This document shows positions 1 to 38,923 of a stretch of 38,923 nt of DNA, in pieces. The stretch comes from a virus (taxonomy: Duplodnaviria; Caudoviricetes). A model generated the notes under the pieces. That model did not search any database, was not told where the DNA came from, and saw nothing but the letters and a program-made list of their open reading frames with translations. A program made the position numbers and the translations under genes. The stretch's first letter is position 1; each line of letters starts with the position of its first letter. The DNA lies in IMG/VR virus record IMGVR_UViG_3300020045_005222, positions 1 through 38,923 of that record. One strand, 5' to 3'.

Positions 1-121
1 GAATGCGTTGGATTTAATTTGTTGCAGAAAGTACCCAAAGGCATTTCCATTTTAGAAGCCAAAACGCCCTTGTTTAGCTTCCATTTTTCTACGATTTCTT
101 GTATCATCGGTTAGTTGTTTA
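1..121. repeat. Terminal direct repeat (121 bp), left copy; probably an assembly overlap of a circular contig
   Basis: Bases 1-121 are identical to 38803-38923. The junction lies inside an IS, and the ORFs read through it. Confidence 0.95.
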
Positions 122-1032
122 TAAGTTAAATGAACATTGATATTATTAAGCATTGCATCAAATCTGAAACTTTCAGTATATTGACGTGTGTTGTATCTGA
201 AAACAAATTCATCTACATATTGTTGTAAATGTTTGTCGCTCATTGAGTGGTAAATTCCAATTGTACCACGTTTCAATAAACTCCAAAAACCCTCTAAAGT
301 ATTAGTATGCGTATCGCCACTAACATATTCGCCTTTATTGTGTTTTACAAATTTATGTTTGAATGATTGTGCCAAACCTTTGTAGCCCCACCATTCGTCA
401 GTATGTAATTTACTGCCAAACTCTAAATTTTTGTAAACGAACTGGCGTAAATTGTAACCTCTTGTATCGGGAACTTTCTTTGCTCTTAATTCGCCACCAC
501 GTTCAACTATTCCTGCAACTGCTGATTTAGTTTTAACGCTACGCCCTTGCGTTCCATCGGTTTGTTTTGCTTTGTGCTTATTGGCTTCTTTTCCACCGAT
601 AAAAGTTTCATCCGCTTCACAAACTCCACTTAATTTTTCATCAGAAGTATGTAACCCGAAAGTAAATCTAACTCTGTGAAGCATAAACCACGCTGTTTTT
701 TGAGTTACACCCAAATCTCTATGCAATTGTAAAGATGAAATTCCTTTTTTATGTGAAGTGATTAAGTAGATAGCGGCAAACCATTTTTGCAATGGTATTT
801 TGCTATCTTCAAAAATAGTTCCAACACGAACCGAAAACTGTTTTCTACATTTCGCACACTTGTAAACTTTTCCGTTTGAAAAACTATACGCTTTATCGTG
901 CTTACAATCTGCATAAGGACAAACTACACCGTTTTCCCAACGTATCATTGCTAAATATTCGTTGCAAGTTTTTTCATCCTTGAAATAAGTAATCAACTGT
1001 AATAAGTTTGTGAATTTCTGTAACGCTACCAT
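52..1032 (-). CDS. IS1595-family (ISXO2-like) DDE transposase
   Basis: N-terminal zinc ribbon (CPYADC...YKCAKC), then motifs EADETFIGG, HTDEWWGY, HTNTLEGFWS.LKR and YVDEFVFRYN. Start placed at ATG 1032 (MVALQKF) rather than 1080. Confidence 0.95.
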   Translation of the reverse strand: MVALQKFTNLLQLITYFKDEKTCNEYLAMIRWENGVVCPYADCKHDKAYSFSNGKVYKCAKCRKQFSVRVGTIFEDSKIPLQKWFAAIYLITSHKKGISSLQLHRDLGVTQKTAWFMLHRVRFTFGLHTSDEKLSGVCEADETFIGGKEANKHKAKQTDGTQGRSVKTKSAVAGIVERGGELRAKKVPDTRGYNLRQFVYKNLEFGSKLHTDEWWGYKGLAQSFKHKFVKHNKGEYVSGDTHTNTLEGFWSLLKRGTIGIYHSMSDKHLQQYVDEFVFRYNTRQYTESFRFDAMLNNINVHLTYKQLTDDTRNRRKMEAKQGRFGF

Positions 1033-1141
1033 ATCTTTTAATTTGATAGTGTAAAGATACAACAAAATAATTAATATCAATTATTTATTTAGATTTATTT
1101 TTGCTTTAATATCAATATTTTAAAGAACTTATGATTTTTTA

Positions 1142-1168
1142 TTTGGGTTGAATAAATATATAGTTACC
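1142..1168. repeat. IS terminal inverted repeat, upstream of the transposase (27 bp)
   Basis: TTTGGGTTGAATAAATATATAGTTACC, a perfect inverted match to 37584-37610. Confidence 0.95.
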
Positions 1169-1176
1169 CTCTATTT
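1169..1176. repeat. 8 bp target-site duplication CTCTATTT (other copy at 37576-37583)
   Basis: The same 8-mer directly abuts both IRs. 8 bp duplications are typical of the IS1595 family. Confidence 0.92.
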
Positions 1177-1208
1177 TTAAGTTATTGTTAAAGGTTGGTT
1201 ATTTCTTG

Positions 1209-1430
1209 TTACGATTTAATTGTAATGTGTATTTCAACCGATTTCTTACATTTTGCCGAACCTAATTCGTATTTACCACTCGCATGATGTTGGTGGCTTA
1301 TGTCTAAATCAGCAGCTTCATCATCATAAAAATAATCTGAATAGTAATGTATTGGGAAATCAGCTAGCGCATCCACACCATAAACTTCTTCTTTTTTGAA
1401 TCTCATTATTTCGGTCGCTATGATTTTCAT
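1209..1430 (-). CDS. Hypothetical phage protein (73 aa)
   Basis: ORF co-oriented with the early-gene run; no motif recognised. Confidence 0.6.
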   Translation of the reverse strand: MKIIATEIMRFKKEEVYGVDALADFPIHYYSDYFYDDEAADLDISHQHHASGKYELGSAKCKKSVEIHITIKS

Positions 1431-1448
1431 ATCTTCTAATTGTTAAAG

Positions 1449-1622
1449 TTAATTGAATTTATAATTGAAATTTTGTTTAACCTCGTTTGCTCTTGTTTTA
1501 AAACTCGAATGCTTTAAATCTACAATCATTAATCTTTGTTGGATTAAATCAAAATCTACGTTATCCGGTATTATCCCGAAACATTTTGCGTACCATTTGT
1601 AAAACGCTCTAAATTCTTTCAT
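1449..1622 (-). CDS. Small hypothetical protein (57 aa, MKEFRAFYKW...), not in the ORF track
   Basis: Translated by hand; its start overlaps the upstream stop (ATGA). Confidence 0.55.
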   Translation of the reverse strand: MKEFRAFYKWYAKCFGIIPDNVDFDLIQQRLMIVDLKHSSFKTRANEVKQNFNYKFN

Positions 1623-1759
1623 CTTTTAATTGGTTTGTTTAAAATCTTTTTGTTTGGATCGGTTTTCGTAACGTTTTCAAAAACGCCTTGATTCCTATCC
1701 ATTATCTTACATAGTAAAATAAAGTTGTTTACGTGGAATATTTGATTTGTGGTTTTCAT
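1619..1759 (-). CDS. Small hypothetical protein (46 aa, MKTTNQIF...), not in the ORF track
   Basis: Translated by hand; TAATG coupling upstream and ATGA coupling downstream. Confidence 0.55.
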   Translation of the reverse strand: MKTTNQIFHVNNFILLCKIMDRNQGVFENVTKTDPNKKILNKPIKR

Positions 1760-2133
1760 TAGTAGAAGTTTGATGGTTTAGTTCCAGTTTCTTTGTACAT
1801 ATCCCGATAACGTACTGGTTCGCTGTCGTAATTTTCATCGGCTGCAATTTCGCCTTTTTGCTCAATCAATAAATCTTCAACTAATTTAAGTTGTTTTGCG
1901 GTTATTTTTAAGTCAATCCAATTACCATTAACAGTAAATCCGAAACGCTCAATCTCGACGTTCCCATCGATTAATAGAGCGTATATTTCGTGAGTTTCAA
2001 CTTTAGAGTAAAATCCGAAGTCGTTAACGCTGTCGTTAATTTCATTTTTTCTAGCTTTGATTAAAGCGTTGAATACGCTATCTGAAATGTTTTGCGTTGG
2101 CGAAGTTGCTTTGAATAAGTCTTGTGTAGTCAT
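1759..2133 (-). CDS. Hypothetical early protein (124 aa)
   Basis: First ORF after the promoter at 2156-2185. Confidence 0.75.
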   Translation of the reverse strand: MTTQDLFKATSPTQNISDSVFNALIKARKNEINDSVNDFGFYSKVETHEIYALLIDGNVEIERFGFTVNGNWIDLKITAKQLKLVEDLLIEQKGEIAADENYDSEPVRYRDMYKETGTKPSNFY

Positions 2134-2155
2134 AATTTCTAAGTGTTTTGTTATG

Positions 2156-2185
2156 CAAATATAAACCTTTTTATTTAATTACAAA
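2156..2185 (-). promoter_or_regulatory. Bacteroidota sigma70-type promoter (TTTG ... TATATTTG) for the early genes
   Basis: -7 element TATATTTG at 2156-2163 and TTTG at 2182-2185, 18 nt apart. Confidence 0.7.
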
Positions 2186-2216
2186 ACTTTTCTTTTGTTT
2201 TTTTATGTTTTGTTAC

Positions 2217-2290
2217 AAAAAAATCCCCAATCGGTTATGACTGGGGACTAACAAAACTTAACTGAAAACAAAAATTACACTTCAAAGATA
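2217..2290 (-). ncRNA. Candidate small RNA unit 2 (promoter, about 30 nt U-rich segment, intrinsic terminator)
   Basis: TATCTTTG at 2283-2290; hairpin TCCCCAGTC/GATTGGGGA (2224-2247) followed by a T-run; no ORF. Confidence 0.5.
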
Positions 2291-2292
2291 AA

Positions 2293-2374
2293 CAAAAAAG
2301 GGTTAACCGCTTAAGTTCAACCCTTTTTTTTCAATCAACCCAAAACCATGAATAAAATTTACATTTCAAATATA
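2293..2374 (-). ncRNA. Candidate small RNA unit 1 (promoter, about 30 nt U-rich segment, intrinsic terminator)
   Basis: TATATTTG at 2367-2374; hairpin AAAAAAGGGTT/AACCCTTTTTT (2294-2331); no ORF. The hairpin may also terminate the lysis operon. Confidence 0.5.
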
Positions 2375-2398
2375 GGAATTAATTTTGAATAAACTAAT

Positions 2399-3103
2399 TT
2401 ATTTCGTAATTAATAAATAACCGCTTACTGCTCCAACAACCATAGTGCTGTACTTCCAAAAGTTCTTTTTACGTCTTTCGCTCCGAACTTGTCTTTCAAT
2501 ATCTTTAATCGCTAAGTCTTTTTCACTATTTGCGTTTTCGTAAGCTGATGAAATATTATTGATTGATATTTTTAAGGTATCAATAGTTTTATTTGCGACT
2601 TCATATTTTTCATTCGTGGCGATCAATTGGTTTTTCAATATCGGAGTATCGTATTTTAAACCATCGTATTTAATCAATTCCGAAATTACCAATCTACTAA
2701 CATTGTCTTTTATCGCTATCGTAGTTGTGTCGATTGATTTCACGCCCTCGTTTAACGAAAACCTATCTAAGTAGTAATTCGCTATATCTGAATTATTATA
2801 ACTCTTTAAAACAGCTAATTTTGAATTAACCGATTTTTGGGAGTTGGTTAATTTGTTTTGATAGTCTTTAACTTGGTTCTCTAATTCCGATACTTTTAAC
2901 TTATAGTTTTCAATTACGGTTTTCGATTTGTCGGTTTCGCTTCTTGCAGTTCCTAAATGTTCTTTTGCTTTATCTTTGTGAGTTTCCGCTAAAGAAGTTT
3001 GAGAACCTTTGCACGTCATCATTAAAAAGATAATCATTAAAGACACGATTAAAAGTAACTTCCAAATATTCCGTTCTATCCAAAGTGCGTTTAATTTTCT
3101 CAT
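2399..3103 (-). CDS. Putative spanin (N-terminal hydrophobic segment plus Cys, coiled coil, C-terminal hydrophobic segment)
   Basis: Directly after the endolysin with ATGA overlap; LLLIVSLMIIFLMMTC; heptad-like helical middle; C-terminal RRKK...MVVGAVSGYLLI. Confidence 0.6.
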   Translation of the reverse strand: MRKLNALWIERNIWKLLLIVSLMIIFLMMTCKGSQTSLAETHKDKAKEHLGTARSETDKSKTVIENYKLKVSELENQVKDYQNKLTNSQKSVNSKLAVLKSYNNSDIANYYLDRFSLNEGVKSIDTTTIAIKDNVSRLVISELIKYDGLKYDTPILKNQLIATNEKYEVANKTIDTLKISINNISSAYENANSEKDLAIKDIERQVRSERRKKNFWKYSTMVVGAVSGYLLITK

Positions 3104-3645
3104 ATCATCGCATCGTATTTGATTACAATGTCAGCAATTTCTTTAGCTAAACCCTCTTTGTTTTCGTGGTAAGCGTTTAAATCATTTATATTTGAAATAA
3201 AACATAACTCCAATAAACAAACTATTCCGTTTTCACGCATCAATGCTAAACGCCCACGATGACTTTGGCTTTCATTGATTACACCACGGCTTTTTATTCC
3301 TAATCGAAAGGCTGTTTTTTCAACCAATTCTTTTGCAAAAGCATAGTCCAGTCTGTCCGCATCACTTCCGACTAAAGACGTTGTTCCGGTTGCCGTTGGC
3401 TTGTCAGAAGCATCAAAATGAAACTCCAACACAACGGATGCGCTTCCCGTTTTTATTCGCTCTAAATACTGCCCTAGCCGCTCATCGTCGTTATCCGAAA
3501 CATACGGAGCGTTTTTCTTTTTAAGTTCGGCAATTACAAGGTTTCTAAACTCTACTGCCAAATCGGCTTCGTGGTATCCGTTGCCAACTGCTCCCGGATC
3601 AATTTTAATTCCTTTCGGGTTATGCCCCGCTGAGATAAATATCAT
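3100..3645 (-). CDS. Endolysin, N-acetylmuramoyl-L-alanine amidase (Amidase_3 type)
   Basis: Zinc-binding and catalytic motifs IFISAGH...DPGA...E, EFHFD and LLELCFISN. Confidence 0.92.
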   Translation of the reverse strand: MIFISAGHNPKGIKIDPGAVGNGYHEADLAVEFRNLVIAELKKKNAPYVSDNDDERLGQYLERIKTGSASVVLEFHFDASDKPTATGTTSLVGSDADRLDYAFAKELVEKTAFRLGIKSRGVINESQSHRGRLALMRENGIVCLLELCFISNINDLNAYHENKEGLAKEIADIVIKYDAMI

Positions 3646-3662
3646 AATTTTAGGTTTTAATG

Positions 3663-3989
3663 TTAAATTCTTGCTTTAGCCAAAGTTAATAACACTTGTC
3701 TGTGATTTGCAATACATTCTTTTTTATTCCAATAACTTTCAGATGATGACCAGCTTTTTGTCCCCTCAGTATTCCAAACTTTCCAACGGTGTTGAAACCA
3801 TTTTCTTTTCACTTCAATTGGCTGGTTATCCAAAGCTATTTCAAGTTCAACAGCATCTAATTCCGCAAGAGCCTGATTTAAGAAACTTCTTTTAGAGTAT
3901 GCGATTATTTCACCGTTTCCGGCATACGCATACCAACGATACTTTTTTGTTTTTTCGTTTAGAACAAATTCCAATTTTTCTCTTGCCAT
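3663..3989 (-). CDS. YegP/DUF1508-like tandem-domain protein
   Basis: KYRWYAYAGNGEIIAYS, and a second repeat RWKVW...SSESYWNKKECI, match the YegP pattern (RW.L.A.NGE.I..SE.Y). Confidence 0.7.
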   Translation of the reverse strand: MAREKLEFVLNEKTKKYRWYAYAGNGEIIAYSKRSFLNQALAELDAVELEIALDNQPIEVKRKWFQHRWKVWNTEGTKSWSSSESYWNKKECIANHRQVLLTLAKARI

Positions 3990-4006
3990 AATTTTTGAGT
4001 TTTAAG

Positions 4007-4102
4007 TTAGTCTATTTTTTCAGCAGTAACGATAGCATACCATCCAATTACTAAGGCAATTGCAAAGTAAACTATCAATCCGATTATTAAATTTTGTGAC
4101 AT
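4007..4102 (-). CDS. 31 aa single-pass membrane peptide (MSQNLIIGLIVYFAIALVIGWYAIVTAEKID), not in the ORF track
   Basis: Translated by hand; one hydrophobic helix; TATCTTTG promoter element 20 nt upstream. Confidence 0.6.
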   Translation of the reverse strand: MSQNLIIGLIVYFAIALVIGWYAIVTAEKID

Positions 4103-4122
4103 AATTTTAATGTTTTGAAAAC

Positions 4123-4130
4123 CAAAGATA
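4123..4130 (-). promoter_or_regulatory. Internal -7 promoter element TATCTTTG in the lysis cassette
   Basis: Matches TAnnTTTG in an intergenic gap; no clear -33 element. Confidence 0.45.
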
Positions 4131-4138
4131 TGAAAAAT

Positions 4139-4519
4139 TTATTCTAATCTCTTTCTACTTTCTTCAAATTCATTTTTAGGCATTTCTTGTAACGCTTGTC
4201 CAAACATAAAGTTTTCTAGTTCTTTCCTTTTTATTTCAACTTCTTTATTGTCGTTTTCAATAATCAAAGTTCTGATTTGTTGCGCTTGTAACTTCCTTTC
4301 TCCACTAGATTTGTGAAAGTAAAAAAATATTTTTAACCCAAAATAAATTAACCCAGCAATTGAAAATAACGCCTTGATTTCGTTATCTACATTTGAGAAA
4401 ATTAAATTTACGTTTGTGAAAGTGATTACAACTAATTCAATTAATGACAACCCCCAAACGAAACAAAATATTGAATCAATAGCGATATAAACTTGCTTCA
4501 TTTTATGCGTCTGGTTCAT
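4139..4519 (-). CDS. Putative holin or membrane protein (2 TM segments plus a charged C-terminal coil)
   Basis: Two hydrophobic stretches; lies upstream of the endolysin. Confidence 0.55.
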   Translation of the reverse strand: MNQTHKMKQVYIAIDSIFCFVWGLSLIELVVITFTNVNLIFSNVDNEIKALFSIAGLIYFGLKIFFYFHKSSGERKLQAQQIRTLIIENDNKEVEIKRKELENFMFGQALQEMPKNEFEESRKRLE

Positions 4520-4715
4520 CTGTTAAAAACACTTCGATTGAACTCATTACAGCAGATATACCAACCCTTAGAACTAGCATTATCAAACTATTGTCTGTAT
4601 ATCCAATTCCTAACATTATAACAATTGTAGCATCGGATATTAAAGTAACCGCCTTACGTAGTTTTCTAAACCACACAGGTGTATTTTTGTTGATGTTTTT
4701 TAAAACCTTTGTCAT
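4503..4715 (-). CDS. Putative holin (small membrane protein)
   Basis: Basic N-terminus with TPVWFRKL, two hydrophobic segments, first gene of the lysis region. Confidence 0.55.
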   Translation of the reverse strand: MTKVLKNINKNTPVWFRKLRKAVTLISDATIVIMLGIGYTDNSLIMLVLRVGISAVMSSIEVFLTDEPDA

Positions 4716-4775
4716 TTTTTAATTTTTATTGTTGTTTTTTCTGTAGCGTGTCGATTAATATTTTAGGTATCATTT

Positions 4776-5558
4776 TTAAACGTTTAATAGTTCTTCTGTT
4801 TTAGTAGATAGTCTTTCGGCTATCAATTTCATTCCGTCATAATCCCAATGGTTTAAATCTCTTAATGTTGCGTCTGTACATGGTATTAAATAACAATTAT
4901 CAACTTCGGTACAAATTGCTGTAATACTATCGTTGTAATTTGCTCCCGATGAACCAGCCATTATTTCAACAAATAAGAAAGGCGTATCTGCTCCCATAAT
5001 AGTCCTTAATTCGGCTATATGTGCTATTGTATCGCCTTTCCACGTTACCTCGTTTGTTCCTGCAATAGCATCATTAATCCCTTGTGTGTACCAAATAATA
5101 GGCTTTGGTGTTTTACCTTCCGATGTCAGAATGTCAACAGCAGCCTCGTAGCGTGCTATCAGCTTGTTTAAATAAGCACCACCTACATTCCATTGCGCTA
5201 TTGTTGACGCTCCTTGACCTGTTTTAACTAAATAAACTTGTGATTCAGTTGCAAAAAAATTATCTTCAACACAATTTGCTAGTCCTAATTCCCACCCATG
5301 TGATGTATTATCTACAAATCCTACGTGGTCTTGTAAATTATTAACCGTAACGTGCAAATCTTCAAAGAGTAAAGTATATTCGTCTAATTTTTGAACGCTA
5401 CTCCGTGCCGATTTTTCATAGGTTGTAGCGTCCGCATTATCTGCATAACCACCTGAATTACTTTCACCGCTAAACACGATTAAAAACACCTCATTTAAGG
5501 TTGATGTTCCTGTAGCGTTTGAAATAGCCTTACTACTTAAAATTGACATTATCCCCAT
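4776..5558 (-). CDS. SGNH hydrolase of the sialate O-acetylesterase/SASA (CE6-like) type, possibly virion-associated
   Basis: SGESNS (GQSN-like), G.GAS.I..W, WYTQGINDA and DLNHW (DxxH); translationally coupled to the tail fibre gene. Confidence 0.8.
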   Translation of the reverse strand: MGIMSILSSKAISNATGTSTLNEVFLIVFSGESNSGGYADNADATTYEKSARSSVQKLDEYTLLFEDLHVTVNNLQDHVGFVDNTSHGWELGLANCVEDNFFATESQVYLVKTGQGASTIAQWNVGGAYLNKLIARYEAAVDILTSEGKTPKPIIWYTQGINDAIAGTNEVTWKGDTIAHIAELRTIMGADTPFLFVEIMAGSSGANYNDSITAICTEVDNCYLIPCTDATLRDLNHWDYDGMKLIAERLSTKTEELLNV

Positions 5559-8311
5559 TACGATATAATTACTTCATCTAATCCAAATGCTGGTGTTCCA
5601 TGTTTACCACTATAAAATTGTATTTGTACATTATAACTTCCTGACGGTGTCGCTGCTGCTGTTCTCCATGTTGTGAACGTAACCCCGTCTGTTGAGTGTT
5701 GTAGTCTAATAAATGAACCATCATAATATAAAGCAGCCCAATCACCAGCAGCATAAGTTTGATTTGGCGTATTGTCGTAAGTACCGTTGTTTTTTCGTCC
5801 TAAAGAATTTGTTAAACCATAACCTACATATATACCAAAATTTAAACCTGAAGCACCTGATTCACTATCAGCAGCCGTCGACGTTCCTAAAGATACGGCA
5901 ACTGCTTTACTAACAGCATTAATTTTAAATTTCAATCTTTGCCCGTTTGATAAAGTTTCATTTGATACTGCTACGCCTGTCGCTGTGCCCCATCCATCCG
6001 ATGTAGTTTTTCTTCTTATCCCTTTTGATGAATTATATTGTTCACATCCAAAAGTCGCATCAGCCCCTAAAACTGACCATGTTAAATATCCGCTTGGCGC
6101 GTCTGTAGTATCGCTAACAACAACCCAGTTAGAAGTTAAGAAACCTACTGCTAATGCTTTAATTCTGTAATAATATGTCGTTAATGGCGCAAGCCCACTA
6201 TCCGTATAAGTTAATACGTTTGTAAAAGTCAATATTGTTGTTGGGCTTGCAAAAGCATTGGTAACATCCCTTTCAATAGTATAACCCGTAGCATTAGTTA
6301 CAGCGTCCCAAGTCATTGTAATTGCATCGTCTGTAACAGTAGTAGTAACAAAATTAGTAGGAGTTGCCAATGTAGCACCTGTGCCACCACTACCCTCTGA
6401 ATAGCTAGAACTCCAAAATAAAGAAGTGCCATCCCAATAAAAACCTAATAAATTAACATCGCCAGCACCAATTCGATAAGAAACATCCCCGAAATTACCT
6501 GTTAGTGTTGGAGTATAACCGCCTGTTCCGTTTTGAATCATTTTAAGAATCCCGCTTGCAACTACTCCTGATGGCAAGTTAGTGATTGATAATGTTCTAT
6601 TACCACCGATAGTCCATTCTGCAAAACTTCCTGTGCTAAAATCCCAAGTAGTTGTAGCACCGTCTGTTAATGTTATTTTTGAAACCGCTGGTGTTTCATT
6701 AGCATCAATCCCGTCATAACTAACCTTACTATCGACATTACTCATATTGGCAATAGCTTGTACTAAATCCGCATCGGGACTTCCGCTATCGTTGTATTTA
6801 TTAGCGTAGTCTGTTACAATCCAAACTAAACTAGCTGTTGTAAAAATATCGGCTGGGAGTGTTTGAGTGCCATCTGTACCGAATTTACGAATATCAATAC
6901 GCCCTATGTAATCTTTAAAACCATCAGCACCTAAATCAACTACGCTATAAATAGTGTTTGTTATACTTGGTGTTGCACCATCAAAAGCGTTATCACCAAA
7001 AGAAGTGCCAGCAACTCTATTTAAAATGTTATTTTGCGTATTACCCGCAAAAGCACTGTCACTAAATCGATATATTAACCCAAAAGAATCATCTACTTTA
7101 ATATTAGAAGTGCTAGTTGCTGCAGAACAAAAAGACGTAGCTAAATCAAAATCGGTATCGTAAGGAACTGAAAATCTATATACACCACCCGAACCCGCCA
7201 CCGTAAAACTTTCATTTGTTTTGGTTGCAGCCGTAAAATTTTCAATAAAAGCCCTCGCACTACTTAAAGACGTAATCGCTTCACCCAACAAATCTGTAAT
7301 TTCAATGTAAGGAGCGATTGTATTATCTATACTCGTTTTAACTAAATTTAAAGTAGGGTATTTGTCGGTGTCGTAATTTAAAACGCTATTTTCTTTGTTT
7401 GTTAACACCTCGTAAAGCGTATCGAAATAAGTTTTAAGAAACGCTTTTACATTAGTCCAAGTTATTTTTTTAAGAAGTCCACCCGCCGTTAATGCAGTAG
7501 CTACATAGTCCGTATTGTTTGGTGTAGCATCACCAGCAGAGCCAATTAACGCACCTATTGTAGCAGTAGTTTCGGGAGTTATATCATCTAAAGTAGCTAA
7601 AATGTAATCGCCAGTTGCTTTATCTGATGGTAAGGAAAAATTAGTATCATTATCAGCGACAGGAATAACCAATGCGTTATTATTACTAACCCCTGTATTT
7701 TGTATTCTGCAATCTATTGCAGAAAATCTTACAGCTTTTAATTGTTCATCAGCATCTTTGTAATATACATCTGTATTTAATTTACTAAATGATGCACCAC
7801 CATTTACATTTTCAACTTCTCCAGCATAAAACTCTATTAAAGGGTCTACTTCATCTAAATCAATTTTAATATAACTTAAGAAATCTGTTGAGTTTGCAGA
7901 ATTACCCTCGTCCAAAACCGATTGTAAGTCTTGAGAACCACCACCGCCCCCCGAAGCACTTACAATAGGATTTAAAGGGTCTGTGTTATCTACTGTGACA
8001 TTTGTTCCCGCTACAATAGATTGAATAGCTCCATTCTCTAAATAAGGACTGTAATTTAAAGCATTTAATCGAGTTCGTAAAAGCTCAACACTTGCAAACG
8101 TTTCAACTACACTTGCATCGGTTTCATCTATAACTTGAACGTCATCAATACCAACAGCTTGTTTTGGTATATTAGAACCGTTTAACGCTTGTAATACTAC
8201 GGTTTGAGTAACTTCATCTAAAACGATATTCCAATCGCTTAAATTAACCTCTTTCGCTCCGTTGTTATACGAGTGCCACCAACCACTAGTCTTTTTATAG
8301 AATATAAACAT
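5558..8311 (-). CDS. Modular tail fibre / receptor-binding protein with a fibronectin type III domain
   Basis: Last large tail gene; Gly linker then QDLQSVLD; FN3 signature PTNF...TWDAV..ATGYTIER...YTDSGLAPLTTYYYRIKA; beta-rich C-terminal domain. Confidence 0.8.
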   Translation of the reverse strand: MFIFYKKTSGWWHSYNNGAKEVNLSDWNIVLDEVTQTVVLQALNGSNIPKQAVGIDDVQVIDETDASVVETFASVELLRTRLNALNYSPYLENGAIQSIVAGTNVTVDNTDPLNPIVSASGGGGGSQDLQSVLDEGNSANSTDFLSYIKIDLDEVDPLIEFYAGEVENVNGGASFSKLNTDVYYKDADEQLKAVRFSAIDCRIQNTGVSNNNALVIPVADNDTNFSLPSDKATGDYILATLDDITPETTATIGALIGSAGDATPNNTDYVATALTAGGLLKKITWTNVKAFLKTYFDTLYEVLTNKENSVLNYDTDKYPTLNLVKTSIDNTIAPYIEITDLLGEAITSLSSARAFIENFTAATKTNESFTVAGSGGVYRFSVPYDTDFDLATSFCSAATSTSNIKVDDSFGLIYRFSDSAFAGNTQNNILNRVAGTSFGDNAFDGATPSITNTIYSVVDLGADGFKDYIGRIDIRKFGTDGTQTLPADIFTTASLVWIVTDYANKYNDSGSPDADLVQAIANMSNVDSKVSYDGIDANETPAVSKITLTDGATTTWDFSTGSFAEWTIGGNRTLSITNLPSGVVASGILKMIQNGTGGYTPTLTGNFGDVSYRIGAGDVNLLGFYWDGTSLFWSSSYSEGSGGTGATLATPTNFVTTTVTDDAITMTWDAVTNATGYTIERDVTNAFASPTTILTFTNVLTYTDSGLAPLTTYYYRIKALAVGFLTSNWVVVSDTTDAPSGYLTWSVLGADATFGCEQYNSSKGIRRKTTSDGWGTATGVAVSNETLSNGQRLKFKINAVSKAVAVSLGTSTAADSESGASGLNFGIYVGYGLTNSLGRKNNGTYDNTPNQTYAAGDWAALYYDGSFIRLQHSTDGVTFTTWRTAAATPSGSYNVQIQFYSGKHGTPAFGLDEVIIS

Positions 8312-9153
8312 TATCGTTGTATTTTGAATTTATAAGAACCACTACCAATGTTAACCGCACCGCCAGTATGATTATGTACAACAAAACTAACCTCATCAGC
8401 ATCGGTTGCAATCGGCACACCTACTACTAAACTTTCTGTTATAATTTCAACTGGATAAGTTAATTGAATAAAGTCACCTAAAACAACACCAGTAATAGCC
8501 GTTACAACTGTATAGCTTGCGTTACTTGCAATACTTGGCAAATCGATAGTTTCAGTATGGTTAATTTCAACACCTTTAGCTGGCATATAAGCGTAATTAA
8601 TATTGTTACATTGCTTATTGTAATGTTGTAAACAAAATCCATCAATACCAACACTTGCCATTGTCGGAGTTGAAGCAGCATCGAATTTAAAAATCCATCT
8701 AAAAGTATAATCTCCAGTATCGGTATAAATATTTTGTCCTAATCTTATCCATTGCTCAACTGGGTAATCGCTTAAATCAAAGATATAAGTTTCTTGCAAA
8801 GCAGCGTTAAAATACACTTCTAAATGTACTATATTATCGCCCTCGTCATATTTGTAAAACATCGCACTAATTAACGAATTGCAAGGTTGCGGATTGATAT
8901 AAGTATCTAACAAAGCCGTACTTTGAACTACTAAATCGGTTGTTTTGTAAGCCGTATTAGTGATTTTCATTGCCCCAAAACCTTGACCAACGTCAACCGT
9001 TGAAGCGTATAAGCTATTAACTTCTTGGGTTACACTTCCAGTACCACTAACAACCGCCATATCAAAGTCAGTACCATCGAAATTACAGTATTTAGGTAAT
9101 AGGTTTTCGGCATAAACCGTATTATATTCGTTTAAATTGATTGTCGCTTGCAT
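8311..9153 (-). CDS. Minor tail protein (beta-sandwich or carbohydrate-binding-like)
   Basis: Position in the tail module, TAATG coupling, beta-rich composition. Confidence 0.6.
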   Translation of the reverse strand: MQATINLNEYNTVYAENLLPKYCNFDGTDFDMAVVSGTGSVTQEVNSLYASTVDVGQGFGAMKITNTAYKTTDLVVQSTALLDTYINPQPCNSLISAMFYKYDEGDNIVHLEVYFNAALQETYIFDLSDYPVEQWIRLGQNIYTDTGDYTFRWIFKFDAASTPTMASVGIDGFCLQHYNKQCNNINYAYMPAKGVEINHTETIDLPSIASNASYTVVTAITGVVLGDFIQLTYPVEIITESLVVGVPIATDADEVSFVVHNHTGGAVNIGSGSYKFKIQR

Positions 9154-9575
9154 TATGTATCGGAGTTAATAGTTAATGTAAAAGTTCTTGCTTCACTTGG
9201 TAAAAGGACGCCAACGGTTCTAACTATGTAAGGTTGCCAATCGGCATTAACACCTAAATAGTAGGAAGTATCACCTCTTAATTCACCAGCATCGATTGTA
9301 AATACAGTCGTACCACTTGGTAATGATGCTGTTGTACTTGGATTTGTGTACGTTCCGTTAATACGAATACTACGCCCTTGTTTTACAAATGTTATCCCGT
9401 AAGTTATCACAGAACCGTTTTTAGTTGTGTAAGTTTCATCCGTTGAACTATCCGCTAATTTAGTTGGATATAATTCGTTGATAGTTTCAAGTGCAGCACT
9501 TCTAACTTTAGCTTGTGTTATTAAAGCCGTTAGAAATCCGTTTACCGCTGCTATTAATCCGCTTTTTGTTGCCAT
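9153..9575 (-). CDS. Minor tail / structural protein
   Basis: Position, coupling and Thr/Gly-rich composition. Confidence 0.6.
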   Translation of the reverse strand: MATKSGLIAAVNGFLTALITQAKVRSAALETINELYPTKLADSSTDETYTTKNGSVITYGITFVKQGRSIRINGTYTNPSTTASLPSGTTVFTIDAGELRGDTSYYLGVNADWQPYIVRTVGVLLPSEARTFTLTINSDT

Positions 9576-9578
9576 ATC

Positions 9579-10751
9579 TTAATCAATTAAAAAATCATTA
9601 GTAAAATCGTCTGCATCAAACTCACCATCCTGAATAGTCCAATTCCAAGTATCAATCGGAAACCCACCCCAATACTCAATTCCATTGTAAACGGTATTAA
9701 CAACAAGCGAATAACTACCATTAGCAAATGTGTACGAACTTAAAGCCGTTAATGTTAATTTGTTTGTAGCTATGGAGTTTGCGCTTGATGTCAATACTAA
9801 AATATCGTCCTTATAAAGTTTGTATTCAAATCCCGCTGTTAAATTCGGTGCTTTATTGAAGTTTATATATATTCCGGCTACTCCGATTGCCGTATTGAAT
9901 CCCGATAAAGTGTAAACTGAATTATTCGCTACGAATCTTGAAACTTGGTTAAAAGGCTCGTAGAATTGATAAGCGAAAGTAAATAATTCGTTTGTTGGGT
10001 TGCAAGTAAAAGTAGCTGCAAACCAATTCGCATCGCCCTCACGCTTATCTTTTTTAATGTCGGTTCTCGTAACCCGTACACCATTTAAATAAACAAAAGG
10101 ACATTGACATAATCTTTGCAATCTACGAAAGGTGAAAATATCCATTCCCGAAATATTATATTCGTCCAAAGGAGTTATAATACTTCGATAATCAACTACG
10201 CTTCCCTCAAATTGGGTATATTGTTTTGAGTTTTCCTCGTCCGCTATGTCGTTGTGGTAAAAATCAGCAAATCTAATTGAAGCGTGCAATCCATCGTAAG
10301 TTGTTCCATTTAATTTTGCCGGATGCCAATAGTCAAATCTTGCTGATAATCGCGAATTGTTAGCCGTTAAAAGGAAGTTGTTAGAATACCAAACGTTTAA
10401 GTTAGTATTATCGGTAATCCGTAAATAAAGAGGTGTTGACCAATAATCTACATTAATATTCCCGAACTCGTAGCGGATCTGGTCAATTCCGTTTTCATCG
10501 GAAAATATTTCATAGAAAAACTGTGAAGTGATATTCTGAACGACATTTTCGCCACAATCGACTAATTCAACTGTAATCCCTCCAACGAATGAAATAGGAG
10601 TATTTGAGTTGGATATTTGAAACCACGTTTCAGTAGGTAGCATCTGCAAAAACCCCTGATACCTTAATGTAGAAATAGCGGGATTATCGCTATTCTTAGC
10701 GACTGCAAAACTTGTATAGAACCTTAAAAAACTGTAGTCTTGTACGTTCAT
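9579..10751 (-). CDS. Minor tail / baseplate protein
   Basis: Position after the large tail protein; acidic C-terminal motif FDADDFTNDF. Confidence 0.6.
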   Translation of the reverse strand: MNVQDYSFLRFYTSFAVAKNSDNPAISTLRYQGFLQMLPTETWFQISNSNTPISFVGGITVELVDCGENVVQNITSQFFYEIFSDENGIDQIRYEFGNINVDYWSTPLYLRITDNTNLNVWYSNNFLLTANNSRLSARFDYWHPAKLNGTTYDGLHASIRFADFYHNDIADEENSKQYTQFEGSVVDYRSIITPLDEYNISGMDIFTFRRLQRLCQCPFVYLNGVRVTRTDIKKDKREGDANWFAATFTCNPTNELFTFAYQFYEPFNQVSRFVANNSVYTLSGFNTAIGVAGIYINFNKAPNLTAGFEYKLYKDDILVLTSSANSIATNKLTLTALSSYTFANGSYSLVVNTVYNGIEYWGGFPIDTWNWTIQDGEFDADDFTNDFLID

Positions 10752-10774
10752 AGTTTACGTTTCACAACGTTGTT

Positions 10775-13441
10775 TTAAATTATAGTATTTAGTACCATCA
10801 CTAAATCGTTAATACTCGGATAAATAACCGAATTAAAATTAACTGCATCAAATTTATAAAATTTAGTTATAGCTTTATTGTTTTCGTCAAAAAACTTTAT
10901 ATAATCGTTATCGGCTCTAAACCAATTTATACCCGTTGTTTGAGGATAAGGCGTTCCGTTAATCGACAATACTCCAGAAACAAAGGTCACAATCAATATT
11001 TGTGGCTCGTATTTTTCTTCTACAACAAACGTCAATCCTCTGTCTGAAAGTAAAAAACTATCTTGTTGAATATATCCCTTTTGTGGCTCACCCATCAAAT
11101 CCAAGAACCGGATAAATCCTTTTTTGGTTTTGTATAAGTCCATTCTCTCTTTTATCTCGTCGAATTTACCTACTATCGTAAGGTTTAAGATGTTTCCTGT
11201 TATTATTGGCTCAGGTAAATCGCTAAATAAAATAGTGCCGTTTTCAACTACATCAACACTTTCAGTAGTCAAACGAGTTTTTAACGCTCCGTTGGATTTA
11301 AAGAAACTATTAATAATGTCTTTTTTGGAATACATAAGCATTGAAGCTATGTACTTATACCAATGAAACATATTTCTTTTAATGGTGTATCGTAAGTTGG
11401 CGAATTTAGGAGTTACGCCATCGATTAATGAAAATCCTTGATTTGTTCTAGTTTGCCAAAGTACATTAGTATAGTAGTATTTTAACTCGATATACCCATC
11501 CCCATTGGCTGGAGACATTGCAAACGTAGGTGTCAATATCAATACATTTGCAGTTATAGAATAAACGATATAAATACCAGCATTTGTCCCGTTTAGTATT
11601 TCAACGTTTTGCCCTACACCCATACCTAAAGTAAGCCAATTTATAGGAGCATCACCACTATCGCCCTCGCTATCTCTATTTAATATCTCTAACCTTCCGT
11701 TTATAATTCTAACCAATAGAATAGCGTACAATATGCCGAATGAACTAGGAGCAAGTTGTATAACATCTTCAATGCAAATTGTATTATCACTATCGGTAGA
11801 TGTGGTAGGCTTGCTAATTTCCAAATCAACAATATCCTGAATAGCAAACGGATCACGTACTAAATCATTTTTAATTTCTTTTACATTCTCGACTTTAATA
11901 TTTTGTAGCTTCCATTCTGATTGCGTATGTACTGCTTCACTAGTGCCTAATAACGTTCTGTCTTGTGCAAAATTTGAATAATCGAATTTAAACTTATTAC
12001 AAGCAAAACGGTCATTTACATCAATAGTCAATCCCTCGCTAGGAATTTGTGTATAAACTCCAATTTCATCATTTGTATAGAAGTCCTCAAATTGACCGAT
12101 AAACATTTCCTCTTCTGAAATCTCTACATCAGCACAAACTTCTTCTAAACTTTCGTAAATCTGTTTAAGTGTGAAGTATAGAAAATCTGTATTTTGACTA
12201 ACCATCCTTTTATTGAAACAAAATTGGTCATAGAATTGACCGCTTACATCAAATTTAGTAGCATTAAACGGTAAGTCGTGAACCATTTTATTGCCTTGTT
12301 TCATTAAATCTACATAACGAACTGCTTTTTGTACGTTATCTAATGATGATGAATTAGCAATTAAATCAACTTTCATTGAGTTTGAAATAAACATCGCTAT
12401 ATTAGAAATAGGAGAGGGAGCTGGCAAAGGATTAGGTGATGTACTTGAAAAATACAACCAAACCTTTTGTCCTATTTCCAAATAAGGAATTACAACGCTA
12501 TAAGATTGATTTGTTAATGAAAAACTACTACTGCTACTAAATAAATCAATTGTAGTCCAATCATCTAAAGGCACATTCCCATAAGCTACTCTTAATCTAT
12601 GGTTAACAAAAAAACCACTAACATTAATCGCTAAATTCAATTCCGAAATATCAATACGTAAATTTGTAATTCTTTTTTTTGCTTTTACTATTGTTCTCTC
12701 TTGAATTAACGATTTTACCAAATCTGTGTCGGCAGTATCGTTTAAATAGGTTATCGCTTCAAATGAAGTTAGAGTGTTTGATATACCGTAGGAATTGACT
12801 TGAATACATGGATTGTAAACATACGCATCGCCACCATAAAGAACCTCGTTACGATTAAATGAAGTTGGGACTGTGAAATTACTTATTTCTTCTTGTGGAA
12901 TAGCACGCCTTAAATAGTTTAAGGTTTCAATCGGTGTTACGGCTTGTTCAAATACTCCTTTATCTGCAAAAGCATTCAATGTAGTATCATAATTTCTTTT
13001 ATAATCCGCAACCTTACCATTATCTATTAAAGCGCATTGAAAATAAGTATATCCGTCTGTTAAGTCTTTTCCTTTAGCGTCTAGTTGATATGATTCATAA
13101 AGAACACCGTTAACGAATATCCCAAAATCAACATCCATTTCAAATCCGAACTCTTTATGTATCGGTAAAAGCCATTCTAAACCATAATTAAGATGTTCCG
13201 AAGCGTCCCCTAATGGATTTATTATTTGAGAAACGCCAGTAGGTATTCCCCACGCATCAATAAATGTCAGTTTATCTACTTCTAAATAACGCCTTTGCCT
13301 TGCAAATCTTTTTGGCTCTTGCTCGGTTTTTAGTTTCGCTGCGTCAAATCCAACTGGTTCATTTATCATAAACCAATCGGACATATTTAAGGAATTGAAC
13401 CTTAAACCGAATGTAACCAAGTCAGAATCTAAAATATCCAT
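10775..13441 (-). CDS. Large tail-tip / baseplate hub-type protein
   Basis: 888 aa ORF directly after the tape measure gene. Confidence 0.65.
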   Translation of the reverse strand: MDILDSDLVTFGLRFNSLNMSDWFMINEPVGFDAAKLKTEQEPKRFARQRRYLEVDKLTFIDAWGIPTGVSQIINPLGDASEHLNYGLEWLLPIHKEFGFEMDVDFGIFVNGVLYESYQLDAKGKDLTDGYTYFQCALIDNGKVADYKRNYDTTLNAFADKGVFEQAVTPIETLNYLRRAIPQEEISNFTVPTSFNRNEVLYGGDAYVYNPCIQVNSYGISNTLTSFEAITYLNDTADTDLVKSLIQERTIVKAKKRITNLRIDISELNLAINVSGFFVNHRLRVAYGNVPLDDWTTIDLFSSSSSFSLTNQSYSVVIPYLEIGQKVWLYFSSTSPNPLPAPSPISNIAMFISNSMKVDLIANSSSLDNVQKAVRYVDLMKQGNKMVHDLPFNATKFDVSGQFYDQFCFNKRMVSQNTDFLYFTLKQIYESLEEVCADVEISEEEMFIGQFEDFYTNDEIGVYTQIPSEGLTIDVNDRFACNKFKFDYSNFAQDRTLLGTSEAVHTQSEWKLQNIKVENVKEIKNDLVRDPFAIQDIVDLEISKPTTSTDSDNTICIEDVIQLAPSSFGILYAILLVRIINGRLEILNRDSEGDSGDAPINWLTLGMGVGQNVEILNGTNAGIYIVYSITANVLILTPTFAMSPANGDGYIELKYYYTNVLWQTRTNQGFSLIDGVTPKFANLRYTIKRNMFHWYKYIASMLMYSKKDIINSFFKSNGALKTRLTTESVDVVENGTILFSDLPEPIITGNILNLTIVGKFDEIKERMDLYKTKKGFIRFLDLMGEPQKGYIQQDSFLLSDRGLTFVVEEKYEPQILIVTFVSGVLSINGTPYPQTTGINWFRADNDYIKFFDENNKAITKFYKFDAVNFNSVIYPSINDLVMVLNTII

Positions 13442-16177
13442 TTACACTGATTTTCCTTTGAAGCTCCAACGATCATTTTGTATCTCTTTTGTTGAATGTC
13501 CGTTTCTTACTAATTTAGTGAACCCCGAACCGTTCATATTTATACTAACCGTTTCTTTGTTTTTTACTACATCGATAAGCTCGTTTAATTTCGCATCGGA
13601 ATAACCGCTGTTTTGTATTTCAACTTTCGGCATCGAAATTCCGTTATTCAATAACATAGCGTTCAAATTGTCGTTGAACATTAAAGCCGTTTCTGCTGCT
13701 GTCTTTACTACTGTACCTTTAGGAGCGTTAACAATAACGTCTTTACCTTTGTAAATCTTTCCTTTTCCATCAGGAGTAATTACTAATTCCTGTCCAAGTC
13801 CTTTATCGTTAATTTTCATTAATCCTCCCTCGTGATTATCTGTTCCTTTCCAATACTCAGGGATTTGTTGACTTGAAACAATAGCTAATTGTGCAGCACC
13901 TAAAGCAGCGAATAATATTGCACCACCGTAATTTTGCTCGGCTAATGCACCTACAACCGCTTGAGCAGTATCAATTATAATATTAAATATTGCAGTTTGT
14001 TTCTGTTGCTGTGCTTTTTTACGTTCTAATTGCGCTCTTCTTGCTTCGTATTGTCTTTCGATTTCCTCACGTGCTGTGGTGCTTTCTCCAGCGAAGGCAA
14101 TAGCGATTTCCTTCTCACGTTCTAAATTATTGAAAGCGTTTTCAAAGCGTTGGTTTTGTAGTTCTGTAATCTTATTGAATACGTCTTGAGCAACTTCTCC
14201 GACAGCATTAAAAGTAATAGCGAATTTCTCTTGCATTGAATCCGCTTTTTCCATTAAGTTTTCAAATGCAGTTTTCCCATTCTCTTCAAAAACAGTAAAA
14301 AATGCAACGCTATTTAATCCTAAATTATTTAAAAACTCACTTTCAAATGATTGCAGAAAAGCCCTAACTGCGGAATCCATTTTTTTAGTTTCTTCCGTTA
14401 ATTGAGCAGTTGACATTTTTTGTTTCTCAAATGCTTCAGTAGTTTTTAATGATGCATTAGCCATTGAATTACTATCTTTTTCGATAGTATCAATTAAAGT
14501 GTCATAGTACTGTAATATTTCGGTAAACTTTACAAATTCCTCTCTAGTGTTGGTTGTTGATTGTTGTAATTCAGCATAACCACTTCTTATTTCTTTTAGC
14601 TTTTTAAGAAGTCCATCTTGAGCATCGATTTGCATTGTGATAGCTTCGATATCTTCTCGTTGCTCACCTCTTGTTTTCGCATTGCTTTTATTTTTTATTG
14701 CTTCTGCTTGGTACTCAAGTCCGATGGTTTCTTTTTTCAGCTTGATAATATCCGTGTCGTTTTTAATAGATTGTTTTGTAATAAACCCGATTTGCTTTTC
14801 AATTGACAAACCTTTTTCTTTGGCGTTATTTAAGTTTTGCTCTGCAATAAGTAGTTTATTTCTATTAGCTTGCGCTGCTGCTCTGTCTGCTATTATAGGT
14901 TTTGCACTTTCAATGTCAAATAGCTTTTGTGCCTTGGATATTAATTTAGTCTGTATTGATAACTCTGATTCTAAATCAATTATCTTTTGTCTATTGGCGA
15001 CATTTAATTCTGACTTCTTTTCAACTTCTTTTCGCTTCTCTAACGCTACAATTAAGTCGTTTACGCCTTTAGAGTATTGACCATCTACAAGCATAGCGTC
15101 TTTAACGCTTCTTATGTAAAAAGGATATTGTTTCAACAAAGCGTCTTGAGCAATTTTTCTTTGTTCATCACTTAATTTTCTATCATTAAGAACTGCTAAA
15201 TACTTTCTTAATTCTAATATTTCAGCTTGCGCATCCTTACGCCCTCCTAATTTTGCATTATTGAATTCCTTTTGTCGCTCGGTTAATTCGGTCAATGCTT
15301 TATCGCCTTCAAATAAACTTTGTACCCAGTTGCCAATTTCTTTTCCGTATGCGCTTAAAACAGCCACACCAACGTAAAGCAAAGTATTAAATGAAAGTAT
15401 TGACGCTCCAATTTGCGACATTACACTTCTTGTAGCTTGTCCTTCTGCTTTTAATATAGCATTTTGCGCTGTAATTCCTTTAATAGCGTCTTGTAAAGCA
15501 CCAATATTGTTAGTTATAGACATTATACCAATCTGCATAGATTGTCCAAAATTCGGAAGCTCTCGGCTTATTTGACCTATTGCGTTTGATAACGGATTGA
15601 AACCACTTGCATAGTTTCCGACATTACGCCCGTACTTTCCAATAGCTTGGTCAATACCACCTAAAACACCTTGATATTTTTTTGTTAGGTTAGTTAATGT
15701 TGCAAGTCTTTTTTCCTCGTTTTCATTAAGATTGTTATAACGTTCTTTTTTTGCTGATAGGTTATTATATTCGGCTGCAACTAAATTTAATTGTCTTTGT
15801 GTTTTATTATAAACATTGGTCAAGATAGATGCTTTAGCTTCCTCTTTTTCCATTGCTTTATTTTTACGCTCGATTGCAGCTTCGGTTGTTATGATTGATT
15901 TGGTGAGGTTATTGTTTGATATTGCAGTTCGGTTTTGAGCTTGCGCATAACGCTCAAGTTTAATTTGCAACTCTGTATATAGTTTTTCCTGACGGATCAA
16001 TTTATCATTTAATGATTTAATAGCGGAATCCGAACCGCTAGGAGTTTTAACCGAAATCATATTATCGTTTACTGCTTTGACGTTAGCAACTGTTTTTACA
16101 ATCTCTGCGTTCAAAGCCTGTAAGTCTTTTAATGCGCTAGGGCTAAGTACTTCAATAAATTCGCTATCGTTTGCCAT
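13442..16177 (-). CDS. Tail tape measure protein
   Basis: 911 aa, Ala/Gln/Lys-rich and helical; GRNVGNY...QISRELP motif and hydrophobic patches typical of TMPs. Confidence 0.9.
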   Translation of the reverse strand: MANDSEFIEVLSPSALKDLQALNAEIVKTVANVKAVNDNMISVKTPSGSDSAIKSLNDKLIRQEKLYTELQIKLERYAQAQNRTAISNNNLTKSIITTEAAIERKNKAMEKEEAKASILTNVYNKTQRQLNLVAAEYNNLSAKKERYNNLNENEEKRLATLTNLTKKYQGVLGGIDQAIGKYGRNVGNYASGFNPLSNAIGQISRELPNFGQSMQIGIMSITNNIGALQDAIKGITAQNAILKAEGQATRSVMSQIGASILSFNTLLYVGVAVLSAYGKEIGNWVQSLFEGDKALTELTERQKEFNNAKLGGRKDAQAEILELRKYLAVLNDRKLSDEQRKIAQDALLKQYPFYIRSVKDAMLVDGQYSKGVNDLIVALEKRKEVEKKSELNVANRQKIIDLESELSIQTKLISKAQKLFDIESAKPIIADRAAAQANRNKLLIAEQNLNNAKEKGLSIEKQIGFITKQSIKNDTDIIKLKKETIGLEYQAEAIKNKSNAKTRGEQREDIEAITMQIDAQDGLLKKLKEIRSGYAELQQSTTNTREEFVKFTEILQYYDTLIDTIEKDSNSMANASLKTTEAFEKQKMSTAQLTEETKKMDSAVRAFLQSFESEFLNNLGLNSVAFFTVFEENGKTAFENLMEKADSMQEKFAITFNAVGEVAQDVFNKITELQNQRFENAFNNLEREKEIAIAFAGESTTAREEIERQYEARRAQLERKKAQQQKQTAIFNIIIDTAQAVVGALAEQNYGGAILFAALGAAQLAIVSSQQIPEYWKGTDNHEGGLMKINDKGLGQELVITPDGKGKIYKGKDVIVNAPKGTVVKTAAETALMFNDNLNAMLLNNGISMPKVEIQNSGYSDAKLNELIDVVKNKETVSINMNGSGFTKLVRNGHSTKEIQNDRWSFKGKSV

Positions 16178-16778
16178 TTCTCATTTTATTTGCGTTTTCT
16201 TCTTGCTTTGCGGATATTTTCTCGGCTTGTTTTACGTAAGCTACATATTTATCCAACATAATGCCGTCTTTTATTTGTCTATTGACAACGCCCTCAATCG
16301 CTACTATGTTCTCCTCATAGTCAAATGCTTTTTGTATGCTTTTTTTCGTAGCGTTTTCATACTCCGCTTTCGCAAAAGTCAATTCATTTTGTATAACCCC
16401 AATTTCAATAGTCAAAACCCTATGCACTTCTTCAATAAATGGTTTTTCTGTATCTATTTCAATGTCATAACCAGTCTTTAACGCTTTCACAAAATCCATT
16501 CTCATTTCCTTTGTGGTCTTATTGTAGTAATAAAAATGTAATGCTTGTTTAAGTATCGCAATCTTATTTTCCAATCCAGCTATTTGCTTTGTAAGCGTTA
16601 AATATCGATTTGATTCCGGATTATCCGATTTTAAAAAGAACTCGTCGTAAATAGCTATAAAAACCGATTCCAATCCTTTTTCACGTGGTTTTGGTTTTAA
16701 TAACTGCCAGTTCTTTGTACTTAAAATAGTAAAGAACGTTTTAGCTGGAATTGTATCTATTGAATTATACTTAGGCAA
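16164..16778 (-). CDS. Putative tail assembly chaperone
   Basis: Immediately upstream of the TMP; call is positional. Confidence 0.5.
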   Translation of the reverse strand: MPKYNSIDTIPAKTFFTILSTKNWQLLKPKPREKGLESVFIAIYDEFFLKSDNPESNRYLTLTKQIAGLENKIAILKQALHFYYYNKTTKEMRMDFVKALKTGYDIEIDTEKPFIEEVHRVLTIEIGVIQNELTFAKAEYENATKKSIQKAFDYEENIVAIEGVVNRQIKDGIMLDKYVAYVKQAEKISAKQEENANKMRNGKR

Positions 16779-17214
16779 TTTTATATTTTGATTTAATTTC
16801 TTTGATTAATTGAAAACGATAAACTTCTTTTTGTCTTTTGTCGAACCACTCCTGATTCAGTCCTAAAATATCTAATCCGTAACGGCCTACTAAATTATGA
16901 GTGTCGTTCCATCCAAAAATAAAGCCGCTTGCTAATGGCTTTAAAAATAACGTGCTTGTTGTTTTTCCTGTTAAAATCAAATCGACATTATAAAACCCCG
17001 CTCTTGGGTTTTGCTTATTTTTATCCAAAGCATATCCAAAAGAATGGTACTGCCCTATTTTCTCCCCGTTAGGTCTTAACCCTAGTTCAAAATCGTTAAT
17101 TTTCTCACTTTTTAACGCTTCCTTGTCTTTTAGTACTATTTCCTGTACTAACGCTTTTGTTGTCGTTTGATTTAGCAACGGCGTTATTCTCCTTTGATAT
17201 TCTGCTGGTGACAT
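16771..17214 (-). CDS. Putative tail completion / neck protein
   Basis: Basic 147 aa protein with a V.L..TG motif, in the tail module. Confidence 0.5.
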   Translation of the reverse strand: MSPAEYQRRITPLLNQTTTKALVQEIVLKDKEALKSEKINDFELGLRPNGEKIGQYHSFGYALDKNKQNPRAGFYNVDLILTGKTTSTLFLKPLASGFIFGWNDTHNLVGRYGLDILGLNQEWFDKRQKEVYRFQLIKEIKSKYKIA

Positions 17215-17422
17215 TGTGTTTATGTTTTCCGCAATCTTCGCACTTGCATTTTTTACTAATACTTGGGTTCTCTATAAATTCAGAAATTTGAGTTTCGTCC
17301 TTTTGGTTTGTATTATTTAAAATCCATTCCCTTTTTTCTTCTTTACTTAGTTTTAAGAAGTCGCACGCATCACTCTCAAATATGGTTATTCCGAAAATTT
17401 CAATACTTAATATCTTTTCCAT
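17105..17422 (-). CDS. Hypothetical protein after the major tail gene
   Basis: ATG start at 17422 (MEKILS), downstream of the terminator; overlaps the next gene by 110 nt. Confidence 0.55.
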   Translation of the reverse strand: MEKILSIEIFGITIFESDACDFLKLSKEEKREWILNNTNQKDETQISEFIENPSISKKCKCEDCGKHKHNVTSRISKENNAVAKSNDNKSVSTGNSTKRQGSVKK

Positions 17423-17435
17423 AATGTTTGATTTA

Positions 17436-17468
17436 AAAAGAAAATGCAACCAAAATTATGATTGCATT
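17436..17468 (-). terminator. Intrinsic terminator-like hairpin after the major tail gene
   Basis: AATGCAATCA/TGGTTGCATT stem followed by TTCTTTTT. Confidence 0.55.
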
Positions 17469-17495
17469 CCCATCCTTGTTAAAAAATTATTCTAC

Positions 17496-18413
17496 TTACG
17501 CAACCGCTATAATCGCTTCCGTTGTTCCCTCGTAGTATCTTGAACCTACCTTAGCAACCGCAATTGGAATTGTAGCGTCGTTTAGTTGTACAACCCAACT
17601 TTGAGCGGCTACTACTGCCGTTGTAGGTGTTAGCGCATATTCCTCAGTAGATGAATTGTAAGTAATAGCCGTAATAGTATCTGACGTTCCAGCTAAATAC
17701 GCTTTTAAATTAGCAATCGCCAATCCCAAAAGATTAGAAGATAAATTCATTGAGAATTTCGCTTTGATATAAATCTTATTGTCAGAAGCATCCGCACGCC
17801 CTGTCAATACAATATCGGTAATCGGATTAAGTTGATTTGCGTCAAAACCTAATTCGCTACGGTCAATAACATAAGTGTTTAAATTGTACTCGTCCGTGCT
17901 TGTTAATTGAATAACAGTATTTGAATAACCGCTTACACTTCCATCGGTGTGGAAGTAAGTTCCTGTGTTTAACATTCCTAAAGAGTACCCTCTTAAAGTT
18001 GTTCCGTCCAACGCCCCCGCAATAGAACCATCTTCAAACACCAAAAGAATTTTGTATGCTTGGAAGCTATTCATTGAATACAACGCACGGGCGTAACTCC
18101 ATCCTTTAAGGAATTTAAATGTAAACATCGGTAATCCATTACGAACCACTGACATAATACCGCCTTGATACTCCTCTGTTGTTGCCTCAGGAGTGCCGTT
18201 TACAACTTCAACTGCTCCAAGCACCGGAATAAACGTGTGGTCTTGAATAAAGTTGTTAGTTGTGGTTTCCGTAAATGTTCCTGATGTAATATCTACACTC
18301 CAAGATGGAGCAACGGCAATAAACCCTGTGATTCTGCCATTCTGTAAAATACAATCAGGAACACCTAAATTTTTAACTGACGTATCGCAGTTTTTTCTAT
18401 TTCCTAGAATCAT
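17496..18413 (-). CDS. Major tail (tube) protein
   Basis: 305 aa with N-terminal C....NLG...C, followed by a terminator and upstream of the chaperone and TMP. Confidence 0.7.
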   Translation of the reverse strand: MILGNRKNCDTSVKNLGVPDCILQNGRITGFIAVAPSWSVDITSGTFTETTTNNFIQDHTFIPVLGAVEVVNGTPEATTEEYQGGIMSVVRNGLPMFTFKFLKGWSYARALYSMNSFQAYKILLVFEDGSIAGALDGTTLRGYSLGMLNTGTYFHTDGSVSGYSNTVIQLTSTDEYNLNTYVIDRSELGFDANQLNPITDIVLTGRADASDNKIYIKAKFSMNLSSNLLGLAIANLKAYLAGTSDTITAITYNSSTEEYALTPTTAVVAAQSWVVQLNDATIPIAVAKVGSRYYEGTTEAIIAVA

Positions 18414-18426
18414 TATTTCTTATTTT

Positions 18427-18948
18427 TTAATTAATTATACATTTTGCATTTATTCTTAATCTGAATTTAATCAGTCTGGCATCTGTAATATCGACTATTG
18501 TCGATGGTGTTTTTGAACCGTTCGAGGTTTTCAAATCCTGACCTCCATCAATCCCAAAATTTGGCTCGTCTAAAATAGTATATTGTTTATCCAATGTTCC
18601 TGCAACTTCTACATATCCATTCAAAGAAAATATACTTTTAACCTTTTGCCATGTTGGCTCGATAATCTTGGTATAACTTTCCTCTTTACGTTTTGGATTA
18701 AACCAAGTACTTTCTGTATTTTGAAAAATATACAAACTTACATCTGTACTATACCACCCGTCAAACTCGGTAAAAGTGTTTAGAACGTACCAAACAAGCG
18801 GAAACTTTCTATCTATTTTACCTTTGTTGATTAACCAAGCGTTTAACTCTTTCTGGTCACCATATCCATAATTAATAGGATAATCAGTACCGTTGTAATT
18901 AATCGTTTGTTCATCAATCAAAATCCCTAAAGCCGTTGCAACAATCAT
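18427..18948 (-). CDS. Putative tail terminator / head-tail joining protein
   Basis: FPLVW motif; lies between the adaptor and the tail tube gene. Confidence 0.55.
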   Translation of the reverse strand: MIVATALGILIDEQTINYNGTDYPINYGYGDQKELNAWLINKGKIDRKFPLVWYVLNTFTEFDGWYSTDVSLYIFQNTESTWFNPKRKEESYTKIIEPTWQKVKSIFSLNGYVEVAGTLDKQYTILDEPNFGIDGGQDLKTSNGSKTPSTIVDITDARLIKFRLRINAKCIIN

Positions 18949-19580
18949 AACCCTAATTGATTTTTAAAACCGTACTCGATTAAATTACAATCAGGATAGG
19001 TTGTTTCGTTGTCTTTTAGGAACTGAACCATTGAAACATAATTCGATGGTGATTGACTAGCGTAAAACGTGTCTATTATCAATCCATTATACAATGAACG
19101 GTTTCCTGCAAAACAATCTCCCTGATACATTTGTACAAACTCGTTATGTGTTTCTACAAAAGTTTGAGTTGAATTTACATTGATTGAGTTTTTTGATTCG
19201 GCTCTTATTTCGCCAACCCCAGACATAAAACTGACATTTCCACGAATCCAATAACAATAAACATAGTGCGCTAAAATCGACGTTTTCGACGTTCCCTCTG
19301 TATATTTCAAACCTTGCCAACGATAATTTGTACCATCAATTACGTAAGTACAACCATCAACTAAGTTTTTCCATTTTTGAGGCGCTGTATTACTTAAAAC
19401 ACCGCTCACTATATTGCTGTCTAAATCAGTGAAATTATCAAACCCTAAAGTTCTCTGTAAAAATAAACGCACCTTTCCATCGATGTACCGCCCTAAAGCA
19501 GCTTTTTCACCGCCCTGTAACTCTTGCGTGTTAGGTACGTTGGTTTCATCGATGAAATAGGTTTCGTCTATTATATACAT
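18945..19580 (-). CDS. Putative head-tail adaptor
   Basis: MYIIDETYF N-terminus; position downstream of the capsid gene. Confidence 0.6.
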   Translation of the reverse strand: MYIIDETYFIDETNVPNTQELQGGEKAALGRYIDGKVRLFLQRTLGFDNFTDLDSNIVSGVLSNTAPQKWKNLVDGCTYVIDGTNYRWQGLKYTEGTSKTSILAHYVYCYWIRGNVSFMSGVGEIRAESKNSINVNSTQTFVETHNEFVQMYQGDCFAGNRSLYNGLIIDTFYASQSPSNYVSMVQFLKDNETTYPDCNLIEYGFKNQLGL

Positions 19581-19586
19581 TTCTTA

Positions 19587-19877
19587 TTAGTTTGCGATTT
19601 GACCGTCAACTACTTTAGGAGCGTTATACGCCTTAACGTTTTTCTCCCATCCTTTATCAATAATACCTTTTTTCTCCATAATCAAGGCAACAGTCGGATG
19701 TACCGTATCTGTTTGCCCTTTTTTGTAGTGTTTGGTATTCTGATTAATGGTTACTACCACTTTATCCATGTGGTGATTGCCTGTGTATTCAGCTTGTGAT
19801 TTTTGAATCTCTTCTGATCTCTCGGCTTTTTTTTCTTCGTCAACTACTGATGTAGTTTTTACTGCTTTGTCGCTCAT
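19587..19877 (-). CDS. Hypothetical protein downstream of the capsid gene
   Basis: Fills the gap between capsid and adaptor genes. Confidence 0.65.
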   Translation of the reverse strand: MSDKAVKTTSVVDEEKKAERSEEIQKSQAEYTGNHHMDKVVVTINQNTKHYKKGQTDTVHPTVALIMEKKGIIDKGWEKNVKAYNAPKVVDGQIAN

Positions 19878-19888
19878 AATATAAAAAA

Positions 19889-21166
19889 TTAAGGTGTTTC
19901 TGATTCAATTGCTGTTTTAACCGCTGCAAATGTTCCTTCAACAAAAGCCACTTTCGCATTTTCGTAACCCCATAAGTGGTATCTGCTTTCTCCAACAAGA
20001 GAATACATATTGCTTTCAAAATCCGAAATGATGTTCGCTGCTGTTGCGCTTCCTTGAATACCTTGACCGATACGAACCGTAAACGATTTATAGGTATCTC
20101 TATGGATTTGTTTCCAATCGCCAACGATAAAACTACCAGCTGCAACTACTCCATAAGGGTCTTCTACAATAGCCATTCCTTCAATACGTGTTCCGTCGGG
20201 TAATACGAAAGGAGGTAATACATAATTTTCGTTTGCGTCTTTTGTAGCTCCCATTGCGTAAAGGTCTGCTGATGGAACAACCGCTGCGTTAGGAATAAAC
20301 ATCCCTTTTGAAGCAATTTTAATAGCGTAAGCCGCTGCTCTTATTACATCGTAATTACTTGGAGCGTCTGTTGATGCCGCTAAATCACCCGCTACAAAAG
20401 AAGGAGCATAAGCTGCTGCAAAAGTGAATACGTCCGCTTGTATTGCAATATCGTGTTGGTAAACCAATTCATTTCTGATGATAGACATGATGTTTGGAAT
20501 ATCATCCAAAGCCTCTTCTGAAATTTTGGTACGCCCAGCCATTTTTTTGGCAGTAGAATAACGCAAAACAAACGACACAGAAATAAGTGGTTTTAACGCC
20601 CCTTCTGCTGTAATTTCCATTGTTCCTTCTGTTGGAATTTTATCCATGTAAGGCAATGAAGCCTTATTAGTGTTCCCGTTTGAAAGATATGGTAAAATGT
20701 ATTGTCTTGCTCTTGGGTCTGACATATAATCAGTTACTTGCTGATAAACATAATTAACAGGTGTTGCGCTGTTATTTGTTATCGCAGTAGTTGCCATGTT
20801 AACCGGAGATTTAATCTCTAACTCTAATTCCCATGCTTTTTCTCCTGGATTGTTTTTTGAGTGTTCTTTTACTTTAGGTAAAAACTCTTTCAATCCTTTT
20901 TCGATTACTTCCATAAGGTCGTAACCTTTTGCCTCGAATGAATGTGTATTTTCTTTGATTTGAGAAACTTGTTCTTTCAACTCTCCAAACATTGTTTTTA
21001 ATTCAGCATCGTCAAACGCTTTTGTTTCTTTTTTCTCAAATTCATCCATTCTATCTTGAAGGGATTTAAACTCTTCTTTTGTAGTCGCTTTCGCCAACTC
21101 TTCTTTGAAACCGTCGATTTTTGTGTTAATTCCTTCGGCTAATGCTTTTACTTCTAAATCGTCCAT
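19889..21166 (-). CDS. Major capsid protein, HK97 fold, with N-terminal coiled-coil delta domain
   Basis: AEGALKP, KISEEALDD, DANENY and IVGDW motifs; follows the protease. Confidence 0.93.
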   Translation of the reverse strand: MDDLEVKALAEGINTKIDGFKEELAKATTKEEFKSLQDRMDEFEKKETKAFDDAELKTMFGELKEQVSQIKENTHSFEAKGYDLMEVIEKGLKEFLPKVKEHSKNNPGEKAWELELEIKSPVNMATTAITNNSATPVNYVYQQVTDYMSDPRARQYILPYLSNGNTNKASLPYMDKIPTEGTMEITAEGALKPLISVSFVLRYSTAKKMAGRTKISEEALDDIPNIMSIIRNELVYQHDIAIQADVFTFAAAYAPSFVAGDLAASTDAPSNYDVIRAAAYAIKIASKGMFIPNAAVVPSADLYAMGATKDANENYVLPPFVLPDGTRIEGMAIVEDPYGVVAAGSFIVGDWKQIHRDTYKSFTVRIGQGIQGSATAANIISDFESNMYSLVGESRYHLWGYENAKVAFVEGTFAAVKTAIESETP

Positions 21167-21170
21167 TTTT

Positions 21171-21842
21171 TTAAATTTTGATATAGGTTAATAATTCTTT
21201 TAATTGAGTGTTCTTTGACGGCTCTTTTGTTTCAATAGAGTGGATTTCCGGCTCTAATATCATTGATTTTAATTCTCTTACTTTTGCCTCTAATAGCTTA
21301 CCATATTCATCTGAATAATTAAGCGATGAAAGTTTCATTTCTAATTCGTGAATTAGTTCTTTAGCGTCAGAATCTGACTTTATTCCATGTAGTGGTGTAT
21401 CTGAAACAGCCCCAAACAATAAAGTAGAATATTCAAACTGCTTTACTTCAAACAAGTCGCGCCCTCCTTTTTCGTTTCTACTGAATTTGCCCTGAACTGG
21501 TTTGAATCCGTGAGAATGTTGCATACTTCTACCATGCTCTTGCCCGAACTTATAATCTTCCAACAAATCTCGTGCAACTTGTTTTTTTAGATTTAATTGA
21601 CTTACTATTATACCGCTATTTGGGTCTTTACTTACTGGAAGTCCAACAAAAGTTTGCATACCCATTTTATGGTCAACTAAATGCACCTGAGAGCTTTCAT
21701 TCCACGTTTTTGTAAACGCTCCCTTTACAAATCTGTCGTTATCATTGTCGAACTGGTCAAATTGTGTAATTTGAATAGTTACTAATCCTTTCTCCGAAAC
21801 ATCTTGTATTGATGTCTTAAGGTTTTTAGTTTCCTTTTGCAT
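21171..21842 (-). CDS. HK97-type prohead protease
   Basis: D.DND...KGAF.KT, LVDH, HSHGF and EVKQFEYS motifs. Confidence 0.88.
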   Translation of the reverse strand: MQKETKNLKTSIQDVSEKGLVTIQITQFDQFDNDNDRFVKGAFTKTWNESSQVHLVDHKMGMQTFVGLPVSKDPNSGIIVSQLNLKKQVARDLLEDYKFGQEHGRSMQHSHGFKPVQGKFSRNEKGGRDLFEVKQFEYSTLLFGAVSDTPLHGIKSDSDAKELIHELEMKLSSLNYSDEYGKLLEAKVRELKSMILEPEIHSIETKEPSKNTQLKELLTYIKI

Positions 21843-23088
21843 CTTGTGTATTATTAGTTGCCGTAGCAGTTGTGTAATTCAATTCTGTTAATTTCAAATC
21901 CAGCATTTCATTAATTTGGTCTTTATTAACTCCTGCTTTCATATAATTTAAAAGCGTTTCTGATTTTATTTTCTCGGTTTCTGCTCGTTCTTTAGCGAAA
22001 ACTTGCATAAACGGTAAATGCTCCCAATCGATTAGAATTTCCTTGCCTTTGTAATTAAAGAAGTTCGCAAATGAAGCAAACCAGTTATTCCCTTTTGGCT
22101 GCAAACAATAACTTACAAATGCCCCTCTTGCTTTTTCTTGGTTTTCATAAGTTCCAGAATTAAATGCTTCTAAAACGTCTTTCGGATGGTTAAACATCGA
22201 ACCAATCAAAAAGTAATCATTCAAATAACAGTCATCCAATTTTAATGCGGCAATATCAGAAACAAACCTTTTTATCTCTGCCATTGATTTGATAGCGTGA
22301 ACATTTTTACGTCCGTTTATTTTGGTTTCAATGTCTTGCTGTTCAACTGTCGATAATCCTAACCCCTCTATTCCAATGTTTTTAGGGTCTGCTGCCCCAA
22401 AAATCATAAATTTACCTGAATACCTTACATTTATGTTTTTGGCATCTAATGCAGCTTCGGAATTACTTATTATTTTGTATAATGCATCTAACCTACTATT
22501 ACCCCCAAACCAATTTCCAACTCCATTTGTAATATCAGGATTATGGATTATATATTTCCATTGCAATTTTTGAGAAGTTCCGTCCGAATAATCGTAATCA
22601 ATATTAAAATTATTAATTATATCAATACTTGTTTTACTTAAAACTATTTTATCCTGCCACGTCATCATTTCTGTTGGGAATTTCATTTTGTGGTTTTCTA
22701 AAACATATAGTTTATTCTCAGGTGTCGCTATGTAACTATCCGCATAAACATAAGAATTACCTACCATGTGCCAAAACATCCAACTCCATTTAAAAAGACT
22801 TTCGTCTTGGAATGGGTTCGGGTTTTTAATCATTTCAAGGAACGGATCGGTTTCTAATGCTTTGCCGTTTTCATAAACGTAAACTTTACCTAAGCTAAAT
22901 AAATCACATTGTAAACAAATTACTTTTAATACTGCTGGATTGCTGAATATTACTTGCAACTTACTTAAATCGCTTGTTACCGACTTATAATTTGTTGTTC
23001 CGTTAATTTCATTGTTCACATACATTAAAACGTCATCCAATGCATTTATCCCAAATACGGACGCTATGTTGCGCTGTAACCAATTCAT
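21826..23088 (-). CDS. Portal protein
   Basis: PNPFQ...W...GNSY and TYENQEKA...Y...P motifs; 420 aa, upstream of the protease. Confidence 0.9.
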   Translation of the reverse strand: MNWLQRNIASVFGINALDDVLMYVNNEINGTTNYKSVTSDLSKLQVIFSNPAVLKVICLQCDLFSLGKVYVYENGKALETDPFLEMIKNPNPFQDESLFKWSWMFWHMVGNSYVYADSYIATPENKLYVLENHKMKFPTEMMTWQDKIVLSKTSIDIINNFNIDYDYSDGTSQKLQWKYIIHNPDITNGVGNWFGGNSRLDALYKIISNSEAALDAKNINVRYSGKFMIFGAADPKNIGIEGLGLSTVEQQDIETKINGRKNVHAIKSMAEIKRFVSDIAALKLDDCYLNDYFLIGSMFNHPKDVLEAFNSGTYENQEKARGAFVSYCLQPKGNNWFASFANFFNYKGKEILIDWEHLPFMQVFAKERAETEKIKSETLLNYMKAGVNKDQINEMLDLKLTELNYTTATATNNTQDAKGN

Positions 23089-23100
23089 TAAAATAAAAGT

Positions 23101-23136
23101 AAAAAAGCCTTACCATCCGATTTAGATAGTAAGGCT
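23101..23136 (-). terminator. Terminator/attenuator hairpin in the leader of the portal operon
   Basis: AGCCTTACTATC/GATGGTAAGGCT stem plus a T-run, ending about 12 nt before the portal ATG. Confidence 0.7.
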
Positions 23137-23216
23137 CTGTTAATATTCCGTTGGTACAACATCTTGATATGGGTTCTATGCATCTTCACATAGATTTATT
23201 TAACACAATTCAAAAG

Positions 23217-23274
23217 CAAATGTAATAAACTTTATTTACAAAATGCAATTACGTTAAAATAATTTTTACATTTG
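23217..23274. promoter_or_regulatory. Back-to-back promoters: TACATTTG on the minus strand (23217-23224, towards portal) and on the plus strand (23267-23274, towards the moron)
   Basis: Two identical TAnnTTTG elements in inverted orientation in an intergenic region. Confidence 0.65.
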
Positions 23275-23308
23275 CTAATATTAATTAATAATTTAAATCT
23301 TTTACAAA

Positions 23309-23746
23309 ATGAAAAAACTATTATTTCTGGCGGTTCTTATGATTTCCGCTTTGTCGATTGGTCAGGTGACGGGACCGAAATTAACCTATGCATCCGTTGG
23401 TAATTTGCGGAGTACTCCAACACACGCTACAACTGATACAATTACCAATACAACGGTAAAGTATCAGTATGGAATTATCAATGGCAGTAATCGCCACGTT
23501 ACATTCCAATCAACGCTCGATAAGATTTCGGGAACTGTTGCCGGAACGGTAAAGCCTCAAGGAAGTGTAGATGGTGTTCTTTATACGGACATCGCTGGGC
23601 AAACCGCTTTTACTTTGACCGATGTTGCTCAGCAAACGTGTACATTTGTGATTGCTCCTAGTTCGTACCAGTTTTACAGAATTACGGTAACACCATCAGG
23701 AACGCAAAGCACAAAGATTGCTACTAAGGCACTCATTCGGCAGTAA
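23309..23746 (+). CDS. Exported beta-sandwich protein with a Sec signal peptide; moron-like, the only convincing plus-strand gene
   Basis: MKKLLFLAVLMISALSIG|Q signal peptide, own promoter and own terminator. Confidence 0.85.
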   Translation: MKKLLFLAVLMISALSIGQVTGPKLTYASVGNLRSTPTHATTDTITNTTVKYQYGIINGSNRHVTFQSTLDKISGTVAGTVKPQGSVDGVLYTDIAGQTAFTLTDVAQQTCTFVIAPSSYQFYRITVTPSGTQSTKIATKALIRQ

Positions 23747-23764
23747 TTTGAAAATGTTGAATTT

Positions 23765-23797
23765 AAAAAGCCCTTACATTATGTTAAGGGCTTTTTT
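23765..23797. terminator. Bidirectional intrinsic terminator
   Basis: AAAAAGCCCTTA/TAAGGGCTTTTT between convergent transcription units. Confidence 0.85.
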
Positions 23798-23799
23798 GT

Positions 23800-23897
23800 T
23801 TGATTGACGCAACCGTGCGCTACTAATCTCGACTAGCGAGGAGGACTCGAACCTCATTTACATACCAATTCTCAATCAACGAGCAGAATCGAACTGC
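23800..23897 (-). ncRNA. Candidate structured RNA with two tRNA T-arm-like hairpins
   Basis: GCAG-TTCGATT-CTGC and GAGG-TTCGAGT-CCTC, two further short hairpins, and an 8 bp closing stem TTGATTGA/TCAATCAA. Confidence 0.45.
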
Positions 23898-23904
23898 AGT
23901 AATC

Positions 23905-24285
23905 TTAAATTTCTTTTAAAGTTAGTTCTTCACCAGTTAAAGCGGAATAAAGGTTTTGTAGCTGGTGAACGTATTGAATACTAATGCTTTGAAATACATC
24001 TTTGCCTTTTAAGGGTGATTTTGAAAATGGCGCAATATCAATATCATCCCTATAAAAACGAACTATAAATTGACCATCGAAATTATCGTTTTCTAAAAAA
24101 TAAATAAAGTACGGAAAATCTGTTTGAATTAATTTTTTGTACCCAAACTTCAACAACCATTCTTCTGTTAATGGAAGAGGTTTAAAGGTTTTGATTAATT
24201 CACCACCAAAGTCTGTTTCGTCGATTTGATATGTGGTTTTAAAAGCATAAACCCAGTTTCCTATTCTAACTTCTTTTTTGTCCAT
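23905..24285 (-). CDS. Conserved-type Bacteroidota phage hypothetical protein
   Basis: RIGNWV...PLPLTEEWLLKFG...YVHQLQNLY.ALTGEEL is a pattern I recognise from Bacteroidota phages. Confidence 0.75.
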   Translation of the reverse strand: MDKKEVRIGNWVYAFKTTYQIDETDFGGELIKTFKPLPLTEEWLLKFGYKKLIQTDFPYFIYFLENDNFDGQFIVRFYRDDIDIAPFSKSPLKGKDVFQSISIQYVHQLQNLYSALTGEELTLKEI

Positions 24286-24288
24286 AGG

Positions 24289-24633
24289 TTAAAATATATG
24301 TTTGTCTTTCGCTATCTTACACCCCTTACCTCTTTTGAATAGGTTGTTTTCTATTCTGCATCCGCAATCAGGTGTTTCAATTGGGTTTTCAGCAAATTCC
24401 ACAACTTTAGCTGGATCACTTACTGTTTTCACAACCTTAATTTCATCTAGTAAATTATTTACATTCTCAGGCATAATACCTAAAAATTGTTCGTTCACTT
24501 CAATATCATCAACAACCGCTAAAAACGGTTTGCGAATATCGTTAATGAAATTTAATACTTTATCTTTTGTTGATTCCGGCACTCGCTCTTGAATAAGTAC
24601 TGACGGCTCTGTAAATTTGTTTGGTCTTGCCAT
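24289..24633 (-). CDS. Hypothetical protein with a possible ribbon-helix-helix DNA-binding N-terminus
   Basis: MARPNKF.EP.V.I..RVP.S; Cys/His-containing C-terminus. Confidence 0.55.
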   Translation of the reverse strand: MARPNKFTEPSVLIQERVPESTKDKVLNFINDIRKPFLAVVDDIEVNEQFLGIMPENVNNLLDEIKVVKTVSDPAKVVEFAENPIETPDCGCRIENNLFKRGKGCKIAKDKHIF

Positions 24634-24646
24634 AATGTTAAATTTT

Positions 24647-24676
24647 AAATACCGTAACGTTTAAATTACGGTATTT
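24647..24676. promoter_or_regulatory. Perfect 11 bp inverted repeat (terminator or operator)
   Basis: AAATACCGTAA-N8-TTACGGTATTT, intergenic. Confidence 0.6.
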
Positions 24677-24682
24677 GGTTAA

Positions 24683-24922
24683 TTAATCTCTGCTTTTTTC
24701 AAACATCTTAGCAAACGGATTGTAGACTACCTGAGTTGTAATTAAACAACTTTTTTGCTGTTTGAGTGTTGTGTGGTTTTTAGTCACTAATTCACTCTTA
24801 CCATCAACAAAGAAAGTTTCTTTCACCTCGTCTAAATTTACAACTTTGTTTGCGCCTTGAACGTAATGTCCGCTTGTTGAACTTGGAGCTACATTAACTC
24901 CTTTTAACTGTTTTGTTTCCAT
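24683..24922 (-). CDS. Small partner protein of the DUF6745-like gene
   Basis: SGH...H...Q..YNP.......D resembles the small beta-strand proteins encoded next to DUF6745 genes; 1 nt gap to the upstream gene. Confidence 0.6.
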   Translation of the reverse strand: METKQLKGVNVAPSSTSGHYVQGANKVVNLDEVKETFFVDGKSELVTKNHTTLKQQKSCLITTQVVYNPFAKMFEKSRD

Positions 24923-24923
24923 T

Positions 24924-26288
24924 TTAGTATTCGTATTTGATTAAATTAAAATATTCATTTCCGGTTATTGATACATACTCTTCCAATTCATCTTTAGAGT
25001 ATTGGTTATTTTTCAACTTCTCAGTTGTTGCTTCGTCAAAAGTAGTTGAAAACTTCTCCCCTTGTCTTGATATTGTTTCAATATTTGACTTCAACAATTT
25101 AGGAACTTGATATAAACTTGCTATTGCATCCTTTGCGTTGTTATTTGATGGCTCAACTCCAAGAAAAAACATTCGATCCGTTGATGGACAATAACACCTT
25201 ACGTAAGCTATTTGATTATTGTTTATATTTCCTTTGAATAAAGTATAAACACCAACATTCATTCCTTTAGTAGTTCCTTTTAAATATTCTTCTGCTTTTT
25301 TATCTACATAAGTATCGACTTCTTTTAAATGTTGTCTTAAAAGCTCAACTACCGATTCATCACCATGTACTTCTTGCAAATAAGACAAACAAGCCGCTTT
25401 TACTTCTTCATTGCTTTCTTTTGTAAAATCATCCATCGTGTATTTTTTTGACTGTAATTTTTCAAATAGAGGCTTATCAATTTTAACCCCTTCAATGAAA
25501 TACATTTCTTGATTGTTATATTGAATAGCTGAACTTTCCGCACTATGTAATCTTGAATTTTTAAAAGATATTTTTTTTGGCATTCTTAAAACCAAAACAA
25601 CCCTTTTACATAAAAAACATTTTGCAATATTAGCTTCGTTTACGTGGTTATAAAGCCAATCTAATTGTTCTGCTTTTTTAGTATTTAATCCAAATTCTTC
25701 TTTTATGAATTTATACCACATAAGATAAATTCTTGAATATTCGTTTGTTAAAAATAACCAATGATATTTAGGGACTTTTAACAACTCAGAATCCAACTCA
25801 GAATCCAACTCAGAATCCAACTCAGAATACAACTCAGAATCCAACTCAGAATCCAACTCAGAATCCAACTCAGAATACAACTCAGAACGCAACTCAGAAT
25901 CCAACTCAGAATCCAACTCAGAACGCAACTCAGAACGCAACTCAGAATCCAACTCAGAATCCAACTCAGAATCCAACTCAGAACGCAAAAATGGCTTTTT
26001 GTTTTTAGACAACCATACTTTGTTTACTAATTCGGTATATCTTTTATTTAATTTGTCATTAAACAGTAAGTTGTAGAATTGTCGATATTCAATTAAATTG
26101 TCAGCAACAATCACAACTGGCTTTTCGTTTTGTTTACCTAATTTGTAAACATACTCTAAATATTCAACTGTTTTTTTTCTATCCCAATTCTCGTGTTCTT
26201 CGCCGTTGTATAAATCCTTTACGGCTTTTTCTTTGTAAAGTGTAATTTTAGATTTAATCTCTGGTGTAAAATCTGTAATCGTTTTCAT
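24924..26288 (-). CDS. DUF6745-like protein with 17 tandem SEL(D/R/Y/L) tetrapeptide repeats
   Basis: RLHSAESSAIQY...YFIEGV and YVRCYCPSTDRMF.L.V.P motifs. Start moved to ATG 26288 (MKTITDF), downstream of the promoter. Confidence 0.7.
   Translation of the reverse strand: MKTITDFTPEIKSKITLYKEKAVKDLYNGEEHENWDRKKTVEYLEYVYKLGKQNEKPVVIVADNLIEYRQFYNLLFNDKLNKRYTELVNKVWLSKNKKPFLRSELDSELDSELDSELRSELRSELDSELDSELRSELYSELDSELDSELDSELYSELDSELDSELDSELLKVPKYHWLFLTNEYSRIYLMWYKFIKEEFGLNTKKAEQLDWLYNHVNEANIAKCFLCKRVVLVLRMPKKISFKNSRLHSAESSAIQYNNQEMYFIEGVKIDKPLFEKLQSKKYTMDDFTKESNEEVKAACLSYLQEVHGDESVVELLRQHLKEVDTYVDKKAEEYLKGTTKGMNVGVYTLFKGNINNNQIAYVRCYCPSTDRMFFLGVEPSNNNAKDAIASLYQVPKLLKSNIETISRQGEKFSTTFDEATTEKLKNNQYSKDELEEYVSITGNEYFNLIKYEY
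25779..25982 (-). repeat. 12 bp coding tandem repeat x17: TCTGAGTTG(GAT/CGT/TAT/TTA)
   Basis: Read directly; the first 9 nt of each unit are invariant. Confidence 0.97.
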
Positions 26289-26315
26289 TTTTATAAATTT
26301 TAAAGTTTTGTTACA

Positions 26316-26346
26316 CAAAGATAATATTATTTCGTTACAAAACAAA
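26316..26346 (-). promoter_or_regulatory. Promoter (TTTG-N19-TATCTTTG) for the accessory insert
   Basis: -7 element at 26316-26323 and TTTG at 26343-26346. Confidence 0.7.
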
Positions 26347-26389
26347 TATAAAATGATTTTTTTGTAATTTAATTGATTTTGTTACGTAA

Positions 26390-27769
26390 CTAAACTATTC
26401 GTATTATTCCCTCACGCCTTAAAAATTGATAAACATATCGTGTAGGGTCAATCAAGTGATTGTTTATATCTTCAAACTCGTCGTCAATCACAATTCCATA
26501 CCTGTCTGTTTTCCTAGAGTAGTTCTCCTGTTCGTATTTTAAATTTTTACTTGATGCTGTGAAAAATACAGGAATTGAGCTTAATCCATCTACACCGTCA
26601 ACTATTGAACCGGGTCCTTTGTAAGCCCCAAATGCACAATCGTAACCAGCATCCCTTAAAGCTCTTATTTTTTCAGGTCTATTGCTGTCACAAGCTATAT
26701 ATTCATTAGTGTTAATTCCTAGTTTTCTAAAATAATAAACTACAAATCCCTCTGGTATTAACGATACTTGATTTCGTTCCTCTAAAGTTAGTTTTGCTTT
26801 TAAACTATCCTCCGAAAGATAATTCAATTCGTGTAGATATAATGCACCATCGTAATACTTTACATCTAAAATCCCGAAAGGGTCAACTTTCCCCCAGTCA
26901 ACGCCTTTGTACGATGGTACTTTTAAAGAATGATAAACTGAATCAGGTATTTCAGTCCATTTAAATACTCTGTGCGGTCTTTCGGCTTTAGTTCCAAGCC
27001 CATACACTTGCCATTTAAAGTCATCGGCTGTATTAAACTCTTCGTTTTGCTTACACCTTGCAAGGTTTTTTATTAATCCGGCACTAAAATTTAAACGGTT
27101 TTCTTCTAAATTATAAACTCTTGCTTCTTGCTCTTTAATCAATTCTTTTGCAACCACATTTGACAAAGCAATAGATTGATACGATAATATTTTTTCTTTT
27201 TGTTCTACTGGACAAAATGGATTGTCTTTGAATGTGGAATGAATTACCAAAGTTCTAGGGTCTTTGGCTAAGTCGTCAGCCCAGTGGTCTTTCTTTGGGT
27301 TCATATCAATAAACACAAAGTCGGACGTTCTTTGGTCTATCTGGTCGAAAGTATCTCTACTTATCTTGTATGGCTCGTTTAACCAAGCTACATCTTGTGT
27401 AAGTCCGTGTACGGTTTCCTCGTCATCAGTCCCGTGAATCTCAAAAGTGCTTTCTGTATCGTAAGTAAATATTGATTCCGTTTTGTTAAACTCTTGGTTA
27501 ACTTTGTAACGTCCTGTTTTTTTTAGCCTTTTTAAAGCGTCGTTTAAAACAGTTTTTTTACAGTCGGTCTTGGTGTCACGCCAAACGGTCATTCGTTTAT
27601 TTAGTTCACTACGTCCGTAAGTATCAAGACAGTCAATAAGCGATACGGTTTTTGAGCTACGGGAAGAACCTCGATTTAAAATATAACGATACTTTCTAGT
27701 GCCATCAGGGTTTTTAGCGTGTATTGCTTCCCAGTTTTTCTGGTATACTATTGTGGCTTGGAAATTCAT
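26390..27769 (-). CDS. terL: Terminase large subunit (PBSX-like)
   Basis: Walker A-like GSSRSSKT, WLNE, DMNP, HSTFKDNPF; nuclease motifs GVDWG..DP and NHLIDPTRY. Confidence 0.95.
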   Translation of the reverse strand: MNFQATIVYQKNWEAIHAKNPDGTRKYRYILNRGSSRSSKTVSLIDCLDTYGRSELNKRMTVWRDTKTDCKKTVLNDALKRLKKTGRYKVNQEFNKTESIFTYDTESTFEIHGTDDEETVHGLTQDVAWLNEPYKISRDTFDQIDQRTSDFVFIDMNPKKDHWADDLAKDPRTLVIHSTFKDNPFCPVEQKEKILSYQSIALSNVVAKELIKEQEARVYNLEENRLNFSAGLIKNLARCKQNEEFNTADDFKWQVYGLGTKAERPHRVFKWTEIPDSVYHSLKVPSYKGVDWGKVDPFGILDVKYYDGALYLHELNYLSEDSLKAKLTLEERNQVSLIPEGFVVYYFRKLGINTNEYIACDSNRPEKIRALRDAGYDCAFGAYKGPGSIVDGVDGLSSIPVFFTASSKNLKYEQENYSRKTDRYGIVIDDEFEDINNHLIDPTRYVYQFLRREGIIRIV

Positions 27770-28303
27770 TTATTCATCTTCTGATTCAGGAGGAACTATT
27801 TCTACCAGCATTTTACTTGGCGTTCCTGGAATGTCTTTACCGTTTGTTGTATGATCAACTCCGTAGTTATTTTTCCATCCGAAATTAGAAAGTATAAAAA
27901 TATTTCCCGCGCATTTATCGCCATAAGCCGTTGCAATTTCGTGATATTGCTCTATTTTAGTCATCGCTCTTTTAATTGAGTGCGAAAACTCAACTTTCTT
28001 TGCGTACTCATATAGTGTAGACCTACTTTCAAAACCAAGCCATAAAGCCAGTCCTGTTGATGTTGGCGGTTCTGCTTTTTTTATAATCTTTACCACTGGT
28101 TTTTTGGCTTTGCCATTTTTATAATAATCTTGTATCGTTTCTGTTTTTTCTTCAATACTAAAAAAATATGACTCGCAAAGATTTTTAACAGTTTGTATAT
28201 CTTCTTCGCTTTCCGTGTTATAGTATGGCGGGCAACCTCCTTTATTTCCTACTGCATTCTGATTGCCGTAAGGTGCTCCATTTTTCTTTTTATCCTCTTC
28301 CAT
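27770..28303 (-). CDS. terS: Terminase small subunit
   Basis: GAPYGNQNAVGN, GLALWLGF.SR.TLYEY and IF.L.NFGW; abuts terL. Confidence 0.88.
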   Translation of the reverse strand: MEEDKKKNGAPYGNQNAVGNKGGCPPYYNTESEEDIQTVKNLCESYFFSIEEKTETIQDYYKNGKAKKPVVKIIKKAEPPTSTGLALWLGFESRSTLYEYAKKVEFSHSIKRAMTKIEQYHEIATAYGDKCAGNIFILSNFGWKNNYGVDHTTNGKDIPGTPSKMLVEIVPPESEDE

Positions 28304-28322
28304 TTTGTAACGATTTAATAAT

Positions 28323-28330
28323 CAAAGGTA
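28323..28330 (-). promoter_or_regulatory. -7 promoter element TACCTTTG upstream of terS
   Basis: TAnnTTTG 19 nt before the ATG, just downstream of a terminator. Confidence 0.55.
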
Positions 28331-28350
28331 CTTAAATTTTATTACAAAAT

Positions 28351-28379
28351 AAAAAATCCCTACTCTTTTGGAATAGGGA
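28351..28379 (-). terminator. Intrinsic terminator ending the early/middle region
   Basis: TCCCTA/TAGGGA stem plus a T-run. Confidence 0.65.
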
Positions 28380-28431
28380 ATAAAACCGGAGTTTGGTTTT
28401 TAGCGTTTCACCATTAACGCTTTATCGTATT

Positions 28432-28623
28432 TTAATGGAATCCTAGCGAATAACTTCCAAGTTTAGGTGCTTTTTGGTATCGCTTTTTAACTTTTAGTAT
28501 TCTTCTAAATTTCAATTCCTTTTTTATTGATTCATTACTTCTTGTTTTTGGCGTTACTATTGGCATACCGTTACAATCTAAATTCGGAGTGCGTGTTTTA
28601 AAATCACAATTTGTTTTTTCCAT
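28432..28623 (-). CDS. Hypothetical basic protein
   Basis: Tightly packed ORF. Confidence 0.55.
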   Translation of the reverse strand: MEKTNCDFKTRTPNLDCNGMPIVTPKTRSNESIKKELKFRRILKVKKRYQKAPKLGSYSLGFH

Positions 28624-28626
28624 GTT

Positions 28627-28845
28627 TTAAAGTTTTTCAATTATTAAATGTTCTTTTATTTTCTCGTCTTTTAACCAATATTCAAAGTCTGTTTTCGTAG
28701 TCGGAAAGTGGTTGTTTTTGATTACTGGGATTATGTTTTCGCCTTTTACGTTTGTGAACTCGTAAAGATTTCCGTCGCTTATTCTGTACTTAAAAATCCA
28801 AATATCGGTATCATCTAATGTTACTCGGTAATTTGTTGTTAGCAT
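28627..28845 (-). CDS. Hypothetical protein
   Basis: Tightly packed ORF. Confidence 0.6.
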   Translation of the reverse strand: MLTTNYRVTLDDTDIWIFKYRISDGNLYEFTNVKGENIIPVIKNNHFPTTKTDFEYWLKDEKIKEHLIIEKL

Positions 28846-29081
28846 TCCATGAAATTAGATATTTCAAACTGGCTGTTTTGCTTGAACGCTTCAAAATCAT
28901 CGAAAGGCATTAATTCAATTTCCTTTATTGGTGTTTCGATTAAAATTAAAGTGTCGTGTACGATGTAGGCTATTTTATCGCCTTTTAAGTTTCTACTGAA
29001 TCCCATTTCGCAAAGTTCGGATATTCTTTGATCAATGATTTTTTGTAGTTCCGATTCTGATTGTTTTTCGTTAATTTTCAT
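28839..29081 (-). CDS. Hypothetical protein
   Basis: Tightly packed ORF with an A-rich leader. Confidence 0.65.
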   Translation of the reverse strand: MKINEKQSESELQKIIDQRISELCEMGFSRNLKGDKIAYIVHDTLILIETPIKEIELMPFDDFEAFKQNSQFEISNFMEC

Positions 29082-29099
29082 TGGTTTTTGGTTTTTTAG

Positions 29100-29855
29100 T
29101 TAAAATAATGTTTCTTGTTTTTGATTTAAAATATGTTGATACAATTCAATTGGTATTGCTGAACGTTCGGAATAAGTTTTTTTAATATCTAAAAATCCTG
29201 ATGCTATAATTTGCTTTTTTAATTTTTCTGATAATCCAGTATTCATTGTAATTCTGTTCTTGTTCTTGTTCTTGTTCTTGTTCTTGTTCTTGTTTAAAGT
29301 TAATTTCTTATTTGAAAATATAATTGTGGGTTTTAAAGAAAAATCTTTTGAATTATAATTATCGTAATAAGTTAAATTTTTAAACCCTTTCAAATTGTGA
29401 AAATTATATAAATACTTAAAAAGTAAAGAAGTCGCTCCGTTTTCTATACACCAAAGCTCAGGATTGAATTTATCTATAATCTTAAAAGTATAATAAGCTG
29501 TTCTTTGCCCTAATAGTCTTAAACTTCTATGATGTGCTGCATAATTATTAGGTTTGTAGTTTTTTTGCCAATATAAATTATGCTCATTGTAATTTCTTTT
29601 GTAAAATCTTACATTCCCAATGTTTACAGTTATCCAGGTTTCACATGGCGGACTAGCAAAAATAATATCCGGTTTAGGTAGTTTCTCTAGTTTTTTTAAA
29701 CAACTTCTTCGACTTAAATCCATTGATATGAAATTATCAGTAATTGCTGAGCTTGATGGTAATCCTATAGAGTAAACGACATATTCACTACTGTTTAAAT
29801 TTTGCGTTATTGCTGTTTCAGAATCAAATAAACTCCATATTACTTTTGGTTTCAT
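29100..29855 (-). CDS. Short C5-cytosine DNA methyltransferase-like protein
   Basis: Catalytic motif IV PDIIFASPPC and motif VI IEN; motif I is degenerate (WSLFDSET). Confidence 0.7.
   Translation of the reverse strand: MKPKVIWSLFDSETAITQNLNSSEYVVYSIGLPSSSAITDNFISMDLSRRSCLKKLEKLPKPDIIFASPPCETWITVNIGNVRFYKRNYNEHNLYWQKNYKPNNYAAHHRSLRLLGQRTAYYTFKIIDKFNPELWCIENGATSLLFKYLYNFHNLKGFKNLTYYDNYNSKDFSLKPTIIFSNKKLTLNKNKNKNKNKNKNRITMNTGLSEKLKKQIIASGFLDIKKTYSERSAIPIELYQHILNQKQETLF
29255..29294. repeat. (TGTTCT)6 microsatellite encoding a poly-(NK) tract inside the methyltransferase-like gene
   Basis: Read directly. Confidence 0.92.
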
Positions 29856-29863
29856 AATTTAAG

Positions 29864-30046
29864 TTATTTTAAAATGTAAGCCACAATAAGTAAAAAAGTA
29901 ATCACTCCAATGGTTAAAAAAACCTTTTCGGCTTGGCTTATTACAAATTCCTTTTCAGTTTTTTCGTTGTATTCGTTGCAAAACTTACATTGGTTTTCGC
30001 ATTTATCCCCGTAGTCTTGGTTGTTGGTGCAGTAGAAGTTGCTCAT
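29864..30046 (-). CDS. Small Cys-rich protein with a C-terminal membrane anchor
   Basis: C...C...C..C followed by a hydrophobic C-terminus; ATGA coupling. Confidence 0.6.
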   Translation of the reverse strand: MSNFYCTNNQDYGDKCENQCKFCNEYNEKTEKEFVISQAEKVFLTIGVITFLLIVAYILK

Positions 30047-30438
30047 AGTTGTAAATTTAATTGTTTTTTCGCTTCGTTTCTAATTTTTTCGGTATTTTCT
30101 GAAAGTCTTTTTTTGGATTGTAGTTCGGAATATTCTTTTGAAATCCAAAGTTGTTGAGGTCTGCAATGACAAATAGGGTTCTTTGATAATTCAAATCCGT
30201 TTTTTAATATCAACCCTTGTTTTGATAACGCCCTGAAAACAGCGCCATAAACTCTAGGCTCAATCGGTTCTTGGTTTCCTAATGAGTAGTAGTCTTTTTT
30301 TAAGTCCTCACTGGAAAACGCTTTAAATTTAGTTTTAACCCAGTCGGAAGCAAAATTCAACACTTCATTAAAATATTGTAAGTTGTTTTGTTGCACTTGG
30401 TCAATTGCTTTTTGTGTTATTTGTCGAGGTGTTTCCAT
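30043..30438 (-). CDS. Hypothetical protein, possibly winged-helix
   Basis: EPRVYGAVFRAL...G.I and H.RP...W pattern. Confidence 0.65.
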   Translation of the reverse strand: METPRQITQKAIDQVQQNNLQYFNEVLNFASDWVKTKFKAFSSEDLKKDYYSLGNQEPIEPRVYGAVFRALSKQGLILKNGFELSKNPICHCRPQQLWISKEYSELQSKKRLSENTEKIRNEAKKQLNLQL

Positions 30439-30444
30439 AAGTGG

Positions 30445-30888
30445 TTATTTTAAATATCCTAATTCTCTTGCTTCTTTTGGGTTGTCGTGAATCCAATTAT
30501 GACCATCCCGACTAACTGCTATCCAAGTTGAAACGTCTAAATAATATTTCGCTCTGTCTTTTCCACAATAAGTATGATGCACTTCAATTGTCGGCTGCTT
30601 TGTAATCGGGCAAATTCTATTCTCAGGCTTTCCTAAAAACTCAATTCTCAAAACGGTGTACTTTGCATCTTCAATTATTTTCTTTTTTGATCGCTTTGGA
30701 ATTATGTAAACTTTCTTTTTTACGTCGGTTCGCATTTTCGGACTTTCTAATTTTGCTTTTAGAGGATAACCTTTATCTTTAATTTTACAGGCTGCTGAGC
30801 AATGCGTATCTCGAATTGAATTGTAAACCTTTATCGTGTTTTCACAATCTTTGTTTCCGCATGGTTTTGTTTTGGGTTCTTTTTGCAT
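30445..30888 (-). CDS. HNH-type endonuclease with an N-terminal Cys cluster (NinG-like architecture)
   Basis: CGNKDC...CSAAC; CPIT....EVHH...AVSR.GH.WIH. Confidence 0.65.
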   Translation of the reverse strand: MQKEPKTKPCGNKDCENTIKVYNSIRDTHCSAACKIKDKGYPLKAKLESPKMRTDVKKKVYIIPKRSKKKIIEDAKYTVLRIEFLGKPENRICPITKQPTIEVHHTYCGKDRAKYYLDVSTWIAVSRDGHNWIHDNPKEARELGYLK

Positions 30889-30900
30889 TTTGTTTAGTAA

Positions 30901-31437
30901 TTACATAAAGTTTAATTTCGAGTGTATTATCTCGGTTTCTCTGGTGATGTATATTGTTTCTACCGTACTTTTTTCTATAAACTTTATATTTGGGAACATT
31001 TTCTTTAATTGTAATTCAGAAAATCTATATCCACGATTTCTTTCGTTTGTTAAATTCAACCCTAATTCCTTTGCCCTCTCTATCATCTTTTTTGGTGTCC
31101 CCCCGTACATTTTTTGAACGTCAGCAGTTCTGTAAAATATGATTTTTTCACCCCCTAAATTTTCGATTATATTTTCTATTTTTTTTATTTCAGCGTCAAG
31201 TTCCTTTTCTATTTTTCTTTGAAAATCTATTGTATCAACAGCGTGTTTACAAGTACTCCATTGTCGATAAATTGAAAGGGCTATTTTTGACGTTTTATTG
31301 TCGGTCATTGTTGTTGCTAAGTAGAAATAAATATGCCTTGCCCTAACTATTCTTTTATCCCTAGATAACGACCTTAATTCCATCGGAGTTACTTTGTAAA
31401 AATTGCAAACTTCATTTTTAATTATATCTAAGCTCAT
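30901..31437 (-). CDS. DnaA domain IV-like HTH fused to a second (MerR/Xis-like) HTH
   Basis: I...VC.FY.V...EL.S.SR...IV.AR.I..YL...T......IA....R..ST..HA; C-terminal YRTADVQKMYG...RGYRFSE. Confidence 0.75.
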   Translation of the reverse strand: MSLDIIKNEVCNFYKVTPMELRSLSRDKRIVRARHIYFYLATTMTDNKTSKIALSIYRQWSTCKHAVDTIDFQRKIEKELDAEIKKIENIIENLGGEKIIFYRTADVQKMYGGTPKKMIERAKELGLNLTNERNRGYRFSELQLKKMFPNIKFIEKSTVETIYITRETEIIHSKLNFM

Positions 31438-32273
31438 AATTCAAAAATTACATTAGCACCATCTTTTATTTTTCTGTTGAAAAACTCAATCAAAACAAGT
31501 TCTTTCATTTTAGGCTCTATTTCATCAAACTTTCCAATATCGATTAACTTGATAATGTTTTGCTTTGCAGTCCGTTCTTGCAACGATAATGCTTTTTCAG
31601 GAGCGTGTTTCTCTTTAAGGATTTCTACTGCTTCTTTGGTTTTCTCTTGGTAGTATTTTCCTAAATTACTTTCCGGATTACTGGCTATCTTTATAACTCC
31701 ATATTCAACTAAAGAATTAAATCTTACAGTAGGTAAATCAGGAGTTTGTAGATTATCCATGTACTCGATGTAAGCCTCGTTAATTCGCCTTTTATCCAAC
31801 AAAATCTTTTCATCATCGGACATTATTTTTTTTATTTCATCCATAGTAATTGGTTTTTCTTTTTTAACTATTACTTTTTTTGTTATTCCGTACTCGGTCA
31901 TTTCCTCAGGTTTAAGCCACGATATTTTAAAACCTCTCCAGTTCTTTTCAACTGCAATACGCATCCCTAATTCGTAGCTTATTTTATATTTGTCGCACTC
32001 ATTTATAAATCCTTGCAAACCTATTTTTGTATGCGCCCGTTTCATTAATTTTCCTACTGTGATATAGTCGTTAACGATGTCTGTATTTGAAACTAATTTA
32101 AGCAATTCCGACTTATAATCAAAACCTTTTACAACTTCTTTTGGCGTAGTAATTCCCCTTTTCAATTGTCCAACTTTTTTATACAAATCAGGAATAGCCG
32201 TTAATGGTAAATCATTCAATTTATTTAGATTGATTATTATTCCCTCTTGTAATTCTAAAGTTAGTTTTTTCAT
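31434..32273 (-). CDS. Putative replication-associated protein
   Basis: AVEKNWRGFKISWL resembles the W.GF...W domain of phage replication initiators; located in the replication region. Confidence 0.5.
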   Translation of the reverse strand: MKKLTLELQEGIIINLNKLNDLPLTAIPDLYKKVGQLKRGITTPKEVVKGFDYKSELLKLVSNTDIVNDYITVGKLMKRAHTKIGLQGFINECDKYKISYELGMRIAVEKNWRGFKISWLKPEEMTEYGITKKVIVKKEKPITMDEIKKIMSDDEKILLDKRRINEAYIEYMDNLQTPDLPTVRFNSLVEYGVIKIASNPESNLGKYYQEKTKEAVEILKEKHAPEKALSLQERTAKQNIIKLIDIGKFDEIEPKMKELVLIEFFNRKIKDGANVIFEL

Positions 32274-32623
32274 TTTACCAAGTCTTTTACGTTATAGCTT
32301 TCAACATCTTCGTTATTTATCCTTACAATTTTAAATCCTCTTGATTTTAAATATTTGTCTTTTGCGTAATCTCTTTTTATTTGCTCTTTAGTTTGGTGAT
32401 AACCTCCGTCTATTTCTACGCAAATTTTATATGGTTTTGGTATATAAAAATCTACTATACAATAAAAATCGCCTACAAAAAACCCTTTTTGGAAAATATA
32501 TTTAACATTGTTTTGATCTAACTTTAATTTAAAGTCTAGTTCATATTTTGTTGCATTATTAATTAGCTTTAATCTTCTTTCAAAGAATGTTTTCTGTTTA
32601 TCTGAAAAAGTTAATGTGCTCAT
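32270..32623 (-). CDS. DUF559 (Vsr-like) endonuclease
   Basis: FQK...IVDFY.P...VEIDGGYH...RD..KD.YL...G..IVRI.N. Confidence 0.88.
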   Translation of the reverse strand: MSTLTFSDKQKTFFERRLKLINNATKYELDFKLKLDQNNVKYIFQKGFFVGDFYCIVDFYIPKPYKICVEIDGGYHQTKEQIKRDYAKDKYLKSRGFKIVRINNEDVESYNVKDLVK

Positions 32624-32860
32624 ATTTGCTTTTGTTAGTTTCTTTTGGTTTGGCTATAGTAATCCCAACGGAAAACAGTATTAAAACTGAAATCCAATTA
32701 GGACTAATACCTTGCTTCCGTTTAGTACTTCCGGTATAAGGTGATGGATTTAATTTAAGCTAACCCAACTCGCATACTTTAAACGCTTAACCGTTCGCTC
32801 TGCCATTATGCTTTAGTTTGGCACTTACTTTCGAGCATCCCGAACCTAACGATTCATTTT
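32624..32860 (-). ncRNA. Candidate structured RNA (about 240 nt) directly upstream of the DUF559 gene
   Basis: No ORF of useful length; several complementary segments visible (see findings). Confidence 0.4.
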
Positions 32861-32902
32861 GTAGTAAGTTTTAAAAGAATTTCCGCAAACGTGATTTTAG
32901 AC

Positions 32903-33021
32903 AAAAACAGAAATCCCGCAAAGGAGTGGAAACTCTGCGGGATATTATCATCTGTTTAAGCAATTCGATAAAATCAGATAATCAATATCCGATTCCACTC
33001 GAATTGACTACCGCAAATATA
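32903..33021 (-). promoter_or_regulatory. Promoter TATATTTG plus a leader ending in a terminator-like hairpin whose loop is complementary to the leader 5' end
   Basis: -7 element at 33014-33021; GAGTGGAA at 32993-33000; stem ATCCCGCAGAG/CTTTGCGGGAT (32913-32943) with loop TTTCCACTC. Confidence 0.7.
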
Positions 33022-33055
33022 AAACATTATTTCAAATAACAATAAAAACTTTCGA

Positions 33056-35167
33056 TTAATTTGGCTTATAATATGCTTGAAATCTTACAACCTCGCCATA
33101 TTCAGGAGATTTAATTAAACCATCACCCATTCCCGCTAATGATTCCGCTCCAGCTTCGTCTAATACCACCATTGAATCAACTGCTTTTGGAACTTTAAAG
33201 CAAATCTGAACTGGAAAGTTGTTTTTAATATCCCCGTTTACCACTTTTACAGACGCTCTTTGCGTTGCAATCATTATTCTAAATCCTGATGAACGCCCTT
33301 TTTGAGCTAATATGCCTAAATTTTCCTCTAGCGATTTTTCAACTCCTACTTTTACTCTTTGCATTTTCTCTTGTGGTTCTGCGCCTCCTAAAAGTGCTGC
33401 TGCCGAAAGCCTATAAAAACCTTGTGATTGCATTTCGTAAATATCCAATTCCTTACCTGATTTAGCTTGGTCACAAGCATCCTTAAACTCGTCAAATATT
33501 ACCGCTGTAAATTTCTTTACTCCCGCTTTTATTCTGTCGTTCATTTCAATAACCAATTCACGCATTTTATTTTCAATATCTTCAATCTCCGAAAATATTT
33601 GTACTCCCTCAATTTTTAATCTTGAAAATTCAAACTTTGGATCAAAAACAATAATGTCCGTAACTCCTGATAATTTTAAATATTCGATTGATGAAATCAT
33701 TGAAGCTGTTTTACCACTGCCAACCGAACCGCAAACCAAAACATTAGTAGTGGAGTGGTTTTCAATATCCCAAACAATTAAGTTTCCTAAATTATCTTTA
33801 CCTAAAGGGATTTTTTTATCTACCAATTCTTTAGCGTCGAAAATCAAATCAGTTTCACGTTTTTTGGCGTGTTCTACCGCTAAATAGGCTTTGTCCTCAT
33901 AAACTGATAACTCTTTTGCTACTCTTACGTTTGGAACATTTAACGCACTCGCAATATCCAATGAATGACTATGTATTGATGAAATTTTAATTCCCGGCTC
34001 GAACCTTAGTAAGTATGTGTTACTTGAATAACCGCTAAAGTTATGTTCAACTGCTACTGGTATGTTGAATCGTTTTAAAACGTGTTCTATTTTTTCTGTG
34101 TTTTCCATGTTTTTGTTTGTAAAGTCGTATTGAATGAATGATGATGCTTTTTCTTTAAATTGTTTAAGTAGTTTCGGAGGGATTGATTTTGTTTCCGAAT
34201 CCTTAATTTTCTTTTGGCGTAATTCGATTAAATGCTTTTTGCTTTCATCGATATTGAAAGTCATTTCCGGCATCATTCTTTTAAATAAGAAGTCGTATTG
34301 TTCTGCTCTACTTACAAAATTATCTGATTCATTCATAACGTAGTCGTGGTCAGGATTTGAAACAGCTTCTAGCATTTTTCTAACCGGAGAATATAATAAA
34401 TATTCATAAGTGGCTATTACGTCATTAGTCAACTCAACTTGAAATTTTGCTAGCTGTGGCGATTTATCTCTATTTTCTGGAATCTTATTTTCAACAAACC
34501 AAACCTCGTCCGCATAAATTCCTTTAATACTTCCATAAAGCAAGTAATATAAAACCGATTGCGTACCAAGTGAAAATGCAGCTTCTTCCTCGTCAGAATG
34601 TTTTGATTTACTCTTGTGGTCTAATATTACTATTTTACCTGATTTTGATAAGAAAACTAAATCAACAACACCGCTTGCGGGCAATGGAATTTCAACACCA
34701 TTAAGAACTATAAAATCTTTCATGTATAATTCCACGTCTAAGATTTCTTCAATGTCGTCAATGTAAATCGAAAGTTCTTTAAAAAACCACAACAATAATT
34801 TACTTACATCTTTTGTAGCTGCTTCGATACATTCTAAAACCGACGGTGTAGTTTTTTGTAACTTCCAGTCTTTCGCTTCAACACTTTCGATTTTAGCAAA
34901 TGCGATTTGTTCTAAATCAATTATATCAACATCTACGCCCTCTTTTCGCTTTCTGAAATAGTATTTTAATGCTTCATGGTAAGCGTTTCCGGCAACTGCT
35001 GAGGGAGCTTTTCTGAATGGCTCTCGGTAAATGTATTGCATTTCAAACACAAGCTCATTTCTTGCGAATTGGGACGCTGCTGAATAACTCCAACTGCTGA
35101 TTAGAAAACGGCTGAAAACCTCTTCTAATTCGTCAGGACTTAGTTTTTTAAAGCTATTCTGTATCAT
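33056..35167 (-). CDS. Fusion of a PD-(D/E)XK exonuclease-like domain and an FtsK/SpoIIIE motor (alpha and beta domains; no TM segment, no gamma domain)
   Basis: N-terminal SYS..., GNAYHEAL, GVVDLV, ILDHKS, Q..LY. C-terminal FtsK alpha segment (PGIKISSI....DIA.AL), Walker A GSVGSGKT, DPK, Walker B IFDEF, AQKGRSSG, ATQR, DS..VLDE.GAE.L.G.GD.L. Confidence 0.9.
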   Translation of the reverse strand: MIQNSFKKLSPDELEEVFSRFLISSWSYSAASQFARNELVFEMQYIYREPFRKAPSAVAGNAYHEALKYYFRKRKEGVDVDIIDLEQIAFAKIESVEAKDWKLQKTTPSVLECIEAATKDVSKLLLWFFKELSIYIDDIEEILDVELYMKDFIVLNGVEIPLPASGVVDLVFLSKSGKIVILDHKSKSKHSDEEEAAFSLGTQSVLYYLLYGSIKGIYADEVWFVENKIPENRDKSPQLAKFQVELTNDVIATYEYLLYSPVRKMLEAVSNPDHDYVMNESDNFVSRAEQYDFLFKRMMPEMTFNIDESKKHLIELRQKKIKDSETKSIPPKLLKQFKEKASSFIQYDFTNKNMENTEKIEHVLKRFNIPVAVEHNFSGYSSNTYLLRFEPGIKISSIHSHSLDIASALNVPNVRVAKELSVYEDKAYLAVEHAKKRETDLIFDAKELVDKKIPLGKDNLGNLIVWDIENHSTTNVLVCGSVGSGKTASMISSIEYLKLSGVTDIIVFDPKFEFSRLKIEGVQIFSEIEDIENKMRELVIEMNDRIKAGVKKFTAVIFDEFKDACDQAKSGKELDIYEMQSQGFYRLSAAALLGGAEPQEKMQRVKVGVEKSLEENLGILAQKGRSSGFRIMIATQRASVKVVNGDIKNNFPVQICFKVPKAVDSMVVLDEAGAESLAGMGDGLIKSPEYGEVVRFQAYYKPN

Positions 35168-35799
35168 ACTGTTGATTTTTTAATTGTTCCTACTTTCGCT
35201 TTTCTTTTAGGTTTTTCGGGATCGTATTGATTAAGCGTTTGTGTTATCTGGATTCTTTTCGCTTCAATCTCATTATCGATTATATTTTTAATCGGGTCGT
35301 AGTGTTCCGATGGTAAAAACTCTCCCATCTTTTCAAATTGCAATTTTAAGTTTTGCCATTTTTCAGGTTTTATGTTTCCGATTTTAGGAACGTAAATATT
35401 AAGTTCCGAACCGAACAAAGGAAAGACCCCCATTGCGTCTTTAATAGCGTCTGAAATAGCAACTGAAATAGCGGCTTTTTCTGGGTGCATTGCTGATATT
35501 TCACAAACTGCTCCTCCATCCTGAAAAGTCCATTCTGATTTATCAAAGTCAAAATAATGAACCCGTAAAATAACCTTTACGAATTTCGTTGTAATCAACT
35601 CGGTTAAAATTTCTTTTCTCCATTGAGTTCCCCAAATCCCATTTAACAAAATCAAAACCTTGTCAATTGGTAAATAGTTATATTCTTTGTGAATTTCGTG
35701 TTTTATAACCCAGTCTTTATTTACTGGTGTATTTAAAACTTGGTGTAATTTTCCAAGCTTATTATTGCCCGAATAAATGTTTTGTAAATTAATATCCAT
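35164..35799 (-). CDS. Putative single-strand annealing protein (Rad52/Sak-like)
   Basis: YLPIDKV..LLNGIWG..W and A.SDAIKDA...FG..LN patterns; ATGA-coupled to the nuclease-FtsK gene. Confidence 0.7.
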   Translation of the reverse strand: MDINLQNIYSGNNKLGKLHQVLNTPVNKDWVIKHEIHKEYNYLPIDKVLILLNGIWGTQWRKEILTELITTKFVKVILRVHYFDFDKSEWTFQDGGAVCEISAMHPEKAAISVAISDAIKDAMGVFPLFGSELNIYVPKIGNIKPEKWQNLKLQFEKMGEFLPSEHYDPIKNIIDNEIEAKRIQITQTLNQYDPEKPKRKAKVGTIKKSTV

Positions 35800-35821
35800 A
35801 TCTTTAAAAAGTTTTGTTACA

Positions 35822-35852
35822 CAAATCTACAACTAATTTATTTAATTACAAA
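35822..35852 (-). promoter_or_regulatory. Promoter (TTTG-N19-TAGATTTG) for the recombination operon
   Basis: -7 element at 35822-35829 and TTTG at 35849-35852. Confidence 0.72.
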
Positions 35853-35867
35853 ACTATTTTTTGTTTT

Positions 35868-36077
35868 TTATTTGTAGCTTGAAAATCCAATTTGATAATT
35901 CCGATAACTCCAACCCTCTTTTTTCTCGATTTTTAAAGCGTCACCAAAAGTCATTTGTTTAACGATTATTCTTTCGCCTTTGGTACAGACTACTTCAATC
36001 ATTGTGTCTTTTGGGAGTAGGTTGTTTTTACCAGCGTAATAATTTTTTGGAGTGTCTAATATTATTCCTTGCTCCAT
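35868..36077 (-). CDS. Hypothetical protein
   Basis: Co-oriented, overlapping ORF. Confidence 0.65.
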   Translation of the reverse strand: MEQGIILDTPKNYYAGKNNLLPKDTMIEVVCTKGERIIVKQMTFGDALKIEKKEGWSYRNYQIGFSSYK

Positions 36078-36418
36078 AAATCGCTGAATTTACACCCTAA
36101 AACCTCAATTAACCCTTTTGTAATACGAAAATAAGGCGTTGGGAAGTTCTTGTAAAATTCGTAGTTTTCATTGATTTTATCAACGTTTTCTGGATCAAAA
36201 ATAACTTCTAAATGTTTAATCATTGAAGCGTTTAAACGATAGCAATTCGTAATACTTTCGGGATTTTTTTCACCTATCTCGATTGCAATTGATTTGATCG
36301 TTTTCTTTTTTTGTGCCGGATTCGAATCGTTATGTTTTTTGATCGCCTCTCTTGGTGTGAATTTATATTTTTGGTAAAACTCGCCATAAGCATTTTTAAT
36401 ACAGTCTTCCTTTGTCAT
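36062..36418 (-). CDS. Hypothetical protein, possible HTH regulator
   Basis: TIKSIAIEIG and LIEVLGCKFSDL resemble XRE-type helices; weak evidence. Confidence 0.5.
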   Translation of the reverse strand: MTKEDCIKNAYGEFYQKYKFTPREAIKKHNDSNPAQKKKTIKSIAIEIGEKNPESITNCYRLNASMIKHLEVIFDPENVDKINENYEFYKNFPTPYFRITKGLIEVLGCKFSDLWSKE

Positions 36419-36424
36419 ATCTAA

Positions 36425-36664
36425 TTAGTTTAAATTGTTTTTACTGAAAATATTCGGATTACTTAAAATAAATTCCAACGCTTTTTTACACGCTTCGTTT
36501 GGGGTTGTGGCCTCCGTTTGTTTACCGTTTGAAAAATTAATAGGGTTTCTCCAAACTATACTCCATTTTTTAGTGAAATAGCAATAATTTAAAAACACAT
36601 AAGTAAATCCTGATGCTTTATAATTGTAACTTACAATCTCAATTAGCGTTTCATCTGTTGTCAT
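36425..36664 (-). CDS. Hypothetical protein
   Basis: Tightly packed ORF with an A.TP.EA.CKA pattern. Confidence 0.6.
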   Translation of the reverse strand: MTTDETLIEIVSYNYKASGFTYVFLNYCYFTKKWSIVWRNPINFSNGKQTEATTPNEACKKALEFILSNPNIFSKNNLN

Positions 36665-36671
36665 AATTAGT

Positions 36672-36854
36672 TTATTGTTTGGTTAATGTTGATTTTTTCT
36701 TTAGACCTCTTAAGTGTTTTTTCTTATGAGCAACTATTTTTTCTCCCCACGAAAATTGACTATAATAATCAATTCCGTTTTCGCAGTATTTAATCAGATA
36801 ATTTACATCCTCTTGTTTTGATTCATCAAATTCCATTCTTTGAACCTTTTCCAA
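36672..36854 (-). CDS. Hypothetical protein
   Basis: Fills the gap between neighbours; non-ATG start, so the start is uncertain. Confidence 0.45.
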   Translation of the reverse strand: MEKVQRMEFDESKQEDVNYLIKYCENGIDYYSQFSWGEKIVAHKKKHLRGLKKKSTLTKQ

Positions 36855-36883
36855 TTTACTTGGCGATTGTGTTTTTGTTTCCG

Positions 36884-37267
36884 TTATTCAGTTGGGTTTT
36901 TAGTGTTTTTTGTATCGGTAATTTTACCAAGGTTGATTACGAAATATTCAATTCCTTTAACTGCTCCCCAATCAGGATTTCCCTCTCGTATTTCAACACC
37001 TTTAAATTCAATAATCATCTTAGGAACTTTATTCCCGTACCCGTTTGAGAACTCAATAAAGTCGAACTTCTTAAAGAATCCATTTGGACAAGCGCGTAAG
37101 TGTTCTTTTGCGTCTTCAATAGTTTGGCTTGCCCAAGCAAAATCAAATTCTATCAATCGGCTAATCCAAAAACTTTTCATTTCCCGATATTCCTCTGTCT
37201 TAATACCTGCCAAAATCATATCAAACCATTTCTTTTTAAGCGTTAACCTCAATATTCTTGTTTCCAT
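36884..37267 (-). CDS. ASCH/PUA-like domain protein
   Basis: LTLKKKWFDMILAGIKTEEYRE...YW-like motif and F.NGY. Confidence 0.8.
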   Translation of the reverse strand: METRILRLTLKKKWFDMILAGIKTEEYREMKSFWISRLIEFDFAWASQTIEDAKEHLRACPNGFFKKFDFIEFSNGYGNKVPKMIIEFKGVEIREGNPDWGAVKGIEYFVINLGKITDTKNTKNPTE

Positions 37268-37296
37268 TTGTTTATATGTTAGTTATAAATTTATTG

Positions 37297-37572
37297 TTAA
37301 AATCTTTCAAATAAGTGAAACACTAATGCGCCTTTTTGCATTTGAAACGTCCCAATGTATTTTCTATCAACTCCCATATCACAATGTATAGGATTACCAG
37401 TTCCGAACACCTCAAAACACCTTTCTTCGGTTGCTGTATTTGGTTTAACCAAAGCCCATAAACAAGGTTTTTCATTCTGATTTTGCACTGATAATAATTC
37501 AGCGTCTTTTGGCATACGAATAAATTGTTTATCAGTTACTTCTAATTCGTATTTCCAAATTGTTTTTTCCAT
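37297..37572 (-). CDS. Conserved-type phage hypothetical protein
   Basis: TIWKY.L...LSVQ.Q....LWA.V...GTG...YIGTFQ...LVFHLF pattern; the IS is inserted 11 nt upstream of its ATG. Confidence 0.8.
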   Translation of the reverse strand: MEKTIWKYELEVTDKQFIRMPKDAELLSVQNQNEKPCLWALVKPNTATEERCFEVFGTGNPIHCDMGVDRKYIGTFQMQKGALVFHLFERF

Positions 37573-37583
37573 AATCTCTATTT

Positions 37584-37610
37584 GGTAACTATATATTTAT
37601 TCAACCCAAA
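37584..37610. repeat. IS terminal inverted repeat, downstream end (27 bp)
   Basis: GGTAACTATATATTTATTCAACCCAAA. Confidence 0.95.
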
Positions 37611-37645
37611 ACCCTATTTGTTACCGTTAGAATAGAGTGGATTTT

Positions 37646-37873
37646 TTAAAATTTAACTTTGCCTTTTAAAATGGCGTATCTTACTCTATTATTAGCGTTT
37701 CTGTAATTTTTCCTTATTTCTTCCCAATACGGACTATCACTTTTTTCATCGTTCCATCCGTCTTTCCATCGTTCCCATTCGGGCGTAAATCGTTTGTACG
37801 GATTGGTCTTTAAAGTATATCCATCGTGATAAGCATTATGCCCTTTGTCGTAGGCTATATCTTCGCTATCCAT
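37646..37873 (-). CDS. IS passenger: Rmf/CrpP-fold-like small protein
   Basis: AYDKGHNAYHDG....NPY......W..GW matches the RMF pattern A..G..A...G.....PY......W..GW. Confidence 0.65.
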   Translation of the reverse strand: MDSEDIAYDKGHNAYHDGYTLKTNPYKRFTPEWERWKDGWNDEKSDSPYWEEIRKNYRNANNRVRYAILKGKVKF

Positions 37874-38184
37874 TAGATGTAATAAATATCTATTCCTTTA
37901 CCTGTTCCTGAACGATGTTTCCAACAATAATAAACAACGTAAGTATATTTAAAAACATCGATTTGGTCTTTTACTATTTCCAATGGTTTTGGGGGATTAT
38001 TACCATAATCATCAAAAATATCGAAAACCTGCATACTCTTAAATTTCAAATTAGGACCAGTCATAGTAGGTCCAACTATCATTTTTCCAAATACCGAATC
38101 TGAAACGCTGTAAAGTTGGGGATTGAAAAGCTTTTTAAACTTCGCCCACGTCATTACATTTGCTGATTTTGTGTTATTGTTCAT
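37873..38184 (-). CDS. IS passenger: hypothetical protein
   Basis: Inside the IRs; TAATG coupling. Confidence 0.7.
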   Translation of the reverse strand: MNNNTKSANVMTWAKFKKLFNPQLYSVSDSVFGKMIVGPTMTGPNLKFKSMQVFDIFDDYGNNPPKPLEIVKDQIDVFKYTYVVYYCWKHRSGTGKGIDIYYI

Positions 38185-38185
38185 T

Positions 38186-38416
38186 TTAAATCAATTCAGG
38201 TTTAACAATCTTATAGCCAAATAAAATTTGTTGGTATTCGGCAGATAAATTTTTAACCTTATCCAATTCAGATTGATTATGCTTATACTTACCCGCTTGT
38301 CGGTCTTTTTCCGCATTGAATAAAAATTCTTGAATATTGGCTAATTTTTTAAATTCCATCTTTGGAATGTCAAATGCTCTTAAATCGTAAAAGCCGTGAA
38401 ATGGTACATAGTTCAT
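38186..38416 (-). CDS. IS passenger: hypothetical protein
   Basis: Inside the IRs; tight packing. Confidence 0.7.
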   Translation of the reverse strand: MNYVPFHGFYDLRAFDIPKMEFKKLANIQEFLFNAEKDRQAGKYKHNQSELDKVKNLSAEYQQILFGYKIVKPELI

Positions 38417-38418
38417 AA

Positions 38419-38688
38419 TTAATTGTTTTTTATTGTTACACGCCTTGCAACTCCTTTAAAATTGCTTATTGAAATACCTTTCAAATTTTGTCCTAAGTAA
38501 TGTTTAGCATCTGAATTGTTTACATCAATTACTTCGTCCCATTCACAATAACCTAAGAAGCAACTTAAAATTAAATCCTTGTCTTTTGTAATATCTTCAA
38601 CATCGCAAAGAATTTCATATCCATCGGGAAGCTTTTCAAGAATTTCACGATATACACCTGTTAATGCTTCATCTATTTGTTTCATCAC
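38419..38688 (-). CDS. IS passenger: acidic hypothetical protein
   Basis: Inside the IRs; GTGA/TGATG overlap with the upstream gene. Confidence 0.65.
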   Translation of the reverse strand: MMKQIDEALTGVYREILEKLPDGYEILCDVEDITKDKDLILSCFLGYCEWDEVIDVNNSDAKHYLGQNLKGISISNFKGVARRVTIKNN

Positions 38689-38909
38689 AAAGCACCTTTT
38701 AAAGCATCATTAAAATCAATTTGGCTAATACCGTCTAAATCGGATGATATTTCTTTTAGAACCAACTTTAACCGTATAATTTCCTTATCCGTGAAATATG
38801 CAGAATGCGTTGGATTTAATTTGTTGCAGAAAGTACCCAAAGGCATTTCCATTTTAGAAGCCAAAACGCCCTTGTTTAGCTTCCATTTTTCTACGATTTC
38901 TTGTATCAT
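38685..38909 (-). CDS. IS passenger: putative XRE/Cro-like HTH protein
   Basis: LNKGVLASKMEMPLGTFCNKL is helix-turn-helix-like; the start overlaps the last 56 nt of the transposase on the circle. Confidence 0.65.
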   Translation of the reverse strand: MIQEIVEKWKLNKGVLASKMEMPLGTFCNKLNPTHSAYFTDKEIIRLKLVLKEISSDLDGISQIDFNDALKGAL

Positions 38910-38923
38910 CGGTTAGTTGTTTA
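38803..38923. repeat. Terminal direct repeat (121 bp), right copy
   Basis: Identical to bases 1-121. Confidence 0.95.

Follow-up and report, generated by a model that had tools for sequence, protein, structure and literature searches.

Two coupled genes on the minus strand

The window, by which we mean the whole stretch of phage DNA analysed here (38,923 nucleotides), carries on its minus strand the gene P0002, followed by P0001, a gene for a fused nuclease and FtsK-type motor (Table 1). The first-pass annotation, made from the sequence alone, had described two open reading frames coupled by an ATGA overlap, and we recovered both where it placed them. Of 95 related loci, 64 have partner and fusion overlapping in this same way.

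Table 1. Features of the locus in window coordinates
Feature	Position	Strand	Remark
P0002, 211 aa	35164-35799	(-)	predicted Rad52/Sak-superfamily annealase; C-terminal end ...GTIKKSTV
P0001, 703 aa nuclease-FtsK fusion	33056-35167	(-)	
ATGA stop-start overlap, P0002/P0001	35164-35167	(-)	
Bacteroidetes-type promoter consensus match TTG-N19-TAGATTTG	35851-35822	(-)	23 nt upstream of P0002 start
Rad52-like core of P0002, ~residues 12-138	35386-35766	(-)	Atlas structure rows
P0002 C-terminal segment, ~residues 145-193	35221-35367	(-)	likeness to RecT/Sak4 partner ends, by eye
RecB/AdnA/RecE-type PD-(D/E)XK nuclease domain, P0001 ~residues 13-300	34268-35131	(-)	
FtsK alpha domain, P0001 ~residues 347-435	33863-34129	(-)	
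FtsK beta (RecA-fold) motor, P0001 residues 437-703	33059-33859	(-)	
Downstream boundary: TAnnTTTG element, then double hairpin	32895-33021	(-)	

The domain reading of P0001 in the first-pass annotation was borne out. Pfam places a PD-(D/E)XK nuclease at the N terminus (PDDEXK_1 at residues 25-225, E 2e-11) and an FtsK motor with its alpha domain at the C terminus (FtsK_alpha 347-419, FtsK_SpoIIIE 452-563). The motifs claimed for the nuclease (D169, D183-H184-K185 and Q203..Y207) and for the motor (Walker A K486, Walker B D559-E560, R625 and Q636-R637) are all present, and H64 and E146 complete the key residues of the nuclease domain. Because that domain holds a single cysteine (position 113), we conclude that it lacks an Fe-S cluster. 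In the motor, R625 is the arginine finger, and the FtsK pore residues R632, K643 and K657 correspond to R637, K648 and K661 of P0001. The protein also lacks a membrane anchor and a KOPS-reading gamma domain, as had been claimed: no transmembrane helix was found (maximum Kyte-Doolittle 19-mer 1.47), and the chain ends three residues past its last strand, which leaves no gamma domain. Family C termini extend 4 to 26 residues beyond position 697 (97 rows).

We modeled P0001 as a monomer (pTM 0.49, with uncertain domain placement), and the linker at residues 341-351 that joins the nuclease to the alpha domain has low confidence. In fold, the N-terminal domain is a nuclease: it matches 3l0a and the AdnA nuclease, both at Z 16.3, and RecE at Z 14.5. 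The motor matches FtsK with Z 30.8 (rmsd 3.1, 306 residues aligned) and HerA with Z 20.2; against the NCBIfam FtsK model, P0001 scores 100 bits, compared to a cut-off of 1566.

P0002 is predicted to be a Rad52/Sak-superfamily annealase, although the protein itself has no Pfam, PHROG or NCBIfam match. Its Atlas features score 0.93 against a cluster that is 11% Rad52, and it aligns over residues 11-147 with Rad52-named Atlas clusters at TM 0.51 to 0.54. A word-based search found no relative, whereas a full HMMER scan gave 124 matches; Pfam Rad52_Rad22 is matched by 8 of 42 family members (best E 5e-6). In a TM7 phage, an annotated exonuclease gene comes directly after the gene for a relative, with a 4-nt overlap. 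Alignments of the P0002 family profile with the AKxYPR profile (a partner family described below), with the Rad52 protein of locus L085 and with PDB sequences were nonsignificant. The C-terminal segment resembles, by eye and unscored, the C-terminal ends of the partners in loci L084 and L150 (RecT and Sak4), whose fusions are among the nearest to P0001 on the tree.

The dedicated promoter proposed by the first-pass annotation stood only in part. The consensus match upstream of P0002 is present, one of six on the window's minus strand, and its TTG spacing falls within the Bacteroidetes promoter consensus. Related loci showed no enrichment upstream of partner genes (3/93 versus 17/413, with ORF starts placed mechanically), and we rejected a conserved dedicated promoter. 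Downstream of P0001, at 33021-33014, lies a TAnnTTTG element, a form given as the Bacteroidetes promoter consensus in PMC10309648. Beyond it, a strong double hairpin (z -6.1) runs into a U-rich tail and may be a terminator or the leader of the next operon. This hairpin has no Rfam match at gathering score, and a search with one exact pattern recovered it in 0 of 381 loci, so we do not regard it as family-wide.

Family spread and partner genes

Bacteroidota phages and prophages carry the fusion as a large family, with examples in a prophage of Flavobacterium fluvii DSM 19978 (L082) and in Chitinophaga tropicalis (L107). The FtsK motor is fused in every one of the best 120 homologues, at 99 to 100% coverage. 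In our conservation alignment (367 rows, identity down to 35%), D169, D183, K185, K486, E560 and R637 are invariant (367/367), R625 and K648 are kept in 366 rows, and H64 and E146 in 361. Two pore positions vary: the R661 equivalent is M in P0001, K in 164 rows and R in 156, and position K661 of the fusion is S in 52. Among annotated phages, none of 153 records matched the full-length fusion at ≥80% coverage and the nuclease domain alone had no match; none of 610 plasmids matched the full-length fusion. The first-pass annotation knew of no characterised example, and our literature search likewise found no description of a nuclease-FtsK fusion.

Linkage to annealases, which had been predicted for the homologues, proved extensive. 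A partner-family gene lies upstream of the fusion in 94 of 96 nonredundant loci, adjacent in 90 and with one gene between in 4, and a fresh set of loci had one in 39 of 43. In two loci, a small, tail-bearing non-annealase ORF lies upstream. Six families alternate as partner: RecT/Red-beta (39 loci), AKxYPR (26), Sak4 (13), GNQFN (9), ERF (6) and Rad52 (1). Four are known annealase families, one is predicted to have a Rad52 fold, and GNQFN is unassigned; in 59 of the 96 loci, the partner belongs to a Pfam-named annealase family or is BLAST-linked to one. On trees of the fusion (FastTree and a quick IQ-TREE), the partner family changes 33 to 34 times, where the minimum possible would be 6. These loci are phage early replication modules, and integrases are present in several of them.

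The AKxYPR family (phrog_3657) is unannotated. Its context and modeled fold point to an annealase role: the five best structural matches are to RAD52, Mgm101 and Sak at Z 6.3 to 8.0, although the tool rates Z 8.0 as a common level, and Foldseek returned nothing for the model at E ≤ 0.001. The GNQFN profile had no significant match to the RecT profile or to PDB sequences. Considering the 77 AKxYPR loci together, YqaJ is present in 39, the fusion in 37, and both in none; the two alternate beside the same partner family. YqaJ is absent from all 96 fusion loci, and neither a YqaJ search nor one with the nuclease profile of the fusion itself turned up a second exonuclease in these loci or in the window.

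The shared partner tail and a candidate docking patch

Most partners share a C-terminal tail, [LM]P or LL, despite their different families. An [LM][PL] ending is present in 84 of 94 partners compared to 9 of 876 other ORFs. When only ATGA-coupled genes are considered, [LM]P ends 50 of 61 partners and 2 of 104 other ORFs. The tail persists with varied codons and spacings, including in 25 of 33 partners without the ATGA overlap, and for this reason we rejected a nucleotide-level cause. None of 28 distinct YqaJ partners, which are near-copies from approximately 7 lineages, ends in [LM]P, compared to 11 of 14 fusion partners; the ending is also absent from 5 annotated controls and from P0002.

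Three residues of the fusion, K39, W294 and T297, are close to invariant: of 367 rows, 362 keep the first, 361 the second and 357 the third. All three are changed in P0001 (K39L, W294L and T297R) and in its relatives P0003 and P0031, which are putatively paired with tailless partners. No other lineage changed all three, and the three substitutions amount to one event within one clade. We consider these residues a candidate docking site for the partner tail. Because tail and patch are both changed in the P0001 lineage, coupling there was likely rewired or loosened. We tentatively extend this to a plug-in socket, in which a single-chain resectosome would accept any annealase or small protein that bears the tail, docking at K39/W294/T297 would load or activate it, and the lineage in the window would have lost both peptide and socket.

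It is also conceivable, though doubtful, that the tail has a host protein as its target or serves as an activator, rather than tethering the partner to the fusion; the resection role proposed below may hold in either case. LL endings occur beside YqaJ too (6 of 28), two small non-annealase proteins bear the tail, and the fusions of loci L143 and L147 retain all three patch residues beside tailless partners. Against this, [LM]P is missing in 28 of 28 YqaJ partners from the same host group, tails are alike (by eye) where sister fusions have partners that differ in annealase core, and the window's tailless lineage is the one that has lost the patch.

A proposed end-resection machine and its relatives

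The first-pass annotation had suggested a single-chain motor-nuclease that serves an annealase, and two parts of that proposal, the nuclease fold and the annealase linkage, hold up. An intact nuclease and an intact motor in the slot of a phage exonuclease make an ATP-powered counterpart of Exo/annealase pairs likely. We favor, at a probability of roughly 65%, the reading that P0001 is an ATP-driven DNA end-resection machine feeding the co-encoded predicted annealase. The motor domains would form an FtsK-like ring threaded onto a double-stranded end. According to PMC7321959, FtsK moves DNA from its beta ring toward its alpha ring; with nucleases tethered to the alpha domains, the DNA end would thus be pumped out into them, as HerA feeds NurA. 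One strand would be degraded, probably leaving a 3' tail that the annealase would coat and then anneal, and in most relatives the annealase would likely be docked by its [LM]P tail at the K39/W294/T297 patch. Such a reaction could support circularisation, concatemer formation or break repair.

Linkage to annealases is compatible with any recombination step, and we give a small but real chance to a post-annealing role, in which the motor travels along duplex DNA to migrate junctions or strip proteins, while the nuclease, rather than resecting ends, acts on flaps or as an endonuclease. Structural neighbours of the nuclease include the flap or single-strand nucleases MGME1, Dna2 and the Cas4-like ACE1, and lambda Exo is highly processive (18 kb) without any motor, which leaves the benefit of the fusion's motor unexplained. 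However, the fusion replaces the YqaJ exonuclease one for one, the searches for YqaJ and for the fusion's nuclease profile found no second exonuclease alongside it, and by geometry the nuclease sits at the DNA exit face.

It is improbable that the fusion serves mainly to destroy the DNA of the host or of competing phages, or guards ends from host nucleases, with the annealase a mere co-regulated neighbour. Nuclease-linked FtsK/HerA motors are known in defence systems, the motor region has weak PADLOC matches, and the non-annealase ORFs upstream in two loci would fit, but those PADLOC matches span just the motor's C-terminal 90 residues. Annealase adjacency has outlasted over 30 swaps of partner, a common tail being retained, and the loci are early replication modules of phages; nothing emerged in favor of the degradation of host or competitor DNA that the first-pass annotation had offered as an option. 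Variability at the R661 equivalent might suggest an inactive scaffold that oligomerises an ATP-independent exonuclease, but this is very improbable, since almost no row of the alignment departs from Walker A, Walker B, the arginine finger or two of the pore residues. Least probable is that the motor stands in for a missing replicative helicase during recombination-dependent replication, an idea of the first-pass annotation that we found unsupported and rejected. A scan of 26 window proteins recognised no helicase, but among related loci 9 have DnaB and one has a primase-helicase within approximately 6 kb, and FtsK grips both strands of duplex DNA.

The end-resection reading sets the fusion beside several known systems. 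Lambda Exo with Red-beta, RecE with RecT, and YqaJ with RecT likewise have, in the early region, an annealase gene coupled to one for a PD-(D/E)XK nuclease, and RecE is a structural neighbour of the P0001 nuclease. The exonucleases of these two-component recombinases lack an ATPase, whereas the P0001 nuclease is fused to an FtsK motor, and the fusion differs further in its six interchanging partner families, mostly with one common tail. RecBCD, AddAB and AdnAB also combine a motor and a RecB-family nuclease on one chain, and the P0001 nuclease has the domains of AdnA and AddB among its structural neighbours; the motors of these systems are SF1 helicases that serve RecA, whereas P0001 has an FtsK-type motor of the ring dsDNA pump class. 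Cas4 and AddB nucleases carry a four-cysteine Fe-S cluster, and the AddB cysteines are not found in P0001. HerA-NurA is likewise an FtsK/HerA-superfamily dsDNA pump that feeds a nuclease, with resection dependent on translocation (PMC9960219). It consists of two cellular proteins, whereas the fusion is one chain, phage-encoded and annealase-linked. NurA has an RNase H fold; P0001 instead joins a RecB-type PDDEXK_1 nuclease to an FtsK-clade motor with an alpha domain. Compared to FtsK/SpoIIIE, the fusion keeps the alpha and beta domains, the arginine finger and the pore loops (apart from the variable R661 equivalent), lacks the membrane anchor, long linker and gamma domain, and has the nuclease at its N-terminal position.

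If the end-resection reading is true, the locus would hold a motorised version of the phage Exo/annealase pair, and the fusion would do on one chain what HerA-NurA does with two. The fusion abounds in prophages of Bacteroidota from the gut and the environment, where it is annotated just as "DNA translocase FtsK." It would provide a simple system for studying how a dsDNA pump couples to resection that is strand-selective, and how a single partner can serve unrelated annealases. For dsDNA recombineering in Bacteroidota, the fusion together with its annealase would be a candidate native to these hosts.

Domains and conserved residues of the fusion

Both ORFs of the module described in the first-pass annotation, an annealase-like gene (P0002) ATGA-coupled to a 703-aa nuclease-FtsK fusion (P0001), were found in the window with the ATGA overlap. 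Pfam matches (see table) and an AlphaFold2 monomer model of P0001 (pLDDT 84, pTM 0.49, flexible linker at 341-351) bear out the reading of an N-terminal PD-(D/E)XK nuclease joined to a C-terminal FtsK motor. Model residues ~13-301 match the putative exonuclease 3l0a (Z 16.3, rmsd 4.2, 222 aligned), the AdnA nuclease (Z 16.3, rmsd 4.0, 240 aligned) and RecE (Z 14.5, rmsd 3.9, 203 aligned); residues 352-703 match FtsK (Z 30.8, rmsd 3.1, 306 aligned). As the annotation had it, the whole protein contains no membrane helix, and the motor leaves no room after it for a gamma domain.

A word search yielded 2073 clusters at E <=0.001 from 7995 scored candidates; the best 120 of the 2073 are full-length fusions, and a divergent clade exists at ~35% identity. 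Titles name Bacteroidota for 59 of 68 genome loci, the other nine being metagenome bins, and record searches found the full fusion in no cultured phage or plasmid. One related fusion (L014) is apparently frameshift-split, by error or decay.

The motifs are intact. Across 367 aligned rows, possibly including duplicates, D169, D183, K185, K486, E560 and R637 are invariant; R625, K648, H184, Q203 and Q636 are kept in 366, H64 and E146 in 361, and K661 in 307. D replaces H64 in L143, a divergent-clade locus. We take H64, E146, D169, D183, K185 and QxxxY to be RecB-family nuclease motifs. Aligned with P. aeruginosa FtsK, our reference for motor numbering, R625 corresponds to R620, and R637, K648 and K661 to R632, K643 and K657; passages of PMC7321959 give R620 as the arginine finger and the other three, with R661, a role in DNA gripping. 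The R661-equivalent position varies across the family and is M in P0001.

Coordinates of the fusion, its domains and neighboring or related features
Feature	Sequence	Position	Remark
Fusion P0001	window	33056-35167 (-)	703 aa
Predicted annealase P0002	window	35164-35799 (-)	211 aa
Bacteroidetes promoter consensus	window	35851-35822	sequence match only
TAnnTTTG element, then two strong hairpins and U-rich run	window	32895-33021 (-)	z -6.1
Lone plus-strand ORF	window	23309-23746 (+)	between portal and upstream genes; weak major-tail PHROG match (E 3e-4)
IS1595-family transposase	window	52-1080 (-)	contig end
PDDEXK_1 (Pfam)	P0001	residues 25-225	
FtsK_alpha (Pfam)	P0001	residues 347-419	
FtsK_SpoIIIE (Pfam)	P0001	residues 452-563	
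Split fusion	L014	2104-4213	566- and 145-aa ORFs
AKxYPR gene	L030	3692-4528	
GNQFN gene	L161	4291-5001	
Small ORF	L322	502-873	123 aa
Small ORF	L319	974-1219	81 aa
DnaB	L030	9631-12036	internal LAGLIDADG domain (intein-like)
Methylase	L041	11173-13239	carries intein
DNA polymerase III beta clamp	L095	9480-10634	phage gene
DNA polymerase III beta clamp	L098	10077-11222	phage gene

Annealase partners and the exonuclease slot

From 219 related loci, 213 with a long match formed 96 clusters at 90%. The gene directly upstream belonged to a partner family in 90 clusters (RecT/Red-beta 38, AKxYPR 25, Sak4/AAA_24 13, GNQFN 7, ERF 6, Rad52 1), and in four further loci such a gene lay one step more upstream; L141 had none within 1.3 kb upstream, and the L106 sequence is cut. 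A replicate metagenome scan placed partner-family genes upstream in 39 of 43 new clusters, the rest having too little sequence (two) or small unrelated ORFs (two). The linkage to annealases expected of such a module thus holds among homologues, and the pair is real and conserved. Among 39 RecT-group proteins, 21 exceed the Pfam cut-off, 7 match weakly and 11 are linked via BLAST only. On trees of 97 fusions (L014 and L106 left out; labels inferred for P0003 and P0031, the fusions nearest P0001), the partner family changes 33-34 times, versus a minimum of 6 and ~52 when shuffled. Small ORFs in L322 and L319, ending in LP or MP, are ATGA-coupled to the fusion and gave no annealase match.

The AKxYPR family (phrog_3657, PHROG function "unknown") is predicted to have a Rad52-like core: its model's five top matches, at modest Z values, are RAD52 (8.0, 7.7), Mgm101 (6.6) and Sak (6.4, 6.3), with the Red-beta C-terminal domain also matched (5.3-5.4). 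Foldseek returned nothing significant for this model. In other phages, AKxYPR genes adjoin an exonuclease gene, either YqaJ or a RecE-like one. GNQFN, with eight relatives of the L161 gene, had no match in the libraries searched; it fills the annealase slot, bears the partners' C-terminal tail and is possibly a further annealase family. P0002 has 124 relatives; 8 of 42 aligned match Pfam Rad52_Rad22, a relative directly precedes an annotated exonuclease, and Atlas puts P0002 near Rad52 clusters.

The most telling control is exclusion of the exonuclease YqaJ. A search with the AKxYPR alignment turned up 77 new loci (three more, already in the set, uncounted): YqaJ is present in 39 and the fusion in 37, no locus has both, and one has neither. 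Searches found no YqaJ in the window or in any of the 96 fusion loci. Because YqaJ or the fusion stands beside AKxYPR, never both, we conclude that the fusion fills the exonuclease slot. Recombination-dependent replication, with the motor substituting for an unrecognized helicase, fares poorly: among 55 large ORFs scanned, DnaB lies <=~6 kb from the fusion in nine loci and a primase-helicase in one. In L095 and L098, beta clamp genes lie downstream, a few kb from the fusion.

The window, an entire phage contig of 38,923 nt, encodes terminase, portal, protease and major head proteins, and no integrase was recognized among 26 proteins scanned. Of the proposed dedicated promoter, the consensus match stands (element, passages of PMC10309648), but relatives show no enrichment (3/93 upstream of partners vs 17/413). 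The hairpins, upstream of DUF559 nuclease and replication-initiator genes, are possibly an attenuator or leader RNA; Rfam gave nothing at gathering score.

A shared partner tail and a candidate socket

All six partner families have like C-terminal ends that approximate KKxxLK-x(n)-[LM]P or KKxxLK-x(n)-LL and persist across varied codons and spacings. [LM][PL] ends occur in 84/94 partners versus 9/876 other ORFs, and [LM]P in 67/94 versus 5/876 (replicate partners, 33/39 and 27/39). In sets containing many near-copies, [LM]P ends 0/28 distinct YqaJ partners versus 11/14 fusion partners, and LL 6/28 versus 3/14; because LL occurs in both, only [LM]P discriminates. The tail is absent from all five hand-picked annotated-phage annealases, four of them beside annotated exonucleases. 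It is not universal among partners, nor is LL exclusive to fusion partners.

P0002 is an exception, ending KKSTV. Of its four closest relatives, P0123 and P0124 end in LP and P0122 and P0125 do not; the latter match P0031 and P0003, the two nearest P0001 relatives in the tree, in contig size (5576 and 6795). P0001, P0003 and P0031 share K39L, W294L/M and T297R; of the 367 rows, 362, 361 and 357 retain K39, W294 and T297, respectively. The K39 and W294/T297 segments should presumably be neighbors in an AddB/Cas4 architecture, which would make these residues a candidate socket, and the P0001 lineage would have lost socket and tail together; the triple change and tail loss are one evolutionary event. 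L143 and L147, of the divergent clade (35% identity), have RecT partners ending in basic residues rather than LP, yet retain K39, W294 and T297.

Proposed action and relation to known systems

We consider it probable, at roughly two chances in three, that the fusion performs end resection for the annealase. A ring would assemble and thread onto a DNA end; because FtsK pumps DNA from beta towards alpha (passages of PMC7321959) and alpha is the domain to which the nuclease is joined, the end would come out of the ring where the nucleases sit, and the product would be handed over to the annealase. We infer assembly, threading, polarity and hand-over alike. Such a feed parallels NurA-HerA, whose 5' resection depends on translocation (passages of PMC9960219). 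Lambda Exo resects ~18 kb without a motor (passages of PMC7496540); as guesses, the motor's benefit may be speed or pushing through bound proteins.

A literature search of titles and abstract openings, with most subscription papers outside it, yielded no description of the fusion. Text passages of the annealase surveys PMC8093625 and PMC2896510, whose supplements may list such neighbors, do not contain 'FtsK', and passages of PMC8987985 and PMC5512222 bear no relation to it. The fusion is thus apparently undescribed in searchable papers. We regard the pair as a variant of the two-component recombinases of phages; it would work like HerA-NurA, while being a member of neither family.
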